This document shows positions 1-64,000 of a stretch of DNA of 64,000 nt, piece by piece. Numbering within the stretch: position 1 is the stretch's first letter; each line of letters begins with the position of its first letter. Both the position numbers and the translations under genes were made by a program. The notes beneath the pieces were generated by a model. The model was given only the letters and a program-made list of their open reading frames with translations, did no database searches and was not told the origin of the DNA. The DNA lies in IMG/VR virus record IMGVR_UViG_3300032284_002843, positions 72,280 through 136,279 of that record. One strand, 5' to 3'. Source of the DNA: a virus.

Positions 1-37
1 AAATTGTATATCATAAACTAACCAAAGGTTACTAGCT

Positions 38-295
38 ATGAGCTTAAGAAACATTCAAATCAATCCTACATTTGATCCAAACTCTTTTGAACCTATATTA
101 TGTTTTATGGTAAAGAAAGAAGATACAGTGGTTTTCTCTGAACAGCTCGTATTACAAATATCGGGAGATTATCCCATTGAAAATCCCATAGATACCACTC
201 TAAATATTTTAAATAGCTTGCTAGTAGGACAAGGAGAGCCACCATTAACTACTGAAGAAATCGTTTTATACAAACTTACTAAGGATTATCAATGA
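38..295 (+). CDS. hypothetical phage protein
   Basis: 85-aa ORF, overlaps the next ORF (ATGA). Confidence 0.6.
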   Translation: MSLRNIQINPTFDPNSFEPILCFMVKKEDTVVFSEQLVLQISGDYPIENPIDTTLNILNSLLVGQGEPPLTTEEIVLYKLTKDYQ

Positions 296-516
296 GCACA
301 TCACCACTTGAGGCGTTTATTAAAAAATATCAAACAGCAAAAAGCTATAATAGTAAAGAAATACGATTAACAGTTGCAGAAGCGGAAGAACTTAGCACTG
401 CTATTGCATTAGCACTAAGTAAAATTGCTAACAACCAAGACAAAATAATAGAATTGCAGGAAAGACTTTTAGACAAATCATTAGAAGTTGATATCAGCGG
501 TGGTGGTTTTCGTTGA
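292..516 (+). CDS. hypothetical phage protein (coiled coil)
   Basis: 74-aa ORF with AAGGA SD; translationally coupled to the upstream ORF. Confidence 0.7.
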   Translation: MSTSPLEAFIKKYQTAKSYNSKEIRLTVAEAEELSTAIALALSKIANNQDKIIELQERLLDKSLEVDISGGGFR

Positions 517-540
517 CAGATTCTAAGTTTTATGTAACTT
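513..540 (+). promoter_or_regulatory. sigma70-like promoter
   Basis: TTGACA-16-TAACTT preceded by TG; ATG lies 6 nt downstream. Confidence 0.55.
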
Positions 541-546
541 AGATAT

Positions 547-1158
547 ATGCAAGACTATACAATAAGATTTAAACCTTTAGCAGATTCTAATATGATAAAT
601 CTGCTTGATGATATAGGTATTAAAACCAATATAGAAACAGGGCCTTGGATATCAGGTGGTACGGCTAGGCGTCTCTGGTTTAATGAACCTTGGCAAAACG
701 CTGATATAGATTTGTTTTTTCAAGATGAAGCTAGCTTTAGTCTAGTTTCAAGCAATCTATGGCTGTATGCAAATGCCCATAATCAAGAAACACCACACAT
801 AACAAAAAATGCTGTGACTTATAAATTTGAATACAAAGGTCAGGAACTCAAGATTCAGTGTATCAATAAAAAATATCACAGAGATATAATTGATGTTTGG
901 GAAACCTTTGACTGGACTGTTTGCTGCTTTGCCGTTGCAGATAATATCATAATGGCTAGCAATCTTGCATTAACAGATTGTAGGGACAAAATACTGAGAA
1001 TGGTGCCTAACAGCACACGTAAAATAGACGGCAGGCGTGTTACCAAATATGGAATTTATGGTTTTAACCCAACTAAAAACATTCTGCAAGAACTTTGTAA
1101 GCAACGAACAGAACAAATAATCACACAAAATTGGGCAAATGAAGATGATTATACCTAA
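547..1158 (+). CDS. nucleotidyltransferase, tRNA-NTase/poly(A) polymerase head-like
   Basis: ISGGTARR...ADIDLFF (GG..R + DxD) and FDWTVCCFA resemble Pol-beta superfamily class II NTase motifs. Confidence 0.7.
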   Translation: MQDYTIRFKPLADSNMINLLDDIGIKTNIETGPWISGGTARRLWFNEPWQNADIDLFFQDEASFSLVSSNLWLYANAHNQETPHITKNAVTYKFEYKGQELKIQCINKKYHRDIIDVWETFDWTVCCFAVADNIIMASNLALTDCRDKILRMVPNSTRKIDGRRVTKYGIYGFNPTKNILQELCKQRTEQIITQNWANEDDYT

Positions 1159-1495
1159 AGAGCTAGAAGAACTGCGTGTTTATAGTCTGTTAAGCGATCA
1201 GCTACATTACATTGATATCAATGGTGACAAATATGCTTGCTTCGCGGGCTATAACATACCATATTGTATGGTTGGTTCATTTTTAATCTGGGCATGGACA
1301 GGCAGTAAAGTGTACACGAAGCTTTACAAAGAATCTGAGATGGTAGAAATTCTTCAAAAGCTAAATCAACACGACCAACATATAACCAATACACCAAAGG
1401 AAGCTGCATGGTATTTGACAAATAAACTGAGAACTATCATGCAAACTTGGGAGCCGCATCATTTTGATGACGTTTTTGAGAAGGCTTTGGTGTAG
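1139..1495 (+). CDS. hypothetical protein
   Basis: 118-aa ORF in an operon. Confidence 0.65.
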   Translation: MKMIIPKELEELRVYSLLSDQLHYIDINGDKYACFAGYNIPYCMVGSFLIWAWTGSKVYTKLYKESEMVEILQKLNQHDQHITNTPKEAAWYLTNKLRTIMQTWEPHHFDDVFEKALV

Positions 1496-1536
1496 TTTTA
1501 CCGCAACTCTTTAGATAAATACATCTGGAGAGTAAG

Positions 1537-1830
1537 ATGAGTCGACCAAAACCAAAAATTTTATTGGAAAATACTGATGCTGCTACCTACAAAAGCGAAC
1601 AAATTTTGGATGCCGAAGGTATCTACGCAGTTTTTTACCAAGGTAAACCAATAAATCTACGTAGTATCAACAAGTTAGTTGACTATCCAGGTCCCAAATA
1701 TAGAAAAACATCATTTAGCAATCCAGGACATGCACATAATCTTGCTGAAAAGCTGAACACTATGTTTAAAACTGATCAGTTTGCAGTATATCTATTAACA
1801 AATGGCACGATTATTAAAGAAAATGCCTAA
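1537..1830 (+). CDS. phage hypothetical protein, probably late-expressed
   Basis: GGAG SD; GATAAATA late-type box upstream. Confidence 0.75.
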   Translation: MSRPKPKILLENTDAATYKSEQILDAEGIYAVFYQGKPINLRSINKLVDYPGPKYRKTSFSNPGHAHNLAEKLNTMFKTDQFAVYLLTNGTIIKENA

Positions 1831-2236
1831 CAATCTCAAATACTTACAAACCGCATGGACAAATAGAGACGAATTTGTAGCGTGTGTACTTGCTGATCCT
1901 GAATTTTTACCATTAGTAAAGCCGGCTCTACCAAATCGAGATGATTTTCTTGTTTCAAAAAACGACTGGGTTAGGCATATGTTTATGCCCAGTGGCTGGC
2001 AGTTAAGCACGTTTGGCTGTGCCATCCTAATGCGTGCATATCAATCGTGGCGAATTGTTGGGCCAACTAAAGATAATTTAACAGGTAAGTTGGTTGTAAA
2101 CATGAATAAAATGTTTAATGGCCCGTGGTATTGTAATACCACTGCATTATATGTTTGGGATCAAAAACTACATTGCGAACTACAAATGTTCAATGGCGAT
2201 TTAAATCTTTATATTAATGCTTATTTGCCCGCTTAA
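1823..2236 (+). CDS. hypothetical protein
   Basis: ORF; start placed at ATG 1823, which overlaps the upstream gene end. Confidence 0.65.
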   Translation: MPNNLKYLQTAWTNRDEFVACVLADPEFLPLVKPALPNRDDFLVSKNDWVRHMFMPSGWQLSTFGCAILMRAYQSWRIVGPTKDNLTGKLVVNMNKMFNGPWYCNTTALYVWDQKLHCELQMFNGDLNLYINAYLPA

Positions 2237-2274
2237 AAAATCCAAAAAATTTTAAACATTTTCGCATTTTTCAG

Positions 2275-2303
2275 TTGATCTGCTATTGCACCTATGTTAT
2301 TCT
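2275..2303 (+). promoter_or_regulatory. sigma70-like promoter
   Basis: TTGATC-17-TATTCT upstream of the ATPase gene. Confidence 0.55.
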
Positions 2304-2341
2304 CCATAACACATTAACTTAACTGAAAGGGTGTTTTATAT

Positions 2342-3541
2342 ATGGCTAAGTCCAGTAACAAGATTGTAGAGCTGGGTTCTGTTAATCCCAGCCGACTTAA
2401 GATTGCTATTCAGCATTGTATCAATCGCAAGCGTCCGCTTTTTATCTGGGGTCAGCCTGGTATTGGCAAGTCGGAGCTTGTTGCAGAAGTTGCCCGGCAG
2501 CAGAATCGTCCGCTGATTGACATTCGTCTTCCGCTTATGGAGCCTACCGATATTCGTGGTATTCCGTATCTTGCCGATGTTAAGATTTACAACAGCAAGG
2601 GTGAGCTGGTTAAGGATGACCAAGGCGTGCCCATCACTAACAAAGAGTTCCGTTGGAGCACCCCCAGCGATCTACCCACCGACGAAGCTAGCCGAGCACT
2701 GGTATTTTTCGATGAGATGAGCGCTGCTCCTCCTAGCGTGCAGGCTGCTACTTACCAGATTATCCTTAACCGTCGAATTGGCAACTATCAGCTGCCCGAC
2801 GAAGTGGTAATTGTTGCTGCAGGCAATCGTGTTAAGGACAAGGGCGTTGCTTATAACATGCCGCTGCCGCTGGCCAATCGTTTCTCCCATCTTACCCTGG
2901 AAGTTAATACAGACGATTGGAAGGAGTGGGCAACGCTGAATCGTATTCACAAGGATGTTGTTGGTTACATCAGCTTCCAGCCTGGCGACCTCAATGGCTT
3001 CAATCCTAGCTCGGAAGGCTATGCGTTTGCTACGCCGCGCAGCTGGTACTTCGTCAGCGATCTGCTGCAGGAGAAGAACGAAGACGGCAAGTGGGTTGAC
3101 ACTACTCTGCCCGACGACGTTCTTGGAGATCTAGTCCGTGGTACCGTAGGCGAAGGCCCTGGTACCAAGTTTATGACCTATCGTAAACAGGCTGCAAACC
3201 TGCCGCATGCTAAGGACGTACTGAACGGAAAGATTACCACGCTCAAGAATAGGCAGATTGACGTCTGTTACGCTCTTACCACAGCATTGTGCTATGAGCT
3301 GAAGGATACCAGTGATCGGTGTGCCAAGCTTGCACAGCAGGGAGAAAAGAAGCCTTGGCTTGAATTTAACAAGCAGACTGATGTGTTTTTGCGGTTTATC
3401 ATGGATAACTTCGAAGACGAACTGGCTGTAATGGGAACAAGGACCATTCTTGGTACCTATAAGCTACCAGTTCAGGCACCTGAACTGAAGAATTGGAAAG
3501 AATTCGTAGCTCGTTACGCTGACATTCTTCCCAACATGTAA
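2342..3541 (+). CDS. MoxR-like (dynein-related) AAA+ ATPase
   Basis: Walker A GQPGIGKS, Walker B VFFDE, sensor AAGN, Arg finger LANRF, TPRSW. Confidence 0.9.
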   Translation: MAKSSNKIVELGSVNPSRLKIAIQHCINRKRPLFIWGQPGIGKSELVAEVARQQNRPLIDIRLPLMEPTDIRGIPYLADVKIYNSKGELVKDDQGVPITNKEFRWSTPSDLPTDEASRALVFFDEMSAAPPSVQAATYQIILNRRIGNYQLPDEVVIVAAGNRVKDKGVAYNMPLPLANRFSHLTLEVNTDDWKEWATLNRIHKDVVGYISFQPGDLNGFNPSSEGYAFATPRSWYFVSDLLQEKNEDGKWVDTTLPDDVLGDLVRGTVGEGPGTKFMTYRKQAANLPHAKDVLNGKITTLKNRQIDVCYALTTALCYELKDTSDRCAKLAQQGEKKPWLEFNKQTDVFLRFIMDNFEDELAVMGTRTILGTYKLPVQAPELKNWKEFVARYADILPNM

Positions 3542-3547
3542 ATGGCC

Positions 3548-3583
3548 AGAGCAGTGAGTGTGGCAGACTCACTGCTCTTTTTT
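3548..3583 (+). terminator. intrinsic terminator-like hairpin between the ATPase and VWA genes
   Basis: 12-bp stem AGAGCAGTGAGT/ACTCACTGCTCT followed by a T run. Confidence 0.7.
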
Positions 3584-3596
3584 AGGAGATAGAAAA

Positions 3597-4850
3597 ATGA
3601 TTCCTGCTCGTAGTCAAGTTGAAACTTTAATTAAACAGGCAAAAATTCGACTGCTGTTTAACAACCCATTCTTTGGCACGCTTATTATGCATCTTCCTCT
3701 ACAGGACGTAACTGATGCTGGCTGGTGCCCTACTGCTGCAGTAGATGGACGGTATATCTACTACAACCGCAACTTTTTTGCCAAGCTAAACGTTGATGAA
3801 ATTATGTTTGTGCTGTGTCACGAGGTTCTGCACGTAGCGTTTGATCATTTTGGACGTCGTAGTCATCGTGATCCACACTGGTGGAATATGGCTAACGATT
3901 ATGTTATCAATGGTCTGCTAGTTAAGGACCACATTGGTAAAATGCCAACTGTGAAAGTTCCAGTTGAGGATAACAGCGGCGGTAAAAAGACCACTAGCCA
4001 GCGTGTTGGTCTCTATGAAGAAAAGTACGTCGGTTGGACCAGTGAAGCTGTTTACGATGATCTTGAAAAGCGTAAGGTCAAGAAAGAACTGACTCTGGAC
4101 GTTCATCTTGAAGCTGGTAAGGATGGTAAGAACAGCAAGAACGGTATTCCTATCGACATCAGCGATGACGAGCTTAGACAGATTCGTGAAGCGATTAAAG
4201 GCAAAGTGCTGCAGGCAGCTAATGCGGCTGCAGGTAAACTTCCTGCTAGCCTGAAGCGTTTTATCGATGAACTAGTAGAGCCCAAAGTTAACTGGCGCGA
4301 TCTACTTCGTCAGAGCATTCAAAGCTGCATCACCGACGACTTTACCTGGCAGAGGCCAAATCGTCGACACATGAATAGCGGAATTTTTCTTCCTACACTT
4401 AAGAAGGATGAAACCATTGACATTCAAATCGCTATTGACATGAGTGGTTCTATTAGCGACGAAATGGGCAAGGACTTTTTGAGCGAAGTTTATGGTATTA
4501 TGCAACAATATCATGACTTTAAGATCGGTGTTATGACATTTGACACTGCTCCGTATGGCTACAAGGAGTTCACCAAGGATAACCAGGACGAGTTGCTGAG
4601 TTATAAGCTGGAGGGCGGCGGCGGCACTGACTTTGATGCTTTCTGGGATTACTGGAAGGACAACAAAATTGAGCCTAAGCTAGCTGTAGTGTTTACCGAC
4701 GGATTTCCGTTTGGTAGCTGGGGCCCAGATAACTATGCAGATACTCTGTGGGTTATCACCGAAGGAGCTAAGACTCGCGTAACTCCGCCATTTGGCCGTT
4801 ATGCTTACTACGAAAATGGTAAGGGTATTGAGGAAGTTGGCGAAGTATGA
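3597..4850 (+). CDS. metallopeptidase-like (HExxH) + VWA-like domain protein (DUF2201 type), partner of the AAA ATPase
   Basis: TAAVDG, HEVLH, N.A.DY.IN; MIDAS DMSGS, GGGTDF, FTDG; AGGAG SD. Confidence 0.88.
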   Translation: MIPARSQVETLIKQAKIRLLFNNPFFGTLIMHLPLQDVTDAGWCPTAAVDGRYIYYNRNFFAKLNVDEIMFVLCHEVLHVAFDHFGRRSHRDPHWWNMANDYVINGLLVKDHIGKMPTVKVPVEDNSGGKKTTSQRVGLYEEKYVGWTSEAVYDDLEKRKVKKELTLDVHLEAGKDGKNSKNGIPIDISDDELRQIREAIKGKVLQAANAAAGKLPASLKRFIDELVEPKVNWRDLLRQSIQSCITDDFTWQRPNRRHMNSGIFLPTLKKDETIDIQIAIDMSGSISDEMGKDFLSEVYGIMQQYHDFKIGVMTFDTAPYGYKEFTKDNQDELLSYKLEGGGGTDFDAFWDYWKDNKIEPKLAVVFTDGFPFGSWGPDNYADTLWVITEGAKTRVTPPFGRYAYYENGKGIEEVGEV

Positions 4851-5155
4851 TCCGAGTAAATTTACATTCAAATAACAGACGGGGAAAACTCCCCGTCTGG
4901 ATTGTCAAACTTATAAACGTATTTCTCGAAAAGTTTGCTGAGGAATATGATGTCAAAACTGGCGATGCATACAGATACCATTTTGAGGATGTGAGACGAT
5001 TAGAAAGATTGAAAAAACTGTTTGAAGATAACAATATAACAGTCGATACGTATAATATGGAAGAACTACCAAGTTGGGGCCTACTTATTCCGCATGATAA
5101 TGAACTGGTAGTAGAATACATCCTAAAATACGGAACTGAAAAAGAAGAAACTTGA
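4847..5155 (+). CDS. hypothetical protein
   Basis: 102-aa ORF overlapping the VWA stop. Confidence 0.6.
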   Translation: MIRVNLHSNNRRGKLPVWIVKLINVFLEKFAEEYDVKTGDAYRYHFEDVRRLERLKKLFEDNNITVDTYNMEELPSWGLLIPHDNELVVEYILKYGTEKEET

Positions 5156-5203
5156 TAAACTCACATTTATAATCTAAACTATACAAGTTTTTGGAGATTA
5201 TAA

Positions 5204-5479
5204 ATGTCATCACCCAGTGATTTTAGTACACAACTCGGAGATTTAACAGCTCAGCTAGCAGGAATGGTAGCGGAACGTTTGGCATGGGCTACACGCAGCA
5301 TAGATCCAAACAAGCGTAGGCAAATACTAGAAATGATTGAAGGGCAACTTCCAGACATCATTGCTAATAGCATAGCTAAAAGTCCAAGTTTGCACAGTGC
5401 CAAAGGTGTTGAATATTTTGAAAAAAATATTGAACAAATGGCCGAATCATATGTTCAAAAGTTCGTAGGAAAAATCTAA
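5204..5479 (+). CDS. hypothetical protein
   Basis: 91-aa ORF with GGAG SD. Confidence 0.7.
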   Translation: MSSPSDFSTQLGDLTAQLAGMVAERLAWATRSIDPNKRRQILEMIEGQLPDIIANSIAKSPSLHSAKGVEYFEKNIEQMAESYVQKFVGKI

Positions 5480-5487
5480 ATAAGTGT

Positions 5488-5736
5488 ATGCAAAAAGATT
5501 TGCGTGAAATTACGCTTAAAGTTCCTTTCCCGGGGAATCCAAAATCGGCAAGTGAAACTTGGATTACATTGCTAGAGCAATGGCTGAGCTGTAATTTCAA
5601 AGGTTACACCGTAACTGTTACACAGGATTCATATCAACGAAATACAGATATTAAAATCAATTTTGCCAATATAGAAGATGCAACCTTTTTCAAATTAAAA
5701 TACTATCAAGAAAATGACTGTAAATATACCATCTAA
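5488..5736 (+). CDS. hypothetical protein
   Basis: 82-aa ORF ending in an F...EDATFFKLKY-type small phage protein motif. Confidence 0.6.
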   Translation: MQKDLREITLKVPFPGNPKSASETWITLLEQWLSCNFKGYTVTVTQDSYQRNTDIKINFANIEDATFFKLKYYQENDCKYTI

Positions 5737-6097
5737 TCAACGACAAGAAGATTGTAACATGGCAAATAAAGGACCATTTGATAGATCATATACATTTACA
5801 GTTGACGCTAAATGGATCAAAAAAGATTGGTCTGATGAAGAAAAAACTCTGCTGAGACCCATAGCAGAAACACTGGCTATGTTAGATGGCAATGCTTTTT
5901 TCTTACATATATTGCCCGACGGTAGAGAATGGTATGAGCAATATCTCGCAGAAGCTGCTACTGTATTCTACGAAAACGGTGGCCAGACAGGTTGTGCAGG
6001 CGCCGCTAGTTGGGTTTTAGAACAAAAACACGAAAATGATGCAGTGAAAGAAGCATATAAAAATTGGAAAACTATTAAAATTCTTAGTAAGGAATAA
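5714..6097 (+). CDS. hypothetical protein
   Basis: ORF; alternative start at 5759. Confidence 0.6.
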   Translation: MTVNIPSNQRQEDCNMANKGPFDRSYTFTVDAKWIKKDWSDEEKTLLRPIAETLAMLDGNAFFLHILPDGREWYEQYLAEAATVFYENGGQTGCAGAASWVLEQKHENDAVKEAYKNWKTIKILSKE

Positions 6098-6176
6098 TTT
6101 CTTTATCATTCTCTTGCATTTTATCAAAATATCCGTATTGTGTAAATATGCTGCAGTGCACAATAAGGAGAGAAGA

Positions 6177-6338
6177 ATGAAAATAATCAAAAAACTTGTT
6201 AAAAAAATCAAAAATCGTAGATTGGTTAGATGCCAAGATGACAGTTTGAGAACATTTTTTAGAAGTGAGTATAAGAAAAACGCCGATGCTGCATTTTGGT
6301 ATTGGAAAACTATGAATGATCTAAACTACCATCGCTAA
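6177..6338 (+). CDS. small basic hypothetical protein
   Basis: TAAGGAG SD before ATG 6177; TTGCAT-16-TATTGT promoter-like sequence upstream. Confidence 0.6.
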   Translation: MKIIKKLVKKIKNRRLVRCQDDSLRTFFRSEYKKNADAAFWYWKTMNDLNYHR

Positions 6339-6389
6339 TTGACATATCACCTGCATAACAAATATGCTTGCTAGACAAGGAGATTGTAT

Positions 6390-6830
6390 ATGCAGGTTGA
6401 TTTGTTAAAGTATCAAGAGTTTGTAGAAGCTGTAACCAGCAAAGAAAGTAATAATCTAACAGCATTATCTGATAGAATGTTACAACTGCATCATAACTTA
6501 GTGCAAGGTAAGGATGGAAACCTTGAAAATGGCCCAAAAATAAATGTACCATTGCTTCTAACGGCTGGATTAGGATTAGGTAGTGAAGGCGGCGAATTCC
6601 AAGAAATCATAAAGAAAGTATTTTTCCAAGGCAAGCCATTAAACGAAGAAAACGTTTTTCATATGAAGCGCGAGCTCGGTGATATAATTTTTTATTGGAT
6701 AAATGCATGCCGTGCATTAAATCTTGATCCAAATGATGTTATTCAGGAAAATGTTACTAAACTATCGGCTAGATATCCAAAAGGTTTCAGCGTTGACCGC
6801 TCAGAAAACAGAGAAAAGGGCGATATCTAA
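6390..6830 (+). CDS. mazG: MazG-like NTP pyrophosphohydrolase
   Basis: EGGEFQEIIKK...RELGDIIFY...NVTKLSARYP all-alpha NTP-PPase motif. Confidence 0.88.
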   Translation: MQVDLLKYQEFVEAVTSKESNNLTALSDRMLQLHHNLVQGKDGNLENGPKINVPLLLTAGLGLGSEGGEFQEIIKKVFFQGKPLNEENVFHMKRELGDIIFYWINACRALNLDPNDVIQENVTKLSARYPKGFSVDRSENREKGDI

Positions 6831-6839
6831 TCTAAAATA

Positions 6840-6874
6840 TCTCCCTGTTCAACTATAAATAATGAACAGGGAGA
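6840..6874 (+). promoter_or_regulatory. T4-type late promoter TATAAATA in the loop of an RBS-occluding hairpin
   Basis: 12-bp perfect stem TCTCCCTGTTCA/TGAACAGGGAGA with loop ACTATAAATAA; SD lies in the 3' arm. Confidence 0.8.
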
Positions 6875-6880
6875 ATTTAT

Positions 6881-7799
6881 ATGGCTAAAAAATTAACCAC
6901 CGAACAATTTTTGGAAAGAATAAAGGTACGATTTCCAGATATGTTCAATGAAAACGATTATAACGAAACCGTCTATGTAAACATAGCAACTAAAGTTTCA
7001 GTTAGATGCAAAAAACATGGTTTATTCCAAGTATGGCCCGGCGATCATATGAGTGGGATGTTTGGATGTAAAATATGTATTCAAAATAAAAGAAAAGAAA
7101 CCAATATTAAAAAAATATGGCGTTGATAATATCTTTAAACGAACCGATATTATTAGAAATTCTATGATAAACAAACATGGTGTACCAAATCCTGGATTAT
7201 TAAACGATCATGTTGATAAAATCAAAAAGACTAATTTAGAAAAATACGGCACTATATGGGTGGCTCAAACAGAAGAAGCAAAAGCTGCAAGACGAGAAAC
7301 AAATTTGAAAAAATATGGGTATGAAGTTCCTACTAAAAATAAATTAATCTCTGCTAAAATTATACAAACAAAAATAGCAAACGGCGGCTTTACTAAATCT
7401 AATAGTAGTATGGAAGCAACTAACTTCATTAAATCGTATATACATAACAAAAAATACGATAATGATCAATGTGCATATGCCAACGAAGAGTTGGGCTTAC
7501 ATGAATGGGGAATTTATAAAAACGGACGATGGGTTCTTTTTGATCTTGTTGTTTTTCAAAAAGGATATCGAGGAGACAAAGATAAAATAATTGAAATATT
7601 AGAATATCACGGACCGTTTCATTACACATTAGAAGAGGCTAATGAATTTGGGGATAAAAAAGCATTTCCTTGGAAAACAAATAAGACAACAATAAAAGAA
7701 AGCTACCTACGCGATTTAGAAAAAGAAAAAATTGCTCAATCTCTTACAAATAATTATACGGTAATAAGAACCCGACACGGGAATATAAAAATTTCATAG
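6881..7799 (+). pseudogene. free-standing homing endonuclease-like gene split by a 1-nt frameshift
   Basis: ORF1 has a C..HG.F...P..H....GC..C zinc module. ORF2 has TNL.KYG repeats and a PD-(D/E)xK-like end (FDL...ILEYHGPFH). Removing one A from the A7 run at 7109-7115 restores ETNIKKYGVDN. Confidence 0.7.
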
Positions 7800-7855
7800 T
7801 GCCTCTTGATTTTTTGAAAAATATTTTTATATTATTCAAAAAAAAAGGAGGTACT

Positions 7856-8020
7856 ATGAATATTATTATAGATAAAACTCCTGAACAGTTACAGGAGACT
7901 TATCGTCGTATGTTAACAACACTTGAATATGGTGGATCAGTCAATCCTAAAATTTTACATGAGATTGAGCTGCGCTTAAAAGAAACCGAACCGTTAAAAC
8001 AACCTACGTTAAATAGTTGA
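7856..8020 (+). CDS. small hypothetical protein
   Basis: AAGGAGGT SD before ATG 7856. Confidence 0.6.
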   Translation: MNIIIDKTPEQLQETYRRMLTTLEYGGSVNPKILHEIELRLKETEPLKQPTLNS

Positions 8021-8742
8021 TGGTAGCAAATAATTTTATTACTTTTTATAAAAACGGTGAAGAGACTATTAAACCAAAGATCCAACATTTGTTAGATATA
8101 TTTGATAGGGTCAAAGAAAGTCCTATGACAAAAACATGCGAAGCGATGGATAGACACGGGTCTAATAAAAACCATCGCCAGCATGTAATATACACACCAT
8201 TTTATGATGCATTATTTGCAAACTTAAACCCATCTGGGGTTTTAGAGTTTGGTATAGGAAGTCAAGATCCAACTATCGCATTTAGTATGAACGGACAAGC
8301 GTGTATTCCTGGTGGTAGTTTACGAGCATGGAAAGAATTATTCCCCAATGCAGAAATATTTGGTGCAGATATTGATAAAAATTGTTTGTTTAAAGAAGAC
8401 AGAATATCAACATATTACGTTAATGCATTGGAATCAATTTCTACAGACCAGTTATGGGAATACATTACAACAGATCATCCAAATATTAATATACAACTAA
8501 TCATAGACGATGCATATCATAGCTTAGATGCTAATTTAACATTACTCAATCATAGTATAGATCATTTGGCCAACAACGGATGGTATGTAATTGAAGATAT
8601 TAACAGAGATAAACCTGCACATATCAATGGAATTAAAGAATGGTTGCAAAATCATAATTATGATGCCGTAGTTTTAGATATTCCAAACAACACCAATACT
8701 AGCTGTTGCTGCATGGCTGTTATACACAAAACAAACTGTTGA
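8020..8742 (+). CDS. class I SAM-dependent methyltransferase-like (sugar O-methyltransferase type)
   Basis: VLEFGIG...GGSLRAW...FGADID...IIDDAYH...YVIEDI. Confidence 0.75.
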   Translation: MVANNFITFYKNGEETIKPKIQHLLDIFDRVKESPMTKTCEAMDRHGSNKNHRQHVIYTPFYDALFANLNPSGVLEFGIGSQDPTIAFSMNGQACIPGGSLRAWKELFPNAEIFGADIDKNCLFKEDRISTYYVNALESISTDQLWEYITTDHPNINIQLIIDDAYHSLDANLTLLNHSIDHLANNGWYVIEDINRDKPAHINGIKEWLQNHNYDAVVLDIPNNTNTSCCCMAVIHKTNC

Positions 8743-8767
8743 CGCATGTTGTATTGCATGCTATAGT
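8739..8767 (+). promoter_or_regulatory. sigma70-like promoter
   Basis: TTGACG-17-TATAGT; ATG lies 5 nt downstream. Confidence 0.7.
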
Positions 8768-8772
8768 ACAGC

Positions 8773-9231
8773 ATGAATACATTTCCAGATACAATCATCT
8801 TCGACATAGACGGTACCCTGGCCAACTGTGAGCACAGAATCCATTGGGTTCGCAGCAAGCCAAAAAACTGGCCTGCCTTTAATAGAGCCATGAAAAACGA
8901 TACTCCAAATTGGGATATTGTGTGGCTTTTAAGAGGCTTTTTTGCACAAGGTGTAAAAATCCTTATTGCTAGCGGTCGCAGCGAAGATGATCGTGCGGTC
9001 ACTGAAACCTGGCTGAACGAAGTAGCTAAGGTTCAAGGCATGTATGAGAAGCTATACATGCGAGCTAGCAAGGATTACAGAAGTGACGACATTGTTAAGA
9101 GTGAAATTCTTGACCAAATGCGTGCCGATGGTTTTAACCCTACTATGGCTATAGACGACAGATCAACTGTTGTAAACATGTGGCGCAGTCGTGGACTACG
9201 CTGCCTGCAGGTTGCACCGGGCGACTTCTAA
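8773..9231 (+). CDS. HAD-family polynucleotide 3'-phosphatase (PseT C-terminal domain-like)
   Basis: FDIDGTLA, SGR, MR...D.R.D..VK, IDDR, CLQVAPGDF. Confidence 0.85.
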   Translation: MNTFPDTIIFDIDGTLANCEHRIHWVRSKPKNWPAFNRAMKNDTPNWDIVWLLRGFFAQGVKILIASGRSEDDRAVTETWLNEVAKVQGMYEKLYMRASKDYRSDDIVKSEILDQMRADGFNPTMAIDDRSTVVNMWRSRGLRCLQVAPGDF

Positions 9232-10250
9232 TGGATCAGCTTATTCCTCAGCTTGATTATACTCAAACCGAGTATGAGTCTAAGCTGGCCAGTTTATTGA
9301 ACTGGTTAGGGAATAAGCTTGATTCGGCACAGCTTAAAGATGAGTTTTTGAAATACTGTAAAACTATTGACCGCCAAGAAGATGCCATTCTTGTTCCTGC
9401 AACCAAACTAGTATCAGTTGGAAAAATTGCATACTTGCTTAATCGAGGAGCAAAGTTAGAAGATAGAACTGTTAATAAGATTTTTGATTTATTAGAATCC
9501 ATTACGATTACTAACAAAGGTGCAACCTCGTTTGATGACGTAGAAGAAACTGCACGTTCTAAATTTCTTTTTTCATATGTCACCTGTTACAGTCTTATTG
9601 ATAATACCTGGTGGCAACTGCTGAAAAACAAAAGTGATTACAAAAGTCTGGCAGATGACACTAGAGCGGTAATAAGAAAGTATAGCAACGGAAAAACTGC
9701 TATTCTTTCACAACTCAAAAATCATTATCTTAGTATCTTAGAAGATGCTAAAGAAGATAAAGCATTAAAATCTTGGATTAAACCTTTAAGTATTATCTGC
9801 GATACCATTGAGCTGATGGCTGTAACATCTCGCGGGAGAAGTAAAGGTAAAAAGAAAACATCCGGCATGGTAGATAAGAAAGCAGAAAAAGCAGCAACAA
9901 ATCTCACATACAAAGCAGAAGACCGCGAGCTTGGTGTCAGAAGCCTACAGCCAAATGCTGTGATTGGTGCCAAAGCTGTGGTTTTATACAATACTAAGAA
10001 CAAGCATTGTGAACTATATCTCGCCGAAACTGATAAGACTATTAGCCTGAAAGGCAGCTATTTGCTTAACTGGGATACAGCTATCAGTTCTAGAAAAACT
10101 CTGCGTAAACCTCAAAGCGAGTTGATTAACTGGAGTCAGGCTGGTAATCTACGTAGATTACAAGTTCTATTAGACAATACCTCTGGACAGTCAAAACCTG
10201 TCAAAGGAAAGTTTAATCAAAATATTGTAATTATAAAGGCTATACACTGA
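9231..10250 (+). CDS. T4-like phage hypothetical protein
   Basis: 339-aa ORF from ATG 9231; C-terminal IGA..V.LYNTK...KTLRKP...GKFN pattern. Confidence 0.7.
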   Translation: MDQLIPQLDYTQTEYESKLASLLNWLGNKLDSAQLKDEFLKYCKTIDRQEDAILVPATKLVSVGKIAYLLNRGAKLEDRTVNKIFDLLESITITNKGATSFDDVEETARSKFLFSYVTCYSLIDNTWWQLLKNKSDYKSLADDTRAVIRKYSNGKTAILSQLKNHYLSILEDAKEDKALKSWIKPLSIICDTIELMAVTSRGRSKGKKKTSGMVDKKAEKAATNLTYKAEDRELGVRSLQPNAVIGAKAVVLYNTKNKHCELYLAETDKTISLKGSYLLNWDTAISSRKTLRKPQSELINWSQAGNLRRLQVLLDNTSGQSKPVKGKFNQNIVIIKAIH

Positions 10251-10585
10251 TGAAAAAACCAAAATATCAAAAATATGATTATAAACAACGTCAGCAAATT
10301 CAAAAGAAAGTCTGCATAACGCATGAAGATCGGTTTCTAGCTGATTTATTAAAAATGTGCAATAACAACCTGAATGCTTTTATTGAAACTGATACTTGGT
10401 ATGATAACACCGACGTAAATCTGGTATGGTCTGAACCAGAGACAGATGAGCAAATGACAAAACGTATTACTGAATATGAAGCCATGTTAAAGCATAAAAA
10501 AAATAAGAAGGCTGAACAAAAGAAAGCCCAGTTAGAGTTTGAACATAAAGAATATATACGACTTAAAAAGAAGTTTGAAAAATGA
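10250..10585 (+). CDS. hypothetical basic protein
   Basis: 111-aa ORF, coupled start/stop. Confidence 0.65.
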   Translation: MKKPKYQKYDYKQRQQIQKKVCITHEDRFLADLLKMCNNNLNAFIETDTWYDNTDVNLVWSEPETDEQMTKRITEYEAMLKHKKNKKAEQKKAQLEFEHKEYIRLKKKFEK

Positions 10586-11028
10586 GAGAACAGCAAGTTA
10601 AGGTAGGAGTTGGAGTTATTTGTCTAACACCAGATGGCGTTGTTTTATTACAACGACAGGGAAGCCATGGTGCAGGAGAATGGAGTTTTCCTGGCGGACA
10701 TCTAGAATTTGGAGAAAGTGTACTTGATTGCGCTGCACGAGAATGCGAAGAAGAAATTGGTGTAAAGCTATCGTCTTGTTACCATTTGTATTTTTTTACT
10801 GAAGATAGCTTTCCAGGCAAGCAATATATCACTATCTATGTAGTTGGCACTACTGAAGACAAAGCTAAAATTTGCGAACCACATAAAGCGTCTGCTATTA
10901 TCTTTATTAACAACACTGATGCAGTTCCTGAACCTGCATTCAGTGGCGTTAAGAAAGCATGGGAGGTTTATAACCGCCTTCCAAACACAATAACAGATGA
11001 CGAATGCAATAGACAAAATAAGACTTAA
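10582..11028 (+). CDS. Nudix hydrolase (MutT/NUDT15-like)
   Basis: Nudix box GGHLEFGESVLDCAARECEEEIG. Confidence 0.9.
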   Translation: MREQQVKVGVGVICLTPDGVVLLQRQGSHGAGEWSFPGGHLEFGESVLDCAARECEEEIGVKLSSCYHLYFFTEDSFPGKQYITIYVVGTTEDKAKICEPHKASAIIFINNTDAVPEPAFSGVKKAWEVYNRLPNTITDDECNRQNKT

Positions 11029-11254
11029 TGTATCAGAACTAAAAGGTAACGAAGCTAAGGCGATAAATGAAAATCCCAGCCTAGCTGATCTATTCAAAAA
11101 AAGACAAGAACTTTTATATGACATGAATCAAGCATGTCTTAAAGCCATGTCTAAGGCTAAAAAACCATTTCTAACTAAACTTGAAGAAATAGAAAAAGAA
11201 TACGCTTTTTTACTTCAGTTTACTGCTGACAACAAGGAAAATAATGTCACCTAA
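10997..11254 (+). CDS. hypothetical protein
   Basis: 85-aa helical ORF. Confidence 0.6.
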   Translation: MTNAIDKIRLNVSELKGNEAKAINENPSLADLFKKRQELLYDMNQACLKAMSKAKKPFLTKLEEIEKEYAFLLQFTADNKENNVT

Positions 11255-12377
11255 AATAACAATACCATCTGAGCATTATGTTGGAATGAGATCTCAGTAT
11301 CAAGAAAGTCTTCCTCTAGCTTTCATAACACCAAACGGCAATGACAAAGCTGCATTAAAAAGAATACAGACCGTAGACAGTTGGTCTGGACGCAGCAAAG
11401 ATGGATATGCGTCTGCTGTTATAACTAATGAACCAATGCAGGGATTTAAACTTACCTGTAATATTCGCCGAGGTGGACGATATGGATCTGGAGATAAATG
11501 GCATATTGAAGACCCTAGAGGGTTCGTATTAGAAATTAACAGTACCAATCTAGCTTACCTATTAGAAAGCTGTGTAATTGAAAATGGTACAATATTGAAT
11601 TCATGCGTATGGGCAAGACAGAGAGGTAATAATGTTCTGCTAGCTACTGATACAGATTTATATCAAAATGCTGTAACATTAACAAGCCTAGATGGTATAT
11701 CTGTTAGCATGAAAGATGTAGAAAAAGGGTATGATGTAATTTTAAAGTCAGGAGTATCAGCAAAATATCTTGGAAAATATCATTTGCTAAAAAAGTCTTG
11801 GGGCGATAATGACTGGTTTGATTTGCATTCACCTCAACATCTATTGCTAACAAATGATAATAAGCCAAAGTTATTATCTTATAGCAATCCAAAAATTAGC
11901 AAAATAGAAACAAAAAATGCATTATCAGATAAAGACTCAGAGCAAATGGTTAATGATCATTTAGCAGCCGGTGGTCAAACTGACGGGTGGTATCCACTGT
12001 ATGGTGTATTTTCTAAAAAACCTATAAATTGGTCAATAAAATTAAAACCAGTTGATGACATTGATTATGCATTAGAATCATCTACACAACGAAGTCTTAC
12101 ATTAATAATTGAACTTAAAAACCATGTATATGGTATTTTTAATCCTTATTACAGTAATCCAGACTATGTAATGGACACTGTAAACATAGATCTTATTGAC
12201 CAAGGACAAATGTCATACAAACTGATAAAAAAGAAAAGTATAAAAGGTTGGGACACTTCACAGATGTATATAGACAAAGATCAAAGACATTTTGATAGAA
12301 ACGATATAATTAACGTGTATGAATGTTTTATTGAAGCAACGACCAGTTTAGATAATCAGGTATTAATAAAATTTTAA
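11244..12377 (+). CDS. phage hypothetical protein
   Basis: 377-aa ORF with AAGGA SD; W.IEDPRGF.LEI...NL motif. Confidence 0.75.
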   Translation: MSPKITIPSEHYVGMRSQYQESLPLAFITPNGNDKAALKRIQTVDSWSGRSKDGYASAVITNEPMQGFKLTCNIRRGGRYGSGDKWHIEDPRGFVLEINSTNLAYLLESCVIENGTILNSCVWARQRGNNVLLATDTDLYQNAVTLTSLDGISVSMKDVEKGYDVILKSGVSAKYLGKYHLLKKSWGDNDWFDLHSPQHLLLTNDNKPKLLSYSNPKISKIETKNALSDKDSEQMVNDHLAAGGQTDGWYPLYGVFSKKPINWSIKLKPVDDIDYALESSTQRSLTLIIELKNHVYGIFNPYYSNPDYVMDTVNIDLIDQGQMSYKLIKKKSIKGWDTSQMYIDKDQRHFDRNDIINVYECFIEATTSLDNQVLIKF

Positions 12378-13159
12378 TCAACTCTACCAACTAAAATTTT
12401 GCTGCCCGGTGGATTGGCAGATTGCTGATCAAAATCTAATATACCGTCAGTATTTCTAACCAACATAAACTTCTTACTGGGTTCCAAAATAAGTTGTTCT
12501 GTAGTTCTTACTTCGATATCATCGGTGGCATGCCTTAAAGTATTAATCTGTGGATTATCAGTGTACTGTTTGGCCATCAGGACCATCATTTCCTCTGGTG
12601 ATTTAGCAACATCTGCAACATAGGTACCTATTAGCAACCTTGCATCGCTGCTTACTCGTTTCATTCTATTCTCAATACTTTTACTATTTTTTTGATATCC
12701 AGCATGAGGTAATAAAATACCATGATTAGTTCTTACAACTGTATCATTTTTTATTTCTTGTATTTTTTGTTGCTGTGTTCCAAATTCACCTTCTATAAGG
12801 TAACATACGTCTTTATCAAAAACAAAAATACAACCGGTGGCATGAGCTTCTCTTAAAAAATGCACAGCATCTTCTACAGTAGGCATTGATAGAGCATCTC
12901 TTATCTTTCCACCGTTTCTGCTATCATGCATTTTTGCACGTTTTTCACCATAATCAGGTGTTAAACTACTGCTAATGATACTAACTCCGTTGGAATTCAT
13001 CCCTTCACTCCAGTGAGTTCGTTCATCTAGCAATGCTACTCGCTGAATGCTATTTTTTTCAGTTCTTAATAATTCTGTTCTCGTGGCAAAAGGTCGGTCT
13101 CTATTTTTGATTCCAACCCAACCTAAATTTGGAAATTTCTTAGCTATTATGGTACACAT
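12374..13159 (-). CDS. N-terminal nucleophile (Ntn) hydrolase, peptidase C45/choloylglycine hydrolase-like
   Basis: Cys2 (MCTII), KNRD, EGMNSNG, RTNH motifs. Confidence 0.75.
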   Translation of the reverse strand: MCTIIAKKFPNLGWVGIKNRDRPFATRTELLRTEKNSIQRVALLDERTHWSEGMNSNGVSIISSSLTPDYGEKRAKMHDSRNGGKIRDALSMPTVEDAVHFLREAHATGCIFVFDKDVCYLIEGEFGTQQQKIQEIKNDTVVRTNHGILLPHAGYQKNSKSIENRMKRVSSDARLLIGTYVADVAKSPEEMMVLMAKQYTDNPQINTLRHATDDIEVRTTEQLILEPSKKFMLVRNTDGILDFDQQSANPPGSKILVGRVD

Positions 13160-13217
13160 TTAAAAATATTTATCTTTTTGGCTAAATGTTGTAAATTTAT
13201 TAAATAAAGGCGAATAC

Positions 13218-14165
13218 ATGCTAGAAAATTATAAAAAATTAGATCATTTAAACGAAACCAATAAAGAATGGTTTGTAGTAAACTGGTGTTTAGGTAATAC
13301 TTGCAATTTTTCCTGCAGTTATTGTCCAGAAAATTTACATAATGCATCAATTAAGTGGCCATCACTAGATACAATAAAAACATTTGTACATAATGTTGTA
13401 ACCCAAACTAGCCCTCGTAAAGTATACTTTGAATTTACAGGAGGCGAAGTTACACTGTGTCCATACTTTCCAGAAATTGCGAAATATGTAACATCATTAG
13501 GTGCAAGAGTAGGTTTAATCAGCAACAGCAGTCGTACAGTTAGATGGTGGACTGAAAATAAACAATTTTTTGATCATGTTTGCTTGAGCTTTCATCCAGA
13601 ACATGCTGATAAAGACCATTTTATTGAAATTGTTAAGTTATTGCATAATGATGTAAGAACACACGTTAACATTATGATGTTACCTGCAAAATTTGATTAT
13701 TGTTTTGAAATAGCAAATATAATAAAAGACTTTGGAAATCTCAGCATGGCCTTACAACCTCTAATCCATGATTTTGGCGACAAACTTTATGATTACACAG
13801 ATGAGCAGAAAAAGATATTTGATAACCAACATATGTTAATTACTAAAGACATAAAGTTTACCAAACAATTTGATTATTATCGCGGCGCAATGAAAATGGT
13901 ATTTGATAATGGATTATCAATACCCAGCAGTGCTCATAGATTTATAAGCAACAAAACAAACAACTGGGCAGGATGGAAATGTTATGCAGGAGTCGAACAA
14001 ATAATCGTTGATATGGACGGATCCTGTTGGCGAGGCTGGTGCAAAGTTGGCGAATCATTTGGTCACATAAGTCATGCTAACATTACCATTCCAAAAGATC
14101 CTATTATATGCAACAAGACCATGTGCCATTGCAATTTTGACATAATGTGCAGCAAAGAAAAATGA
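13218..14165 (+). CDS. radical SAM protein with C-terminal SPASM/twitch-like Cys cluster
   Basis: CNFSCSYC, FTGGEV, C-terminal C..G...C...C...C.C. Confidence 0.9.
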   Translation: MLENYKKLDHLNETNKEWFVVNWCLGNTCNFSCSYCPENLHNASIKWPSLDTIKTFVHNVVTQTSPRKVYFEFTGGEVTLCPYFPEIAKYVTSLGARVGLISNSSRTVRWWTENKQFFDHVCLSFHPEHADKDHFIEIVKLLHNDVRTHVNIMMLPAKFDYCFEIANIIKDFGNLSMALQPLIHDFGDKLYDYTDEQKKIFDNQHMLITKDIKFTKQFDYYRGAMKMVFDNGLSIPSSAHRFISNKTNNWAGWKCYAGVEQIIVDMDGSCWRGWCKVGESFGHISHANITIPKDPIICNKTMCHCNFDIMCSKEK

Positions 14166-15493
14166 CTGATAAAAAAAACAAAAGCACAATTTGTCCACTG
14201 ATGTGGAATCATATAATGATACAACAGAATGGCGACCTAAGACAATGTTGTCAAATGATATATGCACCATATGGCAGATTTTTTGAAAATGAAAAACCAT
14301 TAAAATGGTCATCAGAAAACGTAGACAAAGCTAGAAACTCTGAATGGGCCAAAACCACACGGCTACAAATGCTAAACGGAGAAAAACCATCTGCATGTCA
14401 GCTCTGTTGGTCTGAAGAAGAATTAGGATTGAATAGTAAACGACAACATATGCTCCAAATATATGATGTCGATGAAATGATTGAAAATACCAAAAGCGAC
14501 GGATCAATTGATTTAGATAAAATCAAACTCACATATCTTGATTTAAGACTTGGTAATTTATGTAATCTCGCCTGTAGAAGCTGTAGTCCTACTGATAGTA
14601 GCTTGTGGTTAAATGATTTTGCAACACTTACTCAAGTGGATGATAAGACAAAGTTTAGTTACCTCGGCGGCAGCGAATATGATGTGATAAAAAAGAATGG
14701 TATTTGGAAAATTGATAGCAATGACTTTGAATGGTTTTCAGAGCCTGAATTTGATATATGGATAGAAAATCAAATAAAAACCAATGTAGATAAAATCTAT
14801 TTTACAGGTGGCGAACCAACCATAAACAAGAAGCATATGCAAATTTTAGATAAAATAATAGAATCTGGGCGAGCACCAGAAATGTCCCTAGAATATAATA
14901 GTAATTTTGTTGCTATACCTAACAGATTATTAGAACAATGGACGCATTTTAAGACAGTTTTTGTAGGAATAAGTGTAGATGCTATAGGACCACTAGCGAC
15001 ATATATACGATATCCCAGTGATTGGAATGATATCGAACAGAATGTAAGCAAGGTAGCTTATAACCAAATTCCACAGCTACATGCCACTTTTGTTACAACT
15101 ATTAGTATACTTAATATTAGGCATTTTTTATACCTTACAGAATGGTTGTTAGATACACAGTATCAAAACATAAACAAAATTCCATCATATCATATATTAC
15201 ACAATCCTATTAGTTATTGTTTACAGGTCCTACCTTTAGACATTAAAAATCAAATCAAAAAAGAATATGAAGATTTTTTCCAAAGAGCTAGGTGGAAATA
15301 TGGTCCAGATGTAGGAGACCGTTTAACTGAATATTATGCGGCCATTATAAGCTACATGTTTGCGGAAGATAAATCCAAATTGCTAACCGCAACAAAAAAA
15401 CAAACCCTAAAGCTAGATCTAATACGCGGCCAATCATTAGCCAAATATTTGCCATGGTTGGATGACTGTCTAAACAATTTGCAAAACAGTTGA
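14162..15493 (+). CDS. radical SAM protein with N-terminal twitch-like domain
   Basis: CP..W....GD...CC...C..CW..E; CNLACRSC; FTGGEP. Confidence 0.9.
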   Translation: MTDKKNKSTICPLMWNHIMIQQNGDLRQCCQMIYAPYGRFFENEKPLKWSSENVDKARNSEWAKTTRLQMLNGEKPSACQLCWSEEELGLNSKRQHMLQIYDVDEMIENTKSDGSIDLDKIKLTYLDLRLGNLCNLACRSCSPTDSSLWLNDFATLTQVDDKTKFSYLGGSEYDVIKKNGIWKIDSNDFEWFSEPEFDIWIENQIKTNVDKIYFTGGEPTINKKHMQILDKIIESGRAPEMSLEYNSNFVAIPNRLLEQWTHFKTVFVGISVDAIGPLATYIRYPSDWNDIEQNVSKVAYNQIPQLHATFVTTISILNIRHFLYLTEWLLDTQYQNINKIPSYHILHNPISYCLQVLPLDIKNQIKKEYEDFFQRARWKYGPDVGDRLTEYYAAIISYMFAEDKSKLLTATKKQTLKLDLIRGQSLAKYLPWLDDCLNNLQNS

Positions 15494-15518
15494 CAACAGA
15501 TTAGTTTGGTTATATTAT
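15490..15518 (+). promoter_or_regulatory. sigma70-like promoter
   Basis: TTGACA-17-TATTAT; ATG lies 6 nt downstream. Confidence 0.75.
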
Positions 15519-15524
15519 ACCAAA

Positions 15525-16703
15525 ATGAAATACAAATTTCCACATATTGATCATTTGGATCAAGTTCGCCCTGTTATCCAAGATGTTGAGGGTTTTATCT
15601 TGGCTGAAAAAGATTGGGGTTGGGTAGCCAACTATGTCCAAATGGGTCCTCACGTTTTTCCAGAGGTGCAAACCGAAGCTGACGCTATTCGGCGGGAATG
15701 CAGAGGCTTGATCTTTTCTAAGAACGGGCAACTAATCAGTCGTCCGCTACATAAGTTTTTCAACATAGGCGAGCGCGAAGAGACTCTGCCTGAAAAGATC
15801 GATTTGTCTCAGCCTCATGTTATCCTAGAAAAGCTTGACGGTAGCATGGTTCGTCCTATTCCGTTCGAAAGTGCATTTCGCCTTGGAACCAAAATGGGTA
15901 TCACCGATGTCAGCATGCAAGCCGAGGTATGGCTGGTTGATCATCCTAACTACAAGGAATACATCCAGTGGTGTCTTAGCCATAATGCCACGCCTATTTT
16001 TGAATGGTGTAGCCGTAAACAGCGTATTGTAATTGACTATCCTGAGGATAGATTAGTTCTAATCGCTGTGCGATACAACAAGACCGGTGAATACGAACCG
16101 TACCACCTGTTGCAGGCAGATGCAGCGCAGTATGAACTTGACCTAGTTAAGACCTATCCTGGAACTGTAAGCAGCATGGAACATCTCATTGCAGAAACAC
16201 ATGACATGCAGGGCCAAGAGGGTTGGGTTATCCGGTTTGATGATGGCCATATGCTCAAGCTTAAGGCTAGTGAGTATGTGACTATCCATAAGGCCAAGGA
16301 GAACATCCTTCGTGAGAAGGGCGTAATTGAAATGTTGCTTGACGAAAAGAGCGACGATGTTAAGCCTTTCCTTATCGAGGAAGATCGCCGGCGTCTTGAA
16401 GAATACGAAGATAAGTTTTGGCATGGAGTTAGTCAAACTATCGAGGACTGGAAGAGAGTCGACGCAGACATGCGTGTTAAGTACGCACGCGATCAGCGTA
16501 AGGAGTTTGCATTGAACGATGCAAATACATTGGATTCTTTTTTAAAAAGCGCAATCTTCAAAGCTTGGGATAATCCCAACTATAACTGGCGTGAAGCAGT
16601 GTTAGGCCGTATACGTTTGAACTTGAGTAGTCAAGCTAAGATTGACGAGATCAGACATCTGTGGTCCAACGTTAAATGGACGATGACTGACGAACTTCCG
16701 TAG
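15525..16703 (+). CDS. T4 RNA ligase 1 (Rnl1)-like
   Basis: RECRGLIF, KFFNIGE, adenylylation motif EKLDGS, FEW, EGWV, KLK. Confidence 0.9.
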   Translation: MKYKFPHIDHLDQVRPVIQDVEGFILAEKDWGWVANYVQMGPHVFPEVQTEADAIRRECRGLIFSKNGQLISRPLHKFFNIGEREETLPEKIDLSQPHVILEKLDGSMVRPIPFESAFRLGTKMGITDVSMQAEVWLVDHPNYKEYIQWCLSHNATPIFEWCSRKQRIVIDYPEDRLVLIAVRYNKTGEYEPYHLLQADAAQYELDLVKTYPGTVSSMEHLIAETHDMQGQEGWVIRFDDGHMLKLKASEYVTIHKAKENILREKGVIEMLLDEKSDDVKPFLIEEDRRRLEEYEDKFWHGVSQTIEDWKRVDADMRVKYARDQRKEFALNDANTLDSFLKSAIFKAWDNPNYNWREAVLGRIRLNLSSQAKIDEIRHLWSNVKWTMTDELP

Positions 16704-16756
16704 TTGGCATTGACTTTTATATCTACTATAATAAAATATACGATATAGAGGGACTC

Positions 16757-17002
16757 ATGCCAACTACAACTTTTCCAGTTTTAATAATAACCATCTTAAT
16801 TTTTACTGTGGCATTTAGTATTAGCATTTGGTTCGGTATATTTCTTGCATTTTGGTTAATTGCAAGCATCACCTGGGGTTGGTATCAACAAAATAATAAT
16901 ACAGAGGGCAAATGGTATGATTGGATAATAGGTTTGCCTGTTTTGGCGTTTGCGTTCCTCTATACAATCTTTTATTATTTAGGAAAATCTAATGACAAAT
17001 AA
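16757..17002 (+). CDS. small membrane protein
   Basis: 2-3 hydrophobic segments; TTGACT..TAAAAT promoter-like sequence upstream. Confidence 0.65.
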   Translation: MPTTTFPVLIITILIFTVAFSISIWFGIFLAFWLIASITWGWYQQNNNTEGKWYDWIIGLPVLAFAFLYTIFYYLGKSNDK

Positions 17003-17276
17003 GTCAAAAGAAAAAGTCAATGGATTAACCAGTGTTAGGCTAAAATGGTATCGTACGGATAAAACCATACAAAAAAAGTACAGAAAGACTATTATTGAAA
17101 ATCTACGAAATATGAAAGGTCTTAATGAACCAAGTCAACTTGTAAGCCATACAATATTTGTAGGCAAGGACTATTTTGGACCCAGCATATTTGTATACGG
17201 AAAAAAGGGCAGCAACTATTTTCATTGCGAATATTTCTCCGAAACCGAATGGAGCCCCTTATGCGAAATATCCTAG
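16992..17276 (+). CDS. hypothetical protein
   Basis: 94-aa ORF with AGGA SD. Confidence 0.55.
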   Translation: MTNKSKEKVNGLTSVRLKWYRTDKTIQKKYRKTIIENLRNMKGLNEPSQLVSHTIFVGKDYFGPSIFVYGKKGSNYFHCEYFSETEWSPLCEIS

Positions 17277-17818
17277 AGCATCCTATAACCGACAAAGAAA
17301 GAATTGATACATTAGAAGACATTAAGAATGAAATTTTAGCACAAGACACCGTTGGCGATTTGCGAGCAGCAATCGTTCAAGAATGCATTGACATGATAAA
17401 AAGTCACGGTGTTACTATACAACTTGCTGCCGACGATTTAGCTAAGAATAAGATCGAAGCATTACAAACATGGTACAAAGAGCAACAGCACCGTGCTAGA
17501 GAAAATGTTCTCAGCACTTTAGCTTCGGCTGAGTTGAAACCCGGAATGTGGGCAGAATGGCGTAACGATCCCCCACCTATTAAATGCTCTAAAAATGGGT
17601 ACGACTTAATACTATTAGCTATTCTTGATGCATTAACGCAAGAAGGCAACGCAGCATGGGCCGGTGATGCTACTAGTTGTGTAGCTCAAATTGTAAGAGC
17701 ACAACTTAACAGTAGAAAAAGATTAATTTTAGCACTTGAACAAATTGCTCATACATCTTCGTCTGACTGTGATGACTTGCGCGACATTGCAATTGATGCT
17801 ATAAACAACGAGAAATAA
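17261..17818 (+). CDS. hypothetical protein
   Basis: ORF with GGAG SD before ATG 17261. Confidence 0.65.
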   Translation: MRNILEHPITDKERIDTLEDIKNEILAQDTVGDLRAAIVQECIDMIKSHGVTIQLAADDLAKNKIEALQTWYKEQQHRARENVLSTLASAELKPGMWAEWRNDPPPIKCSKNGYDLILLAILDALTQEGNAAWAGDATSCVAQIVRAQLNSRKRLILALEQIAHTSSSDCDDLRDIAIDAINNEK

Positions 17819-17829
17819 CAGGATGAGCA

Positions 17830-18294
17830 ATGCCAAATTTATACATGTTGGTTGGAGTTCCAGGTAGCGGCAAAAGCACCTGGATCAAAAATCAAAATTT
17901 TGATAGTAATACTGTAGTCATCAGCACGGATGACATTATTGAGCAGCGTGCTCGTGCACAAGGACTGACATATTCTGATGTTTTTCAGACTGAAATCAAA
18001 TCTGCTACTGCAGAAATGAACCGTATTCTTATGGATGCCGTTGCAAATAACAAGGATATTGTGTGGGATCAAACTAACTTAACAGTTAAATCTCGCCGTC
18101 CTAAGCTTGCACAAATTCCTAAAGAATACTTGAAAATTGCAGTATATTTTGCAACGCCTGCTGATGTTGAATTACAAAGACGATTGAATAATCGTCCCGG
18201 TAAAGTAATTCCTGCTAACATTGTACTTGGCATGAAAAGCCAACTACAAATGCCTGCGCTAGATGAAGGGTTTGACAGAGTTCAATACGTTTAA
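17830..18294 (+). CDS. P-loop polynucleotide kinase (PseT N-terminal domain/AAA_33-like)
   Basis: LVGVPGSGKSTW, ISTDDI, VWDQTN...R, R...R lid. Confidence 0.85.
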   Translation: MPNLYMLVGVPGSGKSTWIKNQNFDSNTVVISTDDIIEQRARAQGLTYSDVFQTEIKSATAEMNRILMDAVANNKDIVWDQTNLTVKSRRPKLAQIPKEYLKIAVYFATPADVELQRRLNNRPGKVIPANIVLGMKSQLQMPALDEGFDRVQYV

Positions 18295-18342
18295 TTAACC
18301 ATCCAAAAATTTGACATTGCAGCTAAATAAAATATGTGCAAA

Positions 18343-18522
18343 ATGTCGAAACGATTTTGGCTGGGCATTATAATCATAGTAGCTTTTTTTGCTGCTGGAC
18401 ATATTGGATTATTCATCGAATCGTTTGGCGAAACACCCGTTGCCGGTGGAGCCGCATTTGGCGTAAGCTTTGTTGGTATTATAGGCGGCGTTTTGCGACT
18501 TTGGTCAGACCTGCTAGCATAA
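18343..18522 (+). CDS. small two-TM membrane protein
   Basis: two hydrophobic Gly-rich helices. Confidence 0.6.
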   Translation: MSKRFWLGIIIIVAFFAAGHIGLFIESFGETPVAGGAAFGVSFVGIIGGVLRLWSDLLA

Positions 18523-18581
18523 TGTCATTGACAAAAGACTATAACCTGTTATAGTTAATAAGATTATAGAGTAAATAAATT

Positions 18582-19145
18582 ATGGGGCACACACTTATTT
18601 TAAATGCGGACTTTCTGCCGCTTAGTATTATTCCAATAAGCTCAATTTCTTGGAAAGATGCTATTAAAGTTTCATTCACAGGTCATGCTAGGACTGTAGA
18701 GTACTATGACAATTGGGAAGTTCATAGTCCTAGCATCTCTATGAAGGTCCCTGCTGTAATGGTCAGCGAAACTTACATCAAGAAGAAACACAGCGTTCGT
18801 TTCTCTCGTCAAAATCTTTTGATTAGAGACAACTTCACTTGCCAATATTGTGAACAAAAGCTAAGTTCTATGGACTTAACTGTTGATCACGTTATTCCTA
18901 GGGTGAAGGGTGGTAAAACACGCTGGGAAAACATTGTGTGTGCTTGCTACGTTTGTAACAGTATCAAAGGACATAAAAGTCATATGGTACCAAAACGTAA
19001 GCCATTTAAGCCAGATTATCATCAGTTACTTGAGAATGCTAAGAAAATGCCTCTTAAGATTCCAAGTGAGAAATGGATTGATTATCTTGGATGGGATCCG
19101 TCTCTGCTTAAAGTGGTTAAACCAGACCATTTTAATTTGACATAA
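18582..19145 (+). CDS. HNH endonuclease (McrA/HNH_5-like)
   Basis: RDNFTCQYC...TVDHVIP..KGG...WENIVCACYVCNSIKG. Confidence 0.9.
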   Translation: MGHTLILNADFLPLSIIPISSISWKDAIKVSFTGHARTVEYYDNWEVHSPSISMKVPAVMVSETYIKKKHSVRFSRQNLLIRDNFTCQYCEQKLSSMDLTVDHVIPRVKGGKTRWENIVCACYVCNSIKGHKSHMVPKRKPFKPDYHQLLENAKKMPLKIPSEKWIDYLGWDPSLLKVVKPDHFNLT

Positions 19146-19188
19146 GTTGATAAAACATGGTATGCTTGTAAAAAGGAGTATACCATGT
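19137..19188 (+). promoter_or_regulatory. sigma70-like promoter overlapping an RBS/start-occluding hairpin
   Basis: TTGACA-18-TATGCT; 12-bp stem ACATGGTATGCT/AGTATACCATGT covering the SD edge and ATG 19185. Confidence 0.6.
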
Positions 19189-19481
19189 CAACTTCTGGAC
19201 AAGAACAAAATACTGAAAGTCTTCAGTTAGCAGATTTACAAAATTTACTTGTAATAATTGATATTGCATGCCAGCGCGGTGCATTCAAAGGTCCTGAACT
19301 AAGTCAAGTTGGATCCGTGTTTGATAGAGTTTCAAAATTCTTAAAAAGTGTTGAGCCAAAAAATGAGCAACCGGTTCAACAACCAGAGCAGCCACAGCAA
19401 GCCCCTCTTGTAACACCTGTTCCGTCGCCTATGACAACAGCTTCAACACCGCCCTTTTCATTATTAGGAGGAAATTATTAA
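19185..19481 (+). CDS. phage hypothetical protein
   Basis: AAGGAG SD; DL...IIDIA..RGAFKG.EL motif; Pro/Gln-rich tail. Confidence 0.75.
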   Translation: MSTSGQEQNTESLQLADLQNLLVIIDIACQRGAFKGPELSQVGSVFDRVSKFLKSVEPKNEQPVQQPEQPQQAPLVTPVPSPMTTASTPPFSLLGGNY

Positions 19482-20122
19482 TGAACGATTTCACAGGAAT
19501 GACTAAACACGTTGGTGTTGTAACCAACACAGGTAAGAATGTCGTTGTAGTTTTTATGAGCCTTCCGGGTGATGAAAACAATGCACTAGTAGTAGATGTA
19601 GATGCTTTACCAGATACGTTTAATGAAAGTTTGCGTAGAATTGTAGAAAGCGAAGAAGGACAAAATGCAAAAAATCTTGCAGATGTACTTGGAAGAAGAA
19701 TGAGTCCAGATGGCAGTAATCTTACACTTCTAAATAAATTCCACAACGCCGGCCGCTTGCAAAAGGTTCCAGTAGATTTGATTGCTATGACACCAAGAAA
19801 AGGTGTACGTTGGCCTCTGCGCGAAATTCTTAATGCCATGAAGCAACAAAAAGAATCATCTCCAGACGGATTTGATGATCTTGATCCAGAGACAAAAGCT
19901 GCTGTAGCTGCAGATTTGAAAAAGTTCAACGTTCATGCTAATAACATTCAAGGCGAAACGTCAGCAAATGCCAAGGATCAAGCAGTTGGTCTAATCAAGC
20001 AAGCAGAGCTTATGGAAGCAGATGCACAGTCATTAAGAATGCGTGCATACAAGATGGATCCATCATTGAAGCCTGTTAAGAAGGCACCTAAGGCCAAAGC
20101 TAAAGAAGAAGCGTCTGAATAA
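19481..20122 (+). CDS. phage hypothetical protein
   Basis: AGGAGG SD; KHVG motif; coiled-coil and basic C-terminus. Confidence 0.75.
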   Translation: MNDFTGMTKHVGVVTNTGKNVVVVFMSLPGDENNALVVDVDALPDTFNESLRRIVESEEGQNAKNLADVLGRRMSPDGSNLTLLNKFHNAGRLQKVPVDLIAMTPRKGVRWPLREILNAMKQQKESSPDGFDDLDPETKAAVAADLKKFNVHANNIQGETSANAKDQAVGLIKQAELMEADAQSLRMRAYKMDPSLKPVKKAPKAKAKEEASE

Positions 20123-20130
20123 ACAAATAT

Positions 20131-20160
20131 AAAAAAGGCTACATTAAGTAGCCTTTTTTT
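20131..20160. terminator. bidirectional intrinsic terminator between convergent genes
   Basis: AAAAAAGGCTAC-ATTAA-GTAGCCTTTTTT. Confidence 0.85.
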
Positions 20161-20509
20161 AATAACCCATCTGTTTTCTAACAGCAGTAGCAGATATTGA
20201 TTCTATAGCCTCTCCGAGCTCAATTTTCTCAATTTTGTAACCAACATCTCTACCATAGAGAATATTAGTAATGTTTGGAACAAGAATTATTTGATATTTG
20301 CCAACATAATCTACTAGTTTCTCTTCGATCTTGTTCTTTACAAATTCAAAATCAAATGGATTCTTATCATCTGTACCGCCTGTGTCACGTACTGCGATTA
20401 GAACTTGTTCAGCTCTATTTAATGCTTCTTTAAACAAAGCAAAATGCCCATCGTGGAATGGTTGATAACGGCCCAACATAAAGGCCGTTTGTTTTTTATT
20501 ATCCCACAT
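20159..20509 (-). CDS. cytidylyltransferase-like (HxGH) nucleotidyltransferase
   Basis: GRYQPFHDGH, NPF, ISAT.VR. Confidence 0.85.
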   Translation of the reverse strand: MWDNKKQTAFMLGRYQPFHDGHFALFKEALNRAEQVLIAVRDTGGTDDKNPFDFEFVKNKIEEKLVDYVGKYQIILVPNITNILYGRDVGYKIEKIELGEAIESISATAVRKQMGY

Positions 20510-20934
20510 TAAAAAGTACCCCAATGATCTTTAAACATTCTTGCATAAGTTGTTGCATTGAGATCTAAAATCTTTGAATTATAGTATGTTGGAGGCTGAA
20601 ATAACTTGTTTGTATCTTCAAATCTACCTTCTTTAATAGTATCCATCCATATTAAAAAGCAAGGACCAAATGCTGCTCTAGTTTCTTCTGTTGGACAAAC
20701 AAAATCTGCAATGGCTATATGTCCTGCTGCGTTTACTGTATCACACAACCATCCCATACGTCTTGCCTGTTCAATTCTATCGTCAGTTGAAAAGCTAAGA
20801 TCCTTATTAATATTTGATCTTACAGCGTCAGCATTCCAATGAACTGCTCCTGTAAGTTTAGCTAATTCAGTCGCTAATGTAGTTTTACCACTACCTGGCA
20901 AACCCATTATTAATATCTTTAATGGCTTATTCAT
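20509..20934 (-). CDS. cysC: adenylylsulfate kinase-like
   Basis: GLPGSGKTT, NADAVR, DLSFS..DR.EQARR, FVCP, FQPP. Confidence 0.75.
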   Translation of the reverse strand: MNKPLKILIMGLPGSGKTTLATELAKLTGAVHWNADAVRSNINKDLSFSTDDRIEQARRMGWLCDTVNAAGHIAIADFVCPTEETRAAFGPCFLIWMDTIKEGRFEDTNKLFQPPTYYNSKILDLNATTYARMFKDHWGTF

Positions 20935-21713
20935 TTAATAGATTCCAATCGTTTCCAGTTATTCACAGTTTTTCCTTTACAAAACCAAACTAATACAGAT
21001 TTTGGATTTAATCCTTGGTCTTTTGCCCATTTTGTAATATTCTTAACTTTAATTATTTCTTTAGTGATTACATTTTCTAAAATATGAACACGACTATTTT
21101 TATCTGCTATTATCATTCTAGATTCTGGTTTTGTGTTCATACCATTTTTATCACCTATGTTATTACCCTTAGATTTAAAAGTTTTAACACGTTTTTTTAT
21201 TGTTGCATTTGACACCTGTTTACCAGGATTTGAATGTATCATTCTTTCTGATCTTCTTTTACGCTCATTATCAGATAAATTTAGTTTTTTACCTTTACCT
21301 GATTCACTTATCATAGATTTTATTTTATCAGCTTTGTCATATCCATATATTTCTTCATATGTTTTACCTTTTTGAAATGAAGTCCATTTTTGTCTAGATT
21401 TTTTATTTTTCTTTCTATACTTGGCTGTCCAATGTTTGCTATTGTTTCCACCTGATTCTTCTTCCATAGATAAATTTGCCCATTCATTGCTATCAACGAC
21501 ATTCCATAATTTACTAAAATATACTCCCCATTTTTTTATTTCCTCATTTGAAGAACATTCTTTTAATATAAAAGTATCAACATTATTTCCATGCTTCCTA
21601 ATATGTTTTAACCAATATTTTCCAGAACCTTTATATTTAAATGGATCTTTACTTGTCTTTCCTAAATATTTGAGATTTGTTAGCTTATGAATTTTTACAT
21701 ATAGATAAATCAT
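20931..21713 (-). CDS. GIY-YIG (Seg-like) homing endonuclease
   Basis: YLY...LKYLGKT...YKGSG..W; basic NUMOD-like C-terminus. Confidence 0.8.
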   Translation of the reverse strand: MIYLYVKIHKLTNLKYLGKTSKDPFKYKGSGKYWLKHIRKHGNNVDTFILKECSSNEEIKKWGVYFSKLWNVVDSNEWANLSMEEESGGNNSKHWTAKYRKKNKKSRQKWTSFQKGKTYEEIYGYDKADKIKSMISESGKGKKLNLSDNERKRRSERMIHSNPGKQVSNATIKKRVKTFKSKGNNIGDKNGMNTKPESRMIIADKNSRVHILENVITKEIIKVKNITKWAKDQGLNPKSVLVWFCKGKTVNNWKRLESIK

Positions 21714-21761
21714 TTTCAACCTTGCATTGTACTAAAACTATTTAGTAAGGTATCCACTATC

Positions 21762-22451
21762 TTACAAATTATTTCCTTCTATATATTCATTTATTAATGA
21801 TGCTAATGAAGGAAAATGTATCATAAATTCTTTGGCCGCTGATATTGCAACTTCTCTATGTTCTTTTTGAGTGCTCTTATCACAACGTACTTGAAAATAT
21901 GTAATCCAACTCCTGGCCGTTCCGTTCATGTAAATTCTAGACTTAGTCAGGCCTTCTGGCAAAATCGCTCTGGCTTGTTCTTTAGCTATTCCGTGATCAA
22001 TAGCCCATTGATAATCAATCTTAGCTTGCTTAATATATTGTTCTTGAATCACCTTCCATGTTCCGTGCAAGGTTTTGTCGTCTGTTTCTATGCTATTTTG
22101 ACGATTCTTAGTATCCTGCAATCTTGCTTCTCTGGTAACAAATCCTAAGTCGTCAGTTGGGTCTGCATAGCGTTGGCTAAATTCTTGGAAGCTAAACGAT
22201 CTATGACGCAATATTTGCCTAGCAATATCACGTGTTGTATCGATTTGCATTACAACGGTAACCATTTCAAATATACTGAAATGTTTATTTTTGATGCAAT
22301 ACTTTAAAAGCTTTTCTGAAGTTTCAGTGTTCATCTGATTGCTAGGATTTGATACCCTAGCACAATATGCTATGAACTCTTCAGCTGTGTTTATGTTTTC
22401 AATAAAAGGTTTGGTTATAGCAACTATCTTTGCTGTGTTATCATTTGACAT
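21762..22451 (-). CDS. thyX: flavin-dependent thymidylate synthase
   Basis: ARVS, H.SIFE, RHRSFSFQEFSQRY, KEQAR..LP, TQKEHR. Confidence 0.93.
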   Translation of the reverse strand: MSNDNTAKIVAITKPFIENINTAEEFIAYCARVSNPSNQMNTETSEKLLKYCIKNKHFSIFEMVTVVMQIDTTRDIARQILRHRSFSFQEFSQRYADPTDDLGFVTREARLQDTKNRQNSIETDDKTLHGTWKVIQEQYIKQAKIDYQWAIDHGIAKEQARAILPEGLTKSRIYMNGTARSWITYFQVRCDKSTQKEHREVAISAAKEFMIHFPSLASLINEYIEGNNL

Positions 22452-22487
22452 ACATACAATATGTCCAAGCACAGAGATTTAGTCAAC

Positions 22488-22862
22488 TTACCCTTTTTTA
22501 ACTTTTGATGATTTCTTAGTTACTGGTGCTTTTTTTGTTCTTGTTTTTTTAGGTGTAAGATTAATTGCTGGAAAATTTTCTTCGATTGATGCAATCAATA
22601 AAGTTGACCACTTGTTTACATCTCGTTTGATTCTAGTAAAATCAATACTTACTGAACAATGCTGAATTTCGCTTTGTTCGGGCGGTATCGTCTTTTCTCT
22701 AGCACATAAATCTGCAAAATCACTAGCCGATAGTTTATAACTAACTCCGGTTTTTGTTACAACAATTGCATCTTTAATATACCTAGTTGGTGGTTCTGTC
22801 TCAAGGACAAGGCTGTCTATGATCTCGTCCCAAATGTCTGTAGAGGATTTTGCCTTTGGCAT
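22488..22862 (-). CDS. phage hypothetical protein
   Basis: ORF with basic tail; GATAAATA late box upstream. Confidence 0.7.
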   Translation of the reverse strand: MPKAKSSTDIWDEIIDSLVLETEPPTRYIKDAIVVTKTGVSYKLSASDFADLCAREKTIPPEQSEIQHCSVSIDFTRIKRDVNKWSTLLIASIEENFPAINLTPKKTRTKKAPVTKKSSKVKKG

Positions 22863-22915
22863 ATTATTGATCTCTCTAAATATTTCACTATTATTTATCA
22901 TTAAAGTGTGCTCCT

Positions 22916-23599
22916 CTATACTTTTACATCAGGGTATTGTTGCATGAAAAATGTTTTTAACCATGCAAAATCATTTATACTTGATATGTGATCTACAGAC
23001 GAAAAACAAAACTTTTCAGCATCTTGATATCCCTTGTATCCCCAATGGGAAAAATCAGCATATTTGCTTGGATTTTTCCATCCTTCTAATCTGTTTAATG
23101 AATCAGTATCATTGGCGTTTTTACTCAAGTTAAAAAATAACTTAATTACTTCTCTAAATGTGCTTTTCCATGTTTCATACGGGGAAGAATTAAAAATAGT
23201 TGTAGCAATTACATTATCTACTATTTTTATTTTGTCAAAACTTGTGGTAAAATCTAACCAGTTTTCCTTACGTGATGACAATAAATCTCGTGGCCAGAGC
23301 TTTACCGACCCATACCCATAAATTAGAGAATTTAACTGATTTCTACTTAACCATAAATGAATATATTGTTGATCCCACTCAGCAGGGATAAAAGAAAAGT
23401 CCCAGGTGTCGTCTACAATCGTGTCGCCATCTACAGTATAAAACATTTTGGTAAATGATTGTTGGGCACACTTATAATGTGCATTGGCAATGCCTGATAT
23501 TTTATGTATACGTCTTGCCTGTGGTATTTTTGATTTTAAATTTTTCCAGTTATCTTCAGCATTCGGCTCTTCATAACTGATAAAGAATACATCATACAT
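22916..23599 (-). CDS. glycosyltransferase-like protein (GT-A fold)
   Basis: FFISYEEPNA, AH..CA, VDGD (DxD), YGYGSVKLW. Confidence 0.7.
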   Translation of the reverse strand: MYDVFFISYEEPNAEDNWKNLKSKIPQARRIHKISGIANAHYKCAQQSFTKMFYTVDGDTIVDDTWDFSFIPAEWDQQYIHLWLSRNQLNSLIYGYGSVKLWPRDLLSSRKENWLDFTTSFDKIKIVDNVIATTIFNSSPYETWKSTFREVIKLFFNLSKNANDTDSLNRLEGWKNPSKYADFSHWGYKGYQDAEKFCFSSVDHISSINDFAWLKTFFMQQYPDVKV

Positions 23600-24506
23600 T
23601 TCTTAAGGCCGTAAAATGACTTATTAATTGCGGACTCATACACTGCCTAGGAGTATTGATAAAAATTCTTTTAACAAACTTACTGGTGTCGGCGTCGATA
23701 TCAGCTATATCTAATCCGAGAGACTGCTTAAGACTTTTTCCTAGATCAATTGATTCTTTATAGGGATCTTTTGATTGAACATCGTTCCACATCAAATTCA
23801 TTGCTTCATAGTCTGATATGCGAGAATGGTCCCAATCGGTAAACATAGTCATATAACATCCTAATCGTGCTCCATATATTGACCAAATGCCATTATCAAC
23901 ATCTTGACCAAGGCTTGCCCACACACATAACCTCTCTATATTACCAGGCCATAAATCTTTTGTGAAATTTTTTGGCTCAACACGTTTACCCCTATTTAAA
24001 CACATTTTGACGCCTTCTCGAAAGCCACTTCTCCAGGCTTGCATAGGAGAACCATTAACCATAGTGCTGCTATAACATCCTAAAACTTCATGATATTTGT
24101 TACTCCAGCAAAATTCTACAGATTTGGTCGGATCGTCACTATTTTCGTGACTATTCATGTTCATAACGTATTCTTTACTCCATAGCTTCAATCCGCCATT
24201 ACCATAAATTAATCCGTTTACATAATTCCTGCCTGCCCAAGTCCATGCATGATCATGTTGATCATCTGCTATATCAATTTCCTGATCTAAAAATTCAGGA
24301 TATACACTGTTGTCGCCGTCAACTGTGATGAAAAAGTCAGTGTCACTAATTTCTGCACAGCGTCTATGTGCTGTATCAAATCCTTTTACACCGTGAACTC
24401 GTTTGGCCCAGGGTACTAAATTAACTAATTCAGAATATAATAATTCTGCATTTGGTTCATCATAACTAAGAAAGATAAAATCAAAATTGATAGTTTTATA
24501 AATCAT
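23592..24506 (-). CDS. glycosyltransferase-like protein (GT-A fold), paralog of 22916-23599
   Basis: FLSYDEPNA, AHRRCA, VDGDN, YGNGGLKLW, AWRSGFREG. Confidence 0.72.
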   Translation of the reverse strand: MIYKTINFDFIFLSYDEPNAELLYSELVNLVPWAKRVHGVKGFDTAHRRCAEISDTDFFITVDGDNSVYPEFLDQEIDIADDQHDHAWTWAGRNYVNGLIYGNGGLKLWSKEYVMNMNSHENSDDPTKSVEFCWSNKYHEVLGCYSSTMVNGSPMQAWRSGFREGVKMCLNRGKRVEPKNFTKDLWPGNIERLCVWASLGQDVDNGIWSIYGARLGCYMTMFTDWDHSRISDYEAMNLMWNDVQSKDPYKESIDLGKSLKQSLGLDIADIDADTSKFVKRIFINTPRQCMSPQLISHFTALRNV

Positions 24507-24512
24507 TGGTAA

Positions 24513-24947
24513 TTACCACCGTATGTAATAGCTATACTTGTCGCTATTAATAAAATTTATTGTAATAGCATTATCCTGTATTTCATAATTTCCTAAATCC
24601 CAAGTGTTAATCAGCCATGTTGGATTATTCTTTATACTTGCATACAACATAACATATTCTAATGGAGTTTTGGTATATATCTTGATGGTTTCGCCATCTG
24701 TTAATATCTGTAAGTGCCAACCGTCTCTAGATATTAAATTCCAAAAAATAGGTACTTGATCAGATTCAGTTTTTTTGAAACATAATTTTTTATCAATTAC
24801 TTCATAATCAGATAAACGTTTAGTTCCGCTTAAAAATTCCACTGCGTCCTTACCTGGTATTTCAATAGAATTCTCACTGCCAGCTGATCTTTTTATGGAA
24901 ATCAGCTGACCATCCTCTGGATTATAAATTATCCAAGCTTTATCCAT
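24513..24947 (-). CDS. hypothetical protein
   Basis: ORF within the glycosyltransferase cluster. Confidence 0.65.
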   Translation of the reverse strand: MDKAWIIYNPEDGQLISIKRSAGSENSIEIPGKDAVEFLSGTKRLSDYEVIDKKLCFKKTESDQVPIFWNLISRDGWHLQILTDGETIKIYTKTPLEYVMLYASIKNNPTWLINTWDLGNYEIQDNAITINFINSDKYSYYIRW

Positions 24948-25812
24948 ATTTGACGGCCTTTTCGTATATGGAAATAATGTCATCTGTAAGAAAGTCTTTT
25001 ATATGATAATGAAAAGGATATACCTGTCTATGATTACCTATAATACATTCACAATTATCGGTAAAAAAAGGCTTTACATGTTCTCGCCAGTCTTCTGATA
25101 AATTTTCATAATTCCAACCTTGTATCATTGTCTTCATATGTGTAAACGTTGGATACATCGTTGGTTGATATGATGTTTTTTCAAAATCTAAAATTTTCAT
25201 TGCAAGAGCAAATATAACATCAGTTGATAAAAATGTAGGTCTTGAATTAGCCTGTAAAAATTCTTCAAAGAATCTTTCCCAATTCCAAAAAATCATTTTA
25301 GCCAAATCAAAAGTTTGATATGCTTGTTCTTTTTTCCTAAAGTAAAAAAACCCAGTATAAATGTTGGGTAAGTTATTATCTGTAAAAACTTTGCGATAAT
25401 AATCAGATGTAACTGGGCAACCAATCCAGTTACGCACAGTGTTGGTAAAAAGTAAATCTAACGGCTGCGCTTCAAAATATTGCCACCACGATGTGATGTC
25501 GGATAAAAAAAGCATGTCGCAATCTAATTTAATTGTCTCATCGTAGGGACTCATATAGATAGCTTTCCACTCGTTGCTTAGTTTCCAGCTTTCATTTTCT
25601 GCATCATCCTGCCACGGAATTTCAATGATTTTATCAAATGCCCATGCATATTTTTCAGGTACTTGATATCCCTGTGACACACCAATTGATAAATTTGAAA
25701 TAACTGATTGGCTTTTTTTAAGACTAAGTGCAAGCCCGTAGGCTAGCCTTACGTAATCAGTTGACGTATTATTTTGAGCAAAAGTGAAAAACCCTTTATT
25801 ACTTTGTTGCAT
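24940..25812 (-). CDS. glycosyltransferase-like protein (GT8-like)
   Basis: SPYDETIKLDCDML (DxD), TD..FALA, FTHMK, HYH. Confidence 0.72.
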   Translation of the reverse strand: MQQSNKGFFTFAQNNTSTDYVRLAYGLALSLKKSQSVISNLSIGVSQGYQVPEKYAWAFDKIIEIPWQDDAENESWKLSNEWKAIYMSPYDETIKLDCDMLFLSDITSWWQYFEAQPLDLLFTNTVRNWIGCPVTSDYYRKVFTDNNLPNIYTGFFYFRKKEQAYQTFDLAKMIFWNWERFFEEFLQANSRPTFLSTDVIFALAMKILDFEKTSYQPTMYPTFTHMKTMIQGWNYENLSEDWREHVKPFFTDNCECIIGNHRQVYPFHYHIKDFLTDDIISIYEKAVKYG

Positions 25813-26677
25813 AGGTGATAATTTTTTCAGCATTTCGTCCTATACTCCATTTATTCATAACATGTACGTTTGTTCGAATCTGATGTAATGAAAAATTTCC
25901 TTGATCCTTTTCTCCTACAAAAAATGCAGTGTTATTTTTAAAATCTAACAACTCATCATATTCCGTGCTAACCAAAATATACGGAACAGGGAAAGGTTTA
26001 ATTGAATCCTGCTCAAACTGTCCTGATATCATATGTATAGCAATACTTAATGCATAATCATTGCGATAATACTTATTAGGAAAGAATTGATACAAATTTT
26101 CATAATAGCGGTAATTGTCTTTTACAAATTTAACTAAATTAAACAAACTTTGAGCTCTTGAATTTTTCTTAAAATAAATTGCAGTAGCCCAATATAATGG
26201 AATACTCATTTCGTTGAATCTAGTATCAAAACCATTTTGATCGTGCTTATGGTGTAAATCTTTAACTGCTTTATTAATTAAAATATCTTCAGTTCCATTC
26301 CATACAGAATCAAAAGAATTATCTAACATTAAATAATCTGCATCTAATAATATAGTTTCATCAAATGGAGTTAAGTCAAAACTGTCCGGTCTATTTGAAT
26401 TAAAATATGGCTGCGTTTTAAAAGCATATCTGGTATCAAAATATTTTCTATCTTTTACATCTCGGTCAATCTTAACAACTTGTATATTATCAAATGCTTT
26501 TTGTAATAGAGGAGCAGAATGTGTTTGCTTTAAGTAAGTTAATGTATCTTTGGTTGTTACTAGACAAACATTATTAATTGCACAGTTCTTCTTAATTAAC
26601 AACGCAGCACATAAAGCCATTGTCCCATAATCAATTTCTTGATTATTATATGCATGTATTAGATAACCTTGTGACAT
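25799..26677 (-). CDS. glycosyltransferase-like protein (GT8-like), paralog of 24940-25812
   Basis: TPFDETILLDADY (DxD), YWAT..YF, RNDYALSIA, HVMNK. Confidence 0.72.
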   Translation of the reverse strand: MSQGYLIHAYNNQEIDYGTMALCAALLIKKNCAINNVCLVTTKDTLTYLKQTHSAPLLQKAFDNIQVVKIDRDVKDRKYFDTRYAFKTQPYFNSNRPDSFDLTPFDETILLDADYLMLDNSFDSVWNGTEDILINKAVKDLHHKHDQNGFDTRFNEMSIPLYWATAIYFKKNSRAQSLFNLVKFVKDNYRYYENLYQFFPNKYYRNDYALSIAIHMISGQFEQDSIKPFPVPYILVSTEYDELLDFKNNTAFFVGEKDQGNFSLHQIRTNVHVMNKWSIGRNAEKIITYATK

Positions 26678-26678
26678 A

Positions 26679-27041
26679 TTATTTTGTTTCAAAAATATCT
26701 GAAAATTGATCTTTAACTGACCTAGCCTTTTTTAATTTAGAATATTCTGCATGATAAAAATTTGTAGCTTCAAAATACTTGCTTGTAATGTCTTTTAAAA
26801 AAGTCGGTAAATCCGTAATTTCAATTGGATTACCATTTGAATCTATTAATACAACAGTTTCGTATCCTAAATCTATAATACTCTTTACAAATGTAATTAA
26901 ATCCGAGGATACCTTAAAAATTCCACCATTGATAGCAAATACCAACATAGTTTCCATTTTGAGTTTAATGTTTTCTTTTTGATTAAAAAGACTTACCCTG
27001 TAATATGAAAAAACAAGAGCTTTTTGCAATTTATCGTCCAT
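26679..27041 (-). CDS. phage hypothetical protein
   Basis: 120-aa ORF with GAGG SD. Confidence 0.7.
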   Translation of the reverse strand: MDDKLQKALVFSYYRVSLFNQKENIKLKMETMLVFAINGGIFKVSSDLITFVKSIIDLGYETVVLIDSNGNPIEITDLPTFLKDITSKYFEATNFYHAEYSKLKKARSVKDQFSDIFETK

Positions 27042-27087
27042 GTTATAACCTCTATAACATTATTACGAAAATGAATTGATAGATCAA

Positions 27088-28017
27088 TTATAGGTTAGAT
27101 ATAGTAGTAAACGTAGGACTTGCGATGGTCAATCCACCATCTTCTTTAAGCTCGTTTACAAAGCTGCTGATGGTTCCATCTAATGTTGCAGCCGCATCAA
27201 AAATAGCCTGCATTCTTATTAAACTACCATTGGCACCATTTGCTCCAACGTAATTTTCACGTCTGGCCTGTAGTGTATAAGACACAGCAGCATAATACAT
27301 ACCAGACCCTGCATGATGAAATAATGTTTGATAATTACCTGTAAGACCATAGTAACCAATAGCGTATACTGTTCCACCCGATCCTGTATAAGTTGTATTC
27401 TGCGCTGCAAATTTGATTGTTCCCATTGCATTCAACAAGTTTGACATAGACGTATTTGGACCAGTTACAGAACCACCGGTTCTACTACCTGTCAAAAATA
27501 TAGTGCCACCGCTGTTGAAAAAATATCTAGCTAGATTTTCAGTTGAACAATCTATTGTAAACTCATGCACAATTTGAGTGTTCCAACTGGTATTTCTTGT
27601 GCTGGTTAATTTTGATGTGTTTTGCATCTGACCTATGTCATAAGTCAATTTGGCTGCATCTAGGCTAGATATCAATGATGATAGATTTGGCCTACCTGCA
27701 CTACCATCGTTGGCTCTAATAGAATTACCAGCTGATACTGTAGGCTGCAGCGTAAGGCCGGCACCTGTGTGAACATTTATAAGATTCATTACACTTCTAA
27801 GAGTATTCCATTGCGCTGCTGTTACTGTTTGTCCGGTACTTACTGCAGGAAAAGATATGTTTTGGCCATAACCTCTTATACCATATCCTACACCTATCAA
27901 AGCACTTAGCTTGTTAGTAGCTTCACCGTCGTTGGCATAGGGAGTCAAGGCATCATGTGGACCCCTAAATGAAAGGTAATCATTAGCTAGAATTTTTGAG
28001 CCAGCGACATAAGTCAT
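27088..28017 (-). CDS. virion structural protein (tail fibre/baseplate associated)
   Basis: GYGQ...V..G..VTA..W..LR and ARYFFNSGG motifs; Gly/Thr/Ser-rich. Confidence 0.7.
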   Translation of the reverse strand: MTYVAGSKILANDYLSFRGPHDALTPYANDGEATNKLSALIGVGYGIRGYGQNISFPAVSTGQTVTAAQWNTLRSVMNLINVHTGAGLTLQPTVSAGNSIRANDGSAGRPNLSSLISSLDAAKLTYDIGQMQNTSKLTSTRNTSWNTQIVHEFTIDCSTENLARYFFNSGGTIFLTGSRTGGSVTGPNTSMSNLLNAMGTIKFAAQNTTYTGSGGTVYAIGYYGLTGNYQTLFHHAGSGMYYAAVSYTLQARRENYVGANGANGSLIRMQAIFDAAATLDGTISSFVNELKEDGGLTIASPTFTTISNL

Positions 28018-28018
28018 T

Positions 28019-29170
28019 TTAGTTCTTGCCTAACACTATTTCAATAGATTCAATTCCAGTACTGGTTTTTTCAACAAGGCTTCTACCAAGTATTGCTAGA
28101 TATCCATAGCTTTCTTCCCATGCACAAGCGGATCCTTCTAAATCACTAAGCATTAATCTTTGACCCTTTTTCACCGGACCAACTACCTTGCATGGTACAC
28201 GCCCAGTTAATGCCACAGCGACATTCATTTCCGTGTCTGTGGGTTTACTGTTCATTAAATATGCTGGATTAGTAGATACTACGCCGAATACATCGCTATC
28301 GCCTTTGGTATTTGATACTGTTATTTCAGCTCTGCCGCCTAACTTAACAACTGTACCAGCTGCATACGGACGATCAGCCAAATACTTTTCAGCTAAGTCG
28401 GCGTACAACGCTTGTGTAGCAGTTCCTACAAAGTTAGTTGCATAGATACTTGAGAATTTATAGCTGCTGCTGCCTAAATCGTAAGTATTATCGACACTTG
28501 GTAAATTAGTCTGTGTTGTATGGAACAGTGTAGCATCACCTGACACGCCAATGCCGGTAATTGTATTATTTAAATTTAAACCTGGTTGTATTGATGTGAA
28601 ACCTGTAATAGCAGGAACCGGAACAAATGTAGCATCTTTACTGAAAATTCCAAGTAATACTCCACCTATAATTACATACCAAACTTGATGATTGGTGCTA
28701 CCATCTGAAATTTTTGCTGCCTGTAGCTTACTGTAAGTTGAGATTGCAGGATTAACTGGATCAGCATTAGCACTGCTACCTAGAGGACCTACTAGCAACC
28801 ATTGAGATGTACTGCTCCAAACGTACAATTGGTTGTTTGTAGTATCGTACCAAAAAGCACCAACGTTGTTTCCTGGTCCAGGATTGGTCGGGGAAAGAAC
28901 AGCTCCGCCGGCCCCTAACCAGCTTGATCCATTATAGAACTTTAACAACTGTACGCTTGTATCATACCATAATTGGCCAGTTACTGGATGGGCAGGCGCA
29001 CTGGCATTTGCAAAGTTCTGCAACATCCAAAGCATATTTTCGTTAACTGGCTCACCATAATTTAAATAGCCTCTACCCGGAAACTTAATACTGGCATGTG
29101 TGCTATCTAACGTACCGTCCTGTACTGTTGTAAGTAGCGTGCCATCATAATTGAAAATATTTGTTGCCAT
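28019..29170 (-). CDS. tail fibre-like protein with C-terminal chaperone/peptidase-like domain
   Basis: GE..NEN, P..GQLWYD repeats, YADLAEKY...GVVST.PAYLMN...GRVPCKV. Confidence 0.75.
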   Translation of the reverse strand: MATNIFNYDGTLLTTVQDGTLDSTHASIKFPGRGYLNYGEPVNENMLWMLQNFANASAPAHPVTGQLWYDTSVQLLKFYNGSSWLGAGGAVLSPTNPGPGNNVGAFWYDTTNNQLYVWSSTSQWLLVGPLGSSANADPVNPAISTYSKLQAAKISDGSTNHQVWYVIIGGVLLGIFSKDATFVPVPAITGFTSIQPGLNLNNTITGIGVSGDATLFHTTQTNLPSVDNTYDLGSSSYKFSSIYATNFVGTATQALYADLAEKYLADRPYAAGTVVKLGGRAEITVSNTKGDSDVFGVVSTNPAYLMNSKPTDTEMNVAVALTGRVPCKVVGPVKKGQRLMLSDLEGSACAWEESYGYLAILGRSLVEKTSTGIESIEIVLGKN

Positions 29171-29207
29171 TTGCGTCCTCTAAATTCTATGTATATTTAT
29201 ATCATCT

Positions 29208-29798
29208 TTATACCGTTTGAATTCTGATGGTATAAACAATTTCTAACTGCCTATTAAGGCTCTTTTGCACAGGGCTGAACACCACGTGTGTAAGTAGTCT
29301 ACCCAGGCCTTGTCCGTTTGGATCATATGCTTTTAACCCTAATTCATTAAAAACATAAGGTCCTAAAATATTTGTAGCTGTATCAAATGCTTCTTGTCCT
29401 GCCGGCTCGTTTACACCCAAATTACATGTAACAATAATATCACTGTATGTTAAGCCATTAGTATGTGCTGTTGTTATGTAATTGTTAGATGGATCAGAAT
29501 TATATGGACTAAGATCATCAACAACTTTGATATAGGTTTGATTATAAAGTTGTGCACCAACTCCAATTACATTAGGTGGCAAATAGGTTATTGTACCGGT
29601 ACCGCTTACGGTTGCAGCACCGTTGCCAAATACCATTTCTTGTATCCAACTATCTGTGCGATTTGCTAGTGTTCTAGCTAAAGATATGGAAAAATTTTCA
29701 TAGTTTATTGCATTAAACTTATCCACCAATATTTCGTTGGTTACTTTATCTTTAATTAGTACATGTCCACTTATTCTTTTTTCACTAGTATCTATCAT
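29208..29798 (-). CDS. baseplate/tail structural protein
   Basis: GHVLIKD..., FGNG, FNELGL, LLTHVVF.PVQKSLNR...YTIRI. Confidence 0.7.
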   Translation of the reverse strand: MIDTSEKRISGHVLIKDKVTNEILVDKFNAINYENFSISLARTLANRTDSWIQEMVFGNGAATVSGTGTITYLPPNVIGVGAQLYNQTYIKVVDDLSPYNSDPSNNYITTAHTNGLTYSDIIVTCNLGVNEPAGQEAFDTATNILGPYVFNELGLKAYDPNGQGLGRLLTHVVFSPVQKSLNRQLEIVYTIRIQTV

Positions 29799-29807
29799 TT
29801 TTTTACC

Positions 29808-29951
29808 TTAGCAGGGCTTATTCACCAGTACTTCACCGGTATCTTTATCTATAATTTTTAAGTTAGCAAACAAAAACAAGTTTCCATTCTCATCTGGTAT
29901 CTCATTTTTTAGCTTTTCTGTATTATCCATAGTGTTATCTTGATCGACCAT
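29808..29951 (-). CDS. small 47-aa protein absent from the ORF track
   Basis: MVDQDNTMDNTEKLKNEIPDENGNLFLFANLKIIDKDTGEVLVNKPC; fills the gap; CTAAATA box upstream; resembles the N-terminus of the next gene. Confidence 0.65.
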   Translation of the reverse strand: MVDQDNTMDNTEKLKNEIPDENGNLFLFANLKIIDKDTGEVLVNKPC

Positions 29952-29958
29952 GGTATAT

Positions 29959-32900
29959 TTAGCTCCTTGTGCCTGTATGTTTCAACAAAAATTCAGCCAT
30001 TGCTGTATGGCTATATTGAATTCCATATTGGTCTGGTTCCCAAGAATATCCGTTAGGTAGCTTCATTTCTCTGCCAGCATCTATGACCGTGCTTAGCGCA
30101 ACATGGCTTACATTACTATCATAGCTGTTACTGTTCAAGCTAACAATTTTGACGTTTTTATATCCGCCAGGCGGTGCATCAAAAATATTAGCATATCTAC
30201 CAGGAGGTAGGCTTGGTGGGTTTATTTCTATACTATAATCAATATCGGTTCTTTGTAGTTTACCATCTACCCACACTGTTTCGGCGATGGCTTCGCCAAC
30301 TGGTTCAGTTGCAAAATAATGTGTTGAACTGTCGCCGTTATAGAAAATAGCAGAATATTGATCTTCTGGAGAACCCGATGTATTGTTTACATTTCTAACT
30401 ATTTGAGTTAAAAATGCTCTATTAGGATGTTGAACCGTAGGAGCCTGTTGAATTTCATAGTAGCCAATCAATTCATCGTTTATGTAAACATATTGAATGT
30501 TTGCTCCGTATGGTACAGAAACACGAGTGAAGTCACTGATCTCAATTTTATCACTGTTTGATAACACATCAGACAGAATTACACATTTCCTGTTATCATC
30601 AATCACAGTGCTTAATGTTTCATTTTCAGAAATTAATGTACGCCATGCAACGGATGGTCTTTCTGGTAATCCAACCATGTATGTTACAGTTACCGGACTA
30701 TCATGATTTGGTGCAATATGATCTCCTAGTCTGACAACCGTTCTATTATCGGCTATAGAATCCCAAGCGGTGATATCCCATTGATCAACTCCCCATCCTG
30801 TTTCAACATCGACATTTTCTACAACATAGTCATATGTTGGTGTTAATAATTGTTCATTCACCCAAACTGATATTGTTACAAAATCATACGGTGTAGTTGC
30901 CAATGCATACTCATGCTTCATGAATGTTTCAAAGCCTAATATGTCCCAAGGAGCACCATCCCACCCATTTTCATATTCAATAAATTCTTCAGTTACAAAA
31001 TTGTAATCTGCATCTTCTGCATAGGTTGTAACAAGAATATTATCACCATTCTGAACAGAGCCAGAGTAAAAATTAATATAAGTTGTAGGACCAACTGTGG
31101 TTAAGAAATAATTTGTAGTAGTACGCTTACATACTAACACTATTTCGCTGAGCATACTTGGGCTGTATGTAAACACAAGAATACTATCAGAAATATTGTA
31201 ATCTATGCCTAGAGTCTGTAAAACACTGTCTACATAAATTTCAACATATTCTACTGTTGGACTTACTATATCAACAGTGATTGGAAACTGTCTCGATGAT
31301 CCATCACCAAACCAAGTTTGAATTACAGGCGGTTCTAGTAAGTTGCCATTTTTTCTTACCAATGTTGTAACAAAATATGGCATACTATGTTGAGGATAAG
31401 TGTTTGTTAGTGGATACTGAAGAGGATTAGGTAGAGGATTAGTAACATCGATTGATGTTTCTTCAATTACACTAAATTGATTGTTATCAAATGTATTGAT
31501 TATTATAACAGCACCAACTGCTGGCGCTACTGGTAATCTGATAGCATTGCTCAATCTACTGTAAGCTGATGGTATACCATCTACAGTTACATAAATGCCA
31601 CCTGGATAACTTACTGTAGTTCCGGGTACTGTATAGTCGGTGGTTACACCATTTCCTGTATATACATATTCATTAAGTCTCTTTGTGTAGGCAACGTTCC
31701 AAGTTGAAGACGATCCGCCGATTGGATTAACAGATGCTTGTCCCAATGGCTGAAATGGAAGTTTTGTATACAGGCCACCATTTATTACATCAGCTTGTCC
31801 TGCTGCCCACGATACATAAATTGTAGCTCCTGTGCCTATTCCGGAAACAGATACAGGATTAGTAGGAATTACATTGTATTCTGTTTGTGTAGCACTGGAT
31901 AGAGTTTTGATACCCCATTCTACATTAAGCAGCACACCATACCCGTTATGATTAGTGCTGGAACTTGCTAGATTTAATGTAGGAGCATTTGGTAAATTAA
32001 ATTCTCCGCTGTTAATAATTTGTAGACTTGTTACTGCACCATCAACTGTAACGTGTGTTACCTTTAGAATTGCAGCAGTAAGACATCCTGATCCGGCTAG
32101 GGTAATTACGTCGTTGACAGCATAGTCGGCACCGCCAAATGCAGGACTTACGCTGACTAATTGTATAGTGTTAACTGTAAATGCTCCATATAGATTATTT
32201 GGAGTGTATAAGCTGCCTCCTATTAGTGTAACTTGATCACCAACATTATATCCTGTACCCGGATCCACTACAATAGCTGATGTATTTGTAACGCTGGTTA
32301 GCTGTAATTGAGCAGGTGTACCAACCCCGCCACTTAACGTAATAACATCATTAGGAGAATAATTATTTCCACCGTTCACTACATACGCTTTTTCAACACT
32401 GCGAGATCCGCCACCTGTGCTAATAGCAGTGATTCTCAATACTCCGCTTGGAGGAGGCGATAAGAATACAACTTTGTTTGTAGCAAAATTAATAACAAAG
32501 TCATTAGCTAATCCTTCTTTCTGAAGAACACTATTCAAGTAAACAAATACCGATACGGTGTTTTCAGGGGTTATACCAATATCAAATTGATCAATTACAC
32601 CATCAGTTTGATATACTCTAGTATTAACTAAAGGACGACCGCCTACCGATTGAACATAAGTATCAATTCTGATAGAATCTTTAGCTCGTAGACCGTAATA
32701 TTCCTCAGGATGATCACTGTCAACGTGAGGTATAACAAAATCACTACCGGAATAAATCGTATCTGTTTCATCTGTTGGCGCTTGTTCAAAGGTTGTTCCT
32801 GCATAAAGAATATAAATGTTTGGTTCAGGACTTGGTGCTGGTGCCGTATTGAAAACAATATTCTGGCAAGACCAGTCAACTTCGACTAAAGCATCTGTGC

Positions 32901-35900
32901 CAATACCAGGATGATTAAATGGATATTGCAGAGTATATGGTCCGCGTGTAACTGTTTGGTATGATCCTTTTCCTAATATCACACATTCAGTTATACTTCC
33001 ATGATTAACTGCTGTAACTTGTATTCTAACTGCTGCAATGCCATTGCCTGCAACTAGATCTAATTGATCACCAACGCTGTAATGTATACCTCCCTGAACA
33101 ATATAAACCTTTTCAGCATATGTTGGAACATACCATTCGGTTCCGTAATTTTTGATACTACCGTCGCTCCACACAACCATATCTAATGGGTTTTGTGGAT
33201 GATGCAATAGCTGGAATTCAGTAGTAATACCGTTACCTATTGCTGTGTCATATTGCGGTATTTGACCACCTTGAACTATTAAATCAAGATAATTGATAAT
33301 GGTTTGACTAGTTGGTTCCCATCCTATTTGGCTATCCCACGGACTTACTGACCATCCAATATCTATATTGAGATTCAAACTATTAAGAACTGTACTTCTA
33401 AAATCAACACCGATCATCAACTCTGATATAATTTTTGGTATCATACCCAACGTTGGAGAATAAAATTGATCAATACGATCAATTGCTCCATAAGAAGCAA
33501 GAGTTTGTTCTGCACTCCATGCAAATGTTGACCAAGTAGATCCCCATCCGATTCTCTGGCTAGGTGTAGCTATTCTATCAAATATTAATTTAGTTTTAAG
33601 CTGTCTGATTAAGTTACCATTTGTTTTGTAATTAGCCAAATAACTTTGATAGGTGTCATTATATATCTTCCATGCCAAACTGCCATCATCAGCCGGTACC
33701 GGTGCTTTGAAGTTTGGTGGAAAATCAAAATCTACCGCTGCAACATTACTAAGATCCGTGTATGTTTTACCTGTAACAAGTTCGCTTATTTTAACATGGT
33801 AAGGCTTTGCTTCGTTCAAAAATCCAATTATGCTGTCGGTTAAATCAACCGGTAACAATTGATATGTTGACAGTGGTTGATTAAACCCATTTAGACTTAT
33901 GTTACTTGTTTTGATTATCCAATCTACCTGACGTTGTTCGGATAACACATATTTTATCATAGTAAAGAATAGTTTATTAATTTCAATGCTATTTGGATTT
34001 CCAAATATAGCTTGTTTCAATCCATCTATAACATATGAAAACTCTACTCCACTTTGTGAATCAAATGCAGTCTGATCGAACGGATTACCATCGAACCCAC
34101 CAAAATTTTCAGCCCATTGATATATTGTGTCAGATATAGCTATTGATCCATCTTGCTGACCAACAAGTTGCCATACAGATCCATCATAGGAATACAATTG
34201 CCATTTATTTGATCCATCATTTAAAACTTTAACAACTGTGCCTGCTGCTTTCCCAGTTAATGATTCAAAATCATATATTGTAGCAACAATTAAATCAATT
34301 GTTGTTGACGAGCTGTATCCAGAAGCATACCAATCAACATAGTTCCAATAATTTGAAACCTTATAGTATTGAATTCTTTCCAACAACCAAGGACTTGATG
34401 TTCCTGTGTACTGCCAAACTGTCCAGAGATTATTCGTTTCAGTTACAGCATCTACCAACACAGTTTGACCAGGAGTAATTAAGCCTATCAATGCGTCTCT
34501 CTGTCCAAGATCAGTTACATGATAATCAACAGATGTTGTAGGTGCTGGTTCTTCAGCATTGAAATAACTTACCCAAGATACCTTACTGCTATCATTTACC
34601 AAAGGCGATGAGCTGCCGGCAATTAGATTATTGGCAGTGGTAACAAATAGACTACTTGCATTAATTCTATCAACAAACCATGTTTGTCTAGGTCTAATAA
34701 AATTGCCGTATCTCTGTAAATCAGTTAATTTATAGTATGGAACATCGTTGTCTGCTCCATCTATTGTTGTCAGACTAGATTTAAGTTTTTCCCATAGAGT
34801 ATCTTGCGGCTGGCTGTACTCGTCATTTTCTTTTAACAACTGCCATTCGTTAAAATTATTTGCATCATTTGGTGTTTTGGTGTAATTAATACGTTGAATA
34901 ATTTGATCAGCATTTAAAAATCTTGATACATTACCAACTAAAATATTTTGCTGACTAATTACGGCATACCATGGATTGCCGCCTATGCTTGGACTTTGTA
35001 TAAGCTGTGCTATTCCACTTGTAGTTAATTGCCTATTTGGACCAAACGGAGGAATACTACTATTCTTTACCCAAAAATAGTAATATGTTGTGCTGGTACC
35101 ATCTGGATTTTCTTCTATATATTCTGACCAGTTTGGAGCATCTGGGTTTCTGACACTGCCCGTAGGTGTAATATTTTGTCCATTGACTCCAACTCCAGAG
35201 CCTTGTGAGCCCGTCGCAACAGCACTTGCCCAATCTGAAGGCGGTATAGTGCTTCGTACCCATTCATATACATCAATACTAGTTCCAGGGGCCAGTTTTC
35301 CCCAATTGTCTCGTTTGTATGAGTCGTCTCCTTGATCATAATCAATATACCTCACTGCTGTTAAGTCCCACCAAACCGTTCCAATTTGTGCTTCGCCCCA
35401 TGCTTCATTGGCGTCTATAGCATAACCTGTTGAATTTCCACTGGTGTATTTGGCTGGATCATAATCAGTTTTGTAACTAATTTCCGCATCTGCCAACCCA
35501 ACTATACGACCTTTAGCCGGATCAAAATAATCAACATCTGCAATCTTTGCTTTACTAGCACCATTGTACAGCTCGCTTGATAAAATTAAAGCTGCATTAA
35601 TCTTATACTGTTGTTGCCTGTATGGTACCCAGTTGTTTTGCAAGAATTTATAAACTGTCCATGCACCTTGTACTATTCCTCCGTCGTCTACATAACACAA
35701 GTCGCCGGTGTTCCATCCTGCCGGTGGTGTATTGCTGTCCCTGTCAAATACATTTTTAAATCTAGTAGGTCTATAAACAAGTAACGTTCCGCCCGCACCT
35801 GCTTGGAAAGTGCTAATATCAATGCTAAAGGTATTTGATGTAACATTGAAAATAGTATAGGTACCATTAATATCTGCGACACCTGTGATTCCATAGATAA

Positions 35901-38900
35901 TGCAAATATCACCTTCTATCAATCCGTGTGAACCATTAGTAACTAAGACTGTAGGTTCTCCGCTAACTGAACTTGGTACAGTGTATGAGATAGTTGCATT
36001 TGGTTTATCAAGTCGTAGAACGGTCCAATCTCCTGCAGATGTAATAAATTGCCATACCGTATTACCTGCTACCAATGGATTAGCTGTTGTCTTCTGCGTA
36101 TCATATAATGACAACAGGTCAGATTGATTTAACACATAATAAGTTGTTTCGCCAAGTTGCACATAACCAGCACTTGGCATATCAGTTAAGATATCAACGC
36201 CATATGTAGGTTTTACAGCAAATAGCGGATCAATATAATTTTCTGGCGGAGTTACCAACATTGGATCGGCTGGAACAATGTCATAAACATAATCATTTGG
36301 ATTATCAGAATCTTGCTGTCCAAAAAATCTAATTTGCTGAGGATTATTGTTAATTTTACTCTGAGGAAGAATAAACTCAATAACTCTGTTTAGGTCATAA
36401 CCGCCATACCATGCTGTTCTAAAAAGCCATTCTTCAAAATATTGAAATGTAGAACCGGTTGGAATAATACTGTTATTTCTTAAAAGATTATTAAGAGTTG
36501 TTGCTGTACCCTTTTGACGAATGAATCCTTGATAAAATTCAAATTCCGTTGCATCATCTAATAAGAGATTTTGTAAATAATTTCTATTTTGATAACCAAT
36601 CAAGTGCTTACTTAAATTACTGAGATTAGAAGTATCAACGCCTCCTAATTCAGTTGTTAGGATTTCATTTGAACCTAATGGCTGATAAGTTGTTGGTTGC
36701 TCAATATTGAAAAACTTTGTGATGTCATCGGCGCTCTTATCAAAGTTACTGGTTAAGTTCCAAGTATTAGATGTTGTATTTTGCACAAGGAAATATCCAG
36801 GTATGTCAAGACGTCCTGTCCAATTTTTTGCCCTATAAGCATATATCAGCATACGTTGCTGACTTAGGTTAAACAATGGCTGATATATAATGTCATTAAA
36901 TGCTGTTGTATTATCAAAATACACTGCATGTTCTAAAGTTGTAGTATACAAACGCACCAGGAATAGGCCTTGATCATTTGTAGCCGATATAGTTATTTTA
37001 TCTTGCTCACGATTTACATTTAGATTATTTTGTTGGATAGGTTGCCCACCTCTATCCAATACTGGATATGTTCCTGATACAACGCCATTAACAAATTGAA
37101 TATTACCATATGGCTGAGAAAACTGTACTGTGTCAGCGCTAGGACTTACAGTGATAAAGGTACCGTTATCCCATACGCCTTGACTCCAGAACAGAAATTC
37201 TTTAGCGCTTTTTGACCAATTATTAATACTGTTAGAAGCATCATCATATGTTGTAAACAGCCATCCTTGGTTGGTTAGCCATCTACCGTAGCTAATAAGA
37301 AAATCGTATACTTGTTGTCTAGTTGAAAATATCGTGTCATAAGGTACTGTGGATGTTGTTTTTAATCCAACAAAATACTCAGTAACACGTTGAGATCCTA
37401 TAACTATAGAAGTTCTATCACCATGAACATCACTAGGTATAATTGTAAAAACTGGATTAATAGCATCATACCCTTTAACTCGCCATCCCTCGGCAATTTT
37501 TTCTATAATTACACCGCTATATACTGTTTCTTCAATACTATTGCTCTTGTATAGATACAAATTAATATTTTCAGACGGTACTAATCTTGAATTGTATCCA
37601 AGTTGTCCAAAACTATCAACCAAAGCTCTGAAACTGTCAGTTGGAGTAAAACCAGCCATTCTATGTGCAAGCTTTACGTCGCTACCTCTAATAATATTGC
37701 CAAAATAATTGGTAACATTATAACCTTTACTGATTACATGTTCACTTATCCAGTGTTGAAAACCGCAGCTACCAAAATAGGATAAATTAGATTCATTTGG
37801 TATATTCAGACCAATATTCAATGTTGTTGGATTTTCTCTGTGAACATAAAATTGTTGACTGCTTCTGCGACTGTTGGTATCCACATATATCCATTGATCA
37901 TACGTCTCATCTGCATACACATGTTCAGTTCTTAAAATGTCCCAGTTATATTCAACAAACTGAGCAGGTTTCATAAGGTAACCAGCTTTTGCTAAACTAA
38001 ATTTAAAATCACTGCTGTTTATCCAAACGCTTTCAACTGGGCCACCATCACCGAACACCCATGCACTTCTAGCGTCTAATACACTTGGAATATTAGCAGT
38101 ACATCCTGCTAAGAAAGGCGGTAATAAATTACCTTGTGGATCAACAGGGATGCATGATAATAATCCAGGTCGAGCCCAGGTAGCATCAATACCAGACCTT
38201 GCGCCTTGTCGAATTCTACCGTCTCGTAGATCTTCCCACATTGCAGTATTTCCGTTTGTGTAAGGTGCAGGCCCATATTCGCTAATCCACCACTCGGGCA
38301 TTATACTGAATCCTAACATTTCCCAAGGATGTGTATTTGGGCGGTCAGTATCATAATAATAACGATAAATGCCTTGCCAGTGTCCAGGTACAGGCTGACC
38401 TAAGGAGTCAGTCACACTGCGATAATTATAGCTAAATTGATTATTTGTATCATAACCGGTATTAGCAGTGTAATCAACTTGATTGTTAATTACCCATTTA
38501 TCAAAAGAGCTGCGTAAAATGCTGAGATATTCGTTGCTACTATAGTCAGTGCTTCTCCATCTACCGGGAATTTGTGCTCTTACATCAAACGCAGGAACAT
38601 AATCAACATTTGTATATGAAGGTGGCAGACTATTAAACAAGTTAAGTTCAAATTGTAGCCAGGCTGCTGCAACTGGATGACTCAATTGGCTGGGATTAGT
38701 TGTACTGGTCTGATCATGTAAGATTGTTCCAAGCTGGAAACCATCGGCATCGATTAAAACGATACGAGAGCCATCATGTGTTTGTAAAACCAATTGAGGT
38801 GTTGTATATGTGTTGTCTATATATACAACTGGTTGATAAGCAGGTGTAATACCTAACCGTGCCGGTGTTGCAGGAACATATGTTGGGTTAGTCTGTTCTA

Positions 38901-41238
38901 TGCTGCAATATTGTCCAGGAATATTTGTTGGACCGCTGTTTGCCCATGGACTAGAACTGGTTTTTCCAACATTTATAGTGGACAATGCACGATTGATCCA
39001 TTCAGCTGGTAAATTATTTCCGGTTAAGGTTACATTTTTGTACAGATTAAAAAGAGTTTGAACAAAACGATTGTAAAAAGAGACATAGCTTAATTGAGCA
39101 TAATCTATAGAATATGCAGGGTCTATGAGATTGCTGTTATTAAGGACATCTGTAAACGATGTACTGTTTAACATGGCCAATTTTAACATAGGTGCTCTAT
39201 GTTGTAAAATGTTTAAACCAAAGCTACGATTTTGTGCGCTATCTTTAAAGTTATTTGATCCTAACCCTGTGCCAGCAAACCCGTATTGATTTTGAATAAT
39301 GTTTAGAAATTGTGGTAATATCTGACTTCTACTAACATTGGTAATTGGTAAATTGTTAGGGTTTGCCGTTAAATTTAACGGCAATTCATAATAACCGGTA
39401 ATTGTTTCCGGTGCCGTTGTATTCCATGTTTTGATAGATACACGCTCTCCAGCAAATACAGATGATGCTAAGGTAACAATGTTTCCATTTACTGTGTAGT
39501 CAGTGTTTTCAAACAATGTTGTTTCATTTCCATTAGCATCAGTTTTGACTATAAAAATACTTGGTAAATCATTTGAATTACGAGTAGCAGGTGGTTGATC
39601 TATAAAGAACGATGTTGCAGTAGTCGGTACTTGATAGTTGTTGACAATATATTGTCTACTTGGATTGTGTGATTTCCACCAACCGTTGGTATGTATGCTG
39701 CCATCAAAACCATTTATGTATGCAAATTTTTCTCCAACATAATTGATTACTTGTCCATTCAATATGTAGGAGAAGTTATCAATTGTAAGATTATTGCTAA
39801 AAATAAAATCTCCAAACTGATCAATATTAACTGGAATGCCTAATTCTTGATCAATTGGTGCCGTGTCAGATAATTGATAGCTGAAAATCTTAGAACCTTT
39901 AAAGGAGCTAGATGTATAAACGCTGGGGTCTTGAAGTTGGTTTCCTCTGGTATCATAGAGTTGAAATAATGGTGGTACTCCAAGACTTTTTTGTTGCCCG
40001 GAAACTATCCATGCGCTACCATTGTAATAAACATTTTTACCCTCTAGGTCGCTTGAACCAAAGCGAACAGACACTCTATCTCCGACAATTGGCGCACCAG
40101 AAGGATCTTGCCCGTTTGTATCTAATGTTAGTTGTATAGAACCAAGGTTAACTCCACTAACTGTGTAAATTCTGTTATTGATTGTAGGATGAGTATCTGC
40201 TGTAACTAAAATACGCATACCATCAAATAGAGATATATTTTGTATTGAATAACTAGGTTGGCCTACAATGCTACCAAACACATCACCGTTACCATTGTCG
40301 CATATGTCTACATATCCTCTATTATATGATCCGTAATCATACAATTCAATTCCAGCATCAAATTCAATAATAGGGCGCAATGCTTGAGTTGAATACTGAT
40401 CGCTTAAAAGTGTTTGACTTAAACTAATAACACTGGTATGGAACCATCTATTTTGTTGGCTCCATATGTTACCATCTTTTGAACCACGGCCAATGGTTAC
40501 ATATTGTTTATCAATTAAGCTATTGTCGCCGTCCCAGGATTCTTTATCCCATGCAAGAACATCCCATGCAGGGTTAAAAGTTTCAGCATTTGGTACAAGA
40601 ATTAAAGAACGTCCAATGCCCTCAACATAAAATTCCTTATTATTATAAGATAAAGTTAAGTCGCTGGTTGGTTTAATTTTAAGCCCATTAGCAAAAACAA
40701 TAGATCCAGAAAATACCTGTCCTGTGCTGCTGAGCTGATATGCTCCTGTATAGGTATATGATGTCTGTCCTTGCTGGTTGTACAAATCAGTTGTATCCAG
40801 CAATATAATTGCATTTGGGCCAGCTGGTAACCAAAAATAGCTGCTGAAGTTTACAAATTTATCTATGTCAATAGGCGGTGCCCAACTGTAGTACTCTTGT
40901 GAAAACAATCTATCATTGTTATCAACAATTCCACCTTGGAATCTCAATGCTCCTAAAAGGTCTTCGTAAAACAAACTGTTTTTAACCTGACCGGACAAAT
41001 AATCGATACTTACCGGAGTAGGAGATAATTGATAATCTACACGAGCTTTGGTAGGTTCAGCAATGTACACATCTTTTAAGCGATTAAACCAAGCTGGTCT
41101 AGATCCTATGTATCCATTTAAAAATTCAATGTCTGAAGCTTGAAAAAGATGATCAACTGTTGCGCTGAAAATTTTAGTCAGTGCATCGGTTTGCAAATAA
41201 CCCGGTAATAAAGATATTGATTTTTTCTGCTCAGCCAT
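29959..41238 (-). CDS. giant baseplate wedge/structural protein (3759 aa)
   Basis: uninterrupted ORF downstream of gp6-like; KPYH.K motif; G.G.T..F beta repeats. Confidence 0.8.
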   Translation of the reverse strand: MAEQKKSISLLPGYLQTDALTKIFSATVDHLFQASDIEFLNGYIGSRPAWFNRLKDVYIAEPTKARVDYQLSPTPVSIDYLSGQVKNSLFYEDLLGALRFQGGIVDNNDRLFSQEYYSWAPPIDIDKFVNFSSYFWLPAGPNAIILLDTTDLYNQQGQTSYTYTGAYQLSSTGQVFSGSIVFANGLKIKPTSDLTLSYNNKEFYVEGIGRSLILVPNAETFNPAWDVLAWDKESWDGDNSLIDKQYVTIGRGSKDGNIWSQQNRWFHTSVISLSQTLLSDQYSTQALRPIIEFDAGIELYDYGSYNRGYVDICDNGNGDVFGSIVGQPSYSIQNISLFDGMRILVTADTHPTINNRIYTVSGVNLGSIQLTLDTNGQDPSGAPIVGDRVSVRFGSSDLEGKNVYYNGSAWIVSGQQKSLGVPPLFQLYDTRGNQLQDPSVYTSSSFKGSKIFSYQLSDTAPIDQELGIPVNIDQFGDFIFSNNLTIDNFSYILNGQVINYVGEKFAYINGFDGSIHTNGWWKSHNPSRQYIVNNYQVPTTATSFFIDQPPATRNSNDLPSIFIVKTDANGNETTLFENTDYTVNGNIVTLASSVFAGERVSIKTWNTTAPETITGYYELPLNLTANPNNLPITNVSRSQILPQFLNIIQNQYGFAGTGLGSNNFKDSAQNRSFGLNILQHRAPMLKLAMLNSTSFTDVLNNSNLIDPAYSIDYAQLSYVSFYNRFVQTLFNLYKNVTLTGNNLPAEWINRALSTINVGKTSSSPWANSGPTNIPGQYCSIEQTNPTYVPATPARLGITPAYQPVVYIDNTYTTPQLVLQTHDGSRIVLIDADGFQLGTILHDQTSTTNPSQLSHPVAAAWLQFELNLFNSLPPSYTNVDYVPAFDVRAQIPGRWRSTDYSSNEYLSILRSSFDKWVINNQVDYTANTGYDTNNQFSYNYRSVTDSLGQPVPGHWQGIYRYYYDTDRPNTHPWEMLGFSIMPEWWISEYGPAPYTNGNTAMWEDLRDGRIRQGARSGIDATWARPGLLSCIPVDPQGNLLPPFLAGCTANIPSVLDARSAWVFGDGGPVESVWINSSDFKFSLAKAGYLMKPAQFVEYNWDILRTEHVYADETYDQWIYVDTNSRRSSQQFYVHRENPTTLNIGLNIPNESNLSYFGSCGFQHWISEHVISKGYNVTNYFGNIIRGSDVKLAHRMAGFTPTDSFRALVDSFGQLGYNSRLVPSENINLYLYKSNSIEETVYSGVIIEKIAEGWRVKGYDAINPVFTIIPSDVHGDRTSIVIGSQRVTEYFVGLKTTSTVPYDTIFSTRQQVYDFLISYGRWLTNQGWLFTTYDDASNSINNWSKSAKEFLFWSQGVWDNGTFITVSPSADTVQFSQPYGNIQFVNGVVSGTYPVLDRGGQPIQQNNLNVNREQDKITISATNDQGLFLVRLYTTTLEHAVYFDNTTAFNDIIYQPLFNLSQQRMLIYAYRAKNWTGRLDIPGYFLVQNTTSNTWNLTSNFDKSADDITKFFNIEQPTTYQPLGSNEILTTELGGVDTSNLSNLSKHLIGYQNRNYLQNLLLDDATEFEFYQGFIRQKGTATTLNNLLRNNSIIPTGSTFQYFEEWLFRTAWYGGYDLNRVIEFILPQSKINNNPQQIRFFGQQDSDNPNDYVYDIVPADPMLVTPPENYIDPLFAVKPTYGVDILTDMPSAGYVQLGETTYYVLNQSDLLSLYDTQKTTANPLVAGNTVWQFITSAGDWTVLRLDKPNATISYTVPSSVSGEPTVLVTNGSHGLIEGDICIIYGITGVADINGTYTIFNVTSNTFSIDISTFQAGAGGTLLVYRPTRFKNVFDRDSNTPPAGWNTGDLCYVDDGGIVQGAWTVYKFLQNNWVPYRQQQYKINAALILSSELYNGASKAKIADVDYFDPAKGRIVGLADAEISYKTDYDPAKYTSGNSTGYAIDANEAWGEAQIGTVWWDLTAVRYIDYDQGDDSYKRDNWGKLAPGTSIDVYEWVRSTIPPSDWASAVATGSQGSGVGVNGQNITPTGSVRNPDAPNWSEYIEENPDGTSTTYYYFWVKNSSIPPFGPNRQLTTSGIAQLIQSPSIGGNPWYAVISQQNILVGNVSRFLNADQIIQRINYTKTPNDANNFNEWQLLKENDEYSQPQDTLWEKLKSSLTTIDGADNDVPYYKLTDLQRYGNFIRPRQTWFVDRINASSLFVTTANNLIAGSSSPLVNDSSKVSWVSYFNAEEPAPTTSVDYHVTDLGQRDALIGLITPGQTVLVDAVTETNNLWTVWQYTGTSSPWLLERIQYYKVSNYWNYVDWYASGYSSSTTIDLIVATIYDFESLTGKAAGTVVKVLNDGSNKWQLYSYDGSVWQLVGQQDGSIAISDTIYQWAENFGGFDGNPFDQTAFDSQSGVEFSYVIDGLKQAIFGNPNSIEINKLFFTMIKYVLSEQRQVDWIIKTSNISLNGFNQPLSTYQLLPVDLTDSIIGFLNEAKPYHVKISELVTGKTYTDLSNVAAVDFDFPPNFKAPVPADDGSLAWKIYNDTYQSYLANYKTNGNLIRQLKTKLIFDRIATPSQRIGWGSTWSTFAWSAEQTLASYGAIDRIDQFYSPTLGMIPKIISELMIGVDFRSTVLNSLNLNIDIGWSVSPWDSQIGWEPTSQTIINYLDLIVQGGQIPQYDTAIGNGITTEFQLLHHPQNPLDMVVWSDGSIKNYGTEWYVPTYAEKVYIVQGGIHYSVGDQLDLVAGNGIAAVRIQVTAVNHGSITECVILGKGSYQTVTRGPYTLQYPFNHPGIGTDALVEVDWSCQNIVFNTAPAPSPEPNIYILYAGTTFEQAPTDETDTIYSGSDFVIPHVDSDHPEEYYGLRAKDSIRIDTYVQSVGGRPLVNTRVYQTDGVIDQFDIGITPENTVSVFVYLNSVLQKEGLANDFVINFATNKVVFLSPPPSGVLRITAISTGGGSRSVEKAYVVNGGNNYSPNDVITLSGGVGTPAQLQLTSVTNTSAIVVDPGTGYNVGDQVTLIGGSLYTPNNLYGAFTVNTIQLVSVSPAFGGADYAVNDVITLAGSGCLTAAILKVTHVTVDGAVTSLQIINSGEFNLPNAPTLNLASSSTNHNGYGVLLNVEWGIKTLSSATQTEYNVIPTNPVSVSGIGTGATIYVSWAAGQADVINGGLYTKLPFQPLGQASVNPIGGSSSTWNVAYTKRLNEYVYTGNGVTTDYTVPGTTVSYPGGIYVTVDGIPSAYSRLSNAIRLPVAPAVGAVIIINTFDNNQFSVIEETSIDVTNPLPNPLQYPLTNTYPQHSMPYFVTTLVRKNGNLLEPPVIQTWFGDGSSRQFPITVDIVSPTVEYVEIYVDSVLQTLGIDYNISDSILVFTYSPSMLSEIVLVCKRTTTNYFLTTVGPTTYINFYSGSVQNGDNILVTTYAEDADYNFVTEEFIEYENGWDGAPWDILGFETFMKHEYALATTPYDFVTISVWVNEQLLTPTYDYVVENVDVETGWGVDQWDITAWDSIADNRTVVRLGDHIAPNHDSPVTVTYMVGLPERPSVAWRTLISENETLSTVIDDNRKCVILSDVLSNSDKIEISDFTRVSVPYGANIQYVYINDELIGYYEIQQAPTVQHPNRAFLTQIVRNVNNTSGSPEDQYSAIFYNGDSSTHYFATEPVGEAIAETVWVDGKLQRTDIDYSIEINPPSLPPGRYANIFDAPPGGYKNVKIVSLNSNSYDSNVSHVALSTVIDAGREMKLPNGYSWEPDQYGIQYSHTAMAEFLLKHTGTRS

Positions 41239-44200
41239 TTGAAATTCCTAAGACTGTCTCAGTAAGGCTTTGTACTATTTGAACATCTGTAACTCTAGCA
41301 CCGCTTATGAAAATTTCATCTGCTGTGCATTGAATTTCAAATAAATCACCAAACTTAGCTTGTGCATTAAGAGGAGTAATTACAACAGATGCCACTATAG
41401 TTGCCAATTGCTGATGTATATACGCTGCTAATTCTGTAAAATAAAAACTTTGTCCAAAGTCCCAATTGCTTAATGCAAAGTAGTTATTAATGGTCGCAAT
41501 TACCAAACTTTTTACTTCGTTATCTGTAACCGTTGTACCAGCTGTCTTCACCACTTTGAAAATTACTTGATATTCTGGTGCTGCTTGATTTCCGAAAATT
41601 ACCTTATAGCTAACCGGATGCCATATCATCTGATCTGTCATCATTTTGTATTGTTCAAGAGATCCAAACGTTGAATTTAGGTCGGCGCTGCTAGGAGGTT
41701 GTGGTTGATTTTCTGGTAACCCATTAGTTGCAATCCAATTACGAAGATCAGTGTCATAACCTGTTGTCAACACATACATGTCAATTACATTGGTAATTGC
41801 TGGATTAATTCTTTGTGTCGAGCTGGCAAAATGTTTCCATAAGAAGTTAAGATTATTACGACCAATTCGCATTTTGAAAGTAGATGACACATCTATCAGA
41901 GACCCGTTTGTCCATTGATAAAATATGCTTTGATTTATAACATACGCAACTTCTCCTTCGTGCCAGTTTGGATCGCTAGCCGGTGGTACCATGTTGCTGT
42001 TTGTGTAAATACGGTCTAATGGTATAATATAAGGATTCCAGTATTGGTAACCATCGGAACCGGTTACCAATTGCCAGAATAATAATTTGTCTGCTGTTAG
42101 AGACGGATTAACAATTTGATTATATTCATTTGGGTTGTCAGGTATACCAAAATTCTGTCCTTCCCACATTGTCAATCTAACTGTACGAGGATCGCTATAT
42201 CCATCTGGATATATTTGTTGTCCTGTAATCTCCCATAGATAATCTTTACCCAATGGAAAACCCGTTATAGGATCAGCATTGACTCCTAATATATTGATAT
42301 AATCCAATTGGGCTGTATTAGTGGTCGGATCAAATATTTTTTGTGTATTATTGAAATAAAATCTATTTTGGCTAACGCTTTCAAATATGTAACGTAAAGC
42401 TCTACTATAAACTCTCCAGCCAGTTCCAACCCACACTACCTTAAGTAACCAGCTAGCATCTTTATTTGTACTAGTTGTATTACCTGCAAATTGTAAACTA
42501 AATGTCGAGCTTGTGCTCAAATTGTCAGGTGTTATAATTTTCCACATACCATCATTTTGATCATAACGTATTCCAAATGTCTGATGTGCTGCCATAGCAG
42601 CAGCAATCATGCTGATTTCATCCTGCGTTAATGTAGTTCTAAAAGACGGAATTACACTTACAGGAACATCGTTGGTATCTATTAAATTACTAAGAGTTAC
42701 AGCACCGGCACCAGATGAAATTTGACCAGTTTGATTAACACCAGTACCATTGCCTACAATTCCAACGATACTAGCAGTTTTACCTGATTGGAATGTGATC
42801 AACGAATCCTGTGTGAAATAAACTAATGACGTATTTGGCGATGCTGATGATCCCACTGCTACTGCTACGCCACCAGAAAAGAAAGCTCCGCTAGTTGACT
42901 TGGTATAGCTTACTATATTTTTCCAAGTATAACCCGGTGTTACATTAACCGATGGATAATTATAATAAAAGAAATTCTTAAGTTCTAATGCTTGAGTTTC
43001 ACTATTTAAATTACCATTAATCAATGGTTGTATTTGTGTGTTTACCGTTACAACTAGATTTATACCAGGACTGTTTTGAATATCTCTCATATTCAAGTCA
43101 TTTTCACTGTAAAGTATACCATCAGTACCAAATACATTTAAATCGCTGTAATTACCAGTTGGATCAAGAGAATCTAAATATCGACTTTGACCGCTGTAAA
43201 ATCTATTAACAGCCTTTACCTTAAGCGCTTGACCGTTCTGCAATGGAAAGAGGTTATAGTCTTCACCATTTACCATTCTATCTTGTGTATAATATACCTG
43301 TGGAGCATTTTGAGCGATTTGTGTGTTGTCTTCGCTGCTTTGAGCATTGGTAATTGTGTATTGCAAATCAGTTGTAAATGCTATAGACCAAGTATTATTC
43401 AAATTATCAAGATAATTGAAGGCAAAAACTTGGCTTTGTATATCATTTGGCCTAATCTGATATGTTAGATTATTACCTGTTCTATACCATACTCTTATAA
43501 TGCCAGTTGGTATGTTGCCAAAATTTCCATCACTGAAACGTATACTAATTTGATCAGAGCCGGCACTGTCTCTGGTAATTACAGAAAAAATGTTTCTAAC
43601 ATTGTTTTCTAAGCTGTTGTAGACAACATTGAAACCATTTACGCTTGGTACCTTGGTCCATTTGACTGCTGGTATACCATTGGTGTCGACTGTTTGTACC
43701 CATACATCAGTTTCGTTTACGTTGTTTGCATTAACATCTATAACTCTGTTTGCTAGAGGAACAGAGCATTGGTAATCACTGAAACCAATACTGCCCTGTT
43801 TGAAATAAAAGAAGAAACCAGTATTTGCACTGGCATATCCATTGCCATCATTTTGATAGATGATACTCCATGCATTTAATGGATCTGGATCTATTTCATA
43901 AAAACTACCACTGTTCAAAACATTGTTAACTGTCCCTGGATTAAAATCAACATTAACTAACTCAAAGTTTACGCTGTTTCCTGCAACAGATGCTGTAAAA
44001 GGAACAGTGCTCGTTGGAATAGCAGTGTTATTCATTGAATATAATTCGGTAGTATATCCTTGAACTGTTCCACTTTTAACTGGTGTGCCAAATGTGTTTG
44101 TAGATGACAAACTGGCATTCAGAACTATAATAAATTGTTCAAACCAATCAGCATTGTTTTGATCATTCCACAAAATTTTAACATTTTGTAAATTTCTTCC

Positions 44201-44605
44201 CATGCTATCAACTACTGGTTGATTGGTCACAACACTGGTAATTTTTATTTTACCATTTGCCGGATAACTACGACGCGGTTGATAACTAAGCATTCTTGCT
44301 AATCTGAAAACACTCTCACGTCTAGTAGCTGTATCGAGGAAATTTTCTCGTGTGTTTAAATCAATTCTGAAAGCTAGACTTTGTCCAAGGTATGCTAGCA
44401 AATCAATAAGTGCAACAAACTCACTGCTTTCAATCCAATCATTATAATTTTCTGGATAGTTGATACGAATATAGTCTACCATTGCGCTGCGAATGGTATT
44501 AAAATCATAGGCAGCAAAATTAACCTGTGTGAATGCAGTATATATTACTCTCCAATCTTCCGCTGCGAATAATTGACTTTGTCTAGTTTGTTGGGTAACC
44601 GTCAT
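41231..44605 (-). CDS. baseplate wedge subunit, T4 gp6-like
   Basis: YDF.TIR...YPE..ND..ESSE...LAY...RENFLDTA.RRESV; FSDG.FG.IP; Q.RMVN.EDY. Confidence 0.88.
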   Translation of the reverse strand: MTVTQQTRQSQLFAAEDWRVIYTAFTQVNFAAYDFNTIRSAMVDYIRINYPENYNDWIESSEFVALIDLLAYLGQSLAFRIDLNTRENFLDTATRRESVFRLARMLSYQPRRSYPANGKIKITSVVTNQPVVDSMGRNLQNVKILWNDQNNADWFEQFIIVLNASLSSTNTFGTPVKSGTVQGYTTELYSMNNTAIPTSTVPFTASVAGNSVNFELVNVDFNPGTVNNVLNSGSFYEIDPDPLNAWSIIYQNDGNGYASANTGFFFYFKQGSIGFSDYQCSVPLANRVIDVNANNVNETDVWVQTVDTNGIPAVKWTKVPSVNGFNVVYNSLENNVRNIFSVITRDSAGSDQISIRFSDGNFGNIPTGIIRVWYRTGNNLTYQIRPNDIQSQVFAFNYLDNLNNTWSIAFTTDLQYTITNAQSSEDNTQIAQNAPQVYYTQDRMVNGEDYNLFPLQNGQALKVKAVNRFYSGQSRYLDSLDPTGNYSDLNVFGTDGILYSENDLNMRDIQNSPGINLVVTVNTQIQPLINGNLNSETQALELKNFFYYNYPSVNVTPGYTWKNIVSYTKSTSGAFFSGGVAVAVGSSASPNTSLVYFTQDSLITFQSGKTASIVGIVGNGTGVNQTGQISSGAGAVTLSNLIDTNDVPVSVIPSFRTTLTQDEISMIAAAMAAHQTFGIRYDQNDGMWKIITPDNLSTSSTFSLQFAGNTTSTNKDASWLLKVVWVGTGWRVYSRALRYIFESVSQNRFYFNNTQKIFDPTTNTAQLDYINILGVNADPITGFPLGKDYLWEITGQQIYPDGYSDPRTVRLTMWEGQNFGIPDNPNEYNQIVNPSLTADKLLFWQLVTGSDGYQYWNPYIIPLDRIYTNSNMVPPASDPNWHEGEVAYVINQSIFYQWTNGSLIDVSSTFKMRIGRNNLNFLWKHFASSTQRINPAITNVIDMYVLTTGYDTDLRNWIATNGLPENQPQPPSSADLNSTFGSLEQYKMMTDQMIWHPVSYKVIFGNQAAPEYQVIFKVVKTAGTTVTDNEVKSLVIATINNYFALSNWDFGQSFYFTELAAYIHQQLATIVASVVITPLNAQAKFGDLFEIQCTADEIFISGARVTDVQIVQSLTETVLGISNG

Positions 44606-44614
44606 TATAAATCC

Positions 44615-45001
44615 TTAAACCATTGAATCTGCACGTTTGTCAAAATTTATGATAAAATTACTGTAAGCTTTAAGTGGTGTATAAAATACATTCATCTCAA
44701 GTCTTAGTCCATACTCAAATTGTATCACATTTATAGTTTGTAATTGTACCCTGGGATCGCTGTTAATCACCTGTTGAGCTTCATATTTGACACCGTCAAT
44801 GGTATTTTGATCAAACGGTTCATATAGGTAATTCCATATCGCACAACCATATGTTGGCATCATAACACGTTCGCCCGGTCTTGTATTAAAATGATTTAGC
44901 AAATCTTGCTCAACTAACTTCAAATCAGCAAGATTTTGCGGATTATTTTGTCCTACTGTGCTAAATCCAACAAAAAGGTTTTTACTAGTTAACGTTGCCA
45001 T
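44615..45001 (-). CDS. baseplate wedge subunit, gp25-like
   Basis: DLLNHFNTRPGERVMMPTYGC...DPRV. Confidence 0.9.
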   Translation of the reverse strand: MATLTSKNLFVGFSTVGQNNPQNLADLKLVEQDLLNHFNTRPGERVMMPTYGCAIWNYLYEPFDQNTIDGVKYEAQQVINSDPRVQLQTINVIQFEYGLRLEMNVFYTPLKAYSNFIINFDKRADSMV

Positions 45002-45186
45002 ATTTTAGATATTTATCATTCATTTTATACACAGTTTTTTTCACAATTTCTTTTATAACTTCTTTATCTGTGTATTTAACAACAAAAATTGTCTGTGTTA
45101 TCAAACACTTATTGCATGCCCGTAATATAAGCCGCAAATCTTACTACTAGTATGGTTAAATATTGTGTAACTGGAGGTTATGTATT

Positions 45187-45681
45187 GTGAATATTGAAAT
45201 AAAAGGTCGATATTTTTCAAAAACAGATCGAAGTTTGCTGAGCGATTTTGCAGAATGGTCCGGGCAAAAATTAATTGGTAAACGTATTACTCGTTATATC
45301 TCCTTAACTATTCAACTTAATCATCCAAACCATTACAAAAAACATTATTTGTATGCTGACACTGATTACAATGATGAAGATTGCCGTAAACTTCCAAGAA
45401 ATTTTATTGTAACCATGACATCAAGATTTGGAATGTTACGTAGCCTTGTTATTCTAGCACACGAAATGGTTCATGTTAAACAATTTGCTTTAGGAGAATT
45501 GGTGTGGCACGAACATAACAAATACCCTAAATGGCTCGGACGTCACATAAATTATGAACATATGTCATATTGGGACCTGCCATACGAAGTTGAAGCACAC
45601 GGCCGAGAAAAAGGTTTGGTGTATCAATGGTGCGACGAGCGCAAGCTTTGGAAAGAATATTGGTACCGAGAACTTTTTTAA
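45187..45681 (+). CDS. zincin-like metallopeptidase domain protein
   Basis: LAHEMVHVKQ...YWDLPYEVEAH; GGAGG SD before GTG. Confidence 0.8.
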   Translation: MNIEIKGRYFSKTDRSLLSDFAEWSGQKLIGKRITRYISLTIQLNHPNHYKKHYLYADTDYNDEDCRKLPRNFIVTMTSRFGMLRSLVILAHEMVHVKQFALGELVWHEHNKYPKWLGRHINYEHMSYWDLPYEVEAHGREKGLVYQWCDERKLWKEYWYRELF

Positions 45682-45688
45682 AAAACCA

Positions 45689-45716
45689 TTGACATATAAT
45701 GTATATGTGTTATAAA
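45689..45716 (+). promoter_or_regulatory. sigma70-like promoter
   Basis: TTGACA-16-TATAAA; ATG 45723 lies 6 nt downstream. Confidence 0.6.
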
Positions 45717-45722
45717 CATACC

Positions 45723-45848
45723 ATGTTTATATTTTTCCTATTTTTCATTCCTATGATGTTGGCCGTATACATCGGTGTTGAAGGTATGGTCGGCCTATGG
45801 ATTCTGCTATTTTTAGGGACCTTGCTACTTAAACCATTTATGAGTTAA
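45723..45848 (+). CDS. 41-aa hydrophobic membrane peptide absent from the ORF track
   Basis: MFIFFLFFIPMMLAVYIGVEGMVGLWILLFLGTLLLKPFMS. Confidence 0.55.
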   Translation: MFIFFLFFIPMMLAVYIGVEGMVGLWILLFLGTLLLKPFMS

Positions 45849-45850
45849 AC

Positions 45851-46195
45851 ATGCCAAGCCCAAGTGAACTGGTTTTTTCTGTTATCTGTCTTACCATACT
45901 TTGTACTGCATTTTCTCGTATTGCAGGACTATACTTTTTTATTAGTATTGGCATGCTTATGCTTTTCTTAGCATGGTTGCAGTTTATTAATTTTGATGGC
46001 AGCTGGCCTGGCAATCAGCCAAGAATAGAAAACTATCACATGTCCAAGGAGCGCCAAGCTCGCCTCGATCATTTGATATATGATGCATTTGGATCCAGTG
46101 CAACTATGACAGACCAAGATTGGGCAGATTATAAGCGGTGCAAATTCAATAATGTCTGCGTAAGACGTTTTCAATCAATCGCAGAACCTAGATAA
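45851..46195 (+). CDS. membrane protein
   Basis: two N-terminal TM segments followed by a soluble domain. Confidence 0.65.
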   Translation: MPSPSELVFSVICLTILCTAFSRIAGLYFFISIGMLMLFLAWLQFINFDGSWPGNQPRIENYHMSKERQARLDHLIYDAFGSSATMTDQDWADYKRCKFNNVCVRRFQSIAEPR

Positions 46196-46197
46196 TC

Positions 46198-49100
46198 TTA
46201 TTGCGGTATTAGTACTGATTGATTTTGCGGCATATCATTTTCTGGGCCCAACATAAAGTTAGTTGCTTCTGCGACACGTCTGGTGACCAGCCCTGGAACT
46301 GTATTATTATTGCCGTCAACAGTCCATACCATCCAACTGTTAGGTACTTTCTGCAAATAGCCTTCGTTCAAATATTTGACAACATCGCTGCCTGCAAAAT
46401 TTGTTTGTCCAATATTAAATGCCAGGCTGGCCAACATATCAAATTGAGTTTGAGATATTCCAACTTTTATCAACGGTCTCATCCAATCAAGAACCTGTGT
46501 CATATCCTGATCAAATAGATCATTGATATTTTGCTGTGTAAATGGTTCATTTAAGGGGACTTTATTTCCATTTATAACAACATAGCCAGATGAGATTTCT
46601 TCTGGCGTTAGAGTGTGACCGTAACCAATTTCCGTATATTGAGGATTTCCAAGTGTTATGGGCCTATAACTACCATTTTCTCTAGATATGATAAAAGATT
46701 TACCGTTATCACTTAATTGTAAAGCACTGGCTTTCAAAAATTGATTTGTCGTGATATAACCTTGGAAATTGAAAATTGGCGAATTTTGAGCATTGTATTG
46801 TGCACCTGTATAGATACCACTAGGCATACTAGGTTTAGGTGTTCCCCAAACATCTAAAGGTTTAGTACTGTTGGCCACAACTTCACAATCTCGTAGTTTT
46901 GTATTTTTATCTATATTGGTACTATTTCTAATATTTTGAAAATTTCTACCACCGTGATTAATATAAGGCTCGTGATATGGTAAATGTGGTAAAATTGTGT
47001 CAGTTAGAATTGGCGTAGCATTACCAATAGTATTCAATATGCTATCGGTTTGCTTTGCACTAATAGGGCCAACAGCAGTTGATCCGGGTGTTGCAGCAGG
47101 CGGTGCCGCACCATTCAAGTCAACTCTAGCTCCATCTATATTAATTTGTCCTTGTACTCCGATACCAAGACCGCCACCTATGGATTCAAGAACGCTACCA
47201 ACTGTTACACGACTTGTGCCTCCGAGTACCGTATCAAATAAATTAGAACCAACAAGTCTGTGTTGATCTTGTTTACTGGTCATGAACATGTTATTGTTTG
47301 AAAGGAAATGCATGTCATTAGAACTTTGTATTCTTACATATCCTCCTTGTGTGCTGCTGACAGGGCTCAACGGTGCAGTACCTGCATAATTGCTTTGTGG
47401 ATAGCCGTCTGGTGTAGTTGAGCTAACGTTTGCTGCTAACTCTGGATGACCTTCGAAGTACGCAGCTTCTGCAGCGCGGCGGGCGGGCAAAGGAGTTGTT
47501 GTTTTAAAATTTCTTATCATATCAGCTGCCGCTTTGATATCATTCTGATAAATGTAATCAGTGAATTTATTACCAGCATTTAATGTAAATGGAGCTGAAA
47601 TGCCAACATTAAATGTTAAATCAGCTAAAGCTGTTTGCTGATAAACATTTAATTTGTCCCAAGCACCGCCTAATGCCTTTTGGCAATAACTAACGGCTGT
47701 TCTTAAATCAAGTTGATATAAACCTTCAGCTTGAGGTTGGGTAATTACTGTATCTTGGCCAACATCTCCAACCAACGGAACATTTCCAGCAGGGCCACAA
47801 TTTAAATATCTCTGGCCTTTTGCAAGCTCATTTGCCCCTATGCTATGTCCGTAGCCTATCGAGTACCAACGCGGACCTGGATCCTTATAGGCTTTTGCTC
47901 GGAAGCCACCTTCATTCTTTTGTATGAACGGGTCTGCAACAGTATTAAAATCAGGATTTTCGCCTGTTGTACTAGATGCTGTTGAACCGGATACGGTAGT
48001 ACTGCTTGTATTTGTCGTTGCTGCTGTGCCAGGTGTAGTTGTTGCAGGAGTTGATTGTGCAGGAGGAGAGGCCGCAGTTGGCGGAGTCTGTCCACTTAAC
48101 CTTCTTACTTCCGCATCTGACGCAGCTTCAAGTTTCATTACAGCATCATATCCGCCTGGTGGATCTGTATACAGTTCTGGATGCAATCTAGCCCAGTCTG
48201 CAGCGCTTCTGTAACGTTTCTGTGCAGCCAGTGCATCATCTAAATTAGTATATGTACCTGGTTTATACCACGATGAGCCTTCGGCAATTAAATTGCTAGC
48301 AGTGAAATTGGTAGGAGCAGATGTAGCAGGAGCATTTACACATAATTCTCTAGCATCATTTGCCACCACAGCGTAATCTCGTGGATGAATATTATCACTT
48401 GATGGATAATTTTTCAAATCTAAATATTTGTCGCCTTTGCTTGTAGCAAAGGTTTTTACTGTGGTATTAGTTGCATCTGCATATGGCAATAACCATATAA
48501 AGTTACTAGTGCCTAATGCAGTTCTAATATCTGCTAAATTGCTTGCTAACAATGCTTGGTCTGAATCATTACTTCCAACACTTAGAATTGAATTTACGCC
48601 ATTTGCTAAATTACCATTTTGTTTAACCTTATCTAAAATTGTGCTGCTATTATCGCCTACATTTGCAAACACTAGTGCACCGTCAATTTTAGATCCTACG
48701 CCTACAGCTATGCTGTCTCCGATAACGTTAATTGGACCGTTTGGCGGAGGTGGCGGAGTTGGTGGTGTTGATGTATTAACTGTTGGTTCGATTGGAGGTT
48801 TGCCTCTGGCTCTCATATTGATGTCGCGACCTGCTTCAATATTCACATCTAAATCACCGCGAAGATTTACACTACCTTGGCTACGAATTGTAATATCATC
48901 TGATGCGTATAGATCAATTTTTCCAGTAGCGTCTAAACTTATCCAGTTCTTTCCATCAACACTGTTCAAATATATGCAACCTGTGCTGTCATTAATTAAA
49001 ACCTGTGCTCCACTTTGTGTACGCAGTCTGATGTATTTGTTTTGAGGATTATCATCAAATACAAACTGATTTCCGCCCGGTGTTAAAATACCGTATACTT

Positions 49101-49701
49101 CGTTAGATGGATCATCGCGACGTGCGCCGCTGGTGGTTACTCCTCTTACAGGATCCTTGTTTAGCCCTTGTTTATCAAGCTGATCAGCTAAAGGTGAATA
49201 AATTGGTCTATTTGGAGATTCATAGCTGCTTTGGTTAATTTTTTTATTATATTCAACTACAGGGGCCGACGCGGTCGAATCATTACCAGGAATACCCGGT
49301 ACCATATGATTCATGTATTGCTGAAATAGACAACCAAGCCAGATACCTTTTGCAGGATCACCATTGATAAATGCAACAATAACTTCATTATCTACATCTG
49401 GCGGAACAAACCACATACCATAGCTTTGTTGACTATCAAGATAACTTGGTCCGTTTTTATTAGAATAGAAACTGGTAGCTCCGGCAAATGGACTACAGTA
49501 CATAACTGTAACCCAAGTCTCTTTATCATTTTGATCTCCGCCTAATTCTGGTATCCATACCTGCATACGACCCATTCTTTGCAAGTCGTTTGTATTTTTT
49601 ACAAAGCCGTGATATATTTTATCATACAGAACGTTGCGGCCGCCTGCTTCTAAAGTATAGCTATCTGGTGTGTTGACTGTTCTTTTTAATACGTTTACCA
49701 T
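46198..49701 (-). CDS. baseplate central spike, gp5-like, with SGNH hydrolase and two lysozyme-like domains
   Basis: OB-fold (D...MGR..VWIP, SYGMW.VPPD...V.V.F), beta-helix, GDS..G.ND..D.IHP, two GH24-like domains (E...IGYGH...RR..EA). Confidence 0.85.
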   Translation of the reverse strand: MVNVLKRTVNTPDSYTLEAGGRNVLYDKIYHGFVKNTNDLQRMGRMQVWIPELGGDQNDKETWVTVMYCSPFAGATSFYSNKNGPSYLDSQQSYGMWFVPPDVDNEVIVAFINGDPAKGIWLGCLFQQYMNHMVPGIPGNDSTASAPVVEYNKKINQSSYESPNRPIYSPLADQLDKQGLNKDPVRGVTTSGARRDDPSNEVYGILTPGGNQFVFDDNPQNKYIRLRTQSGAQVLINDSTGCIYLNSVDGKNWISLDATGKIDLYASDDITIRSQGSVNLRGDLDVNIEAGRDINMRARGKPPIEPTVNTSTPPTPPPPPNGPINVIGDSIAVGVGSKIDGALVFANVGDNSSTILDKVKQNGNLANGVNSILSVGSNDSDQALLASNLADIRTALGTSNFIWLLPYADATNTTVKTFATSKGDKYLDLKNYPSSDNIHPRDYAVVANDARELCVNAPATSAPTNFTASNLIAEGSSWYKPGTYTNLDDALAAQKRYRSAADWARLHPELYTDPPGGYDAVMKLEAASDAEVRRLSGQTPPTAASPPAQSTPATTTPGTAATTNTSSTTVSGSTASSTTGENPDFNTVADPFIQKNEGGFRAKAYKDPGPRWYSIGYGHSIGANELAKGQRYLNCGPAGNVPLVGDVGQDTVITQPQAEGLYQLDLRTAVSYCQKALGGAWDKLNVYQQTALADLTFNVGISAPFTLNAGNKFTDYIYQNDIKAAADMIRNFKTTTPLPARRAAEAAYFEGHPELAANVSSTTPDGYPQSNYAGTAPLSPVSSTQGGYVRIQSSNDMHFLSNNNMFMTSKQDQHRLVGSNLFDTVLGGTSRVTVGSVLESIGGGLGIGVQGQINIDGARVDLNGAAPPAATPGSTAVGPISAKQTDSILNTIGNATPILTDTILPHLPYHEPYINHGGRNFQNIRNSTNIDKNTKLRDCEVVANSTKPLDVWGTPKPSMPSGIYTGAQYNAQNSPIFNFQGYITTNQFLKASALQLSDNGKSFIISRENGSYRPITLGNPQYTEIGYGHTLTPEEISSGYVVINGNKVPLNEPFTQQNINDLFDQDMTQVLDWMRPLIKVGISQTQFDMLASLAFNIGQTNFAGSDVVKYLNEGYLQKVPNSWMVWTVDGNNNTVPGLVTRRVAEATNFMLGPENDMPQNQSVLIPQ

Positions 49702-49710
49702 GGCAATTAT

Positions 49711-52125
49711 TTAGACAGGGATTTGACCCGCGGCTAATAAATCCGCTGGTGTTTGATTGAATATAGAATACATTGCAACATCTTTTACAGCATGCAGTGT
49801 TTGTGTAAATTTTCCATCGTTGAAATGATTATCAACTTCTAACACAACATACATGCCATTAAATGCCCAGCTTGCAGTATTGAATTGAACTAATCCGGTA
49901 GCTTCATTTGGTTCTTCACCGGTTCTGAAATACAATAGAAACGCACATTCTCCTGTACCAAATAACGCACTTGCTTTTCCCGTTTGTGGCGAAGGTGGTG
50001 TATCTGGCGACAAATACTGTAAATTTTCAATGTTATCAAAGCCCATCCAATAGGGATCGCCTCTGATTTCTAGCTCAATATTCACAAACTGTGGACCGGT
50101 TACATTATTTAAAATTGTTGCCAACAATCCACGACTCTTTGGAGCACCAGAAGAATTTACATTGATAGATTCAGCCGTTCCTAATCCACCAGTATTGTTA
50201 TCTTGAATACTAGGGGCTTTAGATATTGTGCTGGAAATTAATAGAGGATTGGTGTCTGCTACTTGCGGAGAAATTTGTTCAAGATAACGATCTTTTGCAG
50301 CTGATCTAGTAAGTGTATATACTAATCTGTTGACAATATCTTGTTGAACAATTTTATCTTTTAATAATGTTGGATTACTAATAGTAATACCTGCAATAGC
50401 CTGTTCACCGGCACTCCCTGTTGCAAATTTAATTTCAAAATCACTTATATTAATTTTAGACGCAAAAGTTTGAAATTTTTCTTGTGCTGTAGACAACGCT
50501 GTTTGAGCTTCTGTTAGTGCTTTTTGATAATTTCCAAGTTTTTTGAATGTGTCAGAATTTGTAAGAGTTTCAAGATTGACTTTTGCTTCGTCTACAGCCT
50601 GTTTATTTTTTAAGTACTCATTTCTAAGAGTTTGTGTTAAACTTTCGCCTGGTACACTTTGAGGAAGTTGAAACAATGTGCTGCTGTTAACACCGTCAAA
50701 CATTGGCTGCAATGCTGCCCAATATGCATCAAGCTTAATATCAAATTTTAAAACATCTGTGTTTAATCCAGTAAACTGGAAATAATATATCTTTTTTAAT
50801 CTAGCAGAATTTACAAATTCTGTTATCCTTTGTTTTTGTACATCTTTCTTTTGACTGTTATCAATAAATGTACGATCTCTAAAACTTCTTACAGTGGGAT
50901 ATGGTTTGAAATAATAGGTGATTTTTTTAACATAGTCTTGATATAGATAATTATAGCTAATAAATTCAACTTTTGATTCTATAAACGGAATTAACGAGAT
51001 CCCTTCGCTTTCGGCTCTTGACGAAGTTTTGCCGGCATCTTTACCGGCTGCTAATGGTCCTGCTATAAATTTTTTACCATCTTCACAGATACTCATCACT
51101 GTTTGTAAAACTTGTTCTATAGATTTACCTCTTGGTATTTGAATAGTAGGGGCATCGGTTCCTGTAACACTAAAGCCCGATTGGCTTGGGTTATCTGTGG
51201 GATTTCTTTTTAAGGCCCAGGCCCTCCACTCTTTTGGAAAAATAAAATCATATTCTACTCTTTTAGTTTCAAAATCATAATCAAGCTTTTTCATTTGCTC
51301 GTTCATTGTAGTTTTAAATCTATCCCAAAACTCGCCAAAAGTCTTAACATCTTGAATCTTTAAATGTTGCCCAGAAAAAGTAAACTCATTGCTGGTAGCA
51401 AGACTACCGTCCATTACGCCTGTAATATTATAAATTGATCCGCTTGTTGTGCTGTCTACTGTGATATCAGTTATCAAAACTCTATACAATTTTTTAATGT
51501 CAATGGGAGTTTGAATTCCGCTTTCATCATATCCTTGAAACCATACTTCTATAAAGTAGCAACATTTTAAATGATTTTGAATTCCAAACTTATCTTTAGC
51601 TAATGAGTATAATCGATCTACTAAACTGAGCCCATATGGTTCAACTAATGTCATGGTCCATGTTGTTTCAACGGCTATACCTATTCTTGATTGAGGGCTG
51701 CAAAGATTCTTTATTTCCATATTACGAATATTAAATCCTACAGTTGTGCCACTTTCAGCTATTACTTCTTTAGGTACTTTGTCCCAATCGGCATGTGTAT
51801 TAATTTGTTTAGAAATAGAATCGCTAGTTACACAAAACTTAATATGATATGTATAGCTAGAATAACCATCTAGTATATTCGTTTCTGGTTTAAAACCTAT
51901 TCCGGTCGCAGACAACGCAGATAATATATTATTAAAATCTCCGTTTACAGTTGAGGGTATATCTGGAAGTGTTGTGTTAATTTTGCTACTAACTTCTCCA
52001 AGAATATTATCAGCTATGCCTTGGTCAACTCCTAAATTTGTTAGCTGTTGTCTAATTGAACCAAGCTTATCCTTAAATTTTTCCGCTGGATCAGCCAACG
52101 GATTAGGCGGTATAGGTCCCGTCAT
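49711..52125 (-). CDS. baseplate hub/tail protein (gp27-like position)
   Basis: N.L..Y.SYTY, EPYG, C-terminal IRGDPYW...G.Y.V..V...F..GKFTQ.L. Confidence 0.7.
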   Translation of the reverse strand: MTGPIPPNPLADPAEKFKDKLGSIRQQLTNLGVDQGIADNILGEVSSKINTTLPDIPSTVNGDFNNILSALSATGIGFKPETNILDGYSSYTYHIKFCVTSDSISKQINTHADWDKVPKEVIAESGTTVGFNIRNMEIKNLCSPQSRIGIAVETTWTMTLVEPYGLSLVDRLYSLAKDKFGIQNHLKCCYFIEVWFQGYDESGIQTPIDIKKLYRVLITDITVDSTTSGSIYNITGVMDGSLATSNEFTFSGQHLKIQDVKTFGEFWDRFKTTMNEQMKKLDYDFETKRVEYDFIFPKEWRAWALKRNPTDNPSQSGFSVTGTDAPTIQIPRGKSIEQVLQTVMSICEDGKKFIAGPLAAGKDAGKTSSRAESEGISLIPFIESKVEFISYNYLYQDYVKKITYYFKPYPTVRSFRDRTFIDNSQKKDVQKQRITEFVNSARLKKIYYFQFTGLNTDVLKFDIKLDAYWAALQPMFDGVNSSTLFQLPQSVPGESLTQTLRNEYLKNKQAVDEAKVNLETLTNSDTFKKLGNYQKALTEAQTALSTAQEKFQTFASKINISDFEIKFATGSAGEQAIAGITISNPTLLKDKIVQQDIVNRLVYTLTRSAAKDRYLEQISPQVADTNPLLISSTISKAPSIQDNNTGGLGTAESINVNSSGAPKSRGLLATILNNVTGPQFVNIELEIRGDPYWMGFDNIENLQYLSPDTPPSPQTGKASALFGTGECAFLLYFRTGEEPNEATGLVQFNTASWAFNGMYVVLEVDNHFNDGKFTQTLHAVKDVAMYSIFNQTPADLLAAGQIPV

Positions 52126-52439
52126 TAAAGGTAACTCCTCGGAAGGCTATCTACACTAGGAACAAAGATTTGAATTCCAGTCTTAAAATCCCAAATTGGA
52201 TCTGAAATTACATCAGGATTACGCATCATAAACACCCACCAATAATCTGCTTTTTTATAGTAATCATAACTGAGAAGATCTGGTCTGTGATTGTATCTTG
52301 AGGCAAGTGTAATAAGTGTGTCATTTGGACCAGCCGTTAAATTTGGCGGTGTCCAAAAATCTAAATAATTTATTCCAGTATTCACTACCTGTTGAGTGGC
52401 AGCGTATAAACTAAAATTGTTGTAGGCAATAGTGGTCAT
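52125..52439 (-). CDS. baseplate wedge subunit, gp53-like
   Basis: RPDLLSYD.Y....YWWVF..RN...DPIWDF..G..I.VP. Confidence 0.85.
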   Translation of the reverse strand: MTTIAYNNFSLYAATQQVVNTGINYLDFWTPPNLTAGPNDTLITLASRYNHRPDLLSYDYYKKADYWWVFMMRNPDVISDPIWDFKTGIQIFVPSVDSLPRSYL

Positions 52440-53557
52440 ACCCATCCTCCTGATTTGACTAAGTTGCCAGAACGAAAGTTTTCAAGATTGAAACTTCGTA
52501 GCTTGGTAGGACTATTTTGAACCGTGATTCCTACAGATATGCTGAAAACAGCCGGTAGCCATAGGGTTTGATCTTGTGTGCGACCGTTTAAGTAAGACGT
52601 TGTCAAATCACTCCAAGACCCTGTTGTTTGATCAGTCTGAACAGATCTGGACAAATCAATTGGTACATAATCAACGTCTTTTGGCAAACTTATTGTAAAT
52701 GAAGTAACAATAACTGGTAATTGATTAAACATATAACTTCCATAAGCATCGAATAGAAGAACAGGAGGCGGTGTTCCTTTATATGGATCACTTGCACCAA
52801 AATTCATTTTGCTCACAGTACGTAAGAAATGAATGCAAGCCATGGCATAGATTCCTTCTTCTTGATTTTGAACAGACCATTCACCTTCAACTGTCAGCGC
52901 TAAACTTGGAGTACGATGATATGCATAAATGTCCTGATTAGCATGTGTTAATTCCATAGATTTATAATCAACTTGTTGTTGATAAGTAATTGTTGGCTGG
53001 TAAGGCCAAATCATTCCGTTTGTTGCCCTTAACGGCGACAATATAGGACTTTGTCCATAAACTATGTCTATAGCCGCAGGTTTTGGACGAAGTCTAACAC
53101 GTCGGCCACTGCTATCTCCTACGTTAGGCGAAGGGCCTTGAGTGTCTGTGGTTGCAGCACCAGTATCAGAATTGTCAGAAGATGATGTTAGGGCATTTAA
53201 ATCTATACCTAAAGTATTGGCACTAATTCCAAATGGATTTTGACCATTAGCAAAATTATTAAGAATATTAGCTGGGTTTTGAATATAACTGGCAGCCGTT
53301 GCACCATAACTTATTATACCAGATCCCGGTAATCCTCCAGCTTTGTTGTTTGAGCTTTGAGCACCACCTATTACACCGCCGGGTCCAACATTGCTATCAC
53401 CATTTAAACTTGAATTGTAGGTAGGCGATGGCGATAATGCATTATTTGTGCCTTTAGCAACGCCAGAATTTGGAAAAAATGTAACAGATCCACCTGTAGT
53501 AGCGGGTATTTGATCATTTGGTCCAATTATTGTGCCATTTGGAGTTTTAGTTGCCAT
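52436..53557 (-). CDS. tail tube initiator/baseplate protein (gp48/gp54-like)
   Basis: PYQPTI...Y.....TH.N; G.PPPV..F.AYG..MF...PV.V.SF...LP.DVDY. Confidence 0.7.
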   Translation of the reverse strand: MATKTPNGTIIGPNDQIPATTGGSVTFFPNSGVAKGTNNALSPSPTYNSSLNGDSNVGPGGVIGGAQSSNNKAGGLPGSGIISYGATAASYIQNPANILNNFANGQNPFGISANTLGIDLNALTSSSDNSDTGAATTDTQGPSPNVGDSSGRRVRLRPKPAAIDIVYGQSPILSPLRATNGMIWPYQPTITYQQQVDYKSMELTHANQDIYAYHRTPSLALTVEGEWSVQNQEEGIYAMACIHFLRTVSKMNFGASDPYKGTPPPVLLFDAYGSYMFNQLPVIVTSFTISLPKDVDYVPIDLSRSVQTDQTTGSWSDLTTSYLNGRTQDQTLWLPAVFSISVGITVQNSPTKLRSFNLENFRSGNLVKSGGWV

Positions 53558-53619
53558 TATATCCTCAATATTATTGAATATTTATTGCAAATTTTGTAGG
53601 GTTCATTTTTCGCCGTGTT

Positions 53620-53648
53620 TTGACCATTTTATCAAAAAAGCTTACAAT
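53620..53648 (+). promoter_or_regulatory. sigma70-like promoter for the late sigma factor gene
   Basis: TTGACC-17-TACAAT. Confidence 0.6.
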
Positions 53649-53678
53649 TCAAATACTTGTCTAGACAAAGGAACTTTA

Positions 53679-54563
53679 ATGGTAACAACAGGAACAACTA
53701 AAATTAAATATCTAACCAATAAGGACTTATTGGAAGAAATTCATAAAAGCAAACTTTCTTATTGTAGTTTTACCGATCCAAAATACACATCATATGATTT
53801 TATCGTGCCAAATATTAAAAAAATAACTAAGAAAAAAATCAACGATGCACGCAGGAAAAGATTTAATGAACTAAAATCTCTGCACAAGAAACAATATGGT
53901 ACCAGCAAAAAGGTGAAACCGCCAACACTATCAAGTATAGCAGCAGACAGCATAGTAATAAGAGTAATGACATATGATCATATACCATTAGATCCTATCA
54001 AAGCTGAAACTGGAAAAACCGAAGCTGAAAAACATATCAAAGTTAATTTCCCTCCTTTCCAACACTATATTATGAAAAATAATAAACTAGTTTGTGTTTT
54101 AAAAAGTCATTGGAAAGATGGATTAAAATCTGGAGAGTTTTGCAAAGAACATGGTAAAATGACCAATCGTTTAGCTCTTATGTTTATGAAATTAGTAGAT
54201 AGATACGGACATAGAGGTAATTGGAGAGGATATACATACTTAGAAGAAATGAAGCTGCAAGCCTTGTTACAGCTGAGCCAGGTAGGCCTACAATTTGACG
54301 AAAGTCGCAGTGAGACTCCAAATCCATTTGCCTATTATACTCAAACTATTACTAACTCTTTTATGAGGGTTCTTAATATAGAGAAGAAGAATCAAAACAT
54401 ACGAGATGACTTGTTAATAATGAACGGAGCAGCTCCAAGTTATACAAGACAAACCGAAGACCACCTTAAGCAACAAGATCCCGAGGGTGGACAATCTAAA
54501 GAAGAAGCAAGTGCTGCTAAACCTACCAAAGGTAGACGTCCATATCAAAAAAAGAAATCATAA
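53679..54563 (+). CDS. late-transcription sigma factor, T4 gp55-like
   Basis: YL.NKDLL.EI, NWRGYTY.EEM, FD...S..PNPFAYYTQ...NSF...EK; upstream of gp47/gp46 as in T4-like phages. Confidence 0.85.
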   Translation: MVTTGTTKIKYLTNKDLLEEIHKSKLSYCSFTDPKYTSYDFIVPNIKKITKKKINDARRKRFNELKSLHKKQYGTSKKVKPPTLSSIAADSIVIRVMTYDHIPLDPIKAETGKTEAEKHIKVNFPPFQHYIMKNNKLVCVLKSHWKDGLKSGEFCKEHGKMTNRLALMFMKLVDRYGHRGNWRGYTYLEEMKLQALLQLSQVGLQFDESRSETPNPFAYYTQTITNSFMRVLNIEKKNQNIRDDLLIMNGAAPSYTRQTEDHLKQQDPEGGQSKEEASAAKPTKGRRPYQKKKS

Positions 54564-54637
54564 ACAGTATTCTTTTTCTAACTGTACAGGCCAATACAAT
54601 TTAGATATATTATAATATATAATCTAGTAGATTCACC

Positions 54638-55669
54638 ATGACCAACAACAATTTAAAACAACCTGATTTTTCAAAAGTAATAATGTTCACAGACATTCAT
54701 TTTGGATTGAAGAATAACAGCAGAGAACATAATAGTGATTGTGAATCTTTCATTAAATGGATGATAGAGCAGGCTAAACAACAAAACATTAAAACCTGCG
54801 TATTTGGCGGTGATTGGCACCATGTGAGATCTGCTATTAACATTTCTACATTAAACTATTCAGTAAGTGGGCTTAAATTATTGAATGACTACTTTGATCA
54901 TACATATTTCATAATAGGTAACCACGATTTATTTTATCGTGACAAATATGAAATACACAGCCTTCCTTATATTCATCAATTTTCTAAAATTATCCCAGTT
55001 GACAAAATTATTAAAGTTGACGATGTTGCACTAGTGCCGTGGTTAGTTGCTGACGAATGGAAGAAAATTTCAAAAGTCAAAGAGCCATATCTGTTTGGAC
55101 ATTTTGAATTACCAACATTTAAAATGAATGCTATGGTAGAAATGCCCGACCACGGAGCATTAAACAAAAATCATTTTGTACATCAACAACAGATATTTTC
55201 AGGACATTTTCATAAACGTCAAAACAAAGGTAAAATCTGGTATATAGGAAATTGTTTTCCTCATAATTACAGTGATACATGGGACGATGATAGAGGCATT
55301 ATGATTTGGAACAAAGGTCAAACTCCGGAGTTTATGTCCTGGCCAGATGCTCCTAGATATCGTACTTTAACTCTTAGCCAGGTTCTATCAGATCCTGCTG
55401 AATTTATAAATGACAAAACATTTGCTAAAATTTCTATAGATGTTCCTGCTACATATGAAGACATAAATTTTATTAGAGAAATGCTGGAAAAGGAACTAGC
55501 AGCAAAAGAAATTCAAATGATTACTGCTAAAGATCAGGACATTGAATTTAATAGTAATGTAGAAGTTAGCTTTGAAAGTGTTGATTCTATTGTGATCAGC
55601 CATTTAGAATCCATAGATAGTAACACAATCGATAAGAATGAACTAATTAAAATATATCAGGAGATCTAG
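54638..55669 (+). CDS. recombination endonuclease subunit, gp47/SbcD/Mre11-like
   Basis: DIHFG, GD, GNHD, GH, SGHFH metallophosphoesterase motifs. Confidence 0.92.
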   Translation: MTNNNLKQPDFSKVIMFTDIHFGLKNNSREHNSDCESFIKWMIEQAKQQNIKTCVFGGDWHHVRSAINISTLNYSVSGLKLLNDYFDHTYFIIGNHDLFYRDKYEIHSLPYIHQFSKIIPVDKIIKVDDVALVPWLVADEWKKISKVKEPYLFGHFELPTFKMNAMVEMPDHGALNKNHFVHQQQIFSGHFHKRQNKGKIWYIGNCFPHNYSDTWDDDRGIMIWNKGQTPEFMSWPDAPRYRTLTLSQVLSDPAEFINDKTFAKISIDVPATYEDINFIREMLEKELAAKEIQMITAKDQDIEFNSNVEVSFESVDSIVISHLESIDSNTIDKNELIKIYQEI

Positions 55670-55670
55670 T

Positions 55671-57449
55671 GTGTTAACTATCAAAAACGTTACCTTACGG
55701 AATTTCCTTAGCTGTGGAAATGTTACACAAACTATTGAACTAAACAAAAATGGTCTCAGCTTGGTTCTAGGAGAAAACCTCGATCTAGGAGGTAACGGAT
55801 CTCGTAATGGTGTAGGCAAAAGTACAATATTACAAGCTATAAGTTTTGGCCTATACGGTGAAAGTCTTACCAATATCAAAAAAGATAATCTTATAAACAA
55901 AATTAATGGCAAAAATATGTATGTTTCAATTGATTTTGAGTCAAATGGGCATTCATATAGAATTGAACGCGGTCGAAAGCCAAATGTATTCAAATACATA
56001 GTTGATAACAAAAATCTAGCAGAAGCTGCTACCGACGAAGCACAAGGCGAAATAAAAGACTCTCAACAGGAAATCAATGAAATACTTGGTATGAGCCATG
56101 CTATGTTCAAACACATTGTAGCATTGAATACCTATACTGAACCATTTCTTAGTTTAGGAGCTGCAAAACAAAGAGAAATTATTGAAGAGTTGCTAGGCAT
56201 TACTATGCTTAGCCAAAAGGCTGAAAACTTAAAAGAAAAAATCAAAATCACAAAAACAAATATCGAGCAAGAAGAGTTTCGAATTAAAACTCTAAAACAG
56301 AGCAATGAAAAAATACGCAGCACGCTTGATGAAATCAAAAGAAAATCCAGTCAATGGGAAACTAAAAAACAACAAACAGTTGATGAACTTGAATCTGCTA
56401 TTAAAAATCTTGAGGTACTGGATATTGAAGTAGAGCTAGAATCACATCGTAACAATGAACTCTACAACGAACTGGTTAAAACCAAAGCACAGGTTGAAAG
56501 AGATTACACAACAAAAACACGTCATTTCAATCAACTTACTAGCCAATTAAACACTGTAATTTCATCATATGATCGTGCTAGTAATCACGCTTGTCCAACA
56601 TGTGGTCAAGATTTGCATGACGACCAACATACTGCAATTAAAAATGATTTAGAATCAAAACTTATCAGTTTAGATGAACAGGTAAAATTTGAACAAAATG
56701 AAATCAACACAGCAAAACAGGATTTAGAAAACGTAAACACAGCGCTGTTGTCGGTGAAAAAACAAAATACCGTTTACAAAAATCTTGAAGAAGCATTAAA
56801 TCATAGAAATACACTTGAAACACTGAAAAAAGAGCTAGACAAAGAGATTGCTAGCTCAAATCCATATCTTGATCAGACCAACAGTATCGGTGATACCATA
56901 CAAGAAGTCACATATGATTTACTCAATCAACTTGCACGAGATAAAGAACATCAAGAATTTCTTTTAAAACTTCTTACTAATAAAGATAGTTTCATTAGAA
57001 AAAAGATTATTGATCAAAATCTAGCATATCTAAACAGCAGGTTAAATGATTACTTAGATAAACTCGGACTTCCGCATCAAATTAAGTTCCTTAATGACCT
57101 CAGTGTGGAAATTACTCTGCTAGGCCAGGATTTAGATTTTGATAATTTGTCGCGCGGCGAACGAACTAGATTGATTCTTGGCCTAAGCTGGGCATTTAGA
57201 GATATATTTGAAAACACTAATCATCCTATTAATCTAATATTTGTTGATGAGTTGTTAGATAGTGGAATGGATCCACAAGGTCTAGAAGGATCTGTGGAAG
57301 TTCTTAAAAAGATGGAACGTGAGCGTCACAAGAATATATTTGTAATCAGTCACAGAGAAGAACTGATACAACGAGTTACTAATGTTCTGTCTGTTGTAAA
57401 AGAAAACGGATTCACAACATTTGACTGGAATCATACTGTAGTTGTTTGA
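55671..57449 (+). CDS. recombination ATPase subunit, gp46/SbcC/Rad50-like
   Basis: NGVGKST, coiled coil with CPTC zinc hook, LSRGE signature, FVDE, ISH. Confidence 0.93.
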   Translation: MLTIKNVTLRNFLSCGNVTQTIELNKNGLSLVLGENLDLGGNGSRNGVGKSTILQAISFGLYGESLTNIKKDNLINKINGKNMYVSIDFESNGHSYRIERGRKPNVFKYIVDNKNLAEAATDEAQGEIKDSQQEINEILGMSHAMFKHIVALNTYTEPFLSLGAAKQREIIEELLGITMLSQKAENLKEKIKITKTNIEQEEFRIKTLKQSNEKIRSTLDEIKRKSSQWETKKQQTVDELESAIKNLEVLDIEVELESHRNNELYNELVKTKAQVERDYTTKTRHFNQLTSQLNTVISSYDRASNHACPTCGQDLHDDQHTAIKNDLESKLISLDEQVKFEQNEINTAKQDLENVNTALLSVKKQNTVYKNLEEALNHRNTLETLKKELDKEIASSNPYLDQTNSIGDTIQEVTYDLLNQLARDKEHQEFLLKLLTNKDSFIRKKIIDQNLAYLNSRLNDYLDKLGLPHQIKFLNDLSVEITLLGQDLDFDNLSRGERTRLILGLSWAFRDIFENTNHPINLIFVDELLDSGMDPQGLEGSVEVLKKMERERHKNIFVISHREELIQRVTNVLSVVKENGFTTFDWNHTVVV

Positions 57450-57943
57450 ACCAATTCAAAGATAATATCTTTATTATCTTTGAATAAATCTTCAAAGTCA
57501 GTTACTACATAGCCTTGATAGTAACAGTGATTTTTTACCTTAAATCTATCTAGGTATTTTTTATCAAACACTGCAAAACTGCCTTTATGATTAATTCTAA
57601 AAACAACTACCCAAAAATCATCAGGATCCGCACTGGTAATAGCCTGTTGAATCCATTTATCTAATAATGGAATTGGATCTTGTTTAAGTAAATTATGAAA
57701 AGGAAAATCTCCGTAGAATTTGCTTTCAATAACCAATTTACGCATGTTACTAGGAGGAATCAAATCTGCTTTAAATGTTGCAATTTGTCCTTCGTCTAAC
57801 ATTGCCTTACGAAAACTATTAAGCCCTCCTAAGAATGCACCACTGTTCGGTACACGTAAAAATTTGGCACCATATAGATTTGTTAAAAATTCGGCAATTT
57901 TTCTTTCGCCAGAATTTCCTTTGCTTTTGCCTTTATTGCTCAT
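57431..57943 (-). CDS. Holliday junction resolvase-like PD-(D/E)xK nuclease
   Basis: KGNSGER, R.P.SGA, ADL, IESK, W..Q. Confidence 0.75.
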   Translation of the reverse strand: MSNKGKSKGNSGERKIAEFLTNLYGAKFLRVPNSGAFLGGLNSFRKAMLDEGQIATFKADLIPPSNMRKLVIESKFYGDFPFHNLLKQDPIPLLDKWIQQAITSADPDDFWVVVFRINHKGSFAVFDKKYLDRFKVKNHCYYQGYVVTDFEDLFKDNKDIIFELVQTTTV

Positions 57944-57991
57944 ATACTATCCTTAGCTTGTGCTATATTTAATACCGATCTACACATCGCA

Positions 57992-58021
57992 TTGACAGAT
58001 TTTTGCCAAGCCAGTTACACT
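57992..58021 (+). promoter_or_regulatory. sigma70-like promoter
   Basis: TTGACA-18-TACACT; GGAG SD and ATG 58043 follow. Confidence 0.55.
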
Positions 58022-58042
58022 TACAATATATGGAGTGAATAT

Positions 58043-58840
58043 ATGGAAAATTTTGATTTAGAACGACCTATTAAAAGGCGGCCACCTAGCCAACGACAGT
58101 TTGTAATTACACCAGATCCACGTTTGCAAAAAAATCTTCTTTATTTTATGCAACAAGAATTAGGTTACTATAACACACTGGTTACCAATTTCAATGCTAG
58201 AGTTAAAGCATTTCCACAGGACATACTAGCCATTAGAGATAGAGATATTAAGCTATTGGAAACCTGCGGACAATTTGCATATGATCCTGATAAGCTATTA
58301 TCAACCGATTATGACAAATGGCCCGAAGCATTTAAAAGCTACCAGTCTATAGTTTATCTTACCGAAGGTAAAACCAGAATATCGGAAAGAACGCTAGGCA
58401 TCATGAAAATAGCCACAGTTCCTGCACATATTCATCATCAAGTTCGTAGAAATATGATCAGCGAAGTGTTCGCTACTGTTAGCTCGCAGGCAAACATATT
58501 TCTAGCAGCCAAAAATACCGAGCAGCTACGTGCACCTGTGCAAATGATGCAGCCACAAACTTGGGAAACCAAGCATCATTTACAGGTACCCAAATCATTA
58601 ATTGAGATGAACTACAATGATGACACTAACTGGACTCTAATCAAAACTCCATATAACAAAGAATGGCTGACTGTGCTAGGGTACGATCTCACTGCTATTC
58701 CATATAACACTATGGTAATTAAGAGCCCAATACCAGGCGAAGATAAGCCAACATGGAGAATCGAGTTTAAAGATCAACCTAACAAATATTTGTTAAACTT
58801 AACAGATCCTCGTCCGTACAAAAAGAAAAGAAGAACATAA
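58043..58840 (+). CDS. TnpB/Cas12f REC-WED-lobe-like protein lacking RuvC (tentative)
   Basis: RQFVITPDPRLQKNLLYFMQQELGYYNTLV, IHHQVRRNMISEVF and TMVIK...WRIEF align by eye with the TnpB N-lobe pattern; the ORF ends before any RuvC-I motif. Confidence 0.55.
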   Translation: MENFDLERPIKRRPPSQRQFVITPDPRLQKNLLYFMQQELGYYNTLVTNFNARVKAFPQDILAIRDRDIKLLETCGQFAYDPDKLLSTDYDKWPEAFKSYQSIVYLTEGKTRISERTLGIMKIATVPAHIHHQVRRNMISEVFATVSSQANIFLAAKNTEQLRAPVQMMQPQTWETKHHLQVPKSLIEMNYNDDTNWTLIKTPYNKEWLTVLGYDLTAIPYNTMVIKSPIPGEDKPTWRIEFKDQPNKYLLNLTDPRPYKKKRRT

Positions 58841-58876
58841 AAAAATGCTGCAATAGCGTCCTATTGCAGCATTTTT
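58841..58876. terminator. strong, potentially bidirectional intrinsic terminator
   Basis: 16-bp perfect stem AAAAATGCTGCAATAG-CGTC-CTATTGCAGCATTTTT. Confidence 0.85.
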
Positions 58877-58950
58877 ATGGCTCATAATATGAACGTTGGC
58901 TCAGGACGTTCACATCATTATTATAGATAAACAGTTGATATAGGTCAAAT

Positions 58951-59238
58951 ATGCAGAAAAAATATTTTCCAAGTCCCAGCAAACAAAGTACAAAAAAACT
59001 GAATAGTTTTAACAAAAAAGTGAAAAAGCGTTGGGAAATAATTCAAAAAAATAATGGAAAAAGTTTAAGAAAAGAATTTGACCTAATAATGAAACTCAAC
59101 TACAGTATGTTAAATGCTCAAGAAATTGAGCAGATATGGCACACAATTGGCACACAAATAGCTCACAAACAATCTCATATAGGCTCCTTAAAAAATCTCA
59201 TTATAGACTCAATTAGGCTCACAAATAATTCCCACTAA
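58951..59238 (+). CDS. doubtful Lys-rich ORF
   Basis: 95-aa low-complexity ORF overlapping a GAAA hairpin and the repeat tract; weak SD. Confidence 0.3.
   Translation: MQKKYFPSPSKQSTKKLNSFNKKVKKRWEIIQKNNGKSLRKEFDLIMKLNYSMLNAQEIEQIWHTIGTQIAHKQSHIGSLKNLIIDSIRLTNNSH
59138..59221 (+). repeat. eight phased degenerate RRC(T/A)CA-like repeats, ~11-nt period
   Basis: ggcaca 59138, ggcaca 59149, agctca 59160, atctca 59172, ggctcc 59182, atctca 59195, gactca 59206, ggctca 59216. Confidence 0.6.
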
Positions 59239-59244
59239 AATACT

Positions 59245-59706
59245 GGCAATAAAATGGTAGTCGTGCTACCGCAGTGAAAGGTTAACGAACCGGTTAACAT
59301 ACTCACTCAAAAAGGGTCGTATCTAATAGCTCTTAAGCCCTGACCAGAAAGAGAGCAAAAAGGATTACAGCCGTAGTGTGACTACGCACCTGTAACTTAT
59401 TCAATTCTTTGCTTACATAGATTGAATAGGGCTTGGTAATACCATAACCGAGATGAAACGCAAGTTTCGAGTATAACATCCTCATGTTGGAATTAGGATC
59501 TCCGCCAACTGGCACAGCCATGGATGATGTAGCATGGATAGTTCTCATCAGAATGTCGACTATTTTTTACATACTCCCCCGCGAGGGGAGTATTATGGCT
59601 TCATTCTATCAGAATATCATTCAATTAAAGATGTTGTTTGTTGTAGTGAGCTAAAGCGAAACGTAAACAAACAACTGATGAGCGTTAAGCTCATCACTTA
59701 AACATC
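59245..59706 (+). ncRNA. putative large structured non-coding RNA
   Basis: more than 12 helices in ~460 nt, GCAA and GCGA tetraloops, long-range and pseudoknot pairings, no convincing ORF; boundaries approximate. Confidence 0.65.
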
Positions 59707-59732
59707 ACTTACCATCCACTAAATAAAATGTT

Positions 59733-60086
59733 ATGAAACTAAGTGATTTGCTTGAAAACAACGTAATTAAAACTAAGTTTGCTTTAAAACAAACACAAAA
59801 GAATTTAACTCCATATATGCATAATCCTGATATTGAAATTCCGCAATATGATCCGGATAAAAATAGTCTGTGGATATCAGGACTCAGCAAAAGCGAGCCT
59901 GAGAAATTTAAACGATTTGAAGTTGAGCCAGCTGGAAAATCATCTAGTCATATTATAGGTATAGCTGCTAATGGAAATAGAATACGTGTTAGCACTGCAA
60001 ATACTCAACTTGCTGATACTTTAGCAGATTTATATAATCGCGGTGGTTGGTCACAGCACAATTTAGAACGAGTGCAACTGAAATAA
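59733..60086 (+). CDS. late protein with MKLSDLLE N-terminus (possible head-internal protein)
   Basis: CTAAATA late box 7 nt upstream; N-terminal L-x-E motif. Confidence 0.65.
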   Translation: MKLSDLLENNVIKTKFALKQTQKNLTPYMHNPDIEIPQYDPDKNSLWISGLSKSEPEKFKRFEVEPAGKSSSHIIGIAANGNRIRVSTANTQLADTLADLYNRGGWSQHNLERVQLK

Positions 60087-60284
60087 TTAATCTGGTATCA
60101 TATTGCCGCCTTTTTTACTGCTCATAGCGGCATAGTGTTTTTCAATAGTTTTACTAAGTATTTTACGTTGATCAGCACTGAGTAAATGTGCATCGTCGAA
60201 GCTAATTCCTCCCTCCATATAAAAGACCAATGTGGATAATTCTACTGTGATAATTTCACGGTTTTTTTCCATTATGTCCAACAT
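60087..60284 (-). CDS. tail/baseplate assembly chaperone C-terminal part (probably the -1 frameshift extension of the upstream gene)
   Basis: its frame is open back to the slippery site TTTTTTC; no well-spaced SD; FYMEGGISFDDA..L...R motif. Confidence 0.7.
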   Translation of the reverse strand: MLDIMEKNREIITVELSTLVFYMEGGISFDDAHLLSADQRKILSKTIEKHYAAMSSKKGGNMIPD

Positions 60285-60310
60285 CTCAGTAATTTGAGAG
60301 GGGTCTCCTG

Positions 60311-61165
60311 TTAGGAGGATTTGCCGAAAAAACTTGATGGATCAAAGTTTAATGTTTCAGTCCAAGTATGTTCACATTTTGTGCATTGTGCTGGAAATTC
60401 TTTATTTGGACCAACAGAATTAAGCTTGTTAACAGTTTCTATTACAATATCAGCTTCTTTCTTACTGATATTAGTTAGCCATTCATTGATATGATTTTTA
60501 TCAGTTATAGTTTCATTTGTCTGTAGCAGTACAATTTTTTCTATACTTTTACTAACCAAGTCAAAGGTAATGTTGGAAATTCTATCAACGCTTTCGGCAA
60601 GTATTTTAGCTTTTTCCAACTCATCTATTTGTTTATTACTTTCGTCTATTGAACGCAATAACTTTTCTTCGGCAAATTCTCTCTTGATAAAAAGCTGACG
60701 CATTTCAAATGTATATGGTTTTACCCAGACTTCTAATTCTCCGTTAAATGTAATTTTACGATCGTTTTCATTTATAATGGTACTGGTTGCTAGCAGGCCG
60801 TTACAATTGACTTCATAGGTATTTTCATATTCGCATTTTGGACATTTTCTATCCAAATCAAACTTACCATTATTACTAGCAGCTTTCATACCTACGAAAA
60901 TGGTTTCCAAATCTGGAATTAACAACTTTTTAATATCTTTTACATCTGGTGCACAGTTTTTTATAACCTTTTCCAATGCTTGACCGTTTAACATAGCATC
61001 TGGAGTGTTTAAAAGAATGTCATCTATTGCACTTAATGGATAAATGGGAATTTCACCTTCATCGTTTAGATTTACGCTGCCATCAGTGTACCAAATTCCC
61101 AACGTTGGGAGTCTTACATATGCCCCAGCTTGTCTAAAATACTTCGATAATGGGTTATTATTCAT
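60311..61165 (-). CDS. baseplate hub/tail assembly chaperone, T4 gp26-like
   Basis: NPL..YFRQ...Y.RLP..G, D...L.TPDA.LNG, CPKC and CTKC, ends FDPSSFF. Confidence 0.8.
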   Translation of the reverse strand: MNNNPLSKYFRQAGAYVRLPTLGIWYTDGSVNLNDEGEIPIYPLSAIDDILLNTPDAMLNGQALEKVIKNCAPDVKDIKKLLIPDLETIFVGMKAASNNGKFDLDRKCPKCEYENTYEVNCNGLLATSTIINENDRKITFNGELEVWVKPYTFEMRQLFIKREFAEEKLLRSIDESNKQIDELEKAKILAESVDRISNITFDLVSKSIEKIVLLQTNETITDKNHINEWLTNISKKEADIVIETVNKLNSVGPNKEFPAQCTKCEHTWTETLNFDPSSFFGKSS

Positions 61166-61247
61166 GTAAAATTCCTTCAATAAATACAATGCGTGAAAAT
61201 ATTTATCTGAATTAAATAGGTACTTAAAAAATAAGTGATTTTGTTAG

Positions 61248-64000
61248 ATGGCTGACGATGACATAAAAAATGTAAAGATAGTTGGTGTAGATCCTAGTAA
61301 AACGCCAAAATGGGCGTTGGAAGATACTTTGGTTCAAGTGCTATCTGCAAACCGAGCCAACATCAAACTTTTGTCAAAAATGGTTGATACTAGCAAAGTT
61401 AGCGAAGCCGATCTAAAGAAAATATTAAAAGAAATAGGAGAAAGTACAGAAATTGCCAAGGATAACGGCGAAGCAGCTGAAAAGCAAACCAGCGCCAATC
61501 AAGGAATTTGGCGAAGTGGTTTCAACAAGGTTGTTAGTGCATTCCAGGAAGGTGGTCAAGCTGACAAAATACAAGCAGCACTTGAATCATTTACTAAAAC
61601 TTTATCTATAGGTAGTACAGCATTTAAGACTGACATTAATGATACATTTGCAAGATTAGGCGATGGCATACAACGTACATCAAAAGAGTTTGAGCGTACT
61701 AATCCAATTCTCAGCAAAACAGGCATGATAGTTGGATTAACTGTAGAAGCTTTTACTCAGCTTGTTAAACTGTTGCATCAGCAATATGAAACACAAATAC
61801 AATTATATAATAGTGGTATTTTAGTTGAGAATGGATTTGCAGGCCTAGCAGAAGCAGCTAAAGGTGCCGGACTAAGTGCTGAAGAATTTACAGAAATCGT
61901 TACAAAACACAGTGCTGTAGTTGTTGGCATGGGTATAAAAAATACCACAGCACTTATGAAAAATCTCAAGGAGACTACAAAAGATTTTAGCGAATTTGCC
62001 ATGTCAAATAAACAGGCAAATGAAGCAGTAATGGATACATTGGATACCATGCAACATTTTGGGCTTTTAACGTCCATGGACGAAGAGCGTAGAAATCAAT
62101 TTGTTAAAGAATACATTGTTCAATTAAATGATCTCAGTGAACAAACTGGTAAACAACGCGATGAAATACGCAAGCAGGTGGCCGAATATAGCAAAACCAG
62201 CACTGCATTTTTAACTATGCAAATGCTGCCAAAGGAAGTTCGTAAAAATTTCCAAAGCATCACTGCCGAAGCTGTAGCTAGTTTTGGACCGCAAGGTAAT
62301 AAACTAATGGACGAAATTGGCAAGTATATGGCCGGTGGTGTTGGTATGATGAATAAAGAATATCAACTTCTATTCACACAACTTGGCAAAGGTAGTGGAA
62401 AAATTCTTCAAGATATGGCCGAAGCTACTCGCCGCGGCGATGTTGAAGGATTCAAAAAAGCCAAAGAAGATTTAATTAAAAACTTTGGAGAAATGACTCC
62501 AGAACAATCAACACAATTGATGTTAATGGCAAGAAGCAATCCTGCATTGGCACAACTGGTTACTGATTTGACTCAGGCATCTATGGCTCAGAGAGATAGA
62601 GAAGCATCTCTAGACAAAGCAGCAAAAGAAGAACAAATGCGTCGCCAACTATCTGGAAAAGGTGAAACTGACTTAGCTAAGATTAGAAAAGAAATAGCTG
62701 AAAAAGAACAAAAGAGCAGAGATGCACTTAAAGCACAAACAGAAGCATTTAATCAAAGCCGTGATGCTACTTTAGCTCTGCAAACTGAATTTAATAAACT
62801 GATAGCGGAGATTAGCCCAATATTAATTCCTGCATTAAAAGCTTTATCAGCAGTGACTAACTATATAGTTGATCTTTTTAGAGGGTTGAAACAAGGTATT
62901 CAGCGTGTTTATGAAATGTTTGGCATGAGTACAGAGAATGCCGGCACAGCATCTGCGCTTACTCTAGTAACCGGTATATTAGCAGGCGGAACAATCATTA
63001 AAGTGGTTCTAGCAATTGTCAAAGCATTGGCTGGTTCAGCCTTTATGGGATTATTAGGGCTTATAAGAAAGGTAACCAACTTTGGTAAATCGCCATTAGA
63101 CAGAGCACCAGCAGAGCCACCGGGTTTAGGTGGACGAAAAGGTTCTGGATTTTTCCGAAGCATGTCTCAGACAATTAAAGATGGCGGTGGAGCAATTAAA
63201 GATGCTGTAAAATCATTTGGAGGTATTTTAAATGCTGCCGCTGGAAGTTTTATGGAATTATTGAATACTATAGCCGGCGGTGTTAAAAATCTTTTTGTTA
63301 AAATTGGTGAATCCCTGGGCGCACTTGGTAAAGGAATAGGCAAAGGTGTAGGGGCAACGTTAGAAGGAGTGTTAACCGGTATTGCTGCTGGCTTGAAAGC
63401 TCTGAGCAATCCAAAATTGTTTATAGGTGCTGCGGTCCTAGGAGTATTATCCGCAGAAGTTTGGATACTTAGTAAGGCTCTTCAAGGCTTTATGACAATA
63501 GATTGGGAAGCTATAGCCAAAGCTGGAGTAGCAATTGGGGCCTTGGGTGTAGTGGCTGCTGCTGCCGGTGCCGGTCCTGTTCCTGGATTTATCATTGCTG
63601 GCGGCCTTGCATTAGGTGTAGCTATAGGTGTTATTGGATTGGCTGTGGCAGGAGCCTCATGGATTATGGGCAAAGCCTTACCTACATTAGCCGAAGGATT
63701 AGAAAAATTTGCTAATATTGATGGCAAAAATTTAATAGATGTTGGTTTAGGAATGGTTGGCATCGGTGCCGGTCTGGCAGCTATGACCGCAGGTGCCCTA
63801 GTTAACAAATATGGTTCATTAGTTGATGGGTTATTTGGACTTTTCTCAGCCGATCCTATGGAGAGACTGAAAAAATTTGCGGAAATAGACTTAAAGAAAC
63901 CAGCCGATTCAATACAAGCATTGAAATTAGCCTTGGAAGGTTTTACATCGGATTCGTTTAAAGGACTTAAAGAATTTTTAGAAACATTTAGTTCACGTGA
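61248..64000 (+). CDS. tape measure protein (5' part; runs off the window and is not in the ORF track)
   Basis: MADDDIKNVKIVGVDP... frame appears open to the window end; long helical region then an Ala/Gly-rich hydrophobic region; TAAATA boxes upstream; adjacent to the chaperone genes. Confidence 0.8.
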   Translation, partial: MADDDIKNVKIVGVDPSKTPKWALEDTLVQVLSANRANIKLLSKMVDTSKVSEADLKKILKEIGESTEIAKDNGEAAEKQTSANQGIWRSGFNKVVSAFQEGGQADKIQAALESFTKTLSIGSTAFKTDINDTFARLGDGIQRTSKEFERTNPILSKTGMIVGLTVEAFTQLVKLLHQQYETQIQLYNSGILVENGFAGLAEAAKGAGLSAEEFTEIVTKHSAVVVGMGIKNTTALMKNLKETTKDFSEFAMSNKQANEAVMDTLDTMQHFGLLTSMDEERRNQFVKEYIVQLNDLSEQTGKQRDEIRKQVAEYSKTSTAFLTMQMLPKEVRKNFQSITAEAVASFGPQGNKLMDEIGKYMAGGVGMMNKEYQLLFTQLGKGSGKILQDMAEATRRGDVEGFKKAKEDLIKNFGEMTPEQSTQLMLMARSNPALAQLVTDLTQASMAQRDREASLDKAAKEEQMRRQLSGKGETDLAKIRKEIAEKEQKSRDALKAQTEAFNQSRDATLALQTEFNKLIAEISPILIPALKALSAVTNYIVDLFRGLKQGIQRVYEMFGMSTENAGTASALTLVTGILAGGTIIKVVLAIVKALAGSAFMGLLGLIRKVTNFGKSPLDRAPAEPPGLGGRKGSGFFRSMSQTIKDGGGAIKDAVKSFGGILNAAAGSFMELLNTIAGGVKNLFVKIGESLGALGKGIGKGVGATLEGVLTGIAAGLKALSNPKLFIGAAVLGVLSAEVWILSKALQGFMTIDWEAIAKAGVAIGALGVVAAAAGAGPVPGFIIAGGLALGVAIGVIGLAVAGASWIMGKALPTLAEGLEKFANIDGKNLIDVGLGMVGIGAGLAAMTAGALVNKYGSLVDGLFGLFSADPMERLKKFAEIDLKKPADSIQALKLALEGFTSDSFKGLKEFLETFSSR

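Follow-up and report, generated by a model that had tools for sequence, protein, structure and literature searches.

A phage protein that resembles a TnpB/Cas12 recognition lobe without RuvC, next to a large conserved structured RNA

Background

Proteins of the TnpB family characteristically bind an RNA that is encoded just downstream on the same strand. The closest known systems to the locus described here are TnpB of IS200/IS605 elements, represented by ISDra2 TnpB (PDB 8H1J and 8EXA), and Cas12f (8DZJ and 7WJU). TldR, natural dCas12f (9N9C), Cas12k and Cas12m retain a mutated or partly shortened RuvC domain and use short guides. TnpBs that are inactivated, or shortened after RuvC-II, have also been described, and the accessible portion of that account (PMC10691335) includes no forms that consist of the recognition lobe only.

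Structured RNAs of phages provide a second point of reference. According to the available part of one study (bioRxiv 10.64898/2026.07.01.735769), EGFOA motifs (Rfam RF02955) sit in unusually large gene-free intergenic regions and are putative small RNAs that oligomerise in vitro. Viral structured-RNA candidates of 29-151 nt have been reported as well (PMC10690425, excerpted text), and these might include pieces of the RNA described below.

The locus examined here carries a gene for a 265-aa protein, termed the WED-REC protein, followed on the same strand by a structured RNA of about 460 nt, termed RNA-A. Unlike TldR and its kin, the phage protein has lost the whole nuclease half, and no guide is identified in the contig. 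Literature searches for a RuvC-less TnpB half or for RNA-A found no description of either.

Genomic setting

The window analysed here forms the final 64 kb of an IMG/VR viral contig of 136 kb. Because a contig of this length is estimated to be only 32% complete, its source is a jumbo phage. The WED-REC gene (58043-58840, plus strand, inside a longer frame that starts with TTG) belongs to a conserved gene order. A gp55-like late sigma factor (53679-54563; phrog_12791, E 1.8e-86) is followed by gp47- and gp46-like recombination nuclease genes near the WED-REC ORF, a PDDEXK/RusA-like resolvase on the minus strand (57431-57943), the WED-REC ORF itself and a baseplate hub on the minus strand (60311-61189). 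Like the hub, a long tape-measure-like ORF lies beyond the locus.

Judged by gp46, the nearest deposited phages, at 48.5% and 47.4% identity, are Sinorhizobium phage Phosso (469 kb) and the Pseudomonas phage PA5oct group (about 287 kb), respectively. The gene order around the locus is common to the window, Phosso and the PA5oct group. DNA and protein BLAST searches of deposited phages match neither the locus nor the WED-REC protein, nor a distant family member or a member of the B clade described below, and a metagenome search adds two short, incomplete loci only. The WED-REC gene is single copy in the 136-kb contig and occupies a fixed place in conserved synteny across the 29 loci that were fetched by protein. 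It is a fixed gene of an uncultured jumbo myovirus clade related to PA5oct and Phosso, where it always sits between the recombination genes and the baseplate genes.

Several features that had been proposed from the letters of the window are present. A sigma70-like promoter candidate, TTGACA-18-TACACT (57992-58021, plus strand), which matches the consensus at 10 of 12 positions in a scan, precedes the ORF. A perfect 16-bp hairpin with A and T runs on its flanks (58841-58876) follows it and resembles a terminator that possibly acts in both directions. From this putative promoter, the WED-REC gene would be expressed early or midway through infection. The observation that the locus lacks a transposase and insertion sequence ends also stands, as the synteny is conserved and neither TnpA nor IS200/IS605 element ends are seen there.

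A predicted recognition lobe without its nuclease

The WED-REC protein has a pI of 9.4 and, by itself, no sequence match in Pfam, PHROG or PDB. Ten relatives share 50-67% identity with it, and a search of 1.84 billion representatives yields a family of 178 clusters at E<=1e-3. The best 150 of these 178 clusters are 71-345 aa long, most of them 225-345 aa, and all named members are called 'hypothetical protein'. Among 140 family members there is no consistent Pfam match at E<=0.01 and no PHROG match, and PDB profile searches recover no TnpB or Cas12 at E<=10.

The relationship becomes visible in predicted structure. A model built from 11 sequences is poor (pLDDT 60.8), whereas an AF2 model built from 140 sequences is confident (pLDDT 94.6, pTM 0.89). 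When the confident model is compared with PDB by Foldseek, the first 34 matches listed (ranks 1-37) are all Cas12f, Cas12n, Cas12o, Cas12p, Cas12k, Cas12g, Cas12m, Cas-lambda, TranC or TnpB, with weak E-values (from 1.8e-3) and TM scores of 0.28-0.38. The earlier, poorer model pointed to the same Cas12/TnpB families. In a VIA search of 48,161 chains, the top 25 matches are all Cas12, TnpB or Fanzor. A search of BFVD returns two uncharacterised viral family members first and then giant-virus TnpB/Fanzor 'transposases'. Language-model look-alikes, which serve as leads only, are the short families Aq_aa04, SSO2105_N ('putative transposase fragment') and MJ0013 (PF27142, PF27229 and PF27234 in Pfam 38).

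The predicted layout comprises a strand at residues 19-22, a helical REC region at 26-158 and WED strands at 179-243. The model thus contains the N-terminal strand, helical insertion and beta-barrel of the TnpB/Cas12 recognition lobe. The VIA match spans the whole protein with the same split topology, in which an N-terminal strand is separated from a beta domain by the helical insertion. Model residues 16-245 correspond to the N-terminal lobes of the VIA targets and end where the RuvC domains of those targets begin. In its predicted model, therefore, the WED-REC protein folds like a TnpB/Cas12 recognition lobe without RuvC.

The missing parts are not encoded elsewhere in the contig. The protein stops about 20 residues past the WED domain, and the RuvC domain with its D-E-D triad is absent. 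Beyond the last strand come a conserved YxxxxxD segment and a tail of basic residues; it is speculative to regard the YxxxxxD segment as a vestige of the first RuvC strand. The 136-kb contig has no match to PF12323, none to PF01385 at E<=10, and no separate RuvC or TNB partner. The zinc-finger/TNB domain is likewise absent, and the sole PF07282 match in the contig scores 16 bits (cut-off 26.3). This match, at window positions 56490-56639, corresponds to the zinc hook of the gp46/Rad50-like gene and is not part of a TnpB. A search for longer family forms, restricted to 605-2000 aa, finds none, although this counts for little.

The sequence-only reading had called the protein TnpB-like and RuvC-less, and both parts of this description are borne out by the Foldseek, VIA and BFVD comparisons of the predicted model and by the absence of RuvC. 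The ORF product would be a descendant of a TnpB/Cas12 recognition lobe (WED-REC-WED) that has lost the entire RuvC/zinc-finger nuclease half. Such a protein could not cut, and it is most likely a basic protein that binds nucleic acid.

RNA-A

RNA-A occupies positions 59236-59702 of the plus strand and is predicted to form 22 helices, on the combined evidence of folding energy, nhmmer, covariance models and covariation. The fold of 59240-59710 has a z score of -4.5 on the plus strand, better than all 100 shuffles, compared with -2.9 on the minus strand. The most conserved core (59474-59621, plus strand), which is the basis of covariance model R1, contains the elements GGAAUUAGG..CUCCGCC, CAUCAGAA, a CUCCCCGCAAGGGGAG hairpin and CUAUCAGAAU. 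Two hairpins, at about 59633-59675 and 59676-59696, form the 3' end.

Relatives carry the same RNA on the same strand, 400-800 nt past the protein gene. At locus L003, where the protein is 48% identical, the downstream non-coding stretch aligns to window positions 59236-59702 with about 80% identity, which exceeds the identity of the coding DNA. RNA-A is found by nhmmer and the core covariance model at L003, L012, L014, L015, L017, L018, L019, L020 and L036, with weaker matches at L022 (covariance model E 5.8e-7) and L023 (E 0.096). In one independent run, the contigs of a relative are 94-99% alike over the RNA part versus 82-84% over the ORF part.

Covariation was evaluated for an RNAalifold structure of 112 pairs in 22 helices in a 10-sequence alignment. 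In the predicted pairs, 90.1% of cells are paired, compared with 34-45% when the partners are slid, and double changes occur in 57 pairs versus 18-24; because the structure was derived from the same alignment, the comparison somewhat favours it. The covariation score is 0.378 versus 0.185 for shuffled alignments, and none of 500 shuffles scores as high. RNA-A is a real, conserved and covarying structure, as the original proposal of a structured RNA of some 460 nt had anticipated.

RNA-A is single copy in the 136-kb contig, and an RNA pattern scan of the wider genome contigs finds no copies. At E<=1, no Rfam 15 family matches window positions 57000-61000 or seven RNA-A loci, and ARAGORN identifies no tRNA or tmRNA in the window. 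RNA-A is not the leader of a downstream gene, since the RNA at L003 is followed by a convergent gene.

Between the WED-REC gene and RNA-A lies a small basic ORF of 95 aa (58951-59238, plus strand, pI 10.3) with the conserved core LRxEFD...LWxxIG. Its amino acid sequence is conserved in 10 aligned loci and in L036, and it has no match in Pfam, PHROG or PDB. Nine of the 11 RNA-A loci have this ORF, and no locus that lacks the cassette has it. It is unlikely that RNA-A is the 3' UTR of this ORF, because L003 and L022 carry the RNA without it. This ORF and a hairpin at 58890-58912 had escaped the first reading.

The cassette that follows the WED-REC gene would comprise a GGCUCA-loop hairpin, the small basic ORF, a set of GGCWCA boxes and the multi-helix RNA-A of about 460 nt. 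RNA-A is probably transcribed from its own promoter, made up of a box, TCCC and a -10-like hexamer. As a stable structured RNA it would then work in trans, as other large RNAs carried by phages may do.

An RNA slot filled by different RNAs

The distribution of protein and RNA can be compared among the 29 loci fetched by protein, one further locus fetched by RNA pattern, and the window. Seven loci whose sequence ends too early downstream were left out, and 24 are assessable. RNA-A is present in 11 of these and borderline in one (L023). Eight others have different large structured RNAs, and four have none.

The eight loci with different RNAs (L024-L031) encode proteins that are 25-32% identical to the WED-REC protein, and their conserved structured RNAs lie directly after the gene. 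In the type B1 RNA (four sequences), 94.6% of cells pair and double changes are found in 39 pairs versus 0-8 when partners are slid. The type B2 RNA (L025, L026, L028 and L029) is single copy in each of three genomes of 416-465 kb that are 90-100% complete. Only the first ~190 nt are common to B1 and B2, though the adjoining proteins are closely related. No homology is detected between RNA-A and RNA-B.

The deposited phages Phosso and PA5oct have a gap in the same position. In the complete 469-kb genome of Phosso, this slot is an unannotated stretch of 1,015 nt that, in the same orientation, matches the B2 profile over ~210 nt (E 2.8e-12) and has an EGFOA-like match of 29 bits. Neither this locus nor the whole Phosso genome matches the WED-REC protein profile at E<=1. 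PA5oct has neither the WED-REC protein nor these RNAs, but its slot is a strongly structured gap of 663 nt (z -9.1), which shows no homology to RNA-A or RNA-B. This phage lineage has a conserved 'RNA slot' that is filled by different large RNAs in different clades.

The four RNA-less loci represent two distinct lineages, namely L007, L008 and L009, which are identical to one another, and L011. Downstream of the gene they have only about 245 nt, consisting of a terminator and a small ORF on the minus strand. Their proteins keep all 19 of the 19 conserved residues checked. Their contigs, 2-13% complete, contain no further match to the core RNA-A model. Because these loci nest inside the RNA-A clade, secondary loss of the RNA is implied.

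Are the protein and the RNA partners?

The sequence-only reading had linked the WED-REC protein to the neighbouring RNA because they are adjacent. The relatives do not support this link as it was framed, since the two features come apart in both directions: four loci keep an intact protein without the RNA, and the complete Phosso genome has a sister-clade RNA of the B2 type without the protein. A guide segment with matches elsewhere had also been suggested. No match of 16 nt or longer connects 58841-59735 with the rest of the 136-kb contig, itself 32% complete, and the shared 12-15-mers are at chance level. The partnership as first proposed is weakened.

The reading we favour, to which we give about an even chance, is that the WED-REC protein and the RNA cassette are two novel neighbours that are independent of each other. 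This reading is preferred because the slot holds large RNAs with or without the gene and because the gene persists unchanged without the RNA. We infer this independence, and likewise any partner of either molecule, from comparison of the loci. If RNA-A has a protein partner, the likeliest is the small basic protein; being co-inherited with the RNA, the 95-aa protein is at least as good a candidate as the WED-REC protein.

Some observations count against independence. A downstream RNA on the same strand occurs in every RNA-bearing clade, as expected for TnpB-family proteins. The contigs of the RNA-less loci are so incomplete that the RNA could have moved, and the RNA that lacks a protein in Phosso is of the B2 type rather than RNA-A. 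Also, in a scan that begins with the RNA, all seven matches have the WED-REC protein upstream. This co-occurrence says little, because the protein gene and the RNA each have a fixed position within a single lineage.

The next reading, which we consider tentative, is a nuclease-free ribonucleoprotein in which RNA-A, or the 5' part common to the sister RNAs, is bound by the WED-REC protein as an omega-RNA-like scaffold. Equally tentative is the further step, in which the complex would bind DNA or RNA without cutting and regulate phage or host genes. In TnpB and Cas12, the lobe with this predicted fold binds RNA and the heteroduplex. Of the 24 loci, 19-20 have a large structured RNA immediately after the gene on the same strand, across protein identities of 25-100%. 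The protein accompanies each of the seven RNA-first matches, but such co-occurrence would arise in any case when two features share one fixed position in a lineage. The RNA of the B clade begins right after the terminator of the gene, and its first ~190 nt are common to both types. Against a ribonucleoprotein stand the RNA-less loci, whose proteins are intact in their conserved residues, the B2-type RNA of Phosso, and the lack of any match of at least 16 nt between the locus and the other 135 kb of the contig. In addition, at 460-700 nt these RNAs greatly exceed the known omega-RNA scaffolds in size. Three points keep the ribonucleoprotein reading alive: the known behaviour of TnpB, the position of the RNA downstream on the same strand in every RNA-bearing clade, and the fact that the contigs without the RNA are incomplete. 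The stronger claim, that the WED-REC protein and its downstream RNA would constitute the first fully RuvC-less ribonucleoprotein derived from TnpB, with an omega-RNA-like partner of 460-700 nt, is doubtful. Roles in R-loop priming or anti-defence, or a partnership with the gp55-like factor or the resolvase, are speculation.

Boxes, hairpin and possible control of the cassette

The region upstream of RNA-A contains further conserved sequence elements. The hairpin at 58890-58912 (plus strand) has an 8-bp stem and a TTGGCTCAGG loop and is conserved in relatives. Its loop is kept while its stems vary between loci yet still pair, as judged by eye, and no other hairpin of this kind with an 8-bp stem exists in the 136-kb contig. 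A promoter-like site, TTGGCT-17-TATTAT (58896-58924, plus strand), overlaps the hairpin. An array of GGCWCA-type boxes follows at 59136-59241 on the plus strand, mostly within the 95-aa ORF. Relaxed boxes begin at 59136, 59147, 59158, 59180 and 59214, with spacings of 11, 11, 22 and 34 nt. The last box, together with TCCC and an A/T hexamer, is a candidate RNA-A promoter, with TAGGCT-16-TAAAAT as its putative -35 and -10 elements on the plus strand. We read the hairpin and the last box, both of which overlap promoter-like sites, as possible promoters.

The array corresponds to the repeat tract that had been noted in the sequence. The boxes on the plus strand are conserved and locally clustered, with six of the 16 plus-strand GGCWCA sites of the window within 58879-59516 (638 nt), where 0.16 are expected (post-hoc Poisson p about 2e-8). 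Across the window, however, the motif is not enriched (40 sites versus 46 expected). A genome-wide promoter element can be rejected, and the motif is specific to this locus.

The boxes are constrained as DNA or RNA. A conserved Gly-Ser/Thr pair in the 95-aa ORF is always encoded as GGC-WCA in six loci. The last box, TCCC and the A/T hexamer are conserved at the nucleotide level upstream of the RNA irrespective of reading frame or the end of the ORF. A conserved AUGGCYU near the 3' part is the partner that RNAalifold predicts for the last box, a pairing that shows no covariation.

These elements could be targets of the protein. The WED-REC lobe might keep only a TAM-like recognition of double-stranded DNA, bind the GGCWCA boxes or the hairpin, and switch the cassette of small ORF and RNA-A on or off, in the manner of T4 MotA at Mot boxes. 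We consider this regulator unlikely on both counts, the binding and the switching. It would account for boxes at the -35-like positions of both promoter-like sites, for their nucleotide conservation inside the small ORF, for spacings in multiples of about 11 nt, and for a motif that is confined to this locus rather than being a genome-wide promoter type. But the boxes cannot be the sole target of the protein, which is also kept, unchanged, in the clade that lacks the cassette, and hairpin stems that vary yet pair point to a function as single-stranded nucleic acid and not as a plain duplex site.

It is also improbable that the resemblance to TnpB reflects convergence or is too distant to be informative, so that the protein would be an unrelated helical-plus-beta phage protein such as a recombination or packaging accessory. 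A single superfamily accounts for the first 25 of 48,161 chains, and the alignment to them runs the full length of the protein, shares the split topology and ends at the start of RuvC in the targets. Two other libraries, as well as the poorer model, are dominated by this family too, and the language-model leads include a 'putative transposase (fragment)' family.

Comparison with known systems

The phage protein differs from TnpB and Cas12f in lacking RuvC, the zinc finger, transposon ends and TnpA, and it has no detectable sequence similarity to them. The phage RNA is 2-3 times larger than omega-RNAs, and no guide for it is found in the contig. The protein would extend the series of TnpB exaptations, which runs from active to dead nucleases, to complete loss of the nuclease half, and it represents a large phage protein family of 178 clusters that is named in no library. 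The locus offers a clean case in which to ask whether RNA is still used by a recognition lobe that stands alone. If a RuvC-less ribonucleoprotein does exist here, jumbo phages would control their own or host genes in an RNA-scaffolded or RNA-guided manner, and the RNA-less and protein-less relatives would reflect secondary losses or relocations.

Among known RNAs, EGFOA resembles the B2 type. The B2 RNAs that occupy this slot in L025, L026, L028 and L029 score 34.8-37.5 bits and Phosso 29 bits, so that no relative attains the gathering score of 37.7, and RNA-A in the window has no match to EGFOA at E<=1. EGFOA is also much shorter, at about 108 nt, than RNA-A and the other slot RNAs (460-700 nt). 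Jumbo phages related to PA5oct and Phosso fill the slot with three or more distinct large RNAs. The slot places the EGFOA motif in a genomic context and, by way of Sinorhizobium phage Phosso, may provide a cultured system for it. RNA-A represents a new class of large structured RNA with strong covariation. It has no Rfam match to GOLLD, ROOL or OLE but, on the accessible text of PMC12286853, is like these RNAs in being large, multi-helix, strongly covarying and an orphan in function.

Conserved elements between the gene and RNA-A

The structured RNA-A of about 460 nt is inherited together with a small open reading frame located between it and the WED-REC gene, which encodes the RuvC-less TnpB/Cas12-like protein. 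This reading frame (58951-59238, + strand) encodes a conserved basic protein of 95 aa with a pI of 10.3 and a core of the form LRxEFD...LWxxIG, for which no match to known families was found. It is present at nine of the 11 loci that carry RNA-A and absent from all loci that lack the cassette.

Upstream of the small reading frame, a hairpin with a conserved TTGGCTCAGG loop occupies positions 58890-58912 (+ strand). Its stem varies in sequence among relatives while pairing is retained, and nowhere else in the 136-kb contig does a hairpin of this type have a stem of 8 bp. Candidate roles for this element are those of a promoter, an additional terminator or a site bound by a protein.

Neighboring reading frames

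One relative (L018) carries an extra Cys/His-rich reading frame of 122 aa (4767-5135, + strand), flanked by the WED-REC gene and the small reading frame, which shows that the slot between the recombination and baseplate genes tolerates insertions. Only in the window is RNA-A followed by a 117-aa reading frame (59733-60086, + strand), which has no family match. The 65-aa reading frame that follows it on the minus strand (60087-60284) is kept in relatives, including those that lack the RNA.

The zinc-hook region of the gp46/Rad50-like protein (56490-56639, + strand) matches the Cas12f1-like TNB zinc-ribbon family below threshold. This match reflects generic zinc-ribbon likeness and is not a remnant of TnpB.

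Other RNAs in the equivalent slot

In sister-clade jumbo phages, whose contigs reach 465 kb, different large RNAs with covariation lie directly 3' of the homologous gene (L024-L031, about 4754-5500, + strand). These RNAs (RNA-B) fall into two types that have only the first ~190 nt in common.

The equivalent slot of Pseudomonas phage PA5oct (L040, 8868-9530) spans 663 nt with no annotated genes. Its fold z of -9.1 derives mostly from long perfect hairpins, and no homology to RNA-A or RNA-B was detected.

An element resembling the Rfam motif EGFOA, one copy per genome and scoring slightly under Rfam's threshold, resides in the slot of three jumbo phages with near-complete genomes (L045-L047) and of the cultured Sinorhizobium phage Phosso. 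In Phosso the 1-kb region (L041, 8410-9425) is unannotated, and a gene for RNase HI comes after it.

Follow-up and report, generated by a model that had tools for sequence, protein, structure and literature searches.

The DNA analysed here, a stretch of 64,000 nucleotides referred to as the window, carries on its plus strand an ORF of 265 aa that extends from an ATG at 58043 to a TAA ending at 58840. This ORF is a real gene. Upstream lies a sigma-70-like promoter candidate (57992-58021, plus strand), which in a consensus scan agreed with TTGACA-18-TACACT at 10 of 12 positions, and a Shine-Dalgarno sequence, GGAG (58031-58034, plus strand), can be read 8 nt 5' of the ATG. The stop codon is followed at 58841-58876 by a hairpin typical of an intrinsic terminator, with a perfect 16-bp stem (a 16-nt inverted repeat, 100% complementary), a 4-nt loop and a T run after it. 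Since A and T runs flank the hairpin, termination in both directions is possible. A TTGAC element is found 35-72 nt 5' of the start in 15 of the 17 closer loci listed, with TACACT following in several, and the start Met is common to the protein and its close homologues. The product is basic (pI 9.43, net charge +9) and ends in a short conserved tail comprising an invariant Y249, D/E255 and then a basic K/R run (...YKKKRRT). Thus the promoter candidate, Shine-Dalgarno sequence, putative terminator and basic tail given in a preliminary description of this DNA are all present.

The gene occupies a fixed slot, with the gp47/gp46 recombination nuclease genes on one side and the baseplate hub on the other. 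All 27 of the 27 related phage loci have a gp46-like gene upstream, and in 20 of them the hub follows downstream; the other 7 loci extend 202 to ~1,540 bases past the family gene, mostly too short a distance to reach the hub. The divergent neighbour on the minus strand (57431-57943) encodes a PDDEXK_15/RusA-like, resolvase-type endonuclease (Pfam PF24608, E 8.7e-20; phrog_244), and in 21 of the 27 loci a homologue of it is the immediate upstream neighbour of the family gene. A partnership between the two genes was set aside, adjacency being all that points to it.

The gene is specific to one lineage of phages, uncultured jumbo myophages with PA5oct, Atu_ph07 and Phosso among their relatives. 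In PA5oct and Atu_ph07, the closest relatives in culture, it is missing from the corresponding slot, so the lineage can do without it. Searches by blastn and tblastn with three family members returned nothing from 50,697 GenBank phage records, and a scan of metagenomes yielded only two short loci without flanks.

Clustered at 50% identity, the family comprises 178 clusters at E<=1e-3 and 125 at E<=1e-10. The 113 members that were aligned are 245-345 aa long and have both ends in common, the tail past Y249 having a median length of 23 residues; a basic composition is general (median pI 9.37, net charge +9). E39, N44, Q149, K177, H179, Q181, W238 and Y249 are near-invariant. Among close homologues, 9 of 11 are 261-265 aa long and the remaining 2 lie on contigs of 774 and 817 bases. 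The best 150 of the 178 clusters range from 71 to 345 aa and end where the 265-aa query ends, none of them (0 of 150) being of TnpB length. A search among longer proteins found no relatives of 465-2000 aa, a result that the tool's own note classes as weak evidence. Identity between proteins at the nearest loci is at most 53%, with synonymous sites saturated, and the family evolves faster than its neighbours (25-53% identity, compared with 46-72% for gp46).

These data bear on whether the gene might be the remains of a decayed IS, or a full-length tnpB that was recently truncated. Beyond the absence of a C-terminal half nothing speaks for such an origin, and we regard it as having almost no likelihood, given the boundaries conserved over 113 aligned members, the near-invariant residues, the lack of TnpB-length relatives both in the best 150 of 178 clusters and in the longer-protein search, the fixed syntenic position, the gene's own Shine-Dalgarno sequence and terminator, and a compact fold modelled at high confidence. 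The preliminary description had argued for a maintained gene, proposing an alignment of homologues to look for a conserved C-terminal boundary and naming full-length TnpBs among close homologues as the sign of a recent truncation. Its view is borne out by the common boundaries, the near-invariant residues, the fixed slot, the translation and termination signals, and the recurrent promoter-like motif.

TnpB is a transposon nuclease that binds an omega-RNA and is the ancestor of CRISPR-Cas12. An AlphaFold2 model of the 265-aa protein built from 113 sequences (pLDDT 95.1, pTM 0.90) contains the recognition lobe of the TnpB/Cas12 fold in the order strand, helices, strands: a WED strand at residues ~19-22, a REC helical insertion at 26-158, and the strands of a WED beta-barrel at 179-243. 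An earlier model based on 11 sequences reached a pLDDT of just 60.8, and its Foldseek list, which leaned to Cas12f, was not relied on. With Foldseek against the PDB, each listed match to rank 45 belonged to the TnpB/Cas12f/Fanzor superfamily, and in a second structural comparison all 50 matches did so. VIA-align, a search independent of Foldseek, was run against 48,161 PDB representative chains; the top 26 were all Cas12, TnpB or Fanzor (Z 10.0-5.4), and the first unrelated chain followed at Z 5.3. For example, 8dzj_A matched at Z 10.0 (rmsd 3.4, 163 residues aligned, model 16-246 on chain 3-209), Fanzor2 9b0l_P at Z 9.7, and ISDra2 TnpB 8h1j_A at Z 9.0 (model 15-245 on chain 4-174). The match to 8ex9_A, an ISDra2 TnpB chain with 166 residues resolved and RuvC unresolved, also reached Z 9.0 and covered chain residues 3-173. 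A search of BFVD returned two family members first and then giant-virus TnpB/Fanzor 'transposases'. A Z of ~10 is only moderately above 7-8, the typical range of the tool for models without a clear match, so what carries the fold argument is that the top of the hit lists contains one superfamily only and that the lobe is covered in its entirety.

The order of elements proposed from the letters alone, namely a WED strand, REC helices and WED strands matching the N-terminal lobe of TnpB, is thus reproduced by a high-confidence model. The model matches that lobe specifically, so the outcome named in the preliminary description as a refutation, no significant profile or structural match to TnpB/Cas12 N-lobes, did not occur. 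The accompanying claim that the amino-acid sequence follows the TnpB consensus by eye did not hold: the resemblance is not above chance and went undetected by every profile method (Pfam, PDB sequences, hhalign). Pfam gave nothing significant for the 265-aa ORF, the only matches being RalF_SCD (E 0.019) and LemA (E 0.079). A TnpB family was matched by 0 of the 113 members at E<=0.01; their sole matches were chance-level ones to FAM184, ATLF and AAR2, in one member each (E 0.003-0.006). PHROGs, NCBIfam and PADLOC had no significant match for the ORF or the family, and two family profiles (A1, A2) found no match among PDB sequences. By hhalign, the family profile aligned to a profile of 14 TnpBs with a probability of 0.18 (E 0.33), which is not significant, and neither E. 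coli InsQ alone nor a gp55-like sigma factor of PA5oct gave a significant result. The InsQ homologues retrieved were all at least 93% identical and therefore useless for profile building.

Because there is no sequence-level link to TnpB, any common descent would have to be argued from the fold by itself. The resemblance could instead be an analogy, or reflect very deep ancestry, rather than domestication of a TnpB, if an OB-like barrel with an inserted helical bundle arose or persisted apart from IS200/IS605. The failure of every method tried to find significant similarity to TnpB, the moderate Z of 8-10 and the fixed locus without transposon context are what such an origin would predict. Yet the hit list contains a single superfamily, and the lobe is matched whole, with strand, helical insertion and barrel in the correct order. 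WED and REC are in any case the least conserved parts of proteins within the TnpB/Cas12 family. Neighbours by language-model features, which serve as leads only, are likewise short clusters (157-226 aa) named transposase fragment, SSO2105_N or MJ0013, together with one cluster that has HTH_OrfB_IS605 on 12% of its members. The nearest are the Pfam 38.1 'transposase fragment' families Aq_aa04 (PF27142), SSO2105_N (PF27229) and MJ0013 (PF27234), with scores of 0.96-0.93; 178 language-model features are in common with Aq_aa04. These families come from bacteria and archaea rather than from phages, and they bear automatically assigned names. On balance we think it unlikely that the fold is a mere analogue or so ancient a relic.

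The nuclease half of TnpB is absent. The protein stops 22 residues past the last WED strand and has neither a RuvC domain, active or degenerate, nor a TNB zinc finger. As described beforehand, its translation contains no GIDLG-like or D/E/D stretch. The single cysteine in 265 residues (C75) leaves no CxxC finger. An idea that Y249...D255 in the tail might be a remnant of the first RuvC strand was set aside. In the 136-kb record PF01385 has no match, and PF07282 has only one below threshold (16 bits against a cut-off of 26.3), located inside the gp46-like gene. A split nuclease was considered and set aside, no RuvC/TNB half being encoded elsewhere in the 136-kb record; as that record is 32% complete, this counts as weak evidence. 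The reading of the protein as a recognition half only is therefore supported.

Compared with the TnpB of IS200/IS605 elements (ISDra2, 8h1j/8exa/8ex9/8bf8; ISFba1, 8iaz), the protein is similarly basic and has an identical WED-REC-WED order, residues 15-245 of the model lying on chain residues 3-177 at Z 8.5-9.2. It differs in having no RuvC, no TNB zinc finger, no detectable sequence similarity and a longer REC bundle (~133 residues, 26-158). Nor does it appear to have the mobile-element context of IS200/IS605: no TnpA or transposon ends are evident, and the gene keeps its non-mobile position between gp46 and the baseplate hub. The best structural matches are Cas12f (AsCas12f 7wju/8dzj/8j12, CnCas12f1 8hr5) and Fanzor2 (9b0l), at Z 10.1-9.6 and rmsd 3.4-3.9 over 159-170 aligned residues; unlike these, the present protein is without a nuclease lobe.

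TldRs, the subject of work by Wiegand et al. in 2024, are reportedly TnpB-like, nuclease-dead repressors. They resemble the present case in that a TnpB-type scaffold is re-used without cutting, and some TldRs are encoded by phages. TldRs retain a degenerate RuvC that helps to hold the guide RNA and have lost at most RuvC-III or the C-terminus (PMC10691335, PMC13622181), whereas the 265-aa protein is missing the entire RuvC lobe. The same sources describe Cas12 effectors, Cas12k, Cas12m, TldR and sigma-, flagellin- and DppD-associated forms, all keeping the RuvC fold, active or dead; flagellin-TnpB is there presented as a TnpB-derived form (PMC10691335). The opinion that known dead TnpBs keep this fold, and that loss of the whole lobe would be unusual, agrees with the published re-uses found. 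A full-text search of the literature found no paper describing a family of WED and REC only.

We consider it likely that the gene encodes a maintained, stand-alone WED-REC-WED recognition lobe of the TnpB/Cas12 fold, basic, with its own promoter and terminator and free of RuvC and TNB, which binds nucleic acid and leaves it uncut. The protein would probably be a non-cutting nucleic-acid-binding factor. In TnpB and TldR it is in the groove formed by this lobe that the TAM duplex is read and the guide-target duplex is held, and for this reason a nucleic-acid binder is the most plausible role for the free lobe. In TldR, REC and WED together make up the groove that receives the TAM duplex, and the surface along which the guide RNA binds extends over RuvC and WED (PMC13622181); with RuvC missing, much of the ancestral hold on RNA may therefore have been lost. 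The free lobe might thus be a sequence- or structure-specific binder of DNA (or RNA) that would regulate or protect phage or host nucleic acid early in infection. Whereas the analysis establishes the ORF, the family with its boundaries, the predicted fold, the synteny and the basic charge, we infer all four of descent from TnpB, nucleic-acid binding, early expression and a regulatory role. A large phage family with the recognition lobe only would demonstrate that the lobe can stand by itself as a module, with a bearing on how TnpB was assembled and on the minimum size of a programmable or sequence-reading binder.

An anti-defence function was also weighed, in which the free lobe would act as a decoy, soaking up guide RNAs or occupying the PAM/TAM sites of Cas12- or TnpB-type systems of the host. 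The gene is accessory, being present or absent among related phages, its rate of evolution relative to gp46 is high and its promoter candidate is of an early type, all as might be expected of such a decoy. However, there is no PADLOC match, fold searches revealed no likeness to any described anti-CRISPR, and the idea is one of pure inference. We therefore consider it very unlikely.

Downstream of the terminator the plus strand carries a small gene and, at 59240-59712, a structured non-coding RNA with a core at 59240-59601 and a variable 3' part that ends in a hairpin at ~59683-59703. The RNA is new and shows strong covariation. It is at least 360 nt long and was detected by nhmmer in 8 loci (E 7e-49 to 2e-17). 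Its consensus has 66 pairs, with 94.1% of cells paired and compensatory changes in 36 pairs, and 0 of 500 shuffles scored as high. Rfam has no family at E<=1 in 56000-61500, and the window contains no tRNA. A variable slot in jumbo-phage genomes is thereby marked, holding a protein of TnpB-lobe fold and previously undescribed structured RNAs.

The 265-aa protein might accordingly be half of an RNP, binding the downstream RNA and, guided by it, binding DNA without cutting, much as TldR does. The covarying RNA follows the gene on the same strand. Of 25 RNA loci newly found from the RNA alone, 13 have a family gene in the same orientation as the immediate upstream neighbour, with its end ~20 nt 5' of the RNA in some of them. 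In one other metagenome identity is ~94% in the RNA part and ~84% at the 3' end of the family gene. A distantly related subfamily (L043, L044, L045, L048) carries, at the corresponding place, another conserved, GC-rich non-coding stretch of ~850 nt that differs from this RNA. Against this, protein and RNA each occur without the other, even in complete genomes. In eight RNA loci of identical synteny the family gene is missing from the entire locus, and a complete genome of 518,643 bp has the RNA and no family member, while control genomes (G002, G003) gave a positive signal. Conversely, loci L025-L028 carry the gene without the cassette of small ORF and RNA, and in three genomes of 90% completeness or more the gene is present without the downstream RNA type of the window. 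In the window itself a strong terminator lies between gene and RNA, no guide segment was identified in the RNA, and much of the guide-RNA contact in TldR is made by the RuvC that is absent here (PMC13622181). An RNA partner for the protein may exist, but as RNA and protein are separable this is a minority reading, and a TldR-like RNP of the two seems doubtful to us.

Slightly less probable still is a whole class of nuclease-free RNPs in jumbo phages, made up of a TnpB-type lobe and a downstream RNA of 360-850 nt, with a small basic protein in some lineages, that would find DNA or RNA targets without cutting them. If such a class existed, TnpB would have evolved into a third kind of system besides Cas12 and TldR, with the RNA assuming the scaffold role of the lost RuvC lobe.

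The small gene between terminator and RNA (58951-59238, plus strand) encodes a basic protein of 95 aa (pI 10.26), and its link to the WED-REC gene is uncertain. Prediction of a complex between the 265-aa protein and this neighbour returned a score of 0.00, which gives no verdict either way. Homologues of 84-98 aa are found at the corresponding place in 8 other loci, and the small ORF also accompanies the RNA in loci without the WED-REC gene.

The WED-REC gene (58043-58840, +) runs from ATG to TAA and encodes 265 aa. Its frame can be extended to a possible TTG start at 57992, but the ATG at 58043 is preferred because a Shine-Dalgarno sequence (GGAG) lies 8 nt 5' of it and the equivalent Met is the start in all close homologues of the protein. 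A consensus scan identified a promoter-like TTGACA-18-TACACT at 57992-58021. The pattern TTGAC(A/T), about 17-18 nt, TACACT recurs between loci, at 57944-58042 here and at the same place in the homologous loci L025, L026, L029, L031 and L033. Immediately 3' of the stop codon, an inverted-repeat search found a perfect 16-bp hairpin flanked by A and T runs (58841-58876), and the promoter (as a candidate), ribosome binding site and terminator attributed to this gene in the preliminary description are thus all present. Among 17 closer loci compared, 15 have TTGAC 35-72 nt 5' of the family-gene start, followed in several by TACACT (distant loci, where the choice of start codon is unreliable, were left out of this count). 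The recurring promoter-like motif suggests that the host RNA polymerase transcribes the family gene, in contrast to the late structural genes nearby.

The protein has a basic tail, a pI of 9.43 and a single cysteine. With 11 sequences, AF2 gave a poor model (pLDDT 60.8); with 113 sequences the pLDDT was 95.1 and the pTM 0.90, all five models reaching at least 94.5. The predicted model consists of a strand (19-22), helices (26-158) and six strands within 179-243. When it was compared with the PDB using Foldseek, all matches listed up to rank 45 were Cas12, TnpB, Fanzor, TranC or CasLambda proteins (top match 8hr5_A, E 6.2e-4), and the first unrelated entry was at rank 46. Re-scoring with VIA-align placed 50 of 50 matches in the Cas12/TnpB/Fanzor superfamily (Z 10.1 to 7.0), aligning model residues 15/16-245 with 2/3-209 of AsCas12f, 3-174 of ISDra2 TnpB and 133-307 of Fanzor2. 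A search of 48,161 chains that did not use Foldseek ranked 26 members of this superfamily first (Z 10.0-5.4). The best score of 10.0 compares with 5.3 for the highest unrelated chain, and the fold proposed from the DNA is thus borne out by the predicted model. In BFVD, two family members came first, followed by giant-virus TnpB/Fanzor "transposases". The ESM Atlas, where likeness is judged from language-model features alone, offers a further lead: the nearest clusters (157-226 aa) carry the Pfam 38.1 family labels Aq_aa04, SSO2105_N ("transposase (fragment)") and MJ0013, and another near cluster has HTH_OrfB_IS605 on 12% of its members.

At the level of sequence, the match to the TnpB consensus that had been made by eye does not rise above chance, and no profile method gave significance. 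Pfam returned just two unrelated families for the query, both sub-threshold, and the TnpB Pfam families matched none of the 113 family members. There was no match to the protein or family in PHROGs, NCBIfam or PADLOC, nor to any PDB sequence searched with the family profiles. Alignment of the family profile by hhalign with a profile of 14 TnpBs (E. coli InsQ plus 13 TnpBs from phages, which share 25-39% identity with InsQ) was not significant (probability 0.18, E 0.33); it is colinear and sets N44, near-invariant in the family, opposite the invariant Asn in the N-terminal motif of TnpB, but counts as no support.

A word-indexed search detected 11 homologues: nine have 261-265 aa, and the other two, which are shorter, come from contigs of 774 and 817 bases. 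An exhaustive profile search extended these to 178 representative clusters at E<=1e-3 (125 at E<=1e-10 and 26 at E<=1e-30). The family alignment comprises 113 of the best 150 clusters and the close homologues, with fragments and partial matches excluded. At E39, N44, Q149, K177, H179, Q181 and W238 conservation in it is 90% or higher, and Y249 is invariant. Aligned members are 245-345 aa in length, with a median of 23 and a maximum of 64 residues after Y249, and there is therefore no space for a RuvC nuclease domain; together with the single cysteine, this agrees with the absence of RuvC motifs and zinc finger first noted from the sequence. Were the gene a recent truncation, its close homologues would be full-length TnpBs; they are not, as the best 150 of the 178 clusters are 71-345 aa and their matches reach the end of the query. 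When proteins of 465-2000 aa were searched, no family member was detected, which by the tool's own description is weak evidence, and tblastn of three members against 50,697 GenBank phage records gave no match.

The source record has 136,279 bases (CheckV completeness 32%), of which the window covers bases 72280-136279. A gp55-like late sigma factor gene (about 53679-54563, +) is assigned from its position and its similarity to the gene annotated as such in PA5oct and Atu_ph07, where that gene likewise precedes gp47; the ORF as listed (53532-54563, +) begins with a GTG well 5' of the likely Met. It is followed by gp47-like (54638-55669) and gp46/Rad50-like (55671-57449) genes, a PDDEXK_15/RusA-like endonuclease gene (57431-57943, -), the WED-REC gene and a baseplate hub gene (60311-61189, -), and a long tape-measure-like ORF is also among the neighbours. 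The gp46-like protein is 47-48% identical to homologues in Sinorhizobium phage Phosso, Pseudomonas phage PA5oct and Agrobacterium phage Atu_ph07, all with genomes of 286-490 kb. Gene order is the same in PA5oct and Atu_ph07, where the WED-REC slot holds only small hypothetical ORFs.

Synteny was compared across 27 related loci (L003 and L024-L049; near-duplicates are included, and L024 and L002 are one contig). The gp46-like gene is upstream of the family gene in all 27, a PDDEXK_15 homologue is directly upstream in 21, and the baseplate hub is downstream in 20; the seven loci lacking a hub extend 202 to about 1,540 bases 3' of the family gene, mostly too short to show one. Identity across these loci is 25-53% for the WED-REC gene versus 46-72% for gp46, so the former evolves faster than its neighbours and has nonetheless kept its boundaries. 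As the preliminary description had proposed, the gene is maintained and is not IS debris.

Many exapted, inactivated TnpBs are described in a census of TnpB/Cas12 proteins, the most reduced form treated there being flagellin-TnpB, which lacks RuvC-III only (PMC10691335), and TldR retains a degenerate RuvC (PMC13622181). For these cases, the earlier statement that dead TnpBs keep a RuvC fold holds, whereas the WED-REC family has no RuvC domain at all. In the Fanzor paper, 166 candidates for which no alignment to RuvC was obtained were taken as partial proteins or false positives (PMC10432273). A search of article full texts found no description of a family of WED and REC only, and within that scope this form is a variant beyond the exapted TnpBs in print. 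On its predicted structure the family is classed with TnpB-derived non-cutting proteins, a known kind; it is real, conserved and well populated, and its function is putative. According to the TldR cryo-EM preprint, the TAM duplex is held in a groove of the REC and WED domains, the guide RNA follows a surface that extends over RuvC and WED, and the only parts of RuvC ordered on the RNA in the binary complex are two helices (PMC13622181). A lobe without RuvC would retain the duplex-reading groove more readily than the hold on RNA. The best-supported reading, in view of the TldR groove, the basic charge and the gene's own early-type promoter candidate, is that the WED-REC protein would be a non-cutting nucleic-acid binder, with DNA the most likely ligand.

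Downstream of the gene, 58951-59238 (+) encodes a conserved small basic protein (95 aa, pI 10.26); 8 other loci carry homologues, 84-98 aa in length, and searches of Pfam, PHROGs, NCBIfam and PADLOC assigned the protein to no family. An N-terminal motif resembles K-K-F-F-P, one Phe and one Trp are invariant, and some loci have longer open frames of about 120 aa. An 11-nt unit (consensus ATGGCACACAA) occurs in three copies at 59136-59169, within the 3' part of its coding region. Because part of this repeat stretch is conserved in L003, where there is no small ORF of at least 70 aa, it may double as the upstream or promoter region of a structured RNA at 59240-59712 (+).

From 59240 on, nucleotide conservation is seen in 8 loci (nhmmer E 7e-49 to 2e-17) whose WED-REC proteins share just 29-48% identity with the query. 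Of the 70 pairs in the RNAalifold consensus, 38 show compensatory changes. In the trimmed alignment 94.1% of cells pair, versus 37-47% when the 3' partners are slid, and both sides have changed in 36 of 66 pairs versus 7-17; none of 500 shuffles reached the observed values, and G-U pairs favour the + strand. The core (362 nt) has 12 helices, a GNRA-capped hairpin and two conserved TCAGAA motifs, and the region has no Rfam match at E<=1. With or without the WED-REC gene, the RNA was in this phage clade always located between a resolvase-type gene and the baseplate hub, usually with the small ORF just 5' of it.

Linkage of RNA and protein was examined with R1, a covariance model of this RNA, and an IMG/VR scan for a short invariant pattern. 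Full-length R1 matches were found in 31 of 79 pattern loci, six of them on contigs already in the set and 25 new. The family gene is directly upstream on the same strand in 13 of the 25 (about 5 distinct lineages by identical bit scores; one of the 13 is cut by the locus edge), and four have less than 360 nt of upstream sequence. The other eight (about 5 distinct lineages) have no family gene anywhere in the locus and keep gp47, gp46, PDDEXK and then the RNA, with a small ORF 5' of it in seven. One of these eight sits in a genome (518,643 bp) that is complete and has terminal repeats, and in which a family search that was positive in two complete control genomes found no member. Conversely, L025-L028 have the family gene and lack the cassette of small ORF and RNA, so that the baseplate hub directly follows the gene, and no R1 was found in three gene-carrying genomes (416-465 kb) that are at least 90% complete. 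Since either occurs without the other, protein and RNA are separable, frequent neighbours in one variable slot; that they form an obligate ribonucleoprotein, as their adjacency in the 13 loci might be read, is unlikely.

In the distant loci L043, L044, L045 and L048 (jumbo phages of 416-465 kb), the gene is directly followed by another non-coding stretch of about 850 nt (5757-6620 in L043 and the same relative place in the others), which is conserved and GC-rich and contains hairpins judged by eye to covary. Part of it gave near-threshold matches to the Rfam family EGFOA (RF02955; 36.1, 35.1 and 34.8 bits vs a gathering score of 37.7), an RNA described as having no known partner and for which RNA-only oligomers were recently demonstrated (bioRxiv 10.64898/2026.07.01.735769). 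The PDDEXK gene is usually on the minus strand in loci that have the WED-REC gene, whereas in L067, L051, L109, L055 and L092, which are without it, a PDDEXK-type gene directly follows gp46 on the + strand; the slot has therefore been rearranged and not merely filled or emptied.

Follow-up and report, generated by a model that had tools for sequence, protein, structure and literature searches.

A predicted family of structured non-coding RNAs of about 380 nucleotides, newly catalogued in a clade of uncultured T4-related jumbo phages

Large natural RNAs with complex folds proven by covariation are, to our knowledge, rare. Each such class to date has yielded new biochemistry or new structures. 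The guide scaffolds of TnpB and Cas12f are much smaller than the ~380-nt element described here, and type V guides carry a variable segment at the 3′ side of a conserved scaffold. GOLLD and ROOL are phage-encoded RNAs with large multi-helix folds and pseudoknots defined by covariation, and they have no known protein partner (PMC12286853). Assemblies made of RNA alone have recently been demonstrated for GOLLD, ROOL and OLE (PMC12286853). For the Pseudomonas jumbo phage PA5oct, RNA-seq defined the non-coding transcripts ncRNA001–004 (PMC7318152).

The window analyzed in this work is a stretch of 64,000 nt, the final 64 kb of an IMG/VR virus record that spans 136 kb and has a completeness rating of 32%. 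Judged by gene content, the source virus appears to be a T4-related jumbo phage. The marker genes in the window encode a gp55-like late sigma factor, SbcD/SbcC-like gp47 and gp46, a PDDEXK/RusA-like nuclease, a gp26-like baseplate hub and a 3759-aa virion protein. The closest cultured relatives belong to the Rak2/PA5oct group, with a hub protein identity of merely ~32–34%. A preliminary description of positions 59245–59706 had proposed an undescribed large structured phage RNA, and this was borne out by covariation in 13 homologues, the lack of an Rfam match and the lack of a coding signal. The flagged stretch is flanked by a + strand gene for a 265-aa protein (58043–58840) and a − strand hub operon (60087–61189). 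It had been seen as part of a region with no convincing gene, which was partly right; a conserved small ORF (58951–59238) lies directly upstream. The locus contains the following features:

58043–58840, + strand: gene of the 265-aa protein, with a predicted N-terminal TnpB/Cas12 WED-REC fold without RuvC (AF2 model and structure search)
58841–58877, no strand assigned: terminator-like hairpin behind the 265-aa gene, with a T-run on either side (from the sequence; the − strand version was flagged, with 16 pairs)
58951–59238, + strand: small conserved ORF of 95 aa, ending a few bases before the RNA (from alignments)
59239–59618, + strand: conserved core of the predicted structured RNA (A8 consensus fold, pair counts and controls)
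59619–59675, + strand: variable 3′ region, differing in length and sequence between lineages (from alignments)
59676–59696, no strand assigned: 8-bp hairpin, conserved family-wide and terminator-like on the − strand (helix columns 527–531/540–544, two covarying pairs)
59733–60086, + strand: 117-aa gene, a lineage-specific insertion between the RNA and the hub operon (tblastn, 18 loci)

Homologues were collected from IMG/VR. A scan with an alignment of the 265-aa protein gave the syntenic locus L017, which matched window positions 59178–59707 at 70.5% over 556 nt, and a wider protein alignment gave L025, which matched the element at 66.8% over 458 nt. IMG/VR was also scanned with two strict motifs, which proved over-strict and returned the L017 record only. 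A relaxed motif, built from the blocks invariant among the window, L017 and L025, retrieved 18 IMG/VR loci, and in every one of them the 5′, central and 3′ parts of the element were matched in collinear order. Twelve further distinct homologues were obtained from these loci. Together with the window, the sample comprises 13 distinct sequences from this single collection, with a core length of 363–384 nt. Two of the RNA-bearing records are complete genomes, of 518,643 bp (G001) and 452,799 bp (G003).

Other searches were less productive. Scanning IMG/VR with patterns from one flank protein at a time, the 117-aa or the 282-aa protein, yielded no relatives, and a scan with the hub protein gave non-syntenic or distant loci only. 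In 50,697 phage records, neither the element nor the 265-aa or 117-aa protein had a blastn or tblastn match. On genome contigs, the profile of the 265-aa protein had no match and the strict RNA motif gave six chance matches of ~20 nt. Copies of the core were present on contigs of three of the four aquatic/freshwater metagenome runs, with 1, 13 and 4 + 8 differences; the fourth run (X3) gave chance pieces only, of 18–41 nt. None of the sequencing runs listed as containing the stretch is an RNA run. The protein scan of the metagenome contigs returned two contigs, both ending inside the 265-aa gene and without the downstream DNA. A search within one literature library retrieved no account of the RNA, nor of any jumbo-phage TnpB lacking RuvC.

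The stretch folded better than its shuffled controls, with z = −5.18 on the + strand (none of 100 shuffles did as well) and z = −2.93 on the − strand. The consensus fold of the 13-sequence alignment (A8) contains 77 nested pairs, and in 47 of these both sides change. Including a pseudoknot, the fold comprises 83 pairs in 16 helices (15 nested and one pseudoknot), and 50 of the 83 pairs change both sides yet stay paired. The paired cells amounted to 93.5–93.8% in A8 versus 36–45% when the partners were slid by 1–3 columns. Double-sided changes were found in 50 pairs (151 cells), as compared with 13–20 pairs (21–28 cells) in the slid controls. The observed covariation score was reached by none of 500 shuffles; the 'further pair types' measure was unexceptional, being reached by 139 of 500. 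These pair counts are flattered, since the fold was derived from the same alignment, but the slid controls and the effect size indicate that the covariation is real. The substitutions seen in the metagenome contigs gave a weak, independent check: two of 13 substitution sites fell in paired columns, while ~35–38% of positions are paired (binomial estimate, p ~0.1). One of these two changes turned U·G into U–A, and the other broke a distal pair of P6. On this evidence, the flagged stretch is almost certainly a conserved structured RNA. It appears to represent a newly catalogued, non-coding family of ~380 nt, carried by uncultured jumbo phages of one T4-related clade.

The helices of the core, all taken from the A8 consensus except for the pseudoknot, which came from an all-against-all column scan, are as follows:

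59239-41/59595-97, + strand: closing helix
59243-47/59343-47, + strand: P1
59256-61/59265-70, + strand: P2
59272-77/59303-08, + strand: P3a
59281-86/59293-98, + strand: P3b
59311-14/59338-41, + strand: P4
59365-70/59390-95, + strand: P5
59396-408/59419-30, + strand: P6
59434-36/59441-44, + strand: P7
59455-58/59464-67, + strand: P8
59477-81/59522-26, + strand: P9
59486-90/59505-09, + strand: P10
59511-13/59517-19, + strand: P11
59576-79/59585-88, + strand: P12
59450–59502, + strand: pseudoknot between the linker 59450-53 (GAG.A) and the P10 hairpin loop 59497-502 (GATCTC)

About eight of the 12 helices in the preliminary description were recovered; the other four and the proposed pseudoknots were replaced. 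Covariation supports GGTAG/CTACC, AGTGA..TCACT with its inner GTTAAC/GTTAAC, TTACAG/CTGTAA, GAAAC/GTTTC, the CCCC/GGGG hairpin and TGATGAGC/GCTCATCA. In TATTCAAT/ATTGAATA, all 11 pairs covary. By covarying pairs, the strongest helices are P6 (11/11), P5 (6/6), P8 (4/4), P1 (4/5) and the pseudoknot (3/6). The GTTGG/CCAAC pairing also covaries, but the ATCCT/AGGAT stem drawn around GTTGG was not supported. The family uses CATCC/GGATG (59477-81/59522-26) in its place, and part of AGGAT (59497-98) belongs to the 3′ strand of the pseudoknot (59497-502), whose partner is 59450-53. The stretch holding GGTC/GACC and its GCTCT:AGAGC loop pairing is deleted or variable among relatives; in its place the family forms AGGG/CCCT together with a closing helix, CTGGC(A)/..CCAG. 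The long-range AAGCCCT/AGGGCTT helix had no support in the family alignment. CCATG/CATGG with the loop pairing TGATG:CATCA is broken in near-identical metagenome contigs.

The covarying pseudoknot was absent from the first helix list. It has six pairs with 98.7% of the cells paired. Three of the six covary (GC:8/AU:5; UA:6/CG:5/AU:1; GC:9/AU:3), and the remainder are invariant or U·G. Among the unpaired parts of the core, the blocks GTGAAAGG, AAAGGA, ACCGA and TCCGCC are invariant. As for the GNRA loops noted at the outset, the one on P12 held, and the GCAA loop at 59460 proved not to be conserved as GNRA family-wide. Read from A8, the P12 loop is GCAA in seven of the 13 sequences and GUAA in one; the window has GCGA plus one additional C. 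A direct repeat, ATCAGAAWRTC, lies on either side of P12 (59547–59557 and 59608–59618 in the window; 5408–5433 and 5472–5497 in L017), and CAGAA is invariant in both copies in 13/13 sequences. The variable 3′ region that follows the core contains a long A/U-rich hairpin (59633–59675), the covariation of which was left unscored since its columns are unalignable.

The element matched no family in Rfam. At the gathering score, the Rfam 15 models gave no match in the whole 64-kb window. At E ≤ 10, the interval 58800–59800 had chance-level rows, none of them GOLLD, ROOL, OLE, HEARO, RNase P, tmRNA, group I/II introns or small ribozymes; at E ≤ 1, six homologous loci (54 kb) gave none. The initial view that tRNA and tmRNA are lacking agrees with ARAGORN, which found neither in the 64-kb window. 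We considered RNase P for the likeness of GTGAAAGG plus a hairpin, which we take to resemble it, and for its presumably similar size; no RNase P model scores. A protein-coding gene was rejected on three grounds. The columns show no three-base phase (entropy 0.745/0.759/0.763), 197 of 215 gap runs have a length not divisible by three, and no frame is open over the core in the 13 sequences. A riboswitch or 5′ leader was also rejected, as the element abuts the converging orf65–hub operon in 18/18 related loci. A + strand gene behind the element occurs only in the window, namely the lineage-specific 117-aa insertion. This gene had no tblastn match in any of the 18 related loci, and L017 is likewise without it. 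Its product has no Pfam or PHROG name; the sequence recurs as an internal domain in many larger proteins of 200–4300 aa (79 matches at E ≤ 0.001, 40 at E ≤ 1e-10).

The synteny is constant at the 18 IMG/VR loci, where the RNA has the gp47–gp46–(PDDEXK) recombination genes on one side and the baseplate-hub operon converging from the other. In cultured relatives, the equivalent slot from the recombination genes to the hub is an unannotated gap of 660–790 nt:

L046, 8074–8756, no strand assigned: syntenic gap in the Salmonella phage Munch
L044, 8559–9221, no strand assigned: syntenic gap in PA5oct
L045, 8974–9767, no strand assigned: syntenic gap in XaC1

This slot folded strongly in the two cultured relatives tested (Munch, z = −4.52; PA5oct, z = −9.08). 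In PA5oct, XaC1 and Munch, nhmmer with the RNA family profile gave no match, and there was no detectable shared sequence. Munch gp274, which occupies the equivalent place, showed no profile similarity to the TnpB-like family.

In 12 of the 13 lineages, a homologue of the small ORF (92–120 aa) immediately precedes the RNA. It is co-directional with the RNA, and its stop codon lies 10–90 nt before the core. The encoded protein has an N-terminal FFP, a basic stretch and the motif ..EF..Y..L....LW..G.., and gave no credible Pfam, PHROG or Atlas lead. In the L017/L018 lineage the ORF is degenerate and the RNA is intact. Judged from these alignments, the small ORF appears to be a steadier partner of the RNA than the TnpB-like gene. 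A GGCWCA array lies largely in the conserved C-terminal codons of the ORF. We rejected GGCWCA/TATAGGC as a genome-wide promoter, as it does not recur genome-wide and is mostly small-ORF coding sequence. In L026, L027, L028 and L031, which are loci without the TnpB-like gene, the PDDEXK gene is co-directional with gp46 and its end is overlapped by the small ORF. Owing to this overlap and the shared strand, gp46–PDDEXK–small ORF–RNA looks like a single operon at these four loci. In the TnpB-bearing lineages the orientation of PDDEXK is inverted.

The 265-aa protein had no Pfam or PDB sequence match. Its AlphaFold model, built from 13 sequences, reached a pLDDT of 87.3 and a pTM of 0.84. The first 38 Foldseek rows were all of the Cas12/TnpB family (best E = 1.4e-3, probability 0.99). 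In a structure alignment against 48,161 representative chains, the top 25 were all Cas12f, Fanzor2, TnpB or other Cas12 proteins with Z = 9.5–5.4; the first unrelated row covered 88 residues only (Z = 5.2). Model residues 16–246 aligned with Cas12f 3–209 and TnpB 4–173. An earlier, poorer model gave the same structural picture. Language-model features led to Atlas families labelled as putative transposase fragments. Ten relatives were present in a large protein collection. The 15 family members found all measure 177–271 aa, with no longer relatives. According to the model, the protein is a WED-REC module of the TnpB/Cas12 superfamily, with the entire RuvC half missing.

The gene of this protein adjoins the RNA in nine of the 13 lineages. 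The L026, L027, L028 and L030 groups have no TnpB-like gene at the locus, where the interval holds PDDEXK and the small ORF only. The complete genome G003 contains both the RNA and the TnpB-like protein; in G001 (518,643 bp), which is also complete and bears the RNA, the protein profile matched nothing at E ≤ 0.01. The architecture of the RNA is the same with or without the gene. From this distribution, the RNA appears to be older and wider than the presence of the TnpB-like protein.

Several sequence signals follow the 265-aa gene. L017 has an analogous hairpin behind the gene, with a different sequence. A conserved inverted repeat, GTGAAC..GTTCAC, is found behind the gene at 58878–58948 in the window, 4858–4913 in L017 and 4808–4855 in L025 (89.8% identity over 49 nt between the window and L025). 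It is overlapped by back-to-back sigma-70-like promoters. The promoter-like TTGACC-17-TATAAT on the − strand scores 11/12 in the window and in L017, and would yield a ~77-nt hairpin-plus-terminator RNA antisense to the end of the 265-aa gene. On the + strand, the promoter-like TTGGCT-17-TATTAT faces the small ORF.

The RNA is probably made from the + strand. The consensus fold energy was −75.5 on this strand versus −66.9 on the other, the unpaired columns are A-rich (1053 A versus 697 U), the GNRA-type loop on P12 exists on the + strand only, and the pseudoknot keeps U·G in 12/13 sequences. The preliminary description had favored the same strand, and that preference stood; the grounds it gave proved weaker, since the G–U versus A–C counts are neutral and just one GNRA-type loop is conserved. 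For G–U versus A–C, we counted 19 versus 15 in the pairs common to both strands and 59 versus 75 in their union. A functional − strand transcript, or a structure active on both strands, is improbable. The − strand does fold well, as in L017 alone, where the two strands are equal (z = −5.28 and −5.06), and some helices bear A·C on the + strand that would be G·U on the − strand (e.g., 4/13 at columns 246–257). Yet the consensus energy there is worse by 8.6 kcal/mol, the loops turn UUGC-type and the linkers U-rich, and no conserved − strand promoter lies within the element. At the − strand entry, the 59676–59696 hairpin is followed by the T-rich GTTGTTTGTT and was flagged as terminator-like in the window; the terminator scan of L017 left its equivalent unflagged. 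This hairpin looks like the terminator of the hub operon, and would block − strand transcription into the element. No promoter common to the lineages was found between the small ORF and the RNA core. Co-transcription with the upstream ORF is probable, and it would also suit a cis-acting end-of-operon element between converging units, such as a 3′ UTR stabilizer, a processing platform or a transcription insulator. The constant location at the junction of converging operons, the terminator-like hairpin at the end and the well-folding slot of Munch and PA5oct are consistent with such a role. Nevertheless, stabilization or termination would require far less than fifteen helices, unpaired blocks that never vary and a pseudoknot supported by covariation, and the cultured relatives have no detectable sequence in common with the RNA. 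We consider a purely cis-acting element quite unlikely.

A different possibility is that the RNA serves as an omega-RNA-like guide or scaffold of its RuvC-less TnpB-like neighbor, in a nuclease-free DNA-binding complex with the guide in the variable 3′ part. The WED-REC fold of the neighbor and its likeness to putative transposase fragments point in this direction, as do the downstream, same-strand placement in 9/13 lineages and the succession of conserved scaffold and variable 3′ segment, which recalls the type V layout. The RNA, however, is equally conserved in the four lineages without the gene at the locus, including the complete G001, and is thus probably not an obligate guide. The core begins 399 nt past the stop codon, and between the two lie a hairpin resembling a terminator and another ORF. 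No meaningful second match of at least 14 nt, and none of at least 16 nt, occurs within the 136-kb partial record. Adjacency is weak evidence, since all loci share one wider synteny and are not independent. A guide function has little chance of being correct. A replication-origin transcript (a ColE1 RNA II-like primer, as the preliminary description had suggested, or a T4-type R-loop RNA) is very unlikely indeed, and so is a site acting as DNA, for example pac. The element adjoins recombination and replication genes, and an AT-rich tract with repeated motifs lies upstream. None of this is specific to an origin. The repeated motif is mostly small-ORF coding sequence and does not recur genome-wide, and the covarying pseudoknot indicates a folded RNA.

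Taken together, the element is probably best explained as a new structured RNA family, transcribed from the + strand and acting in trans, perhaps as a ribonucleoprotein with a small protein. The + strand transcript would carry the small ORF, with the RNA as its last part. A stable folded RNA might then be released from the 3′ end of this transcript and act in trans. The leading candidate for its mode of action is a ribonucleoprotein with the small basic protein; within the subclade carrying the RuvC-less TnpB-like protein, the RNA may also work with that protein, although it appears not to depend on it. The specific mechanism, a complex with the small-ORF protein, is put forward tentatively and has less than an even chance: the ORF is degenerate in L017/L018 though the RNA is intact, which makes an obligate complex doubtful. 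It is unlikely, though conceivable, that the TnpB-derived protein was recruited onto a pre-existing RNA, giving a nuclease-free, RNA-guided or RNA-scaffolded DNA-binding machine, perhaps with the small protein, which would be a type of system so far undescribed. On a second bold reading, the RNA could represent a ribozyme of a new class, or an RNA-only multimer as in ROOL and GOLLD.

These findings suggest a new RNA family from a different setting, the T4-related jumbo phages of 450–520 kb. The 13-sequence seed alignment, the helix map and the pseudoknot suffice for a covariance model, the mining of further members and the choice of constructs for cryo-EM or probing. The TnpB-like protein minus its nuclease half is of interest in its own right for the evolution of RNA-guided systems, and the data caution against presuming that the RNA and this protein function together.

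Compared with described systems, the element shares with the TnpB omega/reRNAs and the Cas12f guides its place downstream of, and co-directional with, a gene of WED-REC fold, as well as the order of scaffold and variable 3′ segment. Unlike the omega/reRNAs, it lies clear of the 3′ end of the protein gene, with a terminator-like hairpin and an ORF intervening, and strict co-occurrence fails, as 4/13 lineages are without the protein at the locus. TldRs are described as nuclease-dead TnpB-like proteins; in our case the whole RuvC half is gone. Like ncRNA001–004 of PA5oct, the element is non-coding and comes from a related jumbo phage. The PA5oct ncRNAs are placed at 8.2, 22, 103 and 246 kb, and the syntenic slot is near 76.5–77.2 kb.

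By these comparisons, the element appears to be a new family within the class of large structured phage RNAs, with GOLLD and ROOL as the closest kind. It resembles them in being phage-borne and in its covarying multi-helix fold, which has 16 helices including one pseudoknot. It matches neither Rfam model, and its core of ~380 nt is shorter than many GOLLD members, which exceed 800 nt (PMC12286853). Unlike GOLLD and ROOL near tRNA islands, it has no tRNA in the 64-kb window, and in 18/18 loci it is bordered by gp46/PDDEXK and by the hub operon. It also differs from them in its carriers, which are T4-related jumbo phages of aquatic metagenomes, and in its position at the end of a recombination-gene operon.
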